Part shown: piece after piece, positions 1 to 24,000 of the stretch
Numbering within the stretch: the first letter of the stretch is position 1
Layout of the letters: each line of letters opens with the position of its first letter
Source of the DNA: Bifidobacterium aquikefiricola
GTDB lineage: Bacteria; Actinomycetota; Actinomycetes; Actinomycetales; Bifidobacteriaceae
Reading direction: 5' to 3'
Length of the DNA: 24,000 bases
NCBI RefSeq assembly: GCF_041080795.1
Contig: NZ_CP129674.1
Span: 2,268,629-2,292,628 of the forward strand
Translations under genes and position numbers: made by a program
The notes under the pieces: generated by a model
What the model saw: only the letters and a program-made list of their open reading frames with translations
What the model was told of the DNA's origin: nothing
The model's database searches: none

Positions 1-132
1 TGCAAGGTCATTGAGGAATCCGGCATTGTCTGCAGTGCGCACGAGGGCCGTAACGTCGTGTCCTGCGCGTGCGAGCTGTTCCGTGACATGCCCACCTATG
101 AACCCAGTTGCACCGGCCACCACCGCTTTCAT
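1..132 (-). CDS. NAD(P)-binding Rossmann-fold protein (NmrA / atypical SDR-like), N-terminal 44 codons only; continues past the left edge
   Basis: Absent from the ORF track because no stop lies in the window. The reverse complement of 1-132 reads MKAVVAGATGFIGGHVTEQLARAGHDVTALVRTADNAGFLNDLA, with a GxxGxxG motif at the extreme N-terminus. An AAGGAGG RBS lies at 138-144 on the minus strand. The gene is divergent from an HxlR regulator, which is a common pairing. Confidence 0.6.
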   Translation of the reverse strand, partial: MKAVVAGATGFIGGHVTEQLARAGHDVTALVRTADNAGFLNDLA

Positions 133-193
133 CGACTCCTCCTTGGTAGATAGCAAACAGATAGCAACGAAATTACAGCAAGCAATAGACAAA

Positions 194-219
194 GTATAGT
201 ACTATACTTTTGTATAGTA
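194..219. promoter_or_regulatory. Candidate HxlR operator: perfect 14-bp palindrome plus a third half-site in the divergent promoter region
   Basis: GTATAGTACTATAC (194-207) equals its own reverse complement. The half-site GTATAGTA recurs at 212-219. The element lies in the 106-bp gap between the divergent start codons (132 and 239), just upstream of the GAAGGAGGA RBS at 227-235. Confidence 0.4.
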
Positions 220-238
220 AGTTATCGAAGGAGGAAGC

Positions 239-577
239 ATGGAACAAGCGGGAATCTGCCAGATCTCTACGGTGGAAGCAGTCATGAATGTCATAGGAGG
301 GAAATGGACCTTCCCCATCCTGTGCAACCTACTGAGAGGCGACTCACGCTTCACGGAAATCCAGCACCACCTCGATGGCATCAGTCCGAAGATGCTGTCA
401 CGAAGGCTACTCGAACTCACAGAAAACGGCATCATAACCAGGAACGTCATCCCCGAACTGCCGCCCAGGGTTGAATACCGACTCACAGCAAAGGGAAAGG
501 ACTTGCGGCCACTCTTTCAAGCCATAGGGACATGGGGCACCACATGGAACATCACAGAAACGTCAACAGCACAGTGA
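239..577 (+). CDS. HxlR-family winged-helix transcriptional regulator
   Basis: 112 aa. IGGKWTFPILCNLLRGDSRFTEIQHHLDGISPKMLSRRLLELTENGIITR...PPRVEYRLTAKG is the canonical HxlR/MarR-like signature. A strong RBS precedes the ATG. Confidence 0.9.
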   Translation: MEQAGICQISTVEAVMNVIGGKWTFPILCNLLRGDSRFTEIQHHLDGISPKMLSRRLLELTENGIITRNVIPELPPRVEYRLTAKGKDLRPLFQAIGTWGTTWNITETSTAQ

Positions 578-679
578 GACGTGTGAAACGTCAGGCAAAT
601 ATTTGGCAATGATTCAACCATGGGCTGCTGCTTTCTCCACACCCCGACGAGGTATAAGTCTCCGCGATACTCTGATTCA

Positions 680-711
680 CAGTCATGATGTTTCGCAGTC
701 ATGTTGTTTCG
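680..711. repeat. 16-bp tandem duplication in apparently non-coding DNA
   Basis: CAGTCATGATGTTTCG (680-695) is followed directly by CAGTCATGTTGTTTCG (696-711), with one mismatch. The overlapping ORFs (517..759 minus, 603..797 plus) have no recognisable protein character. Confidence 0.5.
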
Positions 712-923
712 CATGCAACGAGCAACCGGCAGAGCGTTCGCCCGCTTCTTTTTGTGCACATTTCTTCCGAAGTCCAGATTTTTTCCATCATCAGTGAATT
801 GTTTGCCCGAACGCTCAGAAAAATAGATATCAGATAGCAGCCTGGAATGAGTTCTCTTTCCTCACGCACATACGCTGACGCAAGCCAAGTGACCGTTTAC
901 TGTCTGCGCGTATTTCTGAAGGC

Positions 924-1292
924 TTATTCCTGGGATTTTGCTTGATGCTGGTAGTGGATGATTTTGTGTTCCAGATAGTCGATTTGTTCGTTGAGCTCGC
1001 GCGACTGGCGCATGAGTCTGTCGTGGTGCTGAGTGAGCATTGTCAGACGCTGGCCGACGGTGGCATCACCTTGGTGCCGCATACGCGAGAACTCTTCTAT
1101 ATGTGCGAGGCTCATTCCTGTGGCTATGAGGCGCTGCACGAATTGTATCCATGCGACGTCTTTTTCGCTGTAATCCCGGTATCCATTGCCGTCGCGTCCA
1201 GGTTTGAGGATGCCTCGTTTCTCGTAGTAGCGCAGAGTCGATATTGGAACTTTCACCATTGCGCTGATCTCACTGACACGCATGGATGTCAT
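924..1292 (-). CDS. MerR-family transcriptional regulator
   Basis: 122 aa. The N-terminal HTH is MRVSEISAMVKVPISTLRYYEKRGILKPGRDGNGYRDYSEKDV, followed by a coiled-coil dimerisation helix. Confidence 0.9.
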   Translation of the reverse strand: MTSMRVSEISAMVKVPISTLRYYEKRGILKPGRDGNGYRDYSEKDVAWIQFVQRLIATGMSLAHIEEFSRMRHQGDATVGQRLTMLTQHHDRLMRQSRELNEQIDYLEHKIIHYQHQAKSQE

Positions 1293-1310
1293 CCCCGCAT
1301 TTGCATTGAA

Positions 1311-2016
1311 TCATGGTTCATAGTTTATTCTCCGACCTCTAGACATCACAATGAAGACAATGAAGCGTTGAGATGGAATATCATGGCCACACGATACGAA
1401 CAAAGACCGGCTGCGCTGTCGCAAGTCGACGGCTCCCATGGCGAGCAGAAATCCTCCCGCGGTCCACCTTTCAACCAGAGAGCGTCGAAGGTAGCAGAAC
1501 ATTGTCATGGTCCCGTCGCAGAGATGAAACCCTTACTCATATGTTCCGCCATAACCAAGCCATCCCGAAGTGCTCCATTACTCATCGCCGACTCTCTCCA
1601 AAACCAACCCTTGCTCACCCACATCGGTATCGCCGACAAGGAATGATCAGCGCAAGAATCAGGGAAATATCAGAATGGAAGAGTGGTTCGACCGACGATT
1701 CGAAATCGCACAAACTGCAACCCGATGCCTCACCAAGGGCAAGGAGAGACCGGCCCGCAACAGCCAAACGTTTACCCTCGAGATGGTCGCCTTCGTTTTC
1801 GACTACTCAGCGACAGCAAGTCCATGTCTCAAGAACCATACTGGTTCTCCTGTGGCCTTTGAGACGCCCTTCTCTACTGCTACTTGGGAACGCATGAAGC
1901 AGATTTGGCTGAACGCTGGTCCCTCCAGGTCTTTTCTGGACGCTCTTGATGGTTCTACGATAGTATGAGACCGTCGCCTCTGGACCGAAAGCTCCGATGA
2001 TTCCATCTCGCTGCAT
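1311..2016 (-). pseudogene. Decayed aspartate/glutamate-racemase-family gene with in-frame stops and at least one frameshift
   Basis: From the ATG at 2016 the minus strand reads MQRDGIIGAFGPEATVSYYRRTIKSVQKRPGG...NLLH, resembling the racemase N-terminus (E. coli YgeA-like, GGMSWESTxxYYR). That frame is cut by a TGA at 1807-1809. It then continues as ...LAVAGRSLLALGEAS..SLCD. A frame change near 1640 gives SFLVGDTDVGEQ...GWLGYGGTYE*GFH, comparable to FLHIADATG...LLGTRYTMEQDFY. In-frame TAA codons lie at 1578-1580 and 1533-1535. The tail AGGFLLAMGAVDL resembles the second catalytic motif GxxIxLGCTEL, but the Cys is lost. Confidence 0.55.
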
Positions 2017-2071
2017 GATGGTCTCATCCTTCGCAGTCGCTATTCGACTGATCTCTTCGAATTCCTTGGAT

Positions 2072-2434
2072 CTACCGCCGTTCCAACCACTCAACAAGAA
2101 CCGCAGCATTACTGTGGCTGGCATCCTTGGCCGCAAAGAGCAGCAGGACATCCCTATCCTGTAACGCTTTCACACAGTCCTCGCGAAACGCGGCAGCATT
2201 GGGATTGGAGTCGAGCTCAACGATGTATCGGCTCCGAAAACCCTCGTATCTCTCAAGATCATGTCCGTACCATGAACGCAACTCAGTCGTAGGAGCAATG
2301 TCCTTAGCCCAAACGTCAAGCCTAGCCCGAAGTTTGCTCATCCCCCGCGGCCAGAGGCGATCGACGAGGACACGATATGCATGGATATCGGAATCCGACG
2401 AGTAGATGCGTCCGATCCTGATGACGTGATTCAT
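2072..2434 (-). CDS. DUF488 (YeaO-like) family protein
   Basis: 120 aa. YRVLVDRLWPRGMSK....DVWAKDIAPTTELRSWYGHD...F..RY..EL is the typical DUF488 pattern. Confidence 0.85.
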   Translation of the reverse strand: MNHVIRIGRIYSSDSDIHAYRVLVDRLWPRGMSKLRARLDVWAKDIAPTTELRSWYGHDLERYEGFRSRYIVELDSNPNAAAFREDCVKALQDRDVLLLFAAKDASHSNAAVLVEWLERR

Positions 2435-2711
2435 TACAGTGCACTTTCCGGACGCGCGTAGTCAAATAACGCATGCAATTTGCGCGCCACATCTCCACTC
2501 TAACTAGAAACCAACGAGAAAGCGAGACCCACCTATATGCACACCAGCCGAAGCATCAGCCCGCAAAAAAATCAAAGCAAGCGCGCAGCGTAGAAGGAAA
2601 CGACCACATGTAAGTATCCGCAGATTCCCTCACACTCACAATCCCACACTCAATGCGTTTAAGTAAGCCTTACATTTTCGAGTGATGATGATCGCGAATT
2701 GTGCTGTGGCA

Positions 2712-3355
2712 TTACTCATGCGCTTTCTGGGACTGTAAATCACCACGAGAATTGGATGTTGAAGTGCTCCCGAGGATGTCGGCAGTCTGAACTGCACCGG
2801 CGAAATGCGGGAGTATCTGGTTGACGCAATACAGCGGCTGTTCCTGAGTGAACGCTGCCACGGCATCCGTGATAACCGATGCATTGTATCCCAGATCATG
2901 TGCAGATCTGATACTCGATTCGACGCAGACATGAAGGGCGAATCCCATGAAATACAGCTCACTGATATGTTGGGACTTAAGGTATTCATCCAGATCAGCC
3001 CCAGTGAATGCGCTGGATCCGGTTTTCCTGATAACCATTTCTCCGTCCGCAGGTGTGAAAGGTGGCGTAAATTCACTTGCCCGGGTTCCGGATTGCCAAG
3101 TTTGCGCTTTCTGAATCGCATATCTCATGCCGAATCGCGCAGGAGCAACTCCTGAGAGCCCTGGGTATCCGGGTTCAAAAAAAACATTCCACAATGTATG
3201 ATATGAAAATTCTGTCCACGCGCATATTCCAAAACCTCTCGCGCGTTCGACAGCGCCGATGGCAGATAATCAGGCTCCAAACGGCCATACAACCGGCCTG
3301 TTTCAGACAGCCATTCATTTTGGAATTCAATCAAGATTACAGCAGGATTTGACAT
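2712..3355 (-). pseudogene. Isochorismatase-family cysteine hydrolase interrupted by a frameshift in a homopolymer
   Basis: The N-terminal part reads MSNPAVILIEFQNEWL...NFHIIHCGMFF (ATG at 3355, GGAGGA RBS upstream). The C-terminal part reads (F)FEPGYPGLSG...GEMVIRKTGSSAFTGADLDEYLKSQHISELYFMGFALHVCVESSIRSAHDLGYN. The two parts lie in different frames and join exactly at the A8 run 3177-3184 (T8 on the coding strand). T9 or T6 would restore a single 214-aa-class ORF. Confidence 0.75.
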
Positions 3356-3829
3356 TCGTCCTCCAAAGAATCGGGCACAGCCCATGCACAAAGCAACGTA
3401 TCAATATTCAACAGGCAGACCCTATACAAACCGGCAGTCTTTCCATAGCCAAATGCATGCATCGTCCTTCGGCAGTCCCTTCTGCATGCATCAGCTAGAC
3501 ACACAGCATCTTCTAGACAGCTCCACAGAAGAATGAAGCCCAGCATTGCGAAACGCCGAGAGAAAGCGACACGCCCGTGTCCGCATTCACAGACAGCTGG
3601 CCAAGCGTTTCGGCATCGCAGCAGAAAAGCATCAGGCCGAACGTCGATTTTCCCATATATCAGGCTAATGAGAACCATTACCGATAGCGTCATTTCATCA
3701 ATCTAGATCCTGTCACAGCAAGCAAATTCATTGTTCTCATTCTGATAATTTGCAGAAAAACTTCGTAAATAAGTTAGTAAATTATACTTGATCGGTAATA
3801 TTGCGAACGTGTTTAAAAAATTATCTAAT

Positions 3830-5719
3830 ATGAATAAATTGGTGCGTGCTTGCGTGGCATTGTGCGTGGCATGCGTTGTTGGGTTAACAGGTGGTGCGAT
3901 ATACAATCCTCTGGCTGTTGCAAGTGAAGCGGATGCTCAGGGTTTTTCCCTGCATTCTGGTGAAGGCAGTGATGCGGGTGGCACTCACGTCGCGATACAA
4001 GCTCCTAGGAATGTGAGGTTTACCAGGATTGATACTGGTTCTGATCATTCATTGGCATTGGGCAGCGACGGCAACACCTACGCATGGGGCGACAATGAAT
4101 GTGGTCAGCTGGGCGACGGAACGACCACGAACCGGTCCACACCGGTACGCGTGAAAACCCCCGAAGGCGTGACATTCACCAACATTGATGGCGGTCTGAG
4201 TTTTTCAGTGGCGTTGGGCAGCGACGGCAACACCTACGCATGGGGCGACAATCAATATGATCAGCTGGGCGACGAGACGACCACGAACCACCTCACACCC
4301 ATACGAGTACACACTCCCGCAGGCGTAACATTCACCAGCATTAATGCCGGTTGGTACCACACCTTGGCGTTGGGCAGCGACGGCAACACCTACGCATGGG
4401 GTCTCAATGCATATGGACAGTTGGGCGATGAGACAACAACTAATCGGTCCACACCGCTACGCGTGCACGCTCCCGCCGGAATAAAATTCACCAGCATCAA
4501 AGACGGCTTGGGCCAGTCCTTGGCATTGGGCAGCGACGGCAACACCTACGCATGGGGCCGCAATCAATATGGTCAGCTGGGCGACGGAACGACCACTAAT
4601 AGATCCACACCGGTTCGAGTGAAAACCCCCGAAGGCGTGAGATTCACCAGCATCGATGGCGGTCTGGGCCATTCTGTGGCGTTGGGCAATGACGGGAACA
4701 CATACGCATGGGGCTTTAATTACCGTGGTCAGCTGGGCGATGACACAACCACGAACCAACTCACACCGGTACGAGTACACACTCCTGCAGGCGTAACATT
4801 CACTAACATTCATGCTGGTATGGGTCATACGCTGGCATTGGGCAATGACGGCACCCTGTACGCATGGGGGTGGAATGGATATGGTCAGCTGGGCGACGGC
4901 ACAACCACCAATCGCTATACACCAGTACGCGTGAATACTCCCAAAGGCGTGACATTCACCAGCATCGATGGCGGATATCGTCATTCGTTAGCGTTGGGTA
5001 GTGACGGCAACACCTACGCATGGGGCAGCAATGAATACGGCCCGTTGGGCGATGAAACAACCACCGATCGCTACACACCAGTACGTGTGAGCACTCCCGC
5101 GACGAAGGTTGTGAAAGTGTTGTTTGATGGTGTCGAGGGCAGTAATCTCATGTTTGATCAGGCATCAGGTCAGTGGCAGATCACCACACCAGCGCATACG
5201 CCTGGCACGGCGAACGTGAAGGTGCAGTGGACAGTAAGTGACGTTGCACAGCCGGACGCCTTGTTGTCATATACGTATATCGGCGTGAAGCATCATGTCT
5301 CCTTTGACGCTCAGAGTGGCTCTCAAGTTGATGCTCAGGATGTCGAGCAGGGCAAGACAGTGAACAAGCCAGCTGATCCTACACGTAAGGGTTACAGGTT
5401 TGTGCAGTGGACTAGCGATAAGGCCGGTAAGAACGCCTTTGATTTCAAGACACCCGTCACCGCAGATATCACCTTGTATGCGCAGTGGGTAAGCGTTGCT
5501 GCTTTCGGATCGGTGAATCCCACGACGAATCCCGGTATTTCAAGAACACCTTCTGCTCCGGCAGCTGGCAGCAGCGCCGTGAAGCCTTCTGGTGACACAG
5601 GCAGGAAGAGCGGCAATGCCTTGGCTTCCACCGGGAGCACGATAAGCGCTGTTGCTACTGCAATGCTGCTGTTCAGTGGTATTGGTGCGGCGCTTGTGTG
5701 GCGTCGTTGTCATGCATAA
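3830..5719 (+). CDS. Cell-wall-anchored surface protein: signal peptide, seven RCC1-type repeats (beta-propeller), Ig-like segment, Listeria-Bacteroides (Flg_new-type) repeat, LAxTG sorting signal
   Basis: Signal peptide MNKLVRACVALCVACVVGLTGGAIYNPLAVA/SE. There are seven 52-aa repeats with the RCC1 signature HSLALGSDGNTYAWGxNxYGQLGDGTTTNRxTPVRV. HHVSFDAQSGSQV...GKTVNKPADPTRKGYRFVQWT...ITLYAQW matches the Flg_new repeat pattern. The C-terminus has LASTG (5621-5635), a hydrophobic stretch and RRCHA. An alternative TTG start lies at 3788. Confidence 0.9.
   Translation: MNKLVRACVALCVACVVGLTGGAIYNPLAVASEADAQGFSLHSGEGSDAGGTHVAIQAPRNVRFTRIDTGSDHSLALGSDGNTYAWGDNECGQLGDGTTTNRSTPVRVKTPEGVTFTNIDGGLSFSVALGSDGNTYAWGDNQYDQLGDETTTNHLTPIRVHTPAGVTFTSINAGWYHTLALGSDGNTYAWGLNAYGQLGDETTTNRSTPLRVHAPAGIKFTSIKDGLGQSLALGSDGNTYAWGRNQYGQLGDGTTTNRSTPVRVKTPEGVRFTSIDGGLGHSVALGNDGNTYAWGFNYRGQLGDDTTTNQLTPVRVHTPAGVTFTNIHAGMGHTLALGNDGTLYAWGWNGYGQLGDGTTTNRYTPVRVNTPKGVTFTSIDGGYRHSLALGSDGNTYAWGSNEYGPLGDETTTDRYTPVRVSTPATKVVKVLFDGVEGSNLMFDQASGQWQITTPAHTPGTANVKVQWTVSDVAQPDALLSYTYIGVKHHVSFDAQSGSQVDAQDVEQGKTVNKPADPTRKGYRFVQWTSDKAGKNAFDFKTPVTADITLYAQWVSVAAFGSVNPTTNPGISRTPSAPAAGSSAVKPSGDTGRKSGNALASTGSTISAVATAMLLFSGIGAALVWRRCHA
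4019..5110 (+). repeat. Seven tandem 156-bp coding repeats (RCC1 blades)
   Basis: The units begin at F78 of the 3788 ORF and each is exactly 52 codons. The 33-mer TTGGGCAGCGACGGCAACACCTACGCATGGGG is identical in repeats 1-4 and diverged in repeats 5-7. Confidence 0.85.
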
Positions 5720-5792
5720 CCAGAATCCAACAATGCAGTATGTAGCGCGCCGTTCTCATATGTGAAATGTAGAAGCGCGTAGATTATCCTCG

Positions 5793-6164
5793 TCATGATG
5801 ACATGGCGGGGATAATTGGTTTTGCTGCGTTGCTCCGGTCAACCAGATCACGAGAATTCTCCACCCCGAGCACCAGCCGCTCATATTGCTCGCCTCTGAG
5901 TTGAATGACAACAGGGCATTCCGGCCTGGCAACATTCCAGAACGTCCTCTCCCCATTCTTGGAGAACACACCTGCCCACTTGCCGGGAACATGAAGACCG
6001 GGTGCACGCAAACCCTTAGTCTCGTCAAGAATGCCTGGATCCTCGGTCGCGCCCACAATATGCTCGATGGGTATCACCAGCTTAGTTTTAAACGACCACA
6101 CTCTATCCAGGCCCTGCGGCTCAATCTGCAGCATCCGCCCGGCAATTGTCACCTTGTTTCCCAT
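5793..6164 (-). CDS. Hypothetical 123-aa protein, possibly a small beta-rich or PH-like fold, co-transcribed with the upstream TetR gene
   Basis: The ORF has sensible codon usage. A GAAGGAAGG RBS is embedded in the 3' end of the TetR gene, and the ATG lies 2 nt after the TetR TAA stop. No diagnostic motif was recognised. Confidence 0.55.
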   Translation of the reverse strand: MGNKVTIAGRMLQIEPQGLDRVWSFKTKLVIPIEHIVGATEDPGILDETKGLRAPGLHVPGKWAGVFSKNGERTFWNVARPECPVVIQLRGEQYERLVLGVENSRDLVDRSNAAKPIIPAMSS

Positions 6165-6166
6165 GG

Positions 6167-6586
6167 TTACCTTCCTTCACCATCGGCGACCACACGAATG
6201 TGCGCACGCCGTAACAGCGTCTTGCCTAGGAGCGAAGCGATGTCAACGATATCGACAGTCCCCTCATCCAATCCGAGGCGAGACACCTTCGCCAAATAAT
6301 CCTCAACCAGCCCGCGAACCTCATGATCGCGACCCGACAGCTCCATCAGCGCCACCAAGACCAGATTGAGCACACCCGAATCTCGCGACTTCGAATTCGT
6401 CGCATCACGCAATGCAGCCACGAACATGCCCCTCTTGCTGCCGAACGCTCCGTACAAACTGCCCCGAAGCAGGCCTGTGGCTCTGACAAGTGCACCAATC
6501 GAAGCGCCCTCATACCCATGTATAAGGAAGACCTGGCGAGCATGAGCAAGGACCTCACCATCATCGAAGCTTCTATTACGACCCAT
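6167..6586 (-). CDS. TetR/AcrR-family transcriptional regulator (short, about 139 aa)
   Basis: MGRNRSFDDGEVLAHARQVFLIHGYEGASIGALVRATGLLRGSLYGAFGSKRGMFVAALRD is a typical TetR N-terminal HTH. The start was chosen at M32 of the track ORF (6586) because the upstream extension lacks protein character. Confidence 0.8.
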   Translation of the reverse strand: MGRNRSFDDGEVLAHARQVFLIHGYEGASIGALVRATGLLRGSLYGAFGSKRGMFVAALRDATNSKSRDSGVLNLVLVALMELSGRDHEVRGLVEDYLAKVSRLGLDEGTVDIVDIASLLGKTLLRRAHIRVVADGEGR

Positions 6587-6716
6587 GCTCAAAACGATAC
6601 TATTAATTGACTGAATGGTCAAGAATAATAAGCGGTCGTCACCTTGCCCTGCACTATAAGGGCTCCCAGCATGGCTCACTGCAGTGCAGAGAATGTAACT
6701 GTGGGCGTGTCTGGCC

Positions 6717-6747
6717 TTTACCTAGAGTGCGCTCTAGGTCGTATCCT
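6717..6747 (+). promoter_or_regulatory. MerR-type promoter: -35 TTTACC, 19-bp spacer containing a dyad, -10 TATCCT
   Basis: TTTACC lies at 6717-6722 and TATCCT at 6742-6747. The spacer is 19 bp, the over-long spacing typical of MerR-activated promoters. It carries the dyad ACCTAGAG-tgcg-CTCTAGGT (6720-6739). The -10 ends 9 nt before the ATG at 6757 (a GTG lies at 6754), which implies a leaderless or near-leaderless mRNA. Confidence 0.4.
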
Positions 6748-6756
6748 CTACCTGTG

Positions 6757-7239
6757 ATGAAGCAATCAAAGCATTCCAGTATTCCCAGCCAGAGCGAGCT
6801 AGCGGCCAAGGCGAAACTTCTCGACGTACCTGCTACTCAGGTGATTCCCGACAAGTCCATCAGCGAAGTGCAAACGCTCACCAATCTGAGCATCGACACC
6901 CTTCGCTACTACGAAAAAATCGGCTTGATAGATTCCATAGCGCGCGATGCCAGCGGGCACAGGCTCTACAGCGACTTGGATGTGGAACGAATCAGATTCG
7001 TGCGCCGACTGCGCGCAACCGGCATGCCCGTATCGCGCATCACCCAGTACGTACAGCTGCGCGCCCAAGGGCCAGACACGGCGGACAGTCGTCTGCACAT
7101 GTTGCTTGACCATCGTGAAAAGCTGCTTCGCATGCAGCAGGAACTGGCTGACAGCCTGAACCTGTTGGACAGCAAGATTCTCTATTATCGCCATCTCGTC
7201 GGGCACAAGGACACGGATCGTGGAACAACGAAACAATAG
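6757..7239 (+). CDS. MerR-family transcriptional regulator, first gene of a MerR-MFS operon
   Basis: ISEVQTLTNLSIDTLRYYEKIGLIDSIARDASGHRLYSDLDVERIRFVRRLRATGMPVSRI is a MerR HTH and wing, followed by a C-terminal coiled coil. The start is uncertain: ATG 6757 is preferred, and an in-frame GTG at 6841 would give a more typical short N-terminus. Confidence 0.8.
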   Translation: MKQSKHSSIPSQSELAAKAKLLDVPATQVIPDKSISEVQTLTNLSIDTLRYYEKIGLIDSIARDASGHRLYSDLDVERIRFVRRLRATGMPVSRITQYVQLRAQGPDTADSRLHMLLDHREKLLRMQQELADSLNLLDSKILYYRHLVGHKDTDRGTTKQ

Positions 7240-8389
7240 AAAAGGACTCGGAAGTTCCTGGATAGCGGCATGGTGTTTCACCATCATCATGGCATCGGTG
7301 ACGGTGACCACGCCATTGTGGCAATACTACGAAAAACGATATGGCTTTGGGTCCACAGGAGTCAGCGTGGCATTCGGCGCCATGGCAGTCGGAGTGTTCA
7401 TGGCGCTGCCACTGCTTGGCGGACTTTCCGATTCATGGGGAAGATTCCGCGTGATGAGCGTTGCCATCGTCATCGACCTCATGGCAACGGCAATACTCCT
7501 CATCCCGGGAATTGCACCACTACTGCTGGCTCGAGTTTTGCAAGGCTGTGCCGTAGCGCTCACGGTGTCATCGGCACCACCGGCAATCAGCGAAGGCTTG
7601 TCATATGACGGACGATCTCGTCCAGAGTTGACCGCTTCGATCTCGACCGTGGCCAACCTTGGCGGCCTCGGCTTCGGAAGCCTTCTGTCGGCCATCGTGG
7701 TCGCCGCTGTCGGCAACCCTTTCATCGCCCCATTCCTTGCATTCGCAATACTGCTTTGCGCATCGCTGATACCTTGCGCACGCATTGCCGCGAGCGAAGG
7801 AAACCGGCGCAGTTTCCATGTGAGATTGCCAAAGGTTCCTGACGGAGGTCTGCGATCATACCTCGGTGCCGGACTCTGCGGATTGGTCTCCTTCGCCGCT
7901 TTTTCGGTATACGCATCGCTGGGTCCCGGAATTCTCGCGGACACATTCGCCATGCGCTCGACATTTGCAGGTCCCATACTCTACTGCTCGGTTATGGCAT
8001 GCAGCGCCGTAGGGCAGCTCGTTCTCATGCGCTTGCAGACAGCACGAAGGCGCATGACAGGAATGGGACTTTTCGTTGTTGGGTTTGCGCTGCTCTTCCT
8101 CGCGCTCTGTGAACACATGCTTATCGTTTTCATCATCGCCAGTCTGCTGCTCGGCCTAGGCTCGGGGCTTATCCTGGCTGAAGCCTCTCGCGTGGTAACC
8201 GCGCACTCTCACCGTGAAACCGCTGCCGCATCGCAGGCCGGTTTCTTTATGATGGGGTATGTTGGGATGATCATCCCAATCATCGTCCTCGCCTCACTGA
8301 TAGGCGCGGTCGGAACCACCACCGCGTTTGCAATCACTGGCACTGTACTCTCTCTGCTCGCCGCCGCAGGCATGGCCGCAACCTCATGA
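7220..8389 (+). CDS. MFS transporter (12-TMS class), probable efflux pump
   Basis: 389 aa and highly hydrophobic. The MFS motif A-like LGGLSDSWGRFRV follows TM2. The GTG start overlaps the MerR stop by 20 nt. Confidence 0.85.
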   Translation: MEQRNNRKGLGSSWIAAWCFTIIMASVTVTTPLWQYYEKRYGFGSTGVSVAFGAMAVGVFMALPLLGGLSDSWGRFRVMSVAIVIDLMATAILLIPGIAPLLLARVLQGCAVALTVSSAPPAISEGLSYDGRSRPELTASISTVANLGGLGFGSLLSAIVVAAVGNPFIAPFLAFAILLCASLIPCARIAASEGNRRSFHVRLPKVPDGGLRSYLGAGLCGLVSFAAFSVYASLGPGILADTFAMRSTFAGPILYCSVMACSAVGQLVLMRLQTARRRMTGMGLFVVGFALLFLALCEHMLIVFIIASLLLGLGSGLILAEASRVVTAHSHRETAAASQAGFFMMGYVGMIIPIIVLASLIGAVGTTTAFAITGTVLSLLAAAGMAATS

Positions 8390-8398
8390 TTGCGCTTG

Positions 8399-9277
8399 TT
8401 ACTGATTCTTTTTGGCCACAATGGAAAAGGTCAGAGGAATGCGGGGATATTGGTCAGGCATACGCCATCCGCCGTCATTCTCGTCTGCAGTCAACATTGG
8501 AAGGGATTGCCAATCCGCGACTTCATATTCTCCGATGTTTTCAATCGTCAGTCCGGCGTGGATTAGTGATTCTGTGATCTCGTGAAAATCATGCGCCCAG
8601 TTATGATTCCGTGTGTGCTCAATCTTCCCGGCCGAACCTTCGGTGTACGAGGAGTTGGAATCATATGAGGATTCGGTCCCACTGAAATAATCCTGCACAA
8701 CGTTCAACCCCGAATTATCAAGCGCGAACAACAGTGGATGATCATCTCTGATCATGAAAACACCGCCCGGAACAAGAAGATTCGCTATGGACTGCGCCCA
8801 CTCTGTCAAATCGGGCAGCCAGGTGATAGTTCCGACACTGGTAACGACCACATCGAAACGATGCTCAACCGGTGTCAATGCCTGATCGGAATGACGCGCA
8901 TCACCCTGCACAAATCTCACTGGAACCTGGGCACGTTGAGCTATAGATCTTGCATAGGCCAATGCGACATCCGAAAAATCAAGTCCGCACACGCCTCTGG
9001 CTCCAAGTCGATACCAGCTCACCGTATCGAGTCCGATATGGCACTGCAAATGCAGAAGCCGCCGATTTTCTATGCCCTGCGAGCCGAGAAAAGGAGCAAG
9101 AACCGCATAGTCTCGTCTGACAACTGACGTTATTTCCTCAGTATTATTAATGAAGGAATCAATGTCACCGTATCCGCCATGCATATGAACGCTGGCTCTA
9201 TCATTCCAGTTCTCAAGATTCTGATGCACGTCATCAGCATCGGACATATCTGTATGCACCATATGTAATTCCTTCAT
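8399..9277 (-). CDS. Class I SAM-dependent methyltransferase
   Basis: 292 aa. Motif I region LLHLQCHIGLDTVSWYRLGARGVCGLDFS, then FVQGD, and post-motif FDVVVTSVGTITWLPD...LLVPGGVFMIRDDHP. Confidence 0.85.
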   Translation of the reverse strand: MKELHMVHTDMSDADDVHQNLENWNDRASVHMHGGYGDIDSFINNTEEITSVVRRDYAVLAPFLGSQGIENRRLLHLQCHIGLDTVSWYRLGARGVCGLDFSDVALAYARSIAQRAQVPVRFVQGDARHSDQALTPVEHRFDVVVTSVGTITWLPDLTEWAQSIANLLVPGGVFMIRDDHPLLFALDNSGLNVVQDYFSGTESSYDSNSSYTEGSAGKIEHTRNHNWAHDFHEITESLIHAGLTIENIGEYEVADWQSLPMLTADENDGGWRMPDQYPRIPLTFSIVAKKNQ

Positions 9278-9404
9278 GCTCCCTTATACACAATGCACAA
9301 AAGCGTATTTCCATCCCCATACAAGCAAAGATACCCATGACTCAATCTCTACATTCGTTCACATCAGGCAGAGGTGTAGGTCATGCGGCAATGAGAGTGC
9401 GGTG

Positions 9405-9674
9405 TCAGACGAGCTTGCGGCGCAGGTACTCGCTGCGGCTGATGTGGAATCTCTCAGCGTCCCGCGTGATCCTGTCAAGGGTGGATTTGGGCAGGCGGAA
9501 GCTCACCGTGGCCATCTCCTCCTCGCTCTGCGCGAGGTGCAGACCGTAGTAGACCTTGTCAGTCAGCCTGTCGTCCACGGTCTCGGACTCGACCTGACCG
9601 GCGTCTTTCTCGACCTGCTCGCTGCTCATGCCGAATTTTCTCAGCAGCTCCACGTCGTGCTGGCTCATGCTCAT
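9405..9674 (-). CDS. Ribbon-helix-helix (CopG/BrnA-like) antitoxin-type protein
   Basis: 89 aa. The C-terminal segment ATVSFRLPKSTLDRITRDAERFHISRSEYLRRKLV fits the RHH pattern. An AGGAGG RBS lies 6 nt upstream. The ATG overlaps the stop of the upstream ORF as ATGA. Confidence 0.7.
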   Translation of the reverse strand: MSMSQHDVELLRKFGMSSEQVEKDAGQVESETVDDRLTDKVYYGLHLAQSEEEMATVSFRLPKSTLDRITRDAERFHISRSEYLRRKLV

Positions 9675-9781
9675 CGTTGCCTCCTGATTCGTGCGATCTC
9701 CCTCATGAACTTCCTGGTGGGAGAGGTGAATGCGTGATAGATCAGCACCTCGCCGCCAGTATTGTGATAAGTATGTGGTAC
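9671..9781 (-). pseudogene. Probable 3' remnant of the cognate toxin gene (N-terminal part missing)
   Basis: Only the last roughly 36 codons (VPHTYHNTGGEVLIYHAFTSPTRKFMREIARIRRQR*) look protein-like, and they vaguely resemble a BrnT-type C-terminus. Upstream sequence in the same frame is AT-rich and non-coding-like, and merges into the acetyltransferase promoter region. Confidence 0.3.
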
Positions 9782-9942
9782 AAGCGTATTACATAAAAAG
9801 AGACTGCATTTGTATGCATCCCAACCACCAGCAACAGCAGCGAGCAGCAGCGAAGCATCAGATGGCAAGAAAAGCCAAGGTAAACGAACAGCGTAGAAGG
9901 AAACAACATACAATTACCATTGGTTGTTCAGTCAAGGAGGAC

Positions 9943-10536
9943 ATGATGAATGAGTTGGACAAGTGTATGGCAGGTGAGATTTACGATGCTCACGAACAGG
10001 TTTTTCTGAAATACAAAACAGACGCGCGACGGTTACTTGACGCTTATTCCCAGCTACCGTATGAGGCAAAGGCCGAGAAAACAAGAATACTGCATGAACT
10101 GCTCGGTTCAGTGGGCGATAACGTCACCATCGGCATGAGGTTCACCTGTGACTATGGGCGAAATATCCATCTGGGGTCCAATATTTCGGTCAATATGAAT
10201 TGCACTTTTGTTGATTGCAACACGATCACCATTGGTTCTGACACCTTAATCGCATCCAATGTTCAACTCTATACGGCAACGCATCCAGCGGAGTTGGCTG
10301 AACGGCTGGTTGACGACTGGCACGCGGACAGCGGCCATTACCGCTGGAATACGTATGCGCGTCCAATCGAGATTGGTCGTGGCTGCTGGTTGGGTGGAGG
10401 CGTGATCGTGCTCCCGGGCGTGAAAATCGGTGACGGAACGGTAATTGGTGCCGGTGCAGTGGTAACGAAAGACATACCAGCAAACAGTATCGCTGTTGGC
10501 AACCCTGCACATGTGATTCGTACCATCAATCAGTAG
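9943..10536 (+). CDS. maa: Maltose/galactoside O-acetyltransferase (left-handed beta-helix, hexapeptide repeat)
   Basis: 197 aa. It has a Mac-type N-terminus (MAGEIYDAHEQ...RILHELLGSVG), CDYGxNIxLG, YTATHP, and hexapeptide repeats IGRGCWLGGGVIVLPGVKIGDGTVIGAGAVVTKDIP..SIAVGNPA. This closely parallels E. coli Maa. An AAGGAGG RBS lies at 9934-9940. The 71-codon upstream extension in the track ORF is rejected. Confidence 0.9.
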   Translation: MMNELDKCMAGEIYDAHEQVFLKYKTDARRLLDAYSQLPYEAKAEKTRILHELLGSVGDNVTIGMRFTCDYGRNIHLGSNISVNMNCTFVDCNTITIGSDTLIASNVQLYTATHPAELAERLVDDWHADSGHYRWNTYARPIEIGRGCWLGGGVIVLPGVKIGDGTVIGAGAVVTKDIPANSIAVGNPAHVIRTINQ

Positions 10537-10592
10537 CATCACTGGCAAAGCAATATACCAGCGAAAGGCCGCCAACGGTCTGGTGGAATTGC

Positions 10593-10630
10593 CTACCCTT
10601 GTACCTCTCATGAGCTGGTATCGTGTGAGG
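10593..10630. repeat. Left copy of a 38-bp imperfect direct repeat flanking the AbiE cassette
   Basis: CTACCCTTGTACCTCTCATGAGCTGGTATCGTGTGAGG. It matches 12652-12689 at 34 of 38 positions, and the last 17 nt are identical. Confidence 0.8.
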
Positions 10631-10715
10631 AGCTTCCAATCTCAAATCGCTTCATCATCCAGCTAGACCAGATTTTTTCCTATGAGAAATCCGCAGGATG
10701 TCTGCCACCGAGGTG

Positions 10716-11636
10716 TCACCGTTCCACCCAGGCCAACAATGCTGGATCCCATTCGAGTGGTGTCGCGGTGTCGCGTGCGTACAGGTTTTCTAACAGTCCT
10801 TGTATCAGGGTGTGTGCTTGCTCTATGGTCATGTCGTCCACTTTGGTTGTCTGTGCGGTTTGATGGAATTGTGCAGGCTTCCAAGATTTAGGTATTGCGA
10901 ATTCGATAGGGTACGGCAGTTGACGTCGGACGCTTTCGCTTCTCAGTGATTCTTCGAGTGTACCGGCTTCGAAGCGTTGTGTGACGACGATGATCGCGAG
11001 GTCGACCAGATCCTTGATACGGCTGGATTCCCTCCCGTTGATCTTCTGCACCACGGCACACACCTTATCGGCGAACTGACAGGTGACCGGGTACAGGCGG
11101 TATGGATAAGTGGTCAGCCTGTCGATTGGCAGGCGGTTGACGGGTGTCAGCACATCGGCCCTGGGCATGGTTCCCTGATGAGCGACGAGGTCCACGTGTA
11201 TCGGATTGAGGAGCTTGACACCAAGACGAGTGTTGAAAACCACCCGCCACCCATCCTGATACGGCTGATTGTCCGCTTGAAGGATCGGCGTCGCGGAAAC
11301 GAATTCAAAGACGAAATGGTCGTGCAGGTCGATATCTGCCAGGCGTTTGAGTTCTTCGAGAGATTCTCGTGCATCGTATCCATTGCTGAACAGGTCCGCA
11401 TCGAGGGTGCGTCGGGTCGAGGGGATGCGGGCGAGCATGGCACTACCTCCTTTGAGTACCCAGGTGCTCTCCTCCCCCTCGCTGAAGACCCTGCTGAGGA
11501 ACCGGTCATAGTGAGCCTGTCTAATGAGGTCGCCTACCAGCCGTTTCGGATGGCGTGCATGCTCGGCTTTCGCGGCGCTTTTGATGGCCGCCTCGACCGC
11601 GATACCAGACGAGTAGGCGTAGGTGTCGTCGGTCAT
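10716..11636 (-). CDS. abiEii: AbiEii/AbiGii-family nucleotidyltransferase toxin (type IV TA / abortive infection)
   Basis: 306 aa. HYDRFLSRVF....WVLKGGSAMLARIPSTRRTLDADLF is the characteristic DUF1814/AbiEii N-terminal NTase motif. A GAAAGGA RBS is present. The gene lies 23 nt downstream of the AbiEi gene. Confidence 0.9.
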   Translation of the reverse strand: MTDDTYAYSSGIAVEAAIKSAAKAEHARHPKRLVGDLIRQAHYDRFLSRVFSEGEESTWVLKGGSAMLARIPSTRRTLDADLFSNGYDARESLEELKRLADIDLHDHFVFEFVSATPILQADNQPYQDGWRVVFNTRLGVKLLNPIHVDLVAHQGTMPRADVLTPVNRLPIDRLTTYPYRLYPVTCQFADKVCAVVQKINGRESSRIKDLVDLAIIVVTQRFEAGTLEESLRSESVRRQLPYPIEFAIPKSWKPAQFHQTAQTTKVDDMTIEQAHTLIQGLLENLYARDTATPLEWDPALLAWVER

Positions 11637-11659
11637 GATGTTGTCCTTTCTTCTGGGAT

Positions 11660-12544
11660 TTACGATTCTTTGGGATCAGCATCGTCTGAAGTGTCGGCGG
11701 GGAAAGTACCGCTGATGCCGGGATTCTCCTTGTCTGATTGCATGCGTTCAACGAACAGTTGCGCGAATTCATGGATCTTCATCAGGGCATTCGCGATAGC
11801 CTCAGCGTTACTGTTTGAGAACGAATCATACGTGAAATTCGTAAGGGACTCGAAGCGGTCACTTAGCACTTGGGCTGCATTCCGGAGCGTTTCACTGATG
11901 CGGTCATCCACCGGTCCCATCAGCTGCGCAACCATCGACTTCCCGTCCTCGGGGGCGAAACCTTGACGTTTCGCCAGCGGTGCCAGTCGTCTGGCGAGCT
12001 TATCCCTGTCCAAATCCCCGGATCGGTGCACAAACTCTTTCAGCAGCATGTTCTGAATCAAGGAAAGGTCTGTTCCTATTTCCACCAGATCGGCCACAGT
12101 CTGTTCGAATATCGTCACCGGCAGACCATTGACTATTCGCACGGACTCGCTGGGATAGCGTCGTGTGCGCAGCTTGAGATCTGCTCTTTGTGTCTGTCGT
12201 CGCCGCGGCGTGGAGAACCGGTAGGGTTCGGGAACGAAATCACCAACCCCGAGCATCCATGCTGCGCTTTCAAGACAGACGATGGCCTCGTCAGGCACGT
12301 CACGCAGACGTGCCTCAGCGGTGCGTTTCGGATCGATGGACAGCCAGGCGGCATGCACGCCCTCGAAAGCGTCAGTCGGCACCCCCGCATCCTTGTATAT
12401 ACCGTGAGCCAAACGCTCGAAGATACCTGACCGTTCCATGCGTGACAGATCGAGTCTCGTCACACCAAGCATCTCGGCTTGCGAGGTCGTCACCATACCC
12501 CACTGGCCTGATGTGAGTGTGGCAAGCTTTGCGACTTTATTCAT
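11660..12544 (-). CDS. abiEi: AbiEi-family antitoxin / transcriptional autoregulator
   Basis: 294 aa. The N-terminal winged-HTH is LATLTSGQWGMVTTSQAEMLGVTRLDLSRMERSGIFERLAHGIYKDAG (AbiEi_4-type). It sits upstream of AbiEii, which is the canonical gene order. Confidence 0.85.
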   Translation of the reverse strand: MNKVAKLATLTSGQWGMVTTSQAEMLGVTRLDLSRMERSGIFERLAHGIYKDAGVPTDAFEGVHAAWLSIDPKRTAEARLRDVPDEAIVCLESAAWMLGVGDFVPEPYRFSTPRRRQTQRADLKLRTRRYPSESVRIVNGLPVTIFEQTVADLVEIGTDLSLIQNMLLKEFVHRSGDLDRDKLARRLAPLAKRQGFAPEDGKSMVAQLMGPVDDRISETLRNAAQVLSDRFESLTNFTYDSFSNSNAEAIANALMKIHEFAQLFVERMQSDKENPGISGTFPADTSDDADPKES

Positions 12545-12580
12545 ACTTGTATTGTATCTTTATCTGATACAATACAAGTA
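12544..12580. promoter_or_regulatory. Perfect 15-bp inverted repeat (candidate AbiEi operator) overlapping the promoter and abutting the start codon
   Basis: TACTTGTATTGTATC (12544-12558), a 7-nt spacer, then GATACAATACAAGTA (12566-12580). On the coding strand the proximal arm contains a -10-like TACAAT 6 nt before the ATG, and the arm's last base is the A of the ATG. This implies a leaderless transcript. Confidence 0.6.
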
Positions 12581-12651
12581 CAAAGCATTCACGGACGAAC
12601 TGCCATCATCGACCACAGCAACAGCGTTGCATTTGAAAATAGACAACAGCT

Positions 12652-12689
12652 CTACCCTTGCATCGCTCATGGGCTGGTATCGTGTGAGG
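12652..12689. repeat. Right copy of the 38-bp imperfect direct repeat flanking the AbiE cassette
   Basis: CTACCCTTGCATCGCTCATGGGCTGGTATCGTGTGAGG. It lies 2059 bp from the left copy in the same orientation, inside the leader of the YjdF-family gene. Confidence 0.8.
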
Positions 12690-12746
12690 TGAAGATAAAA
12701 ACACAGTTCGGTACGGTAGTCCGGACGCGGTTTCCCGTCAGTATCC

Positions 12747-12789
12747 AGCCTCCTCGGCCGTCCAATCTTCTCGAATCATAGAGGAGGTT
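12747..12789 (+). promoter_or_regulatory. Predicted RBS-sequestering hairpin in the leader of the YjdF-family gene
   Basis: AGCCTCCTC (12747-12755) can pair with GAGGAGGTT (12781-12789) over 9 bp, including one G-U pair. The second arm is the GAGGAGG Shine-Dalgarno, 7 nt before the ATG at 12795. The loop is 25 nt. Confidence 0.3.
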
Positions 12790-12794
12790 GTAGT

Positions 12795-13238
12795 ATGCCT
12801 GAAAACGGGCGTAAGTTTTCAAAAGCTCAATCAACAGTATATTTTGACGGCTCGTTCTGGGTCTGTGTGTGCGAGCGCGAGAACGACGGGAAAATTCAGG
12901 TTTGTAGGATAGTGTTTGGCAGTGAACCAAAGGACTATGAGGTTCTTGATTATTTGCAGAAGCATTATTATTCGTTGGAGTTTAGTACTCCGATAAGTGT
13001 TTCCGACAGAAGCAGGAAAAGCTCTCGCAATGTGAATCCTAAGCGTCTGGAAAGAATGGCCGCTCGATCGATGCGACAACGTGGAATCAGCACAAAGGCA
13101 CAGTTGGCGCTTTCTGCTGCAAGGGATGAGCACAAGAAGAACGACAAGATTCAGAACCGTCTGAGAAGAGTCGAAGCGGATAATCATCGACGCATGCTCA
13201 AGATTCAGAAAAGAAAACTCAAGCATCGCGGACACTGA
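12795..13238 (+). CDS. YjdF-family (DUF2992) protein
   Basis: 147 aa. VYFDGSFWVCVCERENDGKIQVCRIVFGSEPKDYEVLDYL matches the DUF2992/YjdF N-terminal pattern as I recall it from B. subtilis YjdF. The C-terminal half is strongly basic (K/R-rich). A strong RBS is present. Confidence 0.7.
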   Translation: MPENGRKFSKAQSTVYFDGSFWVCVCERENDGKIQVCRIVFGSEPKDYEVLDYLQKHYYSLEFSTPISVSDRSRKSSRNVNPKRLERMAARSMRQRGISTKAQLALSAARDEHKKNDKIQNRLRRVEADNHRRMLKIQKRKLKHRGH

Positions 13239-13416
13239 AAAGGGTTCTAGAAACGGGCGATTGCAGTTCCACCGTTCAACTACTGTCGAAACGGCATCCA
13301 AAACATGACCATCACCCGAGCGACTGGACTCAATCACTTCGCGCTCAAGCTGCGGAACGCGGTCTGCAACTGCCATGCAATGCCATGCCATACTATGGCC
13401 ATGCAATCACGCCACA

Positions 13417-13773
13417 TCATGCGGTTTGCAAGCGACGATTATGCTTCTGCATGTCTCTAGCAATCAACTCTCGCATGTATTCGGACTGGTTGCCTTGGCT
13501 CTTGACATACTCAGCCATGTATGCCGGTGCCTTGAAGTGCAGCACCTCGCTCTTCTCCCTACCCCGTTCGGCAAGGCTCGGACGTCCAAGCAGCATATTC
13601 GCTGCATCCTGAGCAGTCGTGGCGCCCGTCCATTCCATCAGATCCTTGTCTGCCTGCGCCTGCGCCTCGGCCCCCGTAGTCTCCTCAGCTTGGGAATCAT
13701 CCCAACGCCATACCTCGTCCTTGTGTGCCATCTCAGTGTCCTTTCGCCCGGTCTTCGTCATGTCTGCGCTCAA
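13417..13773 (-). CDS. RHH (BrnA/CopG-like) antitoxin candidate with an acidic N-terminal extension
   Basis: The C-terminal segment SEVLHFKAPAYMAEYVKSQGNQSEYMRELIARDMQ fits a ribbon-helix-helix. The gene lies 15 nt downstream of the putative toxin. The start is ambiguous: TTG 13773, ATG 13761, or ATG 13731 with an AAGGA RBS. Confidence 0.6.
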   Translation of the reverse strand: MSADMTKTGRKDTEMAHKDEVWRWDDSQAEETTGAEAQAQADKDLMEWTGATTAQDAANMLLGRPSLAERGREKSEVLHFKAPAYMAEYVKSQGNQSEYMRELIARDMQKHNRRLQTA

Positions 13774-13788
13774 TCCCTGTCCCAGAAC

Positions 13789-14082
13789 TCAATCCTTGTC
13801 CCAAAAGTTGCCCTGCTCCGCATTGACATGGAATACGATCACTCGACCATCGGCCGCATGCTTCATCATCACCTCAATGCTCGGAACCAGTGGGTCGCCG
13901 TGATGTCTGCCAGTGAACTTGATATAGGTCTCACCGTCATGCTGCATCACACGTCTACGGATAATGTGCTGATAGGCGTATGTCACATCGTCCAGCTCGA
14001 ACCCGTGTCTGGAGGCCGATGTGGCGAACACTATCATGGAAGCGGGCATGCCATAAATAGTATCACAAAAAGATGCTACCAT
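13789..14082 (-). CDS. Putative toxin (BrnT/DUF497-like) of a toxin-first TA pair
   Basis: MIVFATSASRHGFELDDVTYAYQH...GRVIVFHVN loosely resembles the BrnT pattern (KHGv.FeDa..vf...). The protein is small (82-97 aa) and directly precedes an RHH gene. An extended -10-like TGATACTAT (14057-14065, minus strand) lies 7 nt before the internal ATG at 14049, so that ATG may be a leaderless true start. Confidence 0.45.
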   Translation of the reverse strand: MVASFCDTIYGMPASMIVFATSASRHGFELDDVTYAYQHIIRRRVMQHDGETYIKFTGRHHGDPLVPSIEVMMKHAADGRVIVFHVNAEQGNFWDKD

Positions 14083-14171
14083 TTATTGACCGAGTGATTA
14101 CAAGATTCCTCTGAGAACTCATGCATGCGGACACCGCTTCAGACCAGTTGAATCAAGCACAGCAGCCCAAC

Positions 14172-15713
14172 TCACAGCTCCGCGTCTTCCTCGTTGGCCA
14201 ATTCCTCGGTTTTGGGTGTAGCTGGGGCTCCTGGCAACCAGAATGAGAGCACGAGGGCAAAGACCGTGAATCCGGTCGTCCACCAGAATGACGTTTGGAA
14301 GGCTCCGGAAGCCTGAGATGCCTGCGTGATGTTGCCTGCTGCAGATTCGAGGATGACGACAAGCACTGCGGCACCGAAGGAACCACCGACCTGCTGGCCG
14401 ATTCTGCTGAACAGGCTGGCATCAGGCACTTCCTTGGGAGCAAGCCCCTGATATGCCACGGCCATCAACGGCAGAGTAACCGCTCCCAGCCCGATTCCTC
14501 GCACAAACAGGACGAAACCGATCCATATATAACTCGTGTTGGCATCAGCAAAGGCAAATGGCACAGTACCGAGGGTGAGAATCGCAAAACCGACCACCGT
14601 CACCCAGCGTGCACCGATTGAATCCGTGAGATTGCCTGCTATGGAACGGCTGGCGAAGGTGCCCAGCCCTTGGGGAATGAGCATAAGACCGGCCTGCAAG
14701 GGAGTCAGCCCACGCAAGGTTTGAAAGTACAACGGCAGCAGAAGCATGGCACCATACAGCGCAAATCCAGAAAGGAAGAGCAGCGATGATGCCGAGGCAA
14801 GCGGCCAGTGCTTGAGCAGTCGAATATCCACCAGAGCCTTTTCCCGACGAATCAATGCCCACCAGACAAAAGCCACCAGCAGTATCGCACCTCCGACGAG
14901 CGGAACCAGCACGTTTGCGGCACCAAAACCGCCAGCGGAACTCGCATTGCTGAGTCCGTAGAGCACACCGACCAGACCCGCCGCCATAAGGATGAAGCCT
15001 GGAATATCCAGCGGCGCGTTGTGCGTAGGACCATCTTTCGGCAAGGCGACAATCGCCAGAATGATACCCACCACGCAAAATGGCACATTCACCCAAAAGA
15101 GCCATGGCCATGCCAAATGGTCAAGAATGAGACCGCCCAGAACCGGTCCGAGAATTGGTCCCAAAATTGCGGGCATACTCACCACGGACATGATTTTCCC
15201 TATGTTGCGCCCATGTGCCGCCTGCATGACGAGCGTCAGCATCAACGGCATGAGTATGCCGCCGCCCACTCCCTGCAGACCGCGGAACACTATCAGCGCA
15301 GCGGCATTCCAAGACAACGAGGACAAGATCGAGGCGATCATGAAAATCACCAGACCCGTGATCCACAGACGTTTGCCACCAAATCTGCGTTGAGCCCAGC
15401 CGTCAAGAGGTATCGTTACACCGAGCATCAGCAAATATGCCGTGCTCACCCACTGGATAGTGCTCACCGGTGCGTTGAGTGCCACTGCCAAGGGCTTGAT
15501 TGCCACCGAAATAATCGTAGTGCCAAACAAGACGGCAAGCCCGCCGATCAGCGTGGCCCAGACCGTGCTCCACACTCCGGGTTGCATAGACGACCCAGAT
15601 ACGCCTGACGACCCTGCTGCGCTTGTAGCCTTGTGCGCTGTGTTCGTATCGTCTGTGTCCGTGTCGTCTGAAACGGCTTGTTCTGCCATATTTTCTACCC
15701 CCATAAGAGTCAT
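14172..15713 (-). CDS. MFS transporter, DHA2 (EmrB/QacA, 14-TMS) drug:H+ antiporter family
   Basis: 513 aa and about 14 hydrophobic segments. DHA2-type motifs are present (GWAQRRFGGKRLWITGLVIFMIASILSSLS; LQGVGGGILMPL). A TetR gene lies divergently 47 bp away. Confidence 0.9.
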   Translation of the reverse strand: MTLMGVENMAEQAVSDDTDTDDTNTAHKATSAAGSSGVSGSSMQPGVWSTVWATLIGGLAVLFGTTIISVAIKPLAVALNAPVSTIQWVSTAYLLMLGVTIPLDGWAQRRFGGKRLWITGLVIFMIASILSSLSWNAAALIVFRGLQGVGGGILMPLMLTLVMQAAHGRNIGKIMSVVSMPAILGPILGPVLGGLILDHLAWPWLFWVNVPFCVVGIILAIVALPKDGPTHNAPLDIPGFILMAAGLVGVLYGLSNASSAGGFGAANVLVPLVGGAILLVAFVWWALIRREKALVDIRLLKHWPLASASSLLFLSGFALYGAMLLLPLYFQTLRGLTPLQAGLMLIPQGLGTFASRSIAGNLTDSIGARWVTVVGFAILTLGTVPFAFADANTSYIWIGFVLFVRGIGLGAVTLPLMAVAYQGLAPKEVPDASLFSRIGQQVGGSFGAAVLVVILESAAGNITQASQASGAFQTSFWWTTGFTVFALVLSFWLPGAPATPKTEELANEEDAEL

Positions 15714-15760
15714 TGTGTATCTAACATGCGGAAGCCTATCACGCTACAATAGGAAACACA

Positions 15761-16366
15761 ATGACTCCTAAAAATAATCATGGTGAAGGTGAACATCGCC
15801 GCCGTGGAACCGCCCTGGAACATTCGCTCCTCGACGCGGCGTGGCAGGTGCTGCTTGACGTGGGATATGACAATCTGACCTTCGACGCCGTGGCCCAGGC
15901 AGCTTCAACAAGCCGGGCAGTGCTGTATCGACGTTGGCCAGCCAAACCCGATCTGGCGCGAGCAGCCGTAATTCACGCTCTCAAAGGCACGCGGTTGCCC
16001 TGCCCCAACACCGGCAATCTCCGTGACGACCTCATTGGTGCATTGACGCAAATCAACGAGAAACGCATCCGCATCGGCATTGAACTCGAATCGAGACTCC
16101 TGAACTATTTCGGAGAAACCGCATTCAGCAACACCGCATCCCGCGACGCTCACAACCAGCAGAGTTCGCATATCAACACCATCCTGAACCGAGCCGTGGA
16201 GCGCGGAGACATCAATCCACAGCTTCTGACACCACGGGTGCGCGAACTACCGATTCAACTGTTTCGCGATGAAGTTCTCAGAACGCGCCGCCCAGTCCCG
16301 CACGAAGCCATCGAATCCATGATTGACGACATCGTCCTGCCCGTGCTGACACGACCGGCTCACTGA
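15761..16366 (+). CDS. TetR/AcrR-family transcriptional regulator
   Basis: 201 aa. The HTH is LLDAAWQVLLDVGYDNLTFDAVAQAASTSRAVLYRRWPAKPDL. A TACAAT -10-like hexamer lies at 15745-15750. The small inverted repeat CCTAT-N9-ATAGG (15735-15753) is a weak operator candidate. Confidence 0.9.
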   Translation: MTPKNNHGEGEHRRRGTALEHSLLDAAWQVLLDVGYDNLTFDAVAQAASTSRAVLYRRWPAKPDLARAAVIHALKGTRLPCPNTGNLRDDLIGALTQINEKRIRIGIELESRLLNYFGETAFSNTASRDAHNQQSSHINTILNRAVERGDINPQLLTPRVRELPIQLFRDEVLRTRRPVPHEAIESMIDDIVLPVLTRPAH

Positions 16367-16406
16367 GCAGCAGCTTTTCGACAGAGCGGCACTCGGCTTC
16401 GACAGG

Positions 16407-17339
16407 TCAGTCCACATTGATGGTGGCGTAGTGTTGGGCCGCTTCAGCCACCCGATGATTGTAGTCAACAGAGGGATTGTAGGCGCTGATAGCACTGATC
16501 CAGTTCTTGGATTGAGTCAGATTTCCTCCGGTCTTGCACAAATACAAGCCTGCCGCGAGCGCAGCGTCGTCAATCTGGTTGATGTCCTGTTTGCCGTCAC
16601 GGTTGCCATCTTGTGCGGCGCTCTTCCATGTTGCAGGAATGAACTGCATCGGCCCTACCGCGCGATCCCAGGTGGTGTCGCCGTCAATCTCGCCACGATC
16701 CGTATCCGGGGTACGGTTGTTTCCGTTGCCATCGAGGGCCACACCGATGATTGATGGAGCGACCGTCCCGTCTGCATGCAGTGTGGCGTTATTGGTGCTG
16801 CCATGTTCGGTTTCTACCTGACCGATGGCAGCGAGGGTGTTCCATCCCAGTCCGCATGAGGGATGGGTGCGAGACACGGCGATTGACGCTCCTGCATAGG
16901 CTTGCAGCGCGCGTTCGGGAATGCCGGACGATTTGGCGATTTTCGTCACCCATTCCTTGTCTGCAAGTTTCGCAATGGGTATGTTCTCTTGCTCACCGCC
17001 GTTGGCAGTCACATTGGCAGTACCGGATGCCGAGGGTGCTGCGCTGGTTGGCGCTGTTGTTGTAGCTTCCGTGTCCGTAGCTAGCGTGGCGCTGCTGCTT
17101 GCATGCCCTGCAGCGCTTGCCTGACTCTCGTCATTTTCTGGTGCATAAGTTGCGGCGAACAATGCTGCAAGAAGTGCGGCAATCCCCAATAATCCGAGCA
17201 CACTCATGGTCGTTGGCCACGCTAGCCGCCGCCAGGGTATGGCAGCAGAAGTGTGGCGCGCGTTGTCCGGAGTGTACTCCGAGGCATTGGTTTCAGGTGT
17301 CGAAGGGAATAATGGAAAAGGATTCTGTGGATCAGTCAT
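16407..17339 (-). CDS. Membrane-anchored lytic transglycosylase (SLT_2/MltB-like domain)
   Basis: About 310 aa from the ATG at 17339. It has an N-terminal TM segment (MSVLGLLGIAALLAALFAATYA) and an Ala/Thr/Ser-rich linker. The catalytic region reads AAIGQVETEHGS...WDRAVGPMQFIPATWK...DGNRDGKQDINQIDDAALAAGLYLC. The upstream 42 codons of the track ORF overlap the permease gene and are rejected. Confidence 0.8.
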   Translation of the reverse strand: MTDPQNPFPLFPSTPETNASEYTPDNARHTSAAIPWRRLAWPTTMSVLGLLGIAALLAALFAATYAPENDESQASAAGHASSSATLATDTEATTTAPTSAAPSASGTANVTANGGEQENIPIAKLADKEWVTKIAKSSGIPERALQAYAGASIAVSRTHPSCGLGWNTLAAIGQVETEHGSTNNATLHADGTVAPSIIGVALDGNGNNRTPDTDRGEIDGDTTWDRAVGPMQFIPATWKSAAQDGNRDGKQDINQIDDAALAAGLYLCKTGGNLTQSKNWISAISAYNPSVDYNHRVAEAAQHYATINVD

Positions 17340-18360
17340 GGTCAGACCTTCTGGAAATACGATGTGAACGATGTGTGGAACGATGCTCCGATGGAATGGA
17401 TTCGGTAGCACTCTGAGGAGCTTGAACACCTTGAGATATCTGAACACCCTGAGATGCCTGAACACTCTGCGATGCCTGAGCCTGTCTGAGTGTCGCGCGT
17501 GACCTATGTCCGTGTGTCACTGCGCGAATGACAACGCCTTGTTGTGGAGAAAACAGCCACGCGCACAGAAAAACTGCCGTCAACACCAGCACGATGGTGC
17601 CGCCTGTCGGAAAATCCCATGACCACGAAACGTACAGGCCGGTCAGTGCCGAACATGCGCCAATCACCGGAGCCACGACCATCATGATGCCCAGACGGTC
17701 AGTCAGCAGGCGTGCGGTTGCCGCCGGTGTCACCAGCAGAGCGAGCACGAGGATATTACCGATGGTTTGCACGCTTATCACGACCGCAAGCGTGACCAGC
17801 ACGTAGAGAGCCAGATCGAGCCAGAATACCGCGAGTCCTTGTGCCCGTGCGGATTCACGATCCAAGGAGACGGTCACCAATTCCTTGTGAAGAAGGAATA
17901 TGACCAGCAACACCACGAGCGAAGTACCCGCCACAATGTACAGATCCGACTCGGGAATTCCTGTTATCGAGCCGAAGAGGAACTGCTGCAAAGACCCTGC
18001 ATATCCGGGCGATTGGGAGATAATGACAATGCCAAGCGCGAAGGCGGCGACGAACAGGATGCCGATGATGGAATCTTCTTTCAATCGTCGGTTCTGCGAA
18101 AACACGGCGACAAGAATCGCCGTAAGCACTCCGGCGACCGTTCCACCGAGCACGAGGTTGCCGGAAATCACAAATGCGACAGCCAAACCGGGGAATACGG
18201 CATGTGCCACGGCATCACCGATGAACGCCATGCCGCGCAGCACAACGTAGCAGCCCACTACCCCGCACACCATGGAAGACATCACCGCAACCGCTAATGC
18301 CTTGGGTAGGAACGCGAGATTTGGGTTGAACAAATCCATAAAGAAATCAACGGGACTCAT
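17332..18360 (-). CDS. Anchored-repeat-type ABC transporter permease (ZnuB/TroD-like) with a hydrophilic C-terminal extension
   Basis: MSPVDFFMDLFNPNLAFLPKALAVAVM...FIGDAVAHAVFPGLAVAF is typical of metal (Zn/Mn/Fe) ABC-3 permeases. The start at 18360 forms an ATGA overlap with the ATPase stop. The last roughly 60 aa are non-membrane, with (QxSQGV)n repeats and a His/Arg-rich tail. Confidence 0.9.
   Translation of the reverse strand: MSPVDFFMDLFNPNLAFLPKALAVAVMSSMVCGVVGCYVVLRGMAFIGDAVAHAVFPGLAVAFVISGNLVLGGTVAGVLTAILVAVFSQNRRLKEDSIIGILFVAAFALGIVIISQSPGYAGSLQQFLFGSITGIPESDLYIVAGTSLVVLLVIFLLHKELVTVSLDRESARAQGLAVFWLDLALYVLVTLAVVISVQTIGNILVLALLVTPAATARLLTDRLGIMMVVAPVIGACSALTGLYVSWSWDFPTGGTIVLVLTAVFLCAWLFSPQQGVVIRAVTHGHRSRATLRQAQASQSVQASQGVQISQGVQAPQSATESIPSEHRSTHRSHRISRRSDHD
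17422..17475. repeat. 18-bp tandem repeat, three good copies plus degenerate flanking copies, inside the permease 3' end
   Basis: TTGAACACCTTGAGATAT / CTGAACACCCTGAGATGC / CTGAACACTCTGCGATGC, followed by the degenerate CTGAGCCTGTCTGAGTGT (17476-17493). On the minus strand this encodes QASQSV-QASQGV-QISQGV-QAPQSA. Confidence 0.75.
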
Positions 18361-19190
18361 GCGACCGCCTTCACCATGCGCAGCAATGCGGAGTCGCGCC
18401 CCACACCGAAGGTCGTCGTCCACGCATCAGGGTTCGATACCAATGCGGATGGGGTTCCGGCTGCGATAATCGTCGAATTCAGCAATGCCAGACGGTCAGC
18501 GCCTCCTATCGCACCAACAAGGTCATGCGTGGTCATCAACACGGCATGGCCTTCATGCGCGATATCGCGAAACAGACCGGCAAGCAGCTCTTGGGTCGGC
18601 ATATCAAGTCCCGTATAAGGTTCATCCAGCAGCAGCACCGAAGGTTGCAGGGCGAGGGCGCGTGCCACCAGCACCCGCTGGCGTTGCCCGCCGGAAAGCT
18701 GACCTACCGGCCTGTCTGCAAGCGCCGTCATGCGCACACGATCAAGGGCATCAGCGACAGCTTCCCAAACGGCCGCATCAGGACGTTTGAACAACCCCAA
18801 TTTTCCACACAGTCCTGTCGCCACCACGTTGGCAACGGAAATCGGAAAATCCCAGGCGAACTCGTGGCGTTGGGGAACATAGCCGATGGCGGCACGCCCA
18901 GGCTTGGCACTTCTCCCATCGACGAGCACCCGCCCGAACGCGGCACGCTGCAAACCGAGAACGGTACGCAACAATGTGGTTTTGCCCGCACCATTCGGTC
19001 CTATCAGCGCGAGCAGCTCACCCCGCTCAACGCTAAGGTTGACAGATTGCAGCACGCATCTGCCACCAAGTTCAACCGTCACATCGTCAAGACGCAGCGC
19101 GGCATGTGCATTGGCATGTGTTTTATTGTGTGCGGCAGGAAGCGATGCGGCCTGCGCTGTGGGGAATGCTGTATCCGTTGCTGCACTCAT
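18357..19190 (-). CDS. Anchored-repeat-type ABC transporter ATP-binding subunit (ZnuC/TroB-like)
   Basis: Walker A GPNGAGKTT, signature LSGGQRQRV, Walker B LLLDEPYTGLD, H-loop TTHD. An ATGA overlap joins it to the upstream gene at 19187-19190. Confidence 0.9.
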   Translation of the reverse strand: MSAATDTAFPTAQAASLPAAHNKTHANAHAALRLDDVTVELGGRCVLQSVNLSVERGELLALIGPNGAGKTTLLRTVLGLQRAAFGRVLVDGRSAKPGRAAIGYVPQRHEFAWDFPISVANVVATGLCGKLGLFKRPDAAVWEAVADALDRVRMTALADRPVGQLSGGQRQRVLVARALALQPSVLLLDEPYTGLDMPTQELLAGLFRDIAHEGHAVLMTTHDLVGAIGGADRLALLNSTIIAAGTPSALVSNPDAWTTTFGVGRDSALLRMVKAVA

Positions 19191-20296
19191 ATGCCACCAC
19201 CAACGCTTTGGTCGCCACCTGTTTCCGCCTCACTCTCGGCTTTGCGCCTTCGATCGTCGAGAATACGGCGTTTGGCCTTGTTTCCGCGCACTATCACCAC
19301 GGTGAAACCTGCAACCAAGGCAATGAATACCACGATGATGGCTCCAATAAGCACGGCAACCAGCGCAGTGTTTGCAGGGGCACTGCCCTCCTGCCCGCTT
19401 TGTCCCGTAGCAGCCGAGCCACCGCTTTTGGTCTTGTCAGCACTGCCGTCAGCGCTCTCGTTGCCGCTAGCACCGCCACTGGCATCTGAGGAACCGGCAT
19501 GGTCGGATTTTGCGGCGCTACTCCCCTGCCACTGTTGGGCGAATGCCTGATCTGCCGTGGTTGCCGTGCCCACTGCGAAGCGAATGTGCTGAGTGTCCGT
19601 CACATGGCTGCCGTCACGCAGCTCAGCTTCGGCGGTAAGTTCAACGAGATACACGCCGGGTTGCGTGAACACCCAGTTCGCGTGCGTATGCGTGTTGACA
19701 TCCACCCAGATGGGCTGGGATTCGCTCTTGCGTGAATCCCACAACACTTGCGGCTCGCCAAAGGAGCCCGACTGCAGATAGGTCGTCATGATGCCCGGCC
19801 CCTGCACCCCCGTCAGCGACAGAGTGATGCCGCGTTCGATGGTGTTCATCACCTCGGGGTCTTGCGTATTCCACCCTATCCACACCACTTCGGGATTCTG
19901 CGTCTGCGGCACCACGTACACGTCACTGCCAGCCGCAGCACCCACAAACGAATAGGCAGGGTCTTCAGGAACGGCGAGTTTCGCCGCGTCGAGCACATGG
20001 AACACCGTTTCGTCGGGATAGCGCCACACGCTGGTGGCATTCGCGTCAGCCTTGGCCACATCATCGTGAATGAGGAAACGCCAAACCCCCTGGTCATATT
20101 TCGGTCCCATATCAATATGCCCGGTGACCAGTTCACGCTGACCGTGGACGATGGCAAGCTCGCCTATCGTCTGGTTCAGATTCGGGTCTTCACCATCCTC
20201 GGCGTATGCCAAAGCCGGTATGCCAAGAGCTGCAAGGCTGGTGAGAGTGGCCAGCAGCGCTGCAATACGACGTCGAAATGGATGCAGGTTCATCAT
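19187..20296 (-). CDS. Membrane-anchored surface protein with one actinobacterial anchored-repeat domain (TIGR03769-type / choice-of-anchor-M-like)
   Basis: Signal peptide MMNLHPFRRRIAALLATLTSLAALGIPALAYA. The domain motifs are GHIDMG, VYVVPQTQ, VWIGWNTQ, GPG and HTHANWVF. A Gly/Ser/Asp-rich linker follows, then a C-terminal TM segment (LVAVLIGAIIVVFIALVAGFTVVIV) and a basic cytoplasmic tail. No LPXTG motif is present. Confidence 0.8.
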   Translation of the reverse strand: MMNLHPFRRRIAALLATLTSLAALGIPALAYAEDGEDPNLNQTIGELAIVHGQRELVTGHIDMGPKYDQGVWRFLIHDDVAKADANATSVWRYPDETVFHVLDAAKLAVPEDPAYSFVGAAAGSDVYVVPQTQNPEVVWIGWNTQDPEVMNTIERGITLSLTGVQGPGIMTTYLQSGSFGEPQVLWDSRKSESQPIWVDVNTHTHANWVFTQPGVYLVELTAEAELRDGSHVTDTQHIRFAVGTATTADQAFAQQWQGSSAAKSDHAGSSDASGGASGNESADGSADKTKSGGSAATGQSGQEGSAPANTALVAVLIGAIIVVFIALVAGFTVVIVRGNKAKRRILDDRRRKAESEAETGGDQSVGGGI

Positions 20297-21984
20297 GAAG
20301 TTTTCCTATCTGTCGAATCGGTGAGGCATTCATTGAGGCTGTCGGCGTTGAATCGCAGCATCTGCTCGTAGCTGTTGACCTCATTGGAGAAGGTGTCGCC
20401 ATATATCGGGCACACGCGAATGCCTTCATCATTGGCAACCTGTTGCAAGGTTGATGATCTGCTGGCAAGGTTCGGTTCAAGAAACACAGCGGGCACTTGC
20501 AGGGAGCGGATGGTTTCGACCAGTTTGCGCCGGTCCGCCAGCGAAGGCTCCGTAGCAGGGTTGGGAGTGACGAATCCGGCAACGGAAAGACCATATGCAT
20601 GGGCAAGATATCCGAAAGCATCATGAGTGGTCACCAGATACCGTCCCTGCTGAGGAATCTTGGCGAGTGCCGCCGACATGTAGTCATCCGTCGCTTCCAA
20701 GGTTTTCAGATACGCTTCGGCATGTGCCACGTATTGAGCGGTATGAGCTGGGTCAGCGCCGATAAGCGTGTCTCGTATGAGCTGCACATAGGCCATGCCG
20801 TTGCGAGCGTTCTGCCACAAATGCGGGTCAATCTCGCCATGTACATGCTTGCCGAGTACGGCTTGCGCGAGCTGATACACATGCTGTCCAGGACGGCCAA
20901 GGAAGGCGTATTGAGATCCTTTGGGAATTTCCGCCAACGCTTTGGCTGGCACATCCACAACGACCTGACTTGCCGGATATGCTTGCTGGGAGTGTTCGCC
21001 TCCGCCACCCGGATCGTAGCGAACTTCCAAGGCTGCCGAGTCAAGGTTCGCGGTCAAATCGGCATGCCCTTTGTCGAGTATCACCGGGTTCTTGATTCCA
21101 GTCTGCTTGGCAGCCTGAGTGGGGTTCACCCCCACGGCGAAGGTGTATGTTGCATGCCCCAAAGCCACGGGTTTGGCGGTATCGCTCACTTTGAGCTTGG
21201 CTTGCAGGTCGATGGTGTACACGCCTGGCTTGGTGAAGGCCCACGATAGATGCGTATGCGCGTCCGCAGGCAGCGACATGGTGTCGTCGCGATACCCCTG
21301 TGCCGCGTCAAAACCGTCGGAGGAGTCAAAATAGCGTTCCGTATTGCCAAAGGAACCCGTCAAATATGCGAATATATCGCCCGGGCCAGTGGCGTTCGTG
21401 GCAGAGAGCAGCACTTCGGAGGTGCGGGTTGCACCGTAGCGTTCCCCGCTGCCATGCGCCCGCAATCCAAGCCACACGGTGTCAAGGTTGACGTTCTCCA
21501 CTAAGGGAATGATCTCGGCAGCGTATTTCACCGCTTCCTCAGCCAGAGACACGTTGATGGCATCTGAACGCAGGTTAGCATCAAGGGTTTTAATCACCGA
21601 CTGTTCTTCCAACATTGCATAATTGGAAAATGCGACATCGGCATAGACGACATTTCGGGCGTCTCGCAATGTTGGCTCATAGGAATGTGGATCGCTGTTA
21701 TCAGGTATGAGGGATACGGCATCTACATAATCACCGCCGACGTGTTCGACCATGTCCCGCAAAATCCCCGTCGTGGTGACCACCCGTAACCGTTCGCTAT
21801 GCGCGGGCAAGGCTGGTCTGGCGGCGCACCCTGATACCAGCAGCACGCCACACAGCACACCCACCGTTGTCATCCACCGTGCGGCATATCGCACAGCAGC
21901 ACAACGCGCAGCACAACGCACGACTGACCGCATCGCACACCGGACGACCGACCGCACGTCAACTGTTATGGCCGTGTTCGCCAT
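20293..21984 (-). CDS. Anchored-repeat ABC transporter substrate-binding lipoprotein: ZnuA/TroA-like cluster A-I SBP with an inserted repeat domain of about 220 aa
   Basis: Lipobox LLVSGC. The SBP metal-ligand motifs are SDPHSYEP, EIDPHLW, VTTHDAFGY and PIYGDTF. An insert between the first two motifs (about 20839-21492) carries VWLGL, GPG, HTHLSWAF and GHAD. The start is uncertain: 21984 is the longest option and overlaps the upstream gene by 19 nt. ATG 21933 and ATG 21873 (MTTVGVLCGVLLVSGC, a typical lipoprotein signal) are alternatives. Confidence 0.85.
   Translation of the reverse strand: MANTAITVDVRSVVRCAMRSVVRCAARCAAVRYAARWMTTVGVLCGVLLVSGCAARPALPAHSERLRVVTTTGILRDMVEHVGGDYVDAVSLIPDNSDPHSYEPTLRDARNVVYADVAFSNYAMLEEQSVIKTLDANLRSDAINVSLAEEAVKYAAEIIPLVENVNLDTVWLGLRAHGSGERYGATRTSEVLLSATNATGPGDIFAYLTGSFGNTERYFDSSDGFDAAQGYRDDTMSLPADAHTHLSWAFTKPGVYTIDLQAKLKVSDTAKPVALGHATYTFAVGVNPTQAAKQTGIKNPVILDKGHADLTANLDSAALEVRYDPGGGGEHSQQAYPASQVVVDVPAKALAEIPKGSQYAFLGRPGQHVYQLAQAVLGKHVHGEIDPHLWQNARNGMAYVQLIRDTLIGADPAHTAQYVAHAEAYLKTLEATDDYMSAALAKIPQQGRYLVTTHDAFGYLAHAYGLSVAGFVTPNPATEPSLADRRKLVETIRSLQVPAVFLEPNLASRSSTLQQVANDEGIRVCPIYGDTFSNEVNSYEQMLRFNADSLNECLTDSTDRKTS
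21896..21955. repeat. Compound tandem repeat at the SBP 5' end / intergenic junction
   Basis: GCAGCACAACGC is perfectly duplicated in tandem (21896-21907 and 21908-21919). ACGACTGACCGC (21920-21931) and ACGACCGACCGC (21944-21955) recur at 24-bp spacing. If translated, the region gives RSVVRCAM-RSVVRCAA-RCAA. Confidence 0.7.
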
Positions 21985-24000
21985 GCCAATGACCCGTTGC
22001 GCTTACCCATCCACCACAGCACGCCCGCACCCGCAGCACCGCTGAGCAGCAGTAGCCCGAGTATCGTCAGCAGCAGTGGCACAGGATTGCCTTCTGTCAG
22101 TGCAGCCAAAGGACCGGCACCTTTTGCCCGAGGACCTTGTGCTGCATCAACGCGCTCGTCGGCCTGCTCGGTGTCATCGGCTTCGCCAGCAAGTGCGGAA
22201 GCCTGATCTGCCGCCTTTAATGCCGCTTCTTCTGCGAGTTTCTTGGCCCTTGCAGTACCGGCATCATCGGCGGTGAACACGAGTCGAGCTTGCGATGCTG
22301 TGTTGCAATCCGTCGTGGAGCTCATGGCCGATGCGGGGTCAACCGCACCCACCACAATCGTGAGGGTTTCAGTATCCGAAGATGTCTGACCGTTAGCAAG
22401 CGTGGCGGTCTGCGTCATCGAAATCCGGTATATGCCTTCCCTGCTGAACGCCCAGTTCGCATGTGCGTGAACGCCAAGAGGAATCCTGTAGCTGCCTGCG
22501 CCGTTGAATACCATCTGCTGCACTCCGCCGAACGCGCCAGCCAAATACACCTTCATTGACCCTGGACCATTCACCGAGTTGATGGTCCACGTAACCGGCC
22601 CGCGAGCGTTACCAGCATTCAGCGATTCCGTATTCCATCCCAGCCAAATAAGATTCGCTTGCTGCGTCTGCGGAATCTGCCACACACGCGAACCTGCCGC
22701 ACCAATCTGCCCATAACCATTCGGCAATGTCACGACACTGGAGGGCTTCAGCCACAGAATCGTCCCCGCTGGCTCACGGTAAACCTTGGTTCCTGATGTG
22801 TCATCACCAATCAACGATTGCAAACTGCCATTGACGATGCGTGACGAGTAATCCACATGCCCAGAAGACAGCACCGTTGCGCCAACCACACACTGGCGTG
22901 CCGCCAACGTTGTGACAGGAGGAGTATTGTCACCAGACGTTAGCTGATCCTTCGGAGCATTCGGCACCGATGGAGGCGTAACGACCTTGACCTCACTCCA
23001 CCCGATCAGGCTGCCGCCCTCGGATCTCACTTCAATGCGGTGCTCTCCCACAGGAGTATCTTTTGGCACTCGGAAACTCGCCACATGCTGAGCATCAACC
23101 GTCTGCTTGCCGAGGTTTGTAGGCGTTGAGTGCAGCCATCCGGTAACATCTTTGCCCGCATATCCTTGCGGCAACTGCACACGAAGTAGCTGGCCGGGAT
23201 AGAATCCCTGCGCGCCATCAAGCACACGCAGACCGCCTCTATTGGCATCCGTCAACTCCTCGGTTGGCGTGGTATCCCCATCCGGTGCAGGCTGTTCATC
23301 CTGTCCGGTGAAGCAGTTGGCCGGGTCGGCTTGCATCACGTCGGCATGACCCACGGCCACGGCCAACACAAACGGGCTGGTAACCCGAGCACCGGAAGCC
23401 AGGGTCGTGGCACGTTCAAACGCCAAGCAATACGAACCCTCAGCACTAAACGCCCACGAACCATGAGCATGCGTGTTCTTAGGAATCGTGAACCTATCAG
23501 CATCAGACACGCCATCACGCGTATTAAACAGCACCTCAGGCTGACCAAATATGCCAAGCTGGTACAGCGCGAACTCGCCCGGACCAGACACGTTTGTCAA
23601 ACGCCAATCCACGCCATTCGTCGCGTTCAAGGTAATCGACTCAGTTGACCAACCCGGCCACAACAACCCGGCCTGCTGGGTCTGCGTGACCTGATAGAAC
23701 TGCGAACCCGCATTACCAAGGAACGACCACTGGCTACCAGACGGCACCTGAGCCTGAGCGCCAGGCAACAACTGCAACACCGTCTTCGTAGGATCACGCC
23801 ATGTCTCAGAACCGCTGGTGGTGTCCTTCACCTGAGTCACCAGACGATTACCATCAAGCAGCGAAGCAATGTCAACATGCCCATCATTCAACACCGTCGC
23901 ACCAGCAGCATTCACCGTCCCGTTAGCAACATTCCACACAGGCTGCGGCACAGGAACACCGGAATCATCGTCACCGCCAGAGCCATCACCCGCATCACCC
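21966..24000 (-). CDS. ABC transporter-associated surface repeat protein (TIGR03773-like): two anchored-repeat domains flanking an Ig-like segment, with a C-terminal membrane anchor; 5' end beyond the right edge
   Basis: The reading frame stays open to the window edge (...GDAGDGSGGDDDSGVPVPQPVWN...). Domain copies lie at about 23349-23903 (GHVDIA, YQVTQTQ, LWPGWST, GPG, HAHGSWAF) and about 22347-22883 (GHVDYS, WQIPQTQ, IWLGWNTE, GPG, HAHANWAF). The tail reads PLAALTEGNPVPLLLTILGLLLLSGAAGAGVLWWMGKRNG, that is, hydrophobic plus basic with no canonical LPXTG. Confidence 0.85.
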   Translation of the reverse strand, partial: GDAGDGSGGDDDSGVPVPQPVWNVANGTVNAAGATVLNDGHVDIASLLDGNRLVTQVKDTTSGSETWRDPTKTVLQLLPGAQAQVPSGSQWSFLGNAGSQFYQVTQTQQAGLLWPGWSTESITLNATNGVDWRLTNVSGPGEFALYQLGIFGQPEVLFNTRDGVSDADRFTIPKNTHAHGSWAFSAEGSYCLAFERATTLASGARVTSPFVLAVAVGHADVMQADPANCFTGQDEQPAPDGDTTPTEELTDANRGGLRVLDGAQGFYPGQLLRVQLPQGYAGKDVTGWLHSTPTNLGKQTVDAQHVASFRVPKDTPVGEHRIEVRSEGGSLIGWSEVKVVTPPSVPNAPKDQLTSGDNTPPVTTLAARQCVVGATVLSSGHVDYSSRIVNGSLQSLIGDDTSGTKVYREPAGTILWLKPSSVVTLPNGYGQIGAAGSRVWQIPQTQQANLIWLGWNTESLNAGNARGPVTWTINSVNGPGSMKVYLAGAFGGVQQMVFNGAGSYRIPLGVHAHANWAFSREGIYRISMTQTATLANGQTSSDTETLTIVVGAVDPASAMSSTTDCNTASQARLVFTADDAGTARAKKLAEEAALKAADQASALAGEADDTEQADERVDAAQGPRAKGAGPLAALTEGNPVPLLLTILGLLLLSGAAGAGVLWWMGKRNGSLAWRTRP

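Follow-up and report, generated by a model that had tools for sequence, protein, structure and literature searches.

A seven-bladed RCC1-type propeller protein with predicted signals for export and wall anchoring, a one-propeller relative of a bee-gut bifidobacterial family

Results

The gene and its surroundings

The window – the whole 24-kb stretch of DNA that was analysed, taken from a genome of ~2.36 Mb – contains a single copy of a gene whose product looks like a rather ordinary surface protein of bacteria, in which a short stalk carries a seven-bladed RCC1-type propeller. The gene itself and the features that lie around it are:

2712–3391, minus strand: frameshifted isochorismatase-family pseudogene, divergent from the RCC1 gene
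3694–3829, plus strand: AT-rich upstream region (28.7% GC), presumed to hold the promoter and the 5′ leader; part of a divergent intergenic gap of 438 bp
3830–5719, plus strand: complete CDS, 629 aa plus stop
5782–5817, plus strand: weak candidate intrinsic terminator hairpin, 63 nt past the stop codon

The open reading frame that encloses the ATG at 3830 runs from 3788 to 5719 on the plus strand and is intact; the 629-aa product is the same in an independent gene call (public assembly). An antisense frame (4457–4984, minus strand) was set aside as unsupported, long frames of this kind being typical of repetitive sequence.

An AT-rich stretch of about 130 bp ahead of the gene had been noted in a sequence-only reading of this DNA, and it proves to be the GC minimum of the window: the lowest-GC 130-bp stretch of all 24 kb begins at 3711, against a window GC of 54.6%. 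A promoter scan upstream of the gene returned no match to a two-hexamer sigma-70 promoter; TATACT (3783–3788) and TAATAT (3796–3801) are candidate -10-like hexamers, and no Shine-Dalgarno motif is evident ahead of the ATG. As to the terminator, four terminator-like hairpins were found in the region versus 2.6 expected from shuffles.

The same reading had placed two pseudogenes beside the gene. One of them is clear – a 160-aa frame corresponds to positions 58–174 of the isochorismatase profile and an 88-aa frame, in another frame, to positions 2–49 – while the second could not be identified. A short TetR-like frame (6167–6679) may or may not be truncated. AbiE lies in the neighbourhood, with an IS element and restriction-modification genes just upstream. 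For two neighbouring genes, gene order in the nearest relatives is conserved just across the operon or the gene pair itself, and the stretch seen around those relatives holds no RCC1 gene. The best named matches of two neighbours disagree, one pointing to Bifidobacteriaceae MAGs at ~84%, the other to Micrococcales at ~62%. The idea of an acquired or fast-evolving locus is in keeping with an accessory, non-syntenic position among AbiE, IS and restriction-modification genes and next to one pseudogene. It sits poorly with base composition: the GC content of the gene (54.9%) equals that of the window, and thus gives no compositional sign of recent transfer.

A complete propeller of near-uniform blades

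4013–5092, plus strand: seven-bladed RCC1-like beta-propeller (aa 62–421; seven 52-aa repeats)

The motif YAWG recurs at aa 84, 136, 188, 240, 292, 344 and 396, a period of exactly 52 aa with zero indels. Membership of the RCC1-like group (PF00415 / PF13540 / PF25390) was taken to mean several repeats of 50–60 aa over the curated Pfam thresholds, and this is what the seven-repeat region shows: seven stretches match RCC1 (E 2.9e-95; 313 bits, cut-off 21.7), seven match RCC1_2 (E 3.7e-45), and WD40_RLD is matched at E 3.8e-119 (399 bits, cut-off 150). Together with the Flg_new match described below, these scores are far beyond chance. In the AlphaFold2 model of the 629-aa protein (mean pLDDT 83) the propeller comprises 28 strands, seven times four, at a pLDDT above 94, and the predicted fold is closed and seven-bladed. 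The best Foldseek match of the model is plant UVR8 (TM 0.93, rmsd 1.8 Å, 31–32% identity), followed by RCC1, HERC2 and RPGR. Profiles, period and model thus agree with the view that seven regular 52-aa RCC1 blades form a complete propeller.

Blade-to-blade amino acid identity averages 69%, which exceeds the 60% cut-off applied to highly repetitive ('recently amplified') beta-propellers (Pereira and Lupas 2022, PMC9218822), among which the RCC1/BLIP-II group is the third largest and mostly bacterial (PMC9218822). The DNA follows a 156-nt period at 73–83% identity. Unlike in recently amplified propellers, however, the DNA copies of the blades are just 69–83% identical, so that amplification of the blades was not very recent.

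The differences between blades are not spread evenly. Columns 17, 18, 34 and 36 of the repeat are among the eight most variable in the seven window blades, and across 218 blades from 60 homologues they rank first, second, third and fifth in entropy. These columns align with UVR8 W233/W285/W337 (plus Arg) and W94/W198/W250/W302, residues placed on the face through which UVR8 dimerises (PMC7455749). We infer that blade variation clusters at four positions that map onto one face of the propeller; the face so ringed is likely to be a ligand-binding surface.

An Ig-like domain that appears to be split by the propeller

3944–4006, plus strand: N-terminal strands of the predicted split IPT/TIG domain (aa 39–59, FSLHSGEGSDAGGTHVAIQAP)
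5096–5284, plus strand: C-terminal five strands of the predicted split IPT/TIG (Ig-like) domain (aa 423–485)
5288–5494, plus strand: Flg_new / InlB B-repeat-like domain (aa 487–555)

Counting strands with DSSP, the AlphaFold2 model has two confident strands before the propeller (45–47 and 53–57, pLDDT 83–87) and five after it. The motif [FW]xLxPxxGPxxGG stands ahead of propeller units across homologues (38 by pattern search), and the bracketing motifs recur on both sides of such units. Moreover, a profile of the joined N- and C-terminal segments matches the IPT domain of plexin-A1 from end to end (positions 1–86; E 9e-7). Strand count, motif recurrence and profile match together suggest that a single IPT/TIG domain makes up the Ig-like part and is interrupted by the propeller in an early loop. 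The Pfam definition of this domain (PF01833) calls for some 85 aa and seven strands over the Pfam threshold. The Ig segment by itself scores 17.2 bits versus a cut-off of 20.9 and covers profile positions 28–84 only; the window's own joined segments likewise stay below threshold with a match that begins at position 28, and joined segments from 6 of 20 sequences are matched. The Ig-like segment of the sequence-only reading would then be just the C-terminal two-thirds of a domain, the first strands of which precede the propeller.

The Flg_new repeat recognised in that reading is borne out by the Pfam search as a single domain (aa 489–552, E 9.4e-19). It is modelled at a pLDDT of about 87, and the InlB B-repeat 2y5p is a PDB sequence match for the region (E 1.9e-4). 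The protein is not an internalin, a family marked by an LRR domain and an inter-repeat region: NCBIfam NF033188 and NF033189 reach about 30 bits versus cut-offs of 1,050 and 1,600, by way of the B-repeat region alone, and there is no LRR.

Signals for export and wall sorting

3830–3922, plus strand: signal-peptide-like N-terminus (aa 1–31)
5495–5620, plus strand: disordered linker rich in Ser, Ala, Gly, Pro and Thr (aa 556–597), presumed wall-spanning
5621–5716, plus strand: tripartite cell-wall sorting signal (LASTG 5621–5635; hydrophobic stretch 5636–5701; RRCHA 5702–5716)

By rule-based reading the N-terminus fits the n-, h- and c-regions of a signal peptide with an AXA site: K3 and R6 precede a 19-aa hydrophobic core (mean Kyte-Doolittle hydropathy 1.6–2.1), and the segment is unstructured in the model (pLDDT about 30). 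Cleavage is likely between AVA and SE, with ADA and QG as the alternative; homologues have AHA sites in the matching place. Going by the RCC1 repeats themselves, one might think of an RCC1-like effector, intracellular or injected, or of a GEF, as in Legionella. This we regard as extremely improbable given the predicted signal peptide at one end and the wall-sorting signal at the other, the extracellular type of the IPT and Flg_new domains, and a neighbourhood in which secretion-system genes were not found. A Ran-GEF function was rejected in view of the predicted extracellular signals.

The linker is modelled at a pLDDT below 35. It had been described as a Pro/Ser-rich stalk, a label that does not hold given a Pro content of about 11% among its several abundant residues. 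The sorting signal is seen as it had been claimed: LASTG (aa 598–602), 22 mostly hydrophobic residues (aa 603–624) and RRCHA at the extreme C-terminus. A cell-wall sorting signal was taken to consist of an LPXTG pentapeptide (LAXTG in class E), then hydrophobic residues and, last, positive charges in the C-terminal tail, and the protein has all three. A sortase substrate should in addition carry a signal peptide for Sec, as predicted here, and have in its genome a cognate sortase that would cut it and join it to peptidoglycan. Judged by its letters, LASTG fits both the LAXTG motif of class E sortases (PMC5148588) and the motif [L/I/V][S/A/P]XTG of the class E sortase of B. bifidum (PMC8603203).

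The protein could nonetheless be exported and left unprocessed, with the C-terminal helix as a membrane tether and LASTG as a chance match. In favour of such tethering, neither the 24-kb window nor the 6 kb that precede it yielded a sortase gene; moreover the window's two other predicted surface proteins, both of the anchored-repeat type, end in a hydrophobic helix and a basic tail and lack an LPXTG/LAXTG motif, so that there is no second local example of the motif. We consider tethering quite unlikely: LASTG is placed exactly as a sorting signal requires, immediately before the 22-aa stretch and basic tail, it conforms to the class E consensus, and homologues carry LPxAG, LPLTG, LAGTG or LARTG in the equivalent place.

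Homologues with surface signals are numerous. There are at least 7,951 matches at E<=1e-10, and among the best 120 of these at least 7,951 proteins 35 – the window protein included – have sortase-type tripartite tails, LAGTG being one of the motifs and LARTG that of a Cellulomonas homologue; other tails among the best 120 resemble T9SS C-terminal sorting signals or PEP-CTERM. Bacteria have extracellular propellers of the RCC1 type in abundance. The premise that bacterial RCC1 proteins are mostly intracellular or uncharacterised, from which the locus had drawn its novelty, fails on these numbers, and also on two papers (2012 and 2015) that are taken up below.

Discussion

Every in-silico test run backs the architecture first proposed for this protein: secreted, wall-anchored, with a full seven-blade RCC1-like head. 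Our preferred reading, which we hold to be probable, is that of a sortase-anchored RCC1-propeller protein exported by Sec, joined to the wall by a class E-type sortase and acting as an adhesin or surface receptor. Export would proceed via the predicted signal peptide, which is of the Sec type. The sortase, a housekeeping enzyme of class E type, would then cut between LAST and G and link the protein covalently to actinobacterial peptidoglycan. From the wall outwards the mature protein would comprise the ~42-aa disordered linker, the Flg_new (InlB B-repeat-like) domain as a spacer, and the IPT/TIG domain with its inserted propeller. The propeller is presumed to be the ligand-binding, and so the working, head: an unusually uniform blade scaffold in which most differences would fall at four positions per blade. 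Because this head bears a variable one-face ring as its likely binding surface, the most likely role is that of an adhesin or a receptor at the surface, with a ligand that comes from the host, the diet or other microbes.

A further step is to ask what the arrangement might be for. We suggest, tentatively and with more doubt than conviction, that the propeller-in-IPT cassette is a modular, quickly diversifying binder scaffold, in which the frame is constant and a four-position ring per blade varies on one face. Such cassettes may amount to something like a variable-receptor repertoire at the cell surface of Actinobacteria from insect guts and soil. If this is true, the single-copy, single-unit gene of the window is a minimal natural version and the simplest handle on the ligand class of the family.

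The nearest folds are eukaryotic. UVR8 (PDB 4dnw, 6dd7 and others), RCC1, HERC2 and RPGR share the seven-bladed RCC1-like fold; unlike the window protein, these are cytoplasmic or nuclear, and the Ran or chromatin context of the eukaryotic RCC1-type proteins does not exist in bacteria. Nor is the window protein a UV-B photoreceptor of the UVR8 type, which is marked by three GWRHT motifs and the WGW Trp residues at the dimer face. The Trp triad (GWRHT x3) is missing: the residues at the triad positions are L, M and Y, and the lone Trp in the column, in the GWYHT of blade 3, falls outside the triad blades.

BLIP-II of Streptomyces exfoliatus offers a bacterial parallel. It too is a secreted-type seven-bladed propeller, of the RCC1/BLIP-II group, and a tight protein binder (PMC9218822); it differs from the window protein in being soluble rather than wall-anchored, and in having neither IPT nor Flg_new. 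By analogy with BLIP-II, the window propeller might bind and block a soluble protein, and so be an inhibitor of an enzyme of a competitor or host rather than an adhesin. BLIP-II is, after all, the one secreted bacterial member of its group with a characterised function (PMC9218822; cited in PMC3447821), and a variable ring on one face suits protein-protein recognition. On the other hand, BLIP-II is found neither among the PDB sequence matches at E<=0.001 nor among the best 50 fold matches, and proteins that a stalk anchors covalently to the wall are typically adhesins or receptors rather than inhibitors that diffuse. An inhibitor is, on balance, rather unlikely.

Another counterpart is the RCC1-like domain-containing protein P0062 of Cellulomonas sp. 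P4 (703 aa), which is 45% identical to the window protein. It has the single propeller, the IPT-like brackets and the long low-complexity stalk, and its tail comprises LARTG, a hydrophobic segment and RRRRARR. It differs in having eight Pfam RCC1 repeats, and in place of Flg_new it has a further Ig-like stretch, followed by a stalk rich in Pro.

The design is also known from bee-gut Bifidobacteriaceae. Bottacini 2012 (PMC3447821) and Ellegaard 2015 (PMC4449606) described wall-anchored proteins with RCC1, Flg_new (the Listeria-Bacteroides repeat) and LPxTG in B. actinocoloniiforme and the Bifidobacterium asteroides group. Their genes are multi-copy, mostly in tandem clusters, with 7–24 per genome; each protein has 2–4 RCC1 domains with Flg_new upstream of each, and no function was assigned to the family (PMC3447821, PMC4449606). 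Present-day examples of the RCC1 and Flg_new combination come from Bombiscardovia, B. xylocopae and B. apousia. The window protein shares with this family an RCC1 domain of about seven repeats, Flg_new, an N-terminal signal peptide (predicted in the window protein) and a C-terminal sortase-type anchoring signal. The bracketing segments, predicted to be IPT, are also common to both; identity to relatives is 40–50% over 70–93% of the window protein, and 30–43% within the Ig plus Flg_new module.

There are differences too. The window protein has one propeller rather than 2–4 and is 629 aa long against about 1,000–1,100 aa; Flg_new follows the sole propeller instead of standing ahead of each one. 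It has a disordered linker of 42 aa ahead of the anchor, whereas in the relatives the Ig segment leads straight into the signal, and its motif is LASTG where theirs is LPxAG or LPLTG. Lastly, the gene is solitary within the 24-kb window while those of the family are clustered.

Such differences might arise by decay, if a gene with two propellers, like those of the bee-gut family, had been truncated after Flg_new and had left the window gene as a non-functional half. Relatives do mostly have two propeller units in 1,000–1,100 aa, the window protein corresponds to their first unit plus Flg_new, and a pseudogene adjoins. Yet the frame is intact, with seven blades in register and both the predicted signal peptide and the sorting signal complete, and P0062 shows that a one-propeller, stalked, LARTG-anchored form exists. 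A MAFFT alignment hinted that the linker might be a remnant of a second propeller; this was rejected, since Smith-Waterman scores of the linker against 17 second-unit starts equal those of shuffled linkers (z = -0.1, 300 shuffles). Decay of this kind is very improbable.

Judged on its domain sequence, then, the window protein is a one-propeller LAxTG variant, solitary within the 24 kb and without close orthologue, within the known bee-gut Bifidobacteriaceae family of RCC1 plus Flg_new proteins. If the adhesin or receptor reading is right, it is a further case of a large wall-anchored RCC1 propeller family known genomically since 2012, to whose published descriptions the predicted split IPT/propeller topology and one-face variable ring are small additions. 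With one propeller, one spacer and one anchor it is also shorter and simpler than any other member seen here, and, given its uniform blades and clearly localised variable positions, it should be a handy construct for solving the structure and screening for ligands.

Architecture of the RCC1 protein

The RCC1 protein is most likely a surface protein that a class E sortase would anchor to the wall and that would bind a ligand through one face of its uniform RCC1-like propeller; it belongs to a known, functionally uncharacterised family. The wall-anchored, ligand-binding architecture proposed from sequence alone is supported and slightly refined.

An open reading frame scan of the window placed the gene as follows:

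3788..5719, + strand, open reading frame of the RCC1 gene

The ATG at 3830 – the start chosen by the sequence-only reading – yields a 629-aa product, and the identical protein was called independently in a public draft assembly. YAWG recurs at residues 84, 136, 188, 240, 292, 344 and 396, giving seven repeats with a period of exactly 52 residues and zero indels, matched in the DNA by a period of 156 nt (73-83% identity). Pfam RCC1 and RCC1_2 each recognise seven stretches (E 2.9e-95 and 3.7e-45), WD40_RLD spans the whole RCC1-like domain (E 3.8e-119), and Flg_new, the Listeria-Bacteroides repeat, occurs as a single copy at residues 489-552 (E 9.4e-19). Given these E-values and the exact period, the seven regular 52-aa blades and Flg_new domain reported earlier are real and far beyond chance. 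NCBIfam internalin models matched over the B-repeat only, with scores far under their cut-offs. An antisense open reading frame within the repeats (4457-4984, - strand, 175 aa) is most likely no gene but a by-product of the repetitive sequence.

An AlphaFold2 model, built from an input alignment of 18 sequences, has a mean pLDDT of 83. The propeller (about residues 64-419) exceeds 94 and comprises 28 strands, that is, seven blades of four; pLDDT is 84-90 in the segment that follows and about 87 in the Flg_new domain. Both ends of the protein (residues 1-32 and 560-629) fall below 35, as expected of signal peptide, flexible linker and membrane anchor. The best Foldseek match in the PDB, plant UVR8 (target-normalised TM 0.93, 31-32% identity, rmsd 1.8 A over about 362 columns), agrees with the predicted complete seven-blade propeller. 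RCC1, HERC1/2, RPGR and RCC2 follow; a PDB sequence search returned the same order, and in it the Flg_new part also matched the InlB B-repeat (2y5p).

The predicted signal peptide and sorting signal are both visible in the translation: at the N-terminus MNKLVR leads into a hydrophobic core of 19 residues and then AVA|SE, and at the C-terminus stand LASTG (598-602), 22 mainly hydrophobic residues and RRCHA. LASTG fits both the LAXTG consensus of actinobacterial class E sortases (PMC5148588) and [L/I/V][S/A/P]XTG, the motif proposed for the Bifidobacterium bifidum housekeeping sortase, also of class E (PMC8603203). Since the window holds no sortase gene, we infer rather than observe that the protein is processed by a sortase. 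The stalk described as Pro/Ser-rich exists as a linker of about 42 residues before the anchor, but its composition is Ser/Ala/Gly/Pro/Thr-rich. A decayed second propeller unit was tested as the origin of this linker and rejected.

A domain probably split by the propeller

The Ig-like segment noted earlier is present, but probably as one part of an IPT/TIG domain. Two further confident strands precede the propeller in the model (45-47 and 53-57) and five follow it (within 425-484), making seven, as in an Ig-like sandwich. Alone, the post-propeller piece matches the Pfam TIG profile (84 positions) under threshold, and over no more than 28-84. A pattern search found [FW]xLxPxxGPxxGG...P before, and the same five-strand segment after, 38 homologue propeller units. 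When 20 pairs of N and C segments flanking propeller units were joined, the resulting profile matched an IPT domain of plexin-A1 continuously over positions 1-86 (whole-sequence E 9.3e-7). Strand count, recurring brackets and profile match together support a propeller inserted in an early loop of the IPT domain.

A candidate binding face

Mean identity among the seven blades is 69% in protein and 74% in DNA, the former above the 60% cut-off that defines highly repetitive propellers, among which RCC1/BLIP-II is the third-largest group and mostly bacterial (PMC9218822). Eight blade columns (positions 1-52 within each repeat) carry at least four different residues, including columns 17, 18, 34 and 36; in a set of 218 unique blades of 52 residues, drawn from 60 homologues, these four jointly take the first, second, third and fifth ranks in entropy. 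In a HMMER alignment columns 17-18 correspond to W-R of the UVR8 GWRHT motifs (W233, W285, W337) and column 34 to the second tryptophan in the WGW motifs (W94, W198, W250, W302). These seven tryptophans all lie on the UVR8 dimer-interface face (PMC7455749). The counterpart of the invariant YAWG tryptophan is the buried distal ring. The alignment suggests that the variable residues form a ring on one face of the propeller, a natural candidate binding surface. A UVR8-like photoreceptor is excluded, because Trp at column 17 is kept in a single blade (GWYHT).

Genomic surroundings

The AT-rich stretch of about 130 bp said to precede the gene is confirmed: the 136 bp before the ATG have 28.7% GC, versus 54.6% for the window, and contain its lowest-GC 130 bp. 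Neither a two-hexamer promoter nor an evident Shine-Dalgarno motif was found upstream. Features bearing on the setting are:

L001 1-3926 (L001 being a public-assembly sequence with the same region), about 2.2-6.2 kb upstream of position 1 of the window, N6-adenine methyltransferase (Eco57I/MmeI-like) and IS3-type transposase (rve)
2712-3391, - strand, frameshifted isochorismatase-family gene (Pfam), upstream of the RCC1 gene and divergent
within 5793-6679, - strand, short TetR-like open reading frame, HTH at aa 44-89 of a 170-aa frame, called as 139 aa
10716-12544, - strand, AbiEii (306 aa) / AbiEi (294 aa), toxin-antitoxin or abortive-infection pair (annotation)

Two neighbouring pseudogenes had been proposed, of which just one was verified, the isochorismatase: a 160-aa open reading frame covers Pfam positions 58-174, and an overlapping one of 88 aa, read in another frame, positions 2-49. 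The short TetR-like gene, directly followed by a 123-aa frame without family match, may be truncated.

The wider neighbourhood – MerR, TetR and HxlR regulators, MFS pumps and the AbiEi/AbiEii pair – is accessory. Just past the window's left edge come an IS3-type transposase and restriction-modification genes, and L001 1-3926, where a further gene resembles the specificity-subunit family Methylase_S no more than faintly, marks a mobile or defence-rich flank. For two neighbouring genes, the contigs of the closest relatives conserve the immediate operon alone and show no RCC1 gene in the stretch seen. Such accessory, non-conserved surroundings favour the suggestion of an acquired or fast-evolving locus, but the coding region, at 54.9% GC, gives no compositional sign of recent import.

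Elsewhere in the window, an azaaromatic (yjdF) riboswitch aptamer (12685-12781, + strand; 67.7 bits against a gathering score of 45, E 9.6e-12) immediately precedes a 147-aa DUF2992/YjdF-family frame (12795-13238, + strand), the classical arrangement. A complete anchored repeat-type metal ABC transporter locus (17332-23951, - strand) encodes a TIGR03773 surface protein (660 aa), a TIGR03772 substrate-binding protein (562 aa), a second choice-of-anchor M protein (368 aa), an ATPase and an ABC-3 permease; an SLT_2-domain gene (16407-17465) comes after it. Its two surface proteins each have a hydrophobic helix and basic tail at the C-terminus, and neither has an LPXTG/LAXTG motif.

Relationship to known wall proteins

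A bacterial surface RCC1 propeller had seemed surprising, a view that does not survive comparison: the search returned at least 7,951 matches at E<=1e-10, a tripartite sortase-type tail occurs in 35 of the 120 best (query included), and the family was published in 2012 and 2015. Other homologues carry T9SS- or PEP-CTERM-like tails, dockerins and many extracellular domains; extracellular RCC1 propellers are thus widespread in bacteria. B. asteroides PRL2011 has 19 extracellular RCC1 + PF09479 genes, with no function assigned (Bottacini et al. 2012, PMC3447821). Genes of this family number 7-24 copies per genome, in tandem clusters and diversified, with about seven repeats per domain, 2-4 domains per protein, Flg_new ahead of each domain and an LPxTG anchor (Ellegaard et al. 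2015, PMC4449606). The literature searched yielded no functional study.

Among the matches listed, the closest relatives with a name have two propellers and about 1,000-1,100 aa (40-50% identity across 70-93% of the query); they belong to Bifidobacterium actinocoloniiforme, B. asteroides, B. xylocopae, B. apousia and Bombiscardovia. The present gene is the sole copy within the window, and its product the sole member of its 90% identity cluster. The protein is equivalent to the first unit and Flg_new of its longer relatives. It differs from the bee-gut relatives (the wall proteins of the B. asteroides group) in having one unit with Flg_new after it, the linker before the anchor, and an LAxTG signal where theirs is LPx[A/T]G (LPKAG, LPRAG, LPAAG, LPTAG or LPLTG). 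One JGI protein among the homologues has an LAGTG tail, and a Cellulomonas protein is likewise one-propeller, stalked and LARTG-anchored, with the same IPT brackets.

Follow-up and report, generated by a model that had tools for sequence, protein, structure and literature searches.

The AbiE locus of the water-kefir bacterium Bifidobacterium aquikefiricola is a two-gene phage-defence/toxin-antitoxin insert of approximately 2 kb, located within the 24,000-nt stretch of DNA that we analysed (hereafter the window; Table 1). Both genes lie on the minus strand, abiEi first and then, after a gap of 23 nt, abiEii, whereas in the closest relatives the two overlap by 4 nt. The PF13338 match in AbiEi covers residues 7-50, corresponding to the N-terminal winged HTH, and a weak match to the AbiEi_1 C-terminal domain is found in the precomputed Pfam annotation. 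The translated AbiEii contains the nucleotidyltransferase motifs KGGS-x-RRTLDAD, DK191 and K208DLVD212, the residues of which are invariant or nearly so in 16 homologues; the published definitions are hG[G/S]..DhD with an Arg for motifs I/II, a Lys for motif III and +DxxD for motif IV (PMC3985639). The bicistronic abiEi-abiEii arrangement, the winged-HTH AbiEi, the DUF1814 AbiEii with motifs I-IV and the inverted-repeat promoter are shared with the type IV AbiE toxin-antitoxin systems of Lactococcus lactis and Streptococcus agalactiae. AbiE has been found to stabilise replicons and occurs on mobile elements (PMC3985639), and residence on a mobile element seems to be common to the module described here as well.

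The perfect inverted repeat at the start of abiEi is the predicted operator of AbiEi, with arms of 15 nt and a spacer of 7 nt as opposed to the 23-nt arms of the known AbiE operator. It is kept in four homologous loci, where the changes are symmetric (compensatory). A TACAAT element is located 6 nt upstream of the abiEi ATG, and the abiE mRNA is probably leaderless, in distinction to the known system, because this ATG coincides with the first base of the inverted repeat.

Table 1. Positions of the AbiE module, the flanking repeats and the neighbouring genes in the window.
Feature	Position	Strand	Evidence
maa-like sugar O-acetyltransferase gene, left neighbour of the insertion site	9946..10536	+	Pfam Mac and Hexapep domains
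Left 38-nt repeat, attL-like: CTACCCTTGTACCTCTCATGAGCTGGTATCGTGTGAGG	10593..10630	+	Repeat finding, degenerate-pattern search, Hamming scan
Junction AGCTTCCAAT, 10 nt, from left repeat to start of AbiE-module homology	10631..10640		L012/L027 homology stops at 10641
Conserved 3' tail of the AbiE module, truncated in the window	10641..10715	-	Comparison with L012 and L027
abiEii, DUF1814 nucleotidyltransferase toxin, 306 aa	10716..11636	-	PF08843, E 4.4e-17
abiEi, winged-HTH antitoxin/repressor, 294 aa	11660..12544	-	PF13338, E 1.1e-9
Putative abiE operator/promoter, perfect 15-nt inverted repeat with 7-nt spacer	12544..12580		Repeat finding
71-nt spacer from module to right repeat, unique to the window locus	12581..12651		No significant flank similarity
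Right 38-nt repeat, attR-like, likely yjdF promoter: CTACCCTTGCATCGCTCATGGGCTGGTATCGTGTGAGG	12652..12689	+	Repeat finding, degenerate-pattern search
Azaaromatic (yjdF) riboswitch aptamer, complete	12685..12781	+	Rfam RF01764, 67.7 bits (gathering score 45)
yjdF (DUF2992), right neighbour of the insertion site	12795..13238	+	PF11208, E 1.9e-43

The operon is bracketed by two copies of a 38-nt direct repeat, with a start-to-start distance of 2059 nt and identity at 34 of the 38 positions. The copies differ at repeat positions 10, 12, 14 and 21, that is in the middle of the repeat and not at one edge; their final 17 nt are identical, and the likeness breaks off sharply at both edges. A degenerate-pattern search of the window returned exactly two copies, both on the plus strand, and no third copy came up when the 24 kb were scanned on both strands by Hamming distance (the next best candidate has 15/38 mismatches). 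No repeat match of this kind appeared in dinucleotide shuffles (0/100), and none is expected by chance. The left copy folds only weakly better than shuffled sequences (z = -2.2); the right copy shows neither an advantage over shuffles (z = 0.6) nor any obvious dyad symmetry or hairpin. Both contain an identical -10-like element, TGGTATCGT, at 10616-10624 (left) and 12675-12683 (right). Repeat finding and the pattern search agree with the initial annotation of this DNA, which had reported imperfect 38-bp direct repeats in the same orientation with the same counts of matching positions. Its further statements that the copies enclose no genes other than abiEii and abiEi, together with the abiEi operator, and that no integrase or transposase is present, are borne out by the ORF and Pfam annotation, which places no such recombinase domain in the cassette or in any ORF of appreciable size elsewhere in the window.

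The AbiE unit itself, from about 10641 to 12581, recurs with the same ends and with 80-89% nucleotide identity in three other contexts: a defence island of a Bifidobacterium sp. MAG (L012, 82%), a site adjoining a T4SS coupling protein in a B. crudilactis MAG (L018, about 80%) and a site beside a tRNA-Asn (L027, 89%). The 38-mer was not found at any of these three loci, and no flanking repeats were detected at the close relatives L012 and L018. The 71-nt spacer between the module and the right repeat does not significantly resemble the sequences that flank the module upstream in L012, L018 and L027. On the other side, L012 and L027 have in common approximately 46 further nucleotides of 3' tail that do not occur in the window (35/41 identical in a 41-nt core), and the equivalent window segment matches this tail no better than shuffled sequence does. 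Judged by this comparison, the joint between 10640 and 10641 is a true breakpoint, because both the closest relative of the window module (L027) and the outgroup (L012) have the tail that the window lacks. Inspection of the AbiE 3' tail for a terminator structure was not informative. We also considered the left 38-mer as a diverged AbiE 3' tail and rejected this, local alignments to the L027 and L012 tails being no better than those of shuffles. Taken together, the comparisons support the notion that the AbiE segment acts as a foreign module distinct from its surroundings. The proposal of a discrete cassette stands as regards the unit found in three unrelated contexts, but the common unit is the one given above and not the span from repeat to repeat.

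The insertion site lies between a maa-like gene and yjdF. The nearest named homologues of the former are Bifidobacterium maltose acetyltransferases (75% identical), whose loci have unrelated contexts and are not syntenic with the window. Hardly any bifidobacteria have a YjdF, and the two proteins nearest to that of the window (69% and 52% aa identity) are preceded by the riboswitch, but they have different upstream genes and no 38-mer. The riboswitch match in the window spans model positions 1-101, and the aptamer ends 13 nt upstream of the DUF2992 gene. The right 38-mer ends where this intact riboswitch begins, and DNA homology to the yjdF unit of L022 begins at 12690, one base past the repeat. 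The right copy has a TTGCAT at 12658-12663 ahead of the extended -10-like TGGTATCGT, with a spacing of just 14 nt between TTGCAT and TATCGT, and the yjdF leader of L022 possesses a TATTAT at the equivalent distance from the aptamer. These features suggest that the right 38-mer is probably the promoter of the riboswitch-controlled yjdF. The insertion had been placed in the yjdF leader; the repeat belongs instead to the presumed promoter region, because the complete aptamer (67.7 bits over the whole model match) starts where the repeat ends. No second aptamer was detected even at E<=10, so that the left copy is not a decayed second yjdF leader. The 8-nt TCCAATCT following the left copy matches the 3' strand of the aptamer, and part of this 8-mer belongs to the AbiE tail; we treat the match as chance or as junction microhomology.

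A repeated promoter-like element could also have arisen for regulatory reasons and independently of the arrival of AbiE, the 38-mer being a promoter or operator whose left copy fires rightwards, antisense into abiE, or of which both copies bind one regulator. The -10-like element kept identical in both copies is in line with such a duplication, and one locus of our survey (L112) illustrates that repeated promoters can bracket AbiE without being att sites. On the other hand, no plus-strand gene follows the left copy, a simple consensus promoter scan called neither copy, and the boundaries of the repeat coincide with both breakpoints of the foreign module, which together make a purely regulatory origin highly improbable.

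An empty site was sought through exact matches to YjdF, Maa, the RHH protein and the TetR regulator, but every contig recovered was 100% identical to the window, and the public B. aquikefiricola sequences amount to one clone. Only one isolate of the species is known, and its closest neighbour among the species stands at roughly 81-85% ANI (PMC11500810). Cores of the 38-mer (21-24 nt) had no match in viral, GTDB-species (185,579 genomes) and JGI metagenome collections, the latter two of which apparently do not include B. aquikefiricola itself, and the 38-mer does not occur in approximately 150 kb of other Bifidobacterium loci. There is no independent attB or attP for the 38-mer among the collections searched, because its core is missing from the genome, metagenome and viral sets. 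A genome scan with YjdF peptides returned nothing, the cassette had no match in PLSDB or INPHARED (blastn in distant mode), and no AbiEii relatives were found in IMG/VR.

The same searches bear on the idea that the 38-mer belongs to a dispersed repeat family of the B. aquikefiricola genome, REP-like or a family of promoters, two members of which flank AbiE by coincidence. A precedent exists at L057, where AbiE sits among dispersed repeats. Nevertheless, the 24 kb contain just the two copies, with the next best sequence as distant as noted above, the other Bifidobacterium loci contain none, and the 21-nt core is unmatched in the species genomes and metagenomes (collections apparently without B. 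aquikefiricola). Moreover, the two copies are placed exactly at the two breakpoints of the module, and we give little credence to a coincidence of this type.

Direct repeats bracketing AbiE were then surveyed among loci with usable flanks, comprising 40 distant loci, L012, L018, L027 and the window. Strong bracketing repeats (above 45 bits) are present at 6/43 AbiE loci, compared with 0/50 shifted pseudo-modules in the same loci that served as controls (Fisher p=0.008; p=0.038 if the two discovery loci are left out), and the inverted-repeat control peaks at 37 bits. The initial annotation had proposed to look for similar flanks at other AbiE loci; repeat-bracketed loci do occur, but without the 38-mer of the window, each having its own local repeat. 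At L027 the module is bracketed by a 35-nt repeat (32/35 matching) whose right copy lies a few nucleotides from the 3' end of the tRNA-Asn, and no integrase is present inside. At L068 the 45-nt 3' half of a tRNA-Thr is duplicated and a Phage_integrase gene follows directly, giving the order tRNA, AbiE islet, repeated tRNA half and integrase element, the layout of a tandem accretion. At L070 the duplication comprises the final 27 nt of glnA and a further 7 nt, and L038/L039 have a 34-nt repeat (94% identity) with copies only 1.74 kb apart. Three of the six repeat-bracketed loci use textbook integrase-type targets (the tRNA-Thr half, the glnA end and the site abutting tRNA-Asn). Integrase pseudogene remnants were not found inside the islets of L027 and L070.

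Two further loci show repeats of other types. A promoter-like element of 25-42 nt is repeated before successive operons at L112, the AbiE operon included, and the dispersed intergenic repeat of L057, in four copies around AbiE, is 130-210 nt long.

In our view, with a probability of roughly one half, the AbiE islet of the window is an integrase-less, att-flanked islet, either comparable to a CIME or the remainder of a larger island that addiction has protected. The two 38-mers, located at both breakpoints of the foreign module, would then be attL/attR-type junctions of a small integrative islet of which the self-contained AbiE operon is the sole surviving cargo. An AbiE-carrying element would have recombined with a 38-bp site overlapping the yjdF promoter, most likely by means of a tyrosine recombinase that was encoded by the element at that time or supplied by a related one. 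Because the element would have carried its own imperfect copy of the site, the target would have come to lie on both sides and the yjdF promoter would have been kept complete. The recombinase and any other cargo may later have been lost, with the AbiE 3' tail, cut 10 nt from the left repeat, as a possible deletion endpoint, and the AbiE pair may have been retained on account of its addictive nature as a toxin-antitoxin/abortive-infection module. What remains would formally be CIME-like, with att-like repeats and no integrase, and its excision by a cognate integrase provided in trans would be conceivable in principle. We infer the integrase step, the promoter function of the 38-mer, the succession of events and any mobility of the islet today, including the movement by a mechanism not encoded within it that the initial annotation had suggested.

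Islets of this kind, att-flanked and lacking an integrase, are already known, and the window would add one more member. CIMEs are elements that have lost the genes for integration and transfer and kept attL and attR (PMC6323972). As in the CIME related to ICESt3 of Streptococcus thermophilus (ICEberg 2.0, PMC6323972), the window islet has att-like repeats in the same orientation and no integration or transfer genes. The accretion of CIMEs with ICEs or IMEs resembles the parallel locus L068 and not the window, where no integrase-bearing element adjoins the islet. The islet further differs from CIMEs in that its 38-mer has no known cognate integrase or ICE, its cargo consists of just one operon of two genes (about 2 kb) and its target is a probable promoter and not the 3' end of a gene or tRNA. 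Islands inserted by tyrosine recombinases at the 3' ends of tRNA or protein genes also generate target-derived direct repeats of tens of bp, with an identical block, imperfect matches outside it and restored target function, and L068, L070 and L027 fit this pattern. The window differs from them by the lack of an integrase and by a duplicated target that is the 5' control region of yjdF; an intergenic promoter in place of a tRNA or gene 3' end counts against the att reading. Further points against it are that no empty site was recovered, that the window has neither an integrase nor an adjoining element with one, that the 38-mer core is unmatched in the collections searched, that the four differences are central in the repeat, that the right copy lacks an obvious dyad or hairpin, and that TTGCAT and TATCGT are separated by only 14 nt. 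Targeting of a 5' end or promoter with restoration is known for dusA-specific islands.

The repeats could have formed in the absence of any site-specific recombinase. Foreign linear DNA with AbiE may have been joined to the ends of a staggered break, or else have entered through two illegitimate recombination events in the course of repair or replication, so that 38 bp of the yjdF promoter were duplicated and the copies, identical at first, diverged by four substitutions. A target-site duplication of this type would account for a repeat built from local sequence with abrupt limits on either side, for a cassette without a recombinase and for a 38-mer found nowhere else in the collections searched, and a left junction inside the conserved tail of the module is what an illegitimate joint predicts. 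However, the known target duplications of transposases and casposases are much shorter than 38 bp, four changes per 38 nt would have been needed after insertion, and in the best-characterised parallels the duplicated sequence is the 3' half of a tRNA or the 3' end of a gene, in one case beside an integrase, which is the signature of site-specific integration. We thus regard a target-site duplication as quite unlikely.

RecA-dependent integration of the Campbell type has also been considered, in which an AbiE circle with a diverged 38-mer, for instance one looped out of a similar locus in another strain, would have entered by homologous recombination with the chromosomal 38-mer and without a dedicated recombinase. 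This would explain the same-orientation copies with 89% identity, their unbroken 17-nt identical block and the absence of a recombinase from the window. Imperfect homology of 17-38 bp, however, is at or below the limit for efficient RecA-mediated exchange, no donor locus with the 38-mer is present in the collections searched, and the tRNA and gene-end sites next to integrases at other AbiE islets would be left unexplained. Hence such an event appears very unlikely.

Small modules that often encode toxin-antitoxin pairs, with short bounding sites and an enzyme encoded elsewhere, are represented by integron attC cassettes and by the pdif modules of Acinetobacter. These require attC-type palindromes or inverted 28-bp XerC/D sites, whereas the 38-mers are direct, have neither the 11-6-11 XerC/D layout nor attC-type folding (see the z scores of the two copies) and consist of local target sequence, with no integron integrase nearby; an integron cassette or pdif module was therefore rejected. 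A transposon or IS was likewise rejected: there is no transposase, terminal inverted repeats are lacking inside the 38-mers, and the duplication is 38 nt long and imperfect as opposed to 2-14 bp.

A broader proposal follows on from the att-flanked reading. AbiE pairs may be recurrent minimal (about 1.7-2.9 kb) recombinase-less integrative cassettes that carry a 34-45-bp mimic of their target (a tRNA half, a gene 3' end or the promoter of a riboswitch gene) and are actively moved by integrases, resident or neighbouring, that act in trans, instead of being mere decayed remnants of islands. The B. aquikefiricola islet would in that case be a live example that rebuilds the promoter it interrupts. 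We hold this proposal to be rather unlikely.

The AbiE islet reveals no new mechanism. If its interpretation as an integrase-less, att-flanked islet is true, it represents a clean and very small example of a defence/addiction module that outlives, or hitch-hikes without, its insertion machinery, and of an insertion that leaves the expression signals of the neighbouring gene intact. The frequency of bracketing repeats in the survey, relative to the shifted controls, points to AbiE-only islets as an end state, or a vehicle, that recurs, and recurrent islets of this kind would bear on how defence genes spread and persist in 'defence islands'.

The 38-bp imperfect direct repeats that the initial annotation placed around the AbiE module were borne out exactly by a repeat finder and a pattern search. 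A single family of 38-nt direct repeats was found in the window (two copies, 89% identical, spacing 2059 nt), and a degenerate pattern with three mismatches or fewer matched only these two sites and 0/100 dinucleotide shuffles. The similarity of the copies ends abruptly at both edges, and their mismatches fall at positions 10, 12, 14 and 21, which leaves 1-9 and 22-38 without a difference; clustering this tight is expected in ~6% of cases for four random differences. When both strands of the 24-kb window were scanned by Hamming distance, no further copy emerged (the runner-up has 15/38 mismatches). Moreover, the core of the 38-mer was found neither in the fetched Bifidobacterium loci nor in IMG/VR viral contigs, and it had no match in 185,579 GTDB species genomes or in JGI metagenomes, two sets that apparently lack B. 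aquikefiricola. We consider it quite improbable that the 38-mer is a member of a genome-wide repeat family.

Coordinates of features in the window and in comparison loci (L-numbers, own coordinates unless marked as window)
Feature	Locus	Position	Strand	Evidence or context
38-nt direct repeat	window	10593-10630; 12652-12689		
abiEii	window	10716-11636	-	PF08843, E 4e-17
abiEi	window	11660-12544	-	PF13338, E 1e-9
abiE operator	window	12544-12580		perfect 15-nt inverted repeat, 7-nt spacer
abiE operator inverted repeat	L012	5059-5096		
abiE operator inverted repeat	L018	5062-5099		
abiE operator inverted repeat	L027	6057-6093		
maa-like acetyltransferase gene	window			domain search; left neighbour of repeat-bracketed segment
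Azaaromatic (yjdF) riboswitch aptamer, complete	window	12685-12781		Rfam 67.7 bits vs gathering score 45, model positions 1-101
DUF2992/YjdF gene	window	12795-13238		domain search; right neighbour of repeat-bracketed segment
AbiE homologue, Bifidobacterium sp. MAG	L012-L017	window 10641-12578		82% nt; defence island: GmrSD, TIR, second AbiEii, SIR2
AbiE homologue, B. crudilactis MAG	L018-L021	window 10727-11653 + 12047-12581		~80% nt; beside T4SS coupling protein
AbiE homologue, metagenome contig	L027/L028	window 12581-11091 + 10785-10641		85-89% nt; beside tRNA-Asn
Shortened abiEii	L027	7001-7609		
35-nt repeat	L027	5389-5423; 7991-8025		32/35 matching
Intact tyrosine integrase	L052	2595-3920		
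Duplicated 146+43-nt piece	L052	5889-6077		
Second integrase	L052	1133-2338	opposite	
G-rich 130-210-nt repeat	L057	2509-2722; 3555-3768; 6311-6460; 7534-7680		
TAGTCTTTAAGTGTCAGGTTCAA copies	L112	552-585; 2544-2585; 6944-6985; 8726-8750		
Second imperfect direct repeat	window	2557-2604; 9860-9907		~48 nt, ~80% identity
643-aa ORF	window	3788-5719		
Tandem 156-nt units	window	4019-5098		at least six, 73-83% identical
Small genes downstream of yjdF	window	13417-13773; 13789-14082	-	no Pfam match
89-aa RHH/CopG protein	window	9405-9674	-	upstream of maa; weak sub-threshold NikA-like match

The AbiEii motifs of Dy et al. (PMC3985639) are present in the toxin encoded between the copies, as KGGS...RRTLDAD, DK191 and K208DLVD; they are invariant or nearly so in 16 homologues. 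Because the abiEi ATG opens the operator inverted repeat with its first base and TACAAT lies 6 nt 5' of this ATG, the abiE operon mRNA is probably leaderless, transcribed from a promoter within the operator. Between homologous abiE loci, substitutions in the operator arms are symmetric and compensatory, as expected for the predicted dimer-binding site; in L027 the distal half-site occurs once more, in direct orientation, just upstream. No integrase or transposase domain was detected in any sizeable ORF of the 24-kb window, and the precomputed annotations of identical DNA likewise contain neither.

The yjdF aptamer is complete, and the right 38-mer ends where it starts. DNA homology with the nearest other yjdF unit (L022, 69% aa) begins at 12690, one base past the repeat. 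A second yjdF aptamer was not found in the window, even at E<=10 in Rfam. Within the 3' block that the two 38-mers have in common, TGGTATCGT ends 6 nt before the P1 stem and resembles an extended -10 element, and the L022 leader has TATTAT at the matching distance; we infer that the 38-mer is a putative core of the yjdF promoter. A simple consensus promoter scan did not call it, the TTGCAT-to-TATCGT spacing within it is only 14 nt, and neither the leader of L022 nor that of B. crudilactis conserves its sequence. The previously proposed insertion in the yjdF leader does not hold, as the aptamer is complete and the repeat corresponds to the putative promoter region. Apart from this occurrence of riboswitch and DUF2992 gene in a Bifidobacterium, nearly all YjdF homologues belong to Firmicutes, and close relatives are limited to a single Logan contig of 3 kb (69% aa) and to B. 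crudilactis (52% aa), suggesting that the riboswitch-yjdF unit was acquired horizontally.

The AbiE unit is a discrete module present in three further contexts; in 4/4 contexts it is bounded upstream by the operator's outer edge. At the downstream end, L027 is the nearest relative of the window module and L012 the outgroup; both have a common tail of ~46 further nt (35/41 identical in the core), to which the window segment is no more similar than shuffled sequence. By parsimony, the ancestral module would have had this tail and the window lineage would have been cut at 10640/10641, 10 nt from the left 38-mer. The left junction would accordingly be a true breakpoint, with the appearance of a deletion or of an illegitimate joint next to the repeat. 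That the insertion itself was illegitimate and produced a long target duplication, the copies of which later drifted, seems rather unlikely to us. The notion of a discrete cassette is hence retained in that the module recurs elsewhere, but the shared unit is ~10641-12581 and not the full repeat-to-repeat span. In L027 the addiction module is decaying: a ~305-nt internal deletion (window 10786-11090) cuts the toxin to 202 aa and the antitoxin is intact.

Eighty further distant AbiEii loci (35-64% aa) were fetched from metagenomes. Each was given the score of the strongest direct repeat shared by two 1.5-kb flanks, one upstream of abiEi and the other downstream of abiEii. Scores exceeded 45 bits in 6/43 testable loci (L052, L057, L068, L070, L027 and the window), the inverted-repeat control matches reaching 37 bits at maximum, and 0/50 pseudo-modules shifted 3 kb in the same loci exceeded 34 bits (Fisher's exact p = 0.008, and p = 0.038 minus the two discovery loci). 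Self-BLAST of 337 kb added L112 and also L038/L039, where 34-nt copies with 94% identity are 1.74 kb apart, and showed that almost all direct repeats spaced 1.7-4.4 kb in the surveyed loci bracket AbiE. As to whether other AbiE loci have similar flanks, theirs are local repeats of their own and not this 38-mer.

In L027, the right repeat copy lies a few nt from the tRNA-Asn 3' end, and no integrase was found inside the 2.6-kb islet. In L068 the repeated sequence coincides precisely with the 3' half of tRNA-Thr (45 nt, anticodon loop to 3' end), with a Phage_integrase gene directly after the second copy; this order of tRNA, AbiE-only islet, repeated tRNA half and integrase element is the classic tandem-accretion layout. 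The L070 repeat is composed of the final 27 nt of glnA and 7 nt more. In L052, AbiE is located between an intact tyrosine integrase gene and a duplicated piece of that integrase's catalytic C-terminus, containing FHDLRHFAATMAAISG; a second integrase is present on the opposite strand. In L038 a MazE module comes after the islet, and no integrase was found near the islet. L057 has four copies of a G-rich intergenic repeat with GGGGGTGCA motifs and no Rfam match. They lie between TA cassettes, dividing a Gp49/HigB-like cassette from that of AbiE and from further genes; two copies end in a terminator-like hairpin. The four TAGTCTTTAAGTGTCAGGTTCAA copies of L112 each lie 15-25 nt 5' of the RBS/ATG of successive operons (N6-methylase, AbiE, ArdC/IrrE-like) on an element that bears ArdC, and look like a repeated promoter in the leading region of a conjugative element. 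This is a parallel for a regulatory duplicated promoter in the window, to which we nevertheless assign a slim chance. Bracketing of AbiE by repeats is thus common and without a single cause, because the L057 and L112 repeats differ in kind.

An empty site, with one 38-mer between the maa-like and yjdF genes and no AbiE, was not found: when the proteins of four genes near the site were looked up by exact match, every contig retrieved was 100% identical to the window, and the contexts of 75%-identical Maa homologues and of YjdF relatives are unrelated to it. B. aquikefiricola is a water-kefir species from one isolate, with a GC of 53.9% and the nearest species at ~81-85% ANI (PMC11500810). Same-clone metagenome assemblies are interrupted within the AbiE module or at its edge (L003 starts at 12578, L007 ends at 11108 and L004 starts at 12635), likely owing to the 82%-identical module of another Bifidobacterium (L012-L017) in runs of the same accession series.

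Other features of the window include a second direct repeat. Its copy at 9860-9907 lies just 5' of the maa start codon, and translation of either copy would give a basic stretch of peptide rich in K and R (..QRRRK..). The tandem units fall within the 643-aa ORF, for which RCC1/WD40-like repeats are annotated in an identical contig. Two small genes lie side by side downstream of yjdF, the first with an RHH-like motif (..SEYMRELIARD..) at its end; these two genes and the RHH/CopG gene may be further TA or mobilisation remnants.

The most economical reading, with a probability of roughly 0.5, takes the 38-mers for junctions of the attL/attR type that bound a small integrative islet at the putative yjdF promoter. 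The incoming element would have carried its own imperfect copy of the target site, and the yjdF promoter would therefore have stayed intact. Campbell integration by RecA via short homology is distinctly improbable. For an att-flanked islet, two explanations fit the present lack of an integrase; one is that deletions took all but the addictive TA pair, which fits the truncation of the tail so close to attL and the documented ability of AbiE to stabilise replicons (PMC3985639). The initial interpretation of an insertion is partly supported, as the cassette and a mechanism not encoded within it gain indirect comparative support, but not the insertion site and the span of the unit. Islets with att flanks and no integrase are already known, as are island remnants stabilised by TA modules; mildly new are the very small AbiE-only cargo, a duplicated target that is the putative promoter of a riboswitch-controlled gene, and the fact that AbiE-only islets between repeats recur in metagenomic lineages unrelated to one another.

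Follow-up and report, generated by a model that had tools for sequence, protein, structure and literature searches.

[quoted passage not shown] Peng & Schmitt listed dip0438, dip0440 and dip0441 as "anchored repeat" substrate-binding protein (SBP), ATPase and permease (PMC6711530). An HxD/HxH motif is present in the accessory proteins ZnuE, ZnuF and ZnuG, which show a thermal shift with Zn in vitro; function depends on ZnuE and its His residues, and ZnuE is needed in low-zinc growth (PMC12445094). Since the His-to-Ala mutants still shifted with Zn, deletion of znuA had only a modest effect and deletion of znuF or znuG did not impair growth, a zinc relay is unproven even in C. diphtheriae. The same transporter class is co-regulated in C. 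acnes with the genes for ribosomal proteins L28 and S14, which may be zinc-independent paralogues of the Zur regulon, and is among the top-induced in G. vaginalis grown in secretion-mimicking medium.

Here, we analyzed a 24,000-nt stretch of Bifidobacterium aquikefiricola DNA (the window), in which the initial annotation had seen a transporter operon of unknown function, its best candidate for a functional system not yet described. A published functional characterization of this class does exist, as the zinc- and Zur-repressed znu cluster of C. diphtheriae (2009–2025; PMC6711530, PMC12445094), so the novelty falls while the annotation stands: the B. aquikefiricola locus is a copy of a known actinobacterial zinc-scavenging ABC transporter class.

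Genes, junctions and transcription

The ORF listing of the window gave six co-directional minus-strand ORFs (g1–g6) joined by stop/start overlaps, with the following features:

21966..24000, minus strand: g1, 3' 2,035 nt of the gene; TIGR03773, 462.6 bits on the window part
23340..23903, minus strand: fifth domain copy of g1 (full-protein residues ~1078-1265), carrying the motifs GHVD and HAH (VLNDGHVDIASLL, NTHAHGSWAF)
22344..22883, minus strand: sixth domain copy of g1 (full-protein residues ~1418-1597), carrying the same two motifs, GHVD and HAH
21966..22121, minus strand: g1 C-terminal tail, with the conserved ALTEGNPVPLLLTILG motif, a transmembrane helix and a basic end
21874..21965, minus strand: g1/g2 junction, either a spacer or coding for an Arg-rich stretch that lengthens the g2 signal peptide
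20293..21873, minus strand: g2 from its minimal start, lipoprotein SBP of the ZnuA/TroA cluster A-I; TIGR03772, 709.4 bits, and PF01297
20854..21507, minus strand: g2 insert (aa ~123-340), a predicted circularly permuted choice-of-anchor M domain
19187..20296, minus strand: g3, ZnuE-like; NF038134 choice-of-anchor M domain, 199 bits
18357..19190, minus strand: g4, ABC ATPase; TIGR03771, 332.2 bits against a cut-off of 268.8
17332..18360, minus strand: g5, ABC-3 permease; TIGR03770, 464.6 bits, profile 1-270/270
16407..17339, minus strand: g6, candidate membrane-anchored MltB-like (SLT_2) lytic transglycosylase

Family calls for g1, g2, g4 and g5 were judged by NCBI curated cut-offs, which all four exceeded (TIGR03773, TIGR03772, TIGR03771 and TIGR03770, respectively); together with the choice-of-anchor M match of g3, this bears out the families named in the initial annotation (TIGR03769-TIGR03773), and the g2, g4 and g5 matches agree with its reading of a ZnuABC/TroABC-like importer. 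Of 35 loci with a close SBP, 30 are long enough to show gene order, and all of these have the order SBP, single-domain membrane protein, ATPase, permease; the contigs of the remaining five end too early. The g5 and g6 coordinates refer to ATG starts, the longest ORFs opening at GTG 18423 and GTG 17465, respectively. The C-terminal tail of g5 (~70 aa) contains a tandem repeat (18 nt x 3.2, at 17423-17479) and a His/Arg-rich end.

The overlapping stop/start codons lay exactly where they had been placed, as ATGA at g2/g3 (20293-20296), g3/g4 (19187-19190) and g4/g5 (18357-18360), and as ATGACTGA, read directly, at g5/g6 (17332-17339). The g1/g2 junction had been described as either a 19-nt overlap or a repeat-filled gap, depending on the g2 start, and this holds: the g1 stop TAA lies at 21966-21968, an in-frame g2 ATG at 21984 (ORF 20293-21984), and segment 21896-21958 is made of 12/24-nt tandem repeats. 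Since g2 homologues have an Arg-rich n-region 20-30 aa ahead of the lipobox Cys, GTG 21894 or ATG 21933 is preferred over ATG 21873, and g2 probably starts at one of these two, leaving a gap of 71 or 32 nt.

As the only non-overlapping junction (32-92 nt, repeat-filled), g1/g2 could mark a break in the transcription unit, with a second promoter in or after g1 driving g2-g6. C. diphtheriae has two zinc-regulated promoters, one inside the dip0441 coding region, and one relative (L026) has a one-mismatch Zur-like box directly upstream of its SBP gene, which no wall-protein gene precedes. Against this, a scan of 16200-24000 with a crude consensus that may not fit bifidobacterial promoters found no minus-strand sigma-70-like site (the plus strand had one, versus 3.3 expected), and neither that interval nor the rest of the window contains a Zur box at up to one mismatch. 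Terminator-like hairpins within 16200-24000 occurred at chance level only, and the RNA of the g1/g2 junction folded no better than shuffles (z = -0.08), so that a terminator is not evident there. We consider a second promoter unlikely and the six-gene operon layout plausible.

The choice-of-anchor M domain in g1, g2 and g3

A profile search found the choice-of-anchor M domain, for which we found no solved structure, in g1, g2 and g3. The g3 protein comprises a signal peptide, one such domain, a flexible linker of ~55 aa, a C-terminal transmembrane helix and a basic tail. Its H60, D62, H203 and H205 were invariant in 70 sequences, and the HxD-to-HxH spacing of 141 aa compares with ~150 aa reported for ZnuE/F/G of C. 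diphtheriae. The g3 model showed a beta-sandwich at 54-242 (10-residue pLDDT blocks mostly >90, with a few dips to 76-80) and a helix at 310-362.

The g1 reading frame stays open to base 24000 and runs past the right edge of the window. We therefore used the source-genome contig, identical to the window (100% over 14,814 nt), for full g1, which in B. aquikefiricola is 5,169 nt long, encodes 1722 aa and has its start 3,134 nt outside that edge. In addition to a signal peptide, the full protein, which matched TIGR03773 at 736.5 bits, contains six choice-of-anchor M stretches, of which four have intact His motifs and two have lost them; in copy 6, NF038134 matched window-ORF residues 360-534 over the whole profile (1-184/184). 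An acidic Asp/Gly linker of ~120 aa is also present. The C-terminal tail contains no LPXTG or LAxTG motif, and this type of non-sortase tail is kept in the wall proteins of 16 related loci. From these features, g1 is predicted to be a secreted, ZnuF-like wall or surface protein.

Such surface proteins might act as a wall zinc buffer, store or sink, or as adhesins, with no relay and only g3 working with the importer. The unimpaired growth of the C. diphtheriae znuF and znuG deletions fits this alternative, as does the inhibition of growth by ZnuF/ZnuG when the transporter was absent, over-expression also being harmful; the C. diphtheriae authors themselves proposed sequestration or storage. In g1, the loss of His motifs from two of the six domains points the same way, and the acidic linker could bind cations non-specifically. 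On the other hand, g1 is the first gene of the transporter operon, joined to the transporter genes, and this linkage recurs in many genera, which argues for a shared task; moreover, storage and relay are not mutually exclusive. We regard the absence of any relay as possible but the less likely case, and prefer the reading that the surface domains serve zinc uptake.

In g2, the motif order is reversed, with HxH (H206/H208) ahead of HxD (H270/D272), and all four residues were invariant in 65 sequences. Positions 84-201 of the domain HMM aligned with SBP residues 123-250 and positions 10-88 with residues 264-338, and artificial re-permutation of the insert gave a single end-to-end domain match of 61 bits. 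In the g2 model, the insert forms a confident beta domain flanked by two low-confidence linkers. Its insertion point is immediately ahead of the ligand His in DPHLW; the alignment of E. coli ZnuA (2osv) with g2 resumes at chain residue 108, nine residues before its ligand His, and from the ZnuA structural literature we take the His-rich loop of ZnuA to sit at the matching position. As judged by motif order and profile alignment, the insert is a circular permutant of the choice-of-anchor M domain, which explains the reversed motifs, placed at the position of the ZnuA His-rich loop. This detail is new: among solved SBPs, we found none with a folded insert of this kind, all structural matches being 260-286 residues long.

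Metal ligands and the Zur box

The canonical metal ligands of g2 (H63, H351, H417 and D493) are invariant and form a 3-His + Asp site, and its fold matched MntC, YfeA, AztC and TroA at TM 0.75-0.85. The transporter might import manganese or iron instead of zinc, with the repeat domains serving that metal: in the PDB, the SBP core is closest in sequence and fold to the Mn/Fe proteins PsaA, MtsA, MntC and YfeA, and MntC-type NCBIfam models matched g2 at 130-155 bits. In addition, cluster A-I SBPs frequently accept more than one metal, and Mnt of C. diphtheriae transports Zn as well. However, Glu as the third ligand marks the Mn/Fe proteins among cluster A-I SBPs, and His in its place argues against these metals; the third ligand of g2 is an invariant His (H417, motif THD). 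The best NCBIfam match of g2 after TIGR03772 is the zinc protein AztC (189 bits), the upstream operator is a Zur box rather than an MntR/DtxR box, and the orthologue is under the control of Zur and zinc and sustains growth when zinc is limiting. Import of manganese or iron is, in our view, highly improbable, and zinc is the preferred substrate.

A Zur box had been suggested upstream of the first gene, and beyond the window edge we found the perfect 7-1-7 palindrome TGATAACTGTTATCA (L037 2703-2717), which matches the actinobacterial Zur consensus TGAAAATGATTTTCA (PMC2823685). A second Zur-like site with one mismatch lies at L037 2691-2705, and both are directly 3' of a promoter-like TTGACA-17-TATTGT. 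None of 100 shuffles contained an exact match, and 16 other related loci also have exact boxes ahead of the cluster, in ~10 of them adjoining a wall-protein or SBP gene. Since the box is 446 nt from the g1 ATG and a 13-bp terminator-like hairpin (L037 3077-3107) intervenes, it may serve another transcript or a lost gene.

Proposed zinc uptake and related systems

The locus is likely a zinc-starvation-induced, Zur-repressed operon for high-affinity Zn2+ uptake and the counterpart of the C. diphtheriae znu cluster. This reading draws on the family assignments, the invariant motifs, the permuted domain, the Zur box and synteny from the present analysis, and by analogy on zinc/Zur repression, Zn binding and the ZnuE requirement from the literature on the orthologous system. 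The core importer would consist of the g2 lipoprotein with its 3-His + Asp site, the g4 ATPase and the g5 permease. The same beta-sandwich of ~185 aa would be displayed by g1 (six copies), g3 (one, on a flexible membrane tether) and g2 (one, permuted) and, as in the orthologues, may bind Zn via the HxD...HxH cluster. These domains may trap Zn2+ within the cell wall and outside it, and concentrate the ion or pass it inward; we infer that g1 hands it to g3, the g2 insert or both, from which it would reach the canonical g2 site and finally the permease.

The role of g6 is our weakest inference: it would probably remodel peptidoglycan locally for the wall-spanning protein. The SLT_2 match that had been predicted was found, weakly (30.2 bits, gathering score 24.3), and of 26 related loci, 14 have an MltB-like gene after the permease. 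Like the MltB/Slt35 family-3 lytic transglycosylases, g6 has the catalytic-Glu motif VE[ST]EHG, GPMQFIP.TW and the EF-hand-like segment DGNxDG, all conserved across 17 homologues. Unlike them, it has a short domain of ~190 aa, an N-terminal transmembrane anchor and a Ser/Thr/Ala linker, scores 31.7 bits against the NCBIfam MltB cut-off of 248, and has no PDB relative by sequence at E < 0.05.

The C. diphtheriae znu cluster shares the core order (znuAECB), the NCBIfam "anchored repeat" SBP, ATPase and permease families, and the HxD...HxH domain in its accessory proteins, and its ZnuA also has the reversed motif order and a 3-His site with an identical 66-residue gap between the second and third His. 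Like g1, ZnuF is multi-domain, with a C-terminal transmembrane helix and basic tail and no sortase motif, and a Zur operator lies upstream in both systems, here a predicted one. In contrast, the multi-domain protein is encoded by the first gene of the same operon here but in a separate downstream operon in C. diphtheriae (znuF-znuG-dip0444-dip0445), and g1 is much the larger protein (1722 aa, with four of its six domain copies intact). The B. aquikefiricola locus lacks the LPXTG protein (ZnuG-like), DIP0444 and the PorA-like DIP0445, ends in an MltB-like gene and has its predicted Zur box 446 nt from the first start codon.

Among other systems, the streptococcal Pht proteins and AdcAII likewise combine zinc-repressed surface proteins carrying several copies of a His-based Zn site, sortase-independent surface retention and a proposed hand-over of Zn to a cluster A-I SBP. 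Their sequences are unrelated, however, their motif is HxxHxH rather than HxD...HxH ~140 aa apart in a beta-sandwich, their regulator is AdcR instead of Zur, and no domain copy lies inside the SBP. Auxiliary Zn capture on or with a cluster A-I zinc SBP is also known from the ZnuA His-rich loop, ZinT, the ZinT-like domain of AdcA and AztC/AztD, but the auxiliary element here is a folded permutant (~215 aa) of the neighbors' domain, whereas the ZnuA loop is disordered, ZinT is lipocalin-like and AztD is a beta-propeller. The Gram-positive haem relays (Isd NEAT domains; corynebacterial HtaA/HtaB CR domains) similarly repeat one ligand-binding domain on wall-exposed and membrane-anchored proteins, with genes beside an ABC importer and induction by metal starvation; here, the domain is unrelated, the ligand would be a bare metal ion and transfer is only proposed. 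The permuted SBP insert, the conserved non-sortase tail of the large wall proteins and the MltB-like gene after the permease are new details.

Gene layout and family membership of the operon

Six co-directional open reading frames lie on the minus strand in the operon region (window 16407-24000). Taken in order of transcription, they are referred to here as g1 (a ZnuF-like wall protein), g2 (the substrate-binding protein, SBP), g3 (ZnuE-like), g4 (ATPase), g5 (permease) and g6 (MltB-like). The initial annotation had listed six genes, and all six are present, but g1 is not complete, as no in-frame stop occurs up to base 24000 and the window cuts this gene. The part beyond the window edge was read from contig JBDNYH010000009.1 (GCA_047722195.1; hereafter L037), which carries the same operon. 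Over 14,814 nt this contig matches the window's reverse complement at 100% identity, and subtracting a window position from 30297 gives the position in L037.

The ATGA stop/start overlaps proposed at 20293-20296, 19187-19190 and 18357-18360 agree with the ORF coordinates, and the 8-nt g5/g6 overlap ATGACTGA at 17332-17339 was read directly. At the g1/g2 junction, which had been described as either an overlap or a repeat-filled gap, the g1 stop lies at 21966-21968, an ATG stands at 21984 and the tandem repeats are present, 12/24-nt units making up 21896-21958. A structured RNA in this repeat junction was considered and rejected (fold z = -0.08 versus shuffles). The NCBI record starts g2 at ATG 21873, giving a protein without the arginines; since the signal peptides of g2 homologues are Arg-rich, 20-30 residues ahead of the lipobox Cys, GTG 21894 or ATG 21933 is the more likely start, judging from the homologues. 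A simple scan of the operon's coding strand detected no internal promoters.

We then compared the six proteins with curated profiles.

Family assignments of the six genes (profile score against cut-off or gathering score)
g1: TIGR03773, 462.6 bits, cut-off 190.3
g2: TIGR03772, 709.4 bits, cut-off 350.45
g3: NF038134 (choice-of-anchor M), 199 bits, cut-off 55
g4: TIGR03771, 332.2 bits, cut-off 268.8
g5: TIGR03770, 464.6 bits, cut-off 296.8
g6: Pfam SLT_2, 30.2 bits, gathering score 24.3

The SBP, ATPase and permease pass the curated equivalog cut-offs of the anchored-repeat ABC transporter class, and the repeat-domain model TIGR03769 was matched in g1, g2 and g3, with g2 scoring 49.7 bits against it and 98.6 bits against NF038134. 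The Pfam search of the g1-g6 proteins returned no model for the repeat domain. All predicted matches, TIGR03769-TIGR03773 plus SLT_2, were thus recovered in the NCBIfam/Pfam profile search, and the annotation as an anchored-repeat ABC transporter operon is confirmed at the level of sequence profiles.

The g5 gene (L037 11937-12965; window 17332-18360) is missing from the recorded genes of the NCBI contig and is called in two Logan contigs. Its ORF is intact and TIGR03770 is matched end to end; an omission from the record is more probable than a pseudogene. The permease also carries a C-terminal extension of ~70 aa with a His/Arg-rich end, SEHRSTHRSHRISRRSDHD, and a comparable tail occurs in only some relatives. 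Within this extension, an 18-nt tandem repeat of 3.2 copies (window 17423-17479, minus strand) codes for Q-x-S-Q-G/S-V hexapeptides.

Three MltB-like motifs are kept across the g6 family: VE[ST]EHG, GPMQFIP.TW and DGNxDG. The catalytic Glu, in VE[ST]EHG, is retained in 16 of 17 homologues, being Asp in that of locus L035. Scores for g6 did not reach membership of NCBIfam MltB (31.7 versus 248.45 bits) or MltB_2 (20.5 versus 281.4 bits), and g6 is only a distant, shorter relative.

A zinc-type binding protein and its inserted domain

The g2 protein matches PF01297 (ZnuA) with 219 bits, its best NCBIfam match outside its own family is AztC, and its structural matches to MntC, AztC and TroA reach TM 0.75-0.85 on target. 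Cluster A-I binding proteins of the zinc type hold their metal with three His plus Asp/Glu, those of the Mn/Fe type with two His plus Glu and Asp. The features of the zinc subtype were all found in g2, namely the two-lobe fold, the long backbone helix and three His plus Asp, and the ligands H63, H351, H417 and D493 are invariant across 65 g2 homologues. The site reads as zinc type because the third ligand is His, not Glu. Likewise invariant in these 65 homologues are H206/H208, H270/D272 and H343/H345.

The solved structural relatives of g2 are all 260-286 residues long and lack its insert, which the AlphaFold model renders as a confident beta domain flanked by two linkers of low confidence (112-129 and 338-348) that connect it with the SBP core. 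The g3-family profile matches g2 in two swapped pieces, profile positions 84-201 falling on residues 123-250 and positions 10-88 on residues 264-338; when the insert was artificially re-permuted, these gave way to one end-to-end match of 61 bits. On these profile alignments, the insert is a circular permutant of the domain seen in g3, and this permutation accounts for the HxH-before-HxD order in g2, noted as a "reverse orientation" for ZnuA. The insert ends nine residues before the ligand His of DPHLW, where the alignment with Escherichia coli ZnuA resumes, a point that corresponds, by the ZnuA literature, to the His-rich loop. An extra invariant HxH, H343/H345 in GKHVHGE (window 20839-20856, minus strand; g2 residues 340-345), is located in the linker, modelled with low confidence, that runs from the insert to the canonical ligand H351; it could be what is left of a His-rich loop, or it could serve as a transfer station.

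The g3 gene lies between the SBP and ATPase genes, as znuE does. Its AlphaFold model consists of a signal peptide, one domain, a low-confidence linker of ~55 residues and a C-terminal helix, and across 70 aligned homologues H60, D62, H203 and H205 do not vary. A PDB fold search with this model gave no match at E <= 0.001, the best being PAD-family chains (PADI6, PAD1) at E = 2e-3 and TM ~0.2, and a PDB sequence search with g3 yielded nothing meaningful; the earlier statement that the repeat domain has no solved structure holds in both searches. Relatives of g3 fell into ~1,800 clusters.

The wall protein, likely zinc control and genomic setting

In L037, the full g1 protein is 1722 aa long and starts with a Sec signal peptide. 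It contains six choice-of-anchor M stretches, two of them in the window part; GHxD and HxH motifs are intact in four of the six copies, the other two being degenerate and without motifs, and an acidic Asp/Gly/Ser-rich linker of ~120 aa is also present. The word "anchored" in the family name presumably refers to an LPXTG-type sortase anchor. The C-termini of g1 and g3 have a transmembrane helix and a basic end, and an LPXTG or LAxTG sortase signal is absent from both; the TIGR03773 match in g1 ends at profile position 469 of 516. LASTG is present instead in the more distant wall-protein relatives of Promicromonospora and Streptomyces. Across the related loci, the wall proteins range from 570 to 2,555 aa with 2-5 intact motif pairs, and those of 16 loci (e.g., L005, L007 and L016) have in common the C-terminal tail [T]AL..G[DN]PVPLLLS[IV]LG...GAAG.G.LWWRRR, located in g1 as follows.

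21966-22121, minus strand: conserved non-sortase tail of g1 (tail motif, transmembrane helix, WWRRR)

Of the 26 loci whose sequence extends far enough, 14 have a g6 homologue after the permease, whereas no locus with LASTG has one there; this correlation is confounded by phylogeny.

A search for a metal-responsive box upstream of the first gene had been suggested, and an exact palindrome was found beyond the window edge. The actinobacterial Zur consensus is TGAAAATGATTTTCA, inside a 21-bp palindrome (PMC2823685). A perfect 7-1-7 Zur-box palindrome, TGATAACTGTTATCA, lies at L037 2703-2717 and is overlapped by a one-mismatch site at 2691-2705, both immediately after a TTGACA-17-TATTGT promoter-like element (L037 2659-2687). 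Shuffling 100 times never produced an exact match to TGAnAAnnnTTnTCA. Exact boxes were also found in 16 other fetched loci, adjoining the wall-protein or SBP gene in ~10. Inside the window, no Zur box with one mismatch or fewer was detected and two-mismatch matches were at chance (11 versus 8.6 expected), while inspection by eye directly upstream of g1 revealed no convincing AdcR-type or other operator. Zinc control of the operon in B. aquikefiricola is likely.

The distance from the Zur box to the g1 ATG is 446 nt, with an intervening 13-bp GC-rich hairpin (L037 3077-3107). This 446-nt leader between the Zur-box promoter and the ATG (L037 2718-3162; window-equivalent 27135-27579) folds marginally better than shuffles (z = -1.9), mainly through one hairpin, and an Rfam scan of it returned no family, only a chance snoRNA match (E = 0.99). 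It also holds a doubtful antisense ORF of 57 aa, which may be a gene remnant.

Compared with the related loci L001-L035, g2 is 65-81% identical to the SBPs of Microbacterium, Propionibacteriaceae, Nocardioides and termite-gut Bifidobacteriaceae MAGs, an unusually high identity across families, which points to strong constraint or to the operon having spread horizontally. A toxin-antitoxin pair of the AbiEi/AbiEii (abortive infection) type is encoded downstream (window 10716-12544, minus strand) and a HipA_C kinase gene just upstream (L037 657-1844), so that the neighbourhood is defence- or mobile-looking; horizontal transfer was considered because of the high g2 identity (70-80% to Microbacterium and Propionibacteriaceae proteins) together with these flanking genes. 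Elsewhere in the Bifidobacteriaceae, the operon is carried by Gardnerella and several MAGs, among others. Elsewhere in the window, an azaaromatic (yjdF) riboswitch (RF01764; 12685-12781, plus strand; 67.7 bits versus a gathering score of 45) is directly followed by a DUF2992 (YjdF-like) ORF (12795-13238, plus strand), the usual arrangement for this aptamer.

Probable zinc uptake and comparison with Corynebacterium diphtheriae

The orthologous znu cluster of C. diphtheriae is under zinc-dependent repression by Zur, with two zinc-regulated promoters driving it (PMC6711530), and a 2025 study renames its genes znuA-znuE-znuC-znuB and znuF-znuG-dip0444-dip0445 (PMC12445094). In that study, ZnuE, ZnuF and ZnuG gave a thermal shift with Zn; an HxD...HxH pair bracketing ~150 residues was common to ZnuE, ZnuF, ZnuG, CmrA and CmrA2, with its order reversed in ZnuA; and ZnuF, which has no sortase signal, reached the cell wall independently of all six sortases (PMC12445094). 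Zinc import by the locus is credited to Peng et al. 2024. Because these studies exist, the earlier statement that the gene set was defined only by comparative genomics is out of date (PMC6711530, PMC12445094), and the claim of an undescribed functional system is unsupported, the class having been characterised in C. diphtheriae. Zn binding by the domain and its role in growth in zinc-limited medium are known for the C. diphtheriae proteins only (PMC12445094).

The best-supported reading is that the operon is a Zur-controlled zinc importer whose SBP, membrane-tethered partner and wall protein share one putative Zn-binding domain. Zinc would pass from the wall to the tether or the g2 insert, then to the canonical g2 site and the permease. 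We infer this direction from topology and from analogy with the Pht/AdcAII and His-rich-loop/ZinT systems; the genetics of C. diphtheriae equally allow the wall proteins to act as a zinc buffer or store. If zinc does move inward along this path, the relay copies would be the four intact ones on the wall-spanning g1, one on the membrane-tethered g3 and the permuted one in g2 at the His-rich-loop position, with Zn2+ being handed from one homologous domain to the next until it reaches the canonical site. The non-sortase tail may be related to the sortase-independent wall localisation of C. diphtheriae ZnuF, and one may speculate that g6 opens peptidoglycan for the large protein or aids its sortase-independent localisation. 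The tail AL..G[DN]PVPLLL, with its transmembrane helix and basic end, could then act jointly with a co-transcribed MltB-like g6 as the sortase-independent route to the wall seen for C. diphtheriae ZnuF. That this route and the one-domain relay both hold is, in our view, rather doubtful; a relay, if true, would be a bare-metal analogue of the NEAT-domain haem relays.

In place of "function unknown", the six genes can now carry the name of a Zur-type zinc uptake operon (znuA/E/C/B-like, ZnuF-like and MltB-like). Its transporter class is widely distributed among Actinomycetota and occurs in bifidobacteria and cutibacteria from skin, vagina and food. The permuted g2 domain, the recurrent tail and the MltB-like gene offer testable handles on mechanism and wall localisation; they refine a system already described and do not define a new one.

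In C. diphtheriae the SBP gene is followed by those for an HxD/HxH membrane protein, the ATPase and the permease, and g2-g5 have the same order. Of 35 loci with a close SBP, five lie on contigs that end too early; the remaining 30 all show the order SBP, g3-like gene, ATPase, permease. In most of the related loci, the gene immediately upstream encodes a large multi-domain wall protein. The ~150-aa spacing of the HxD and HxH motifs in the C. diphtheriae accessory proteins is matched in g3 and in four g1 copies, and the reversed motif order of ZnuA in g2, where H206/H208 precede H270/D272. In contrast to the znu cluster, the wall-protein gene here comes first in the operon, its product has six domain copies and an MltB-like gene comes last; with the g2 insert now recognised as a permuted domain, these are variant features of a system of known kind.
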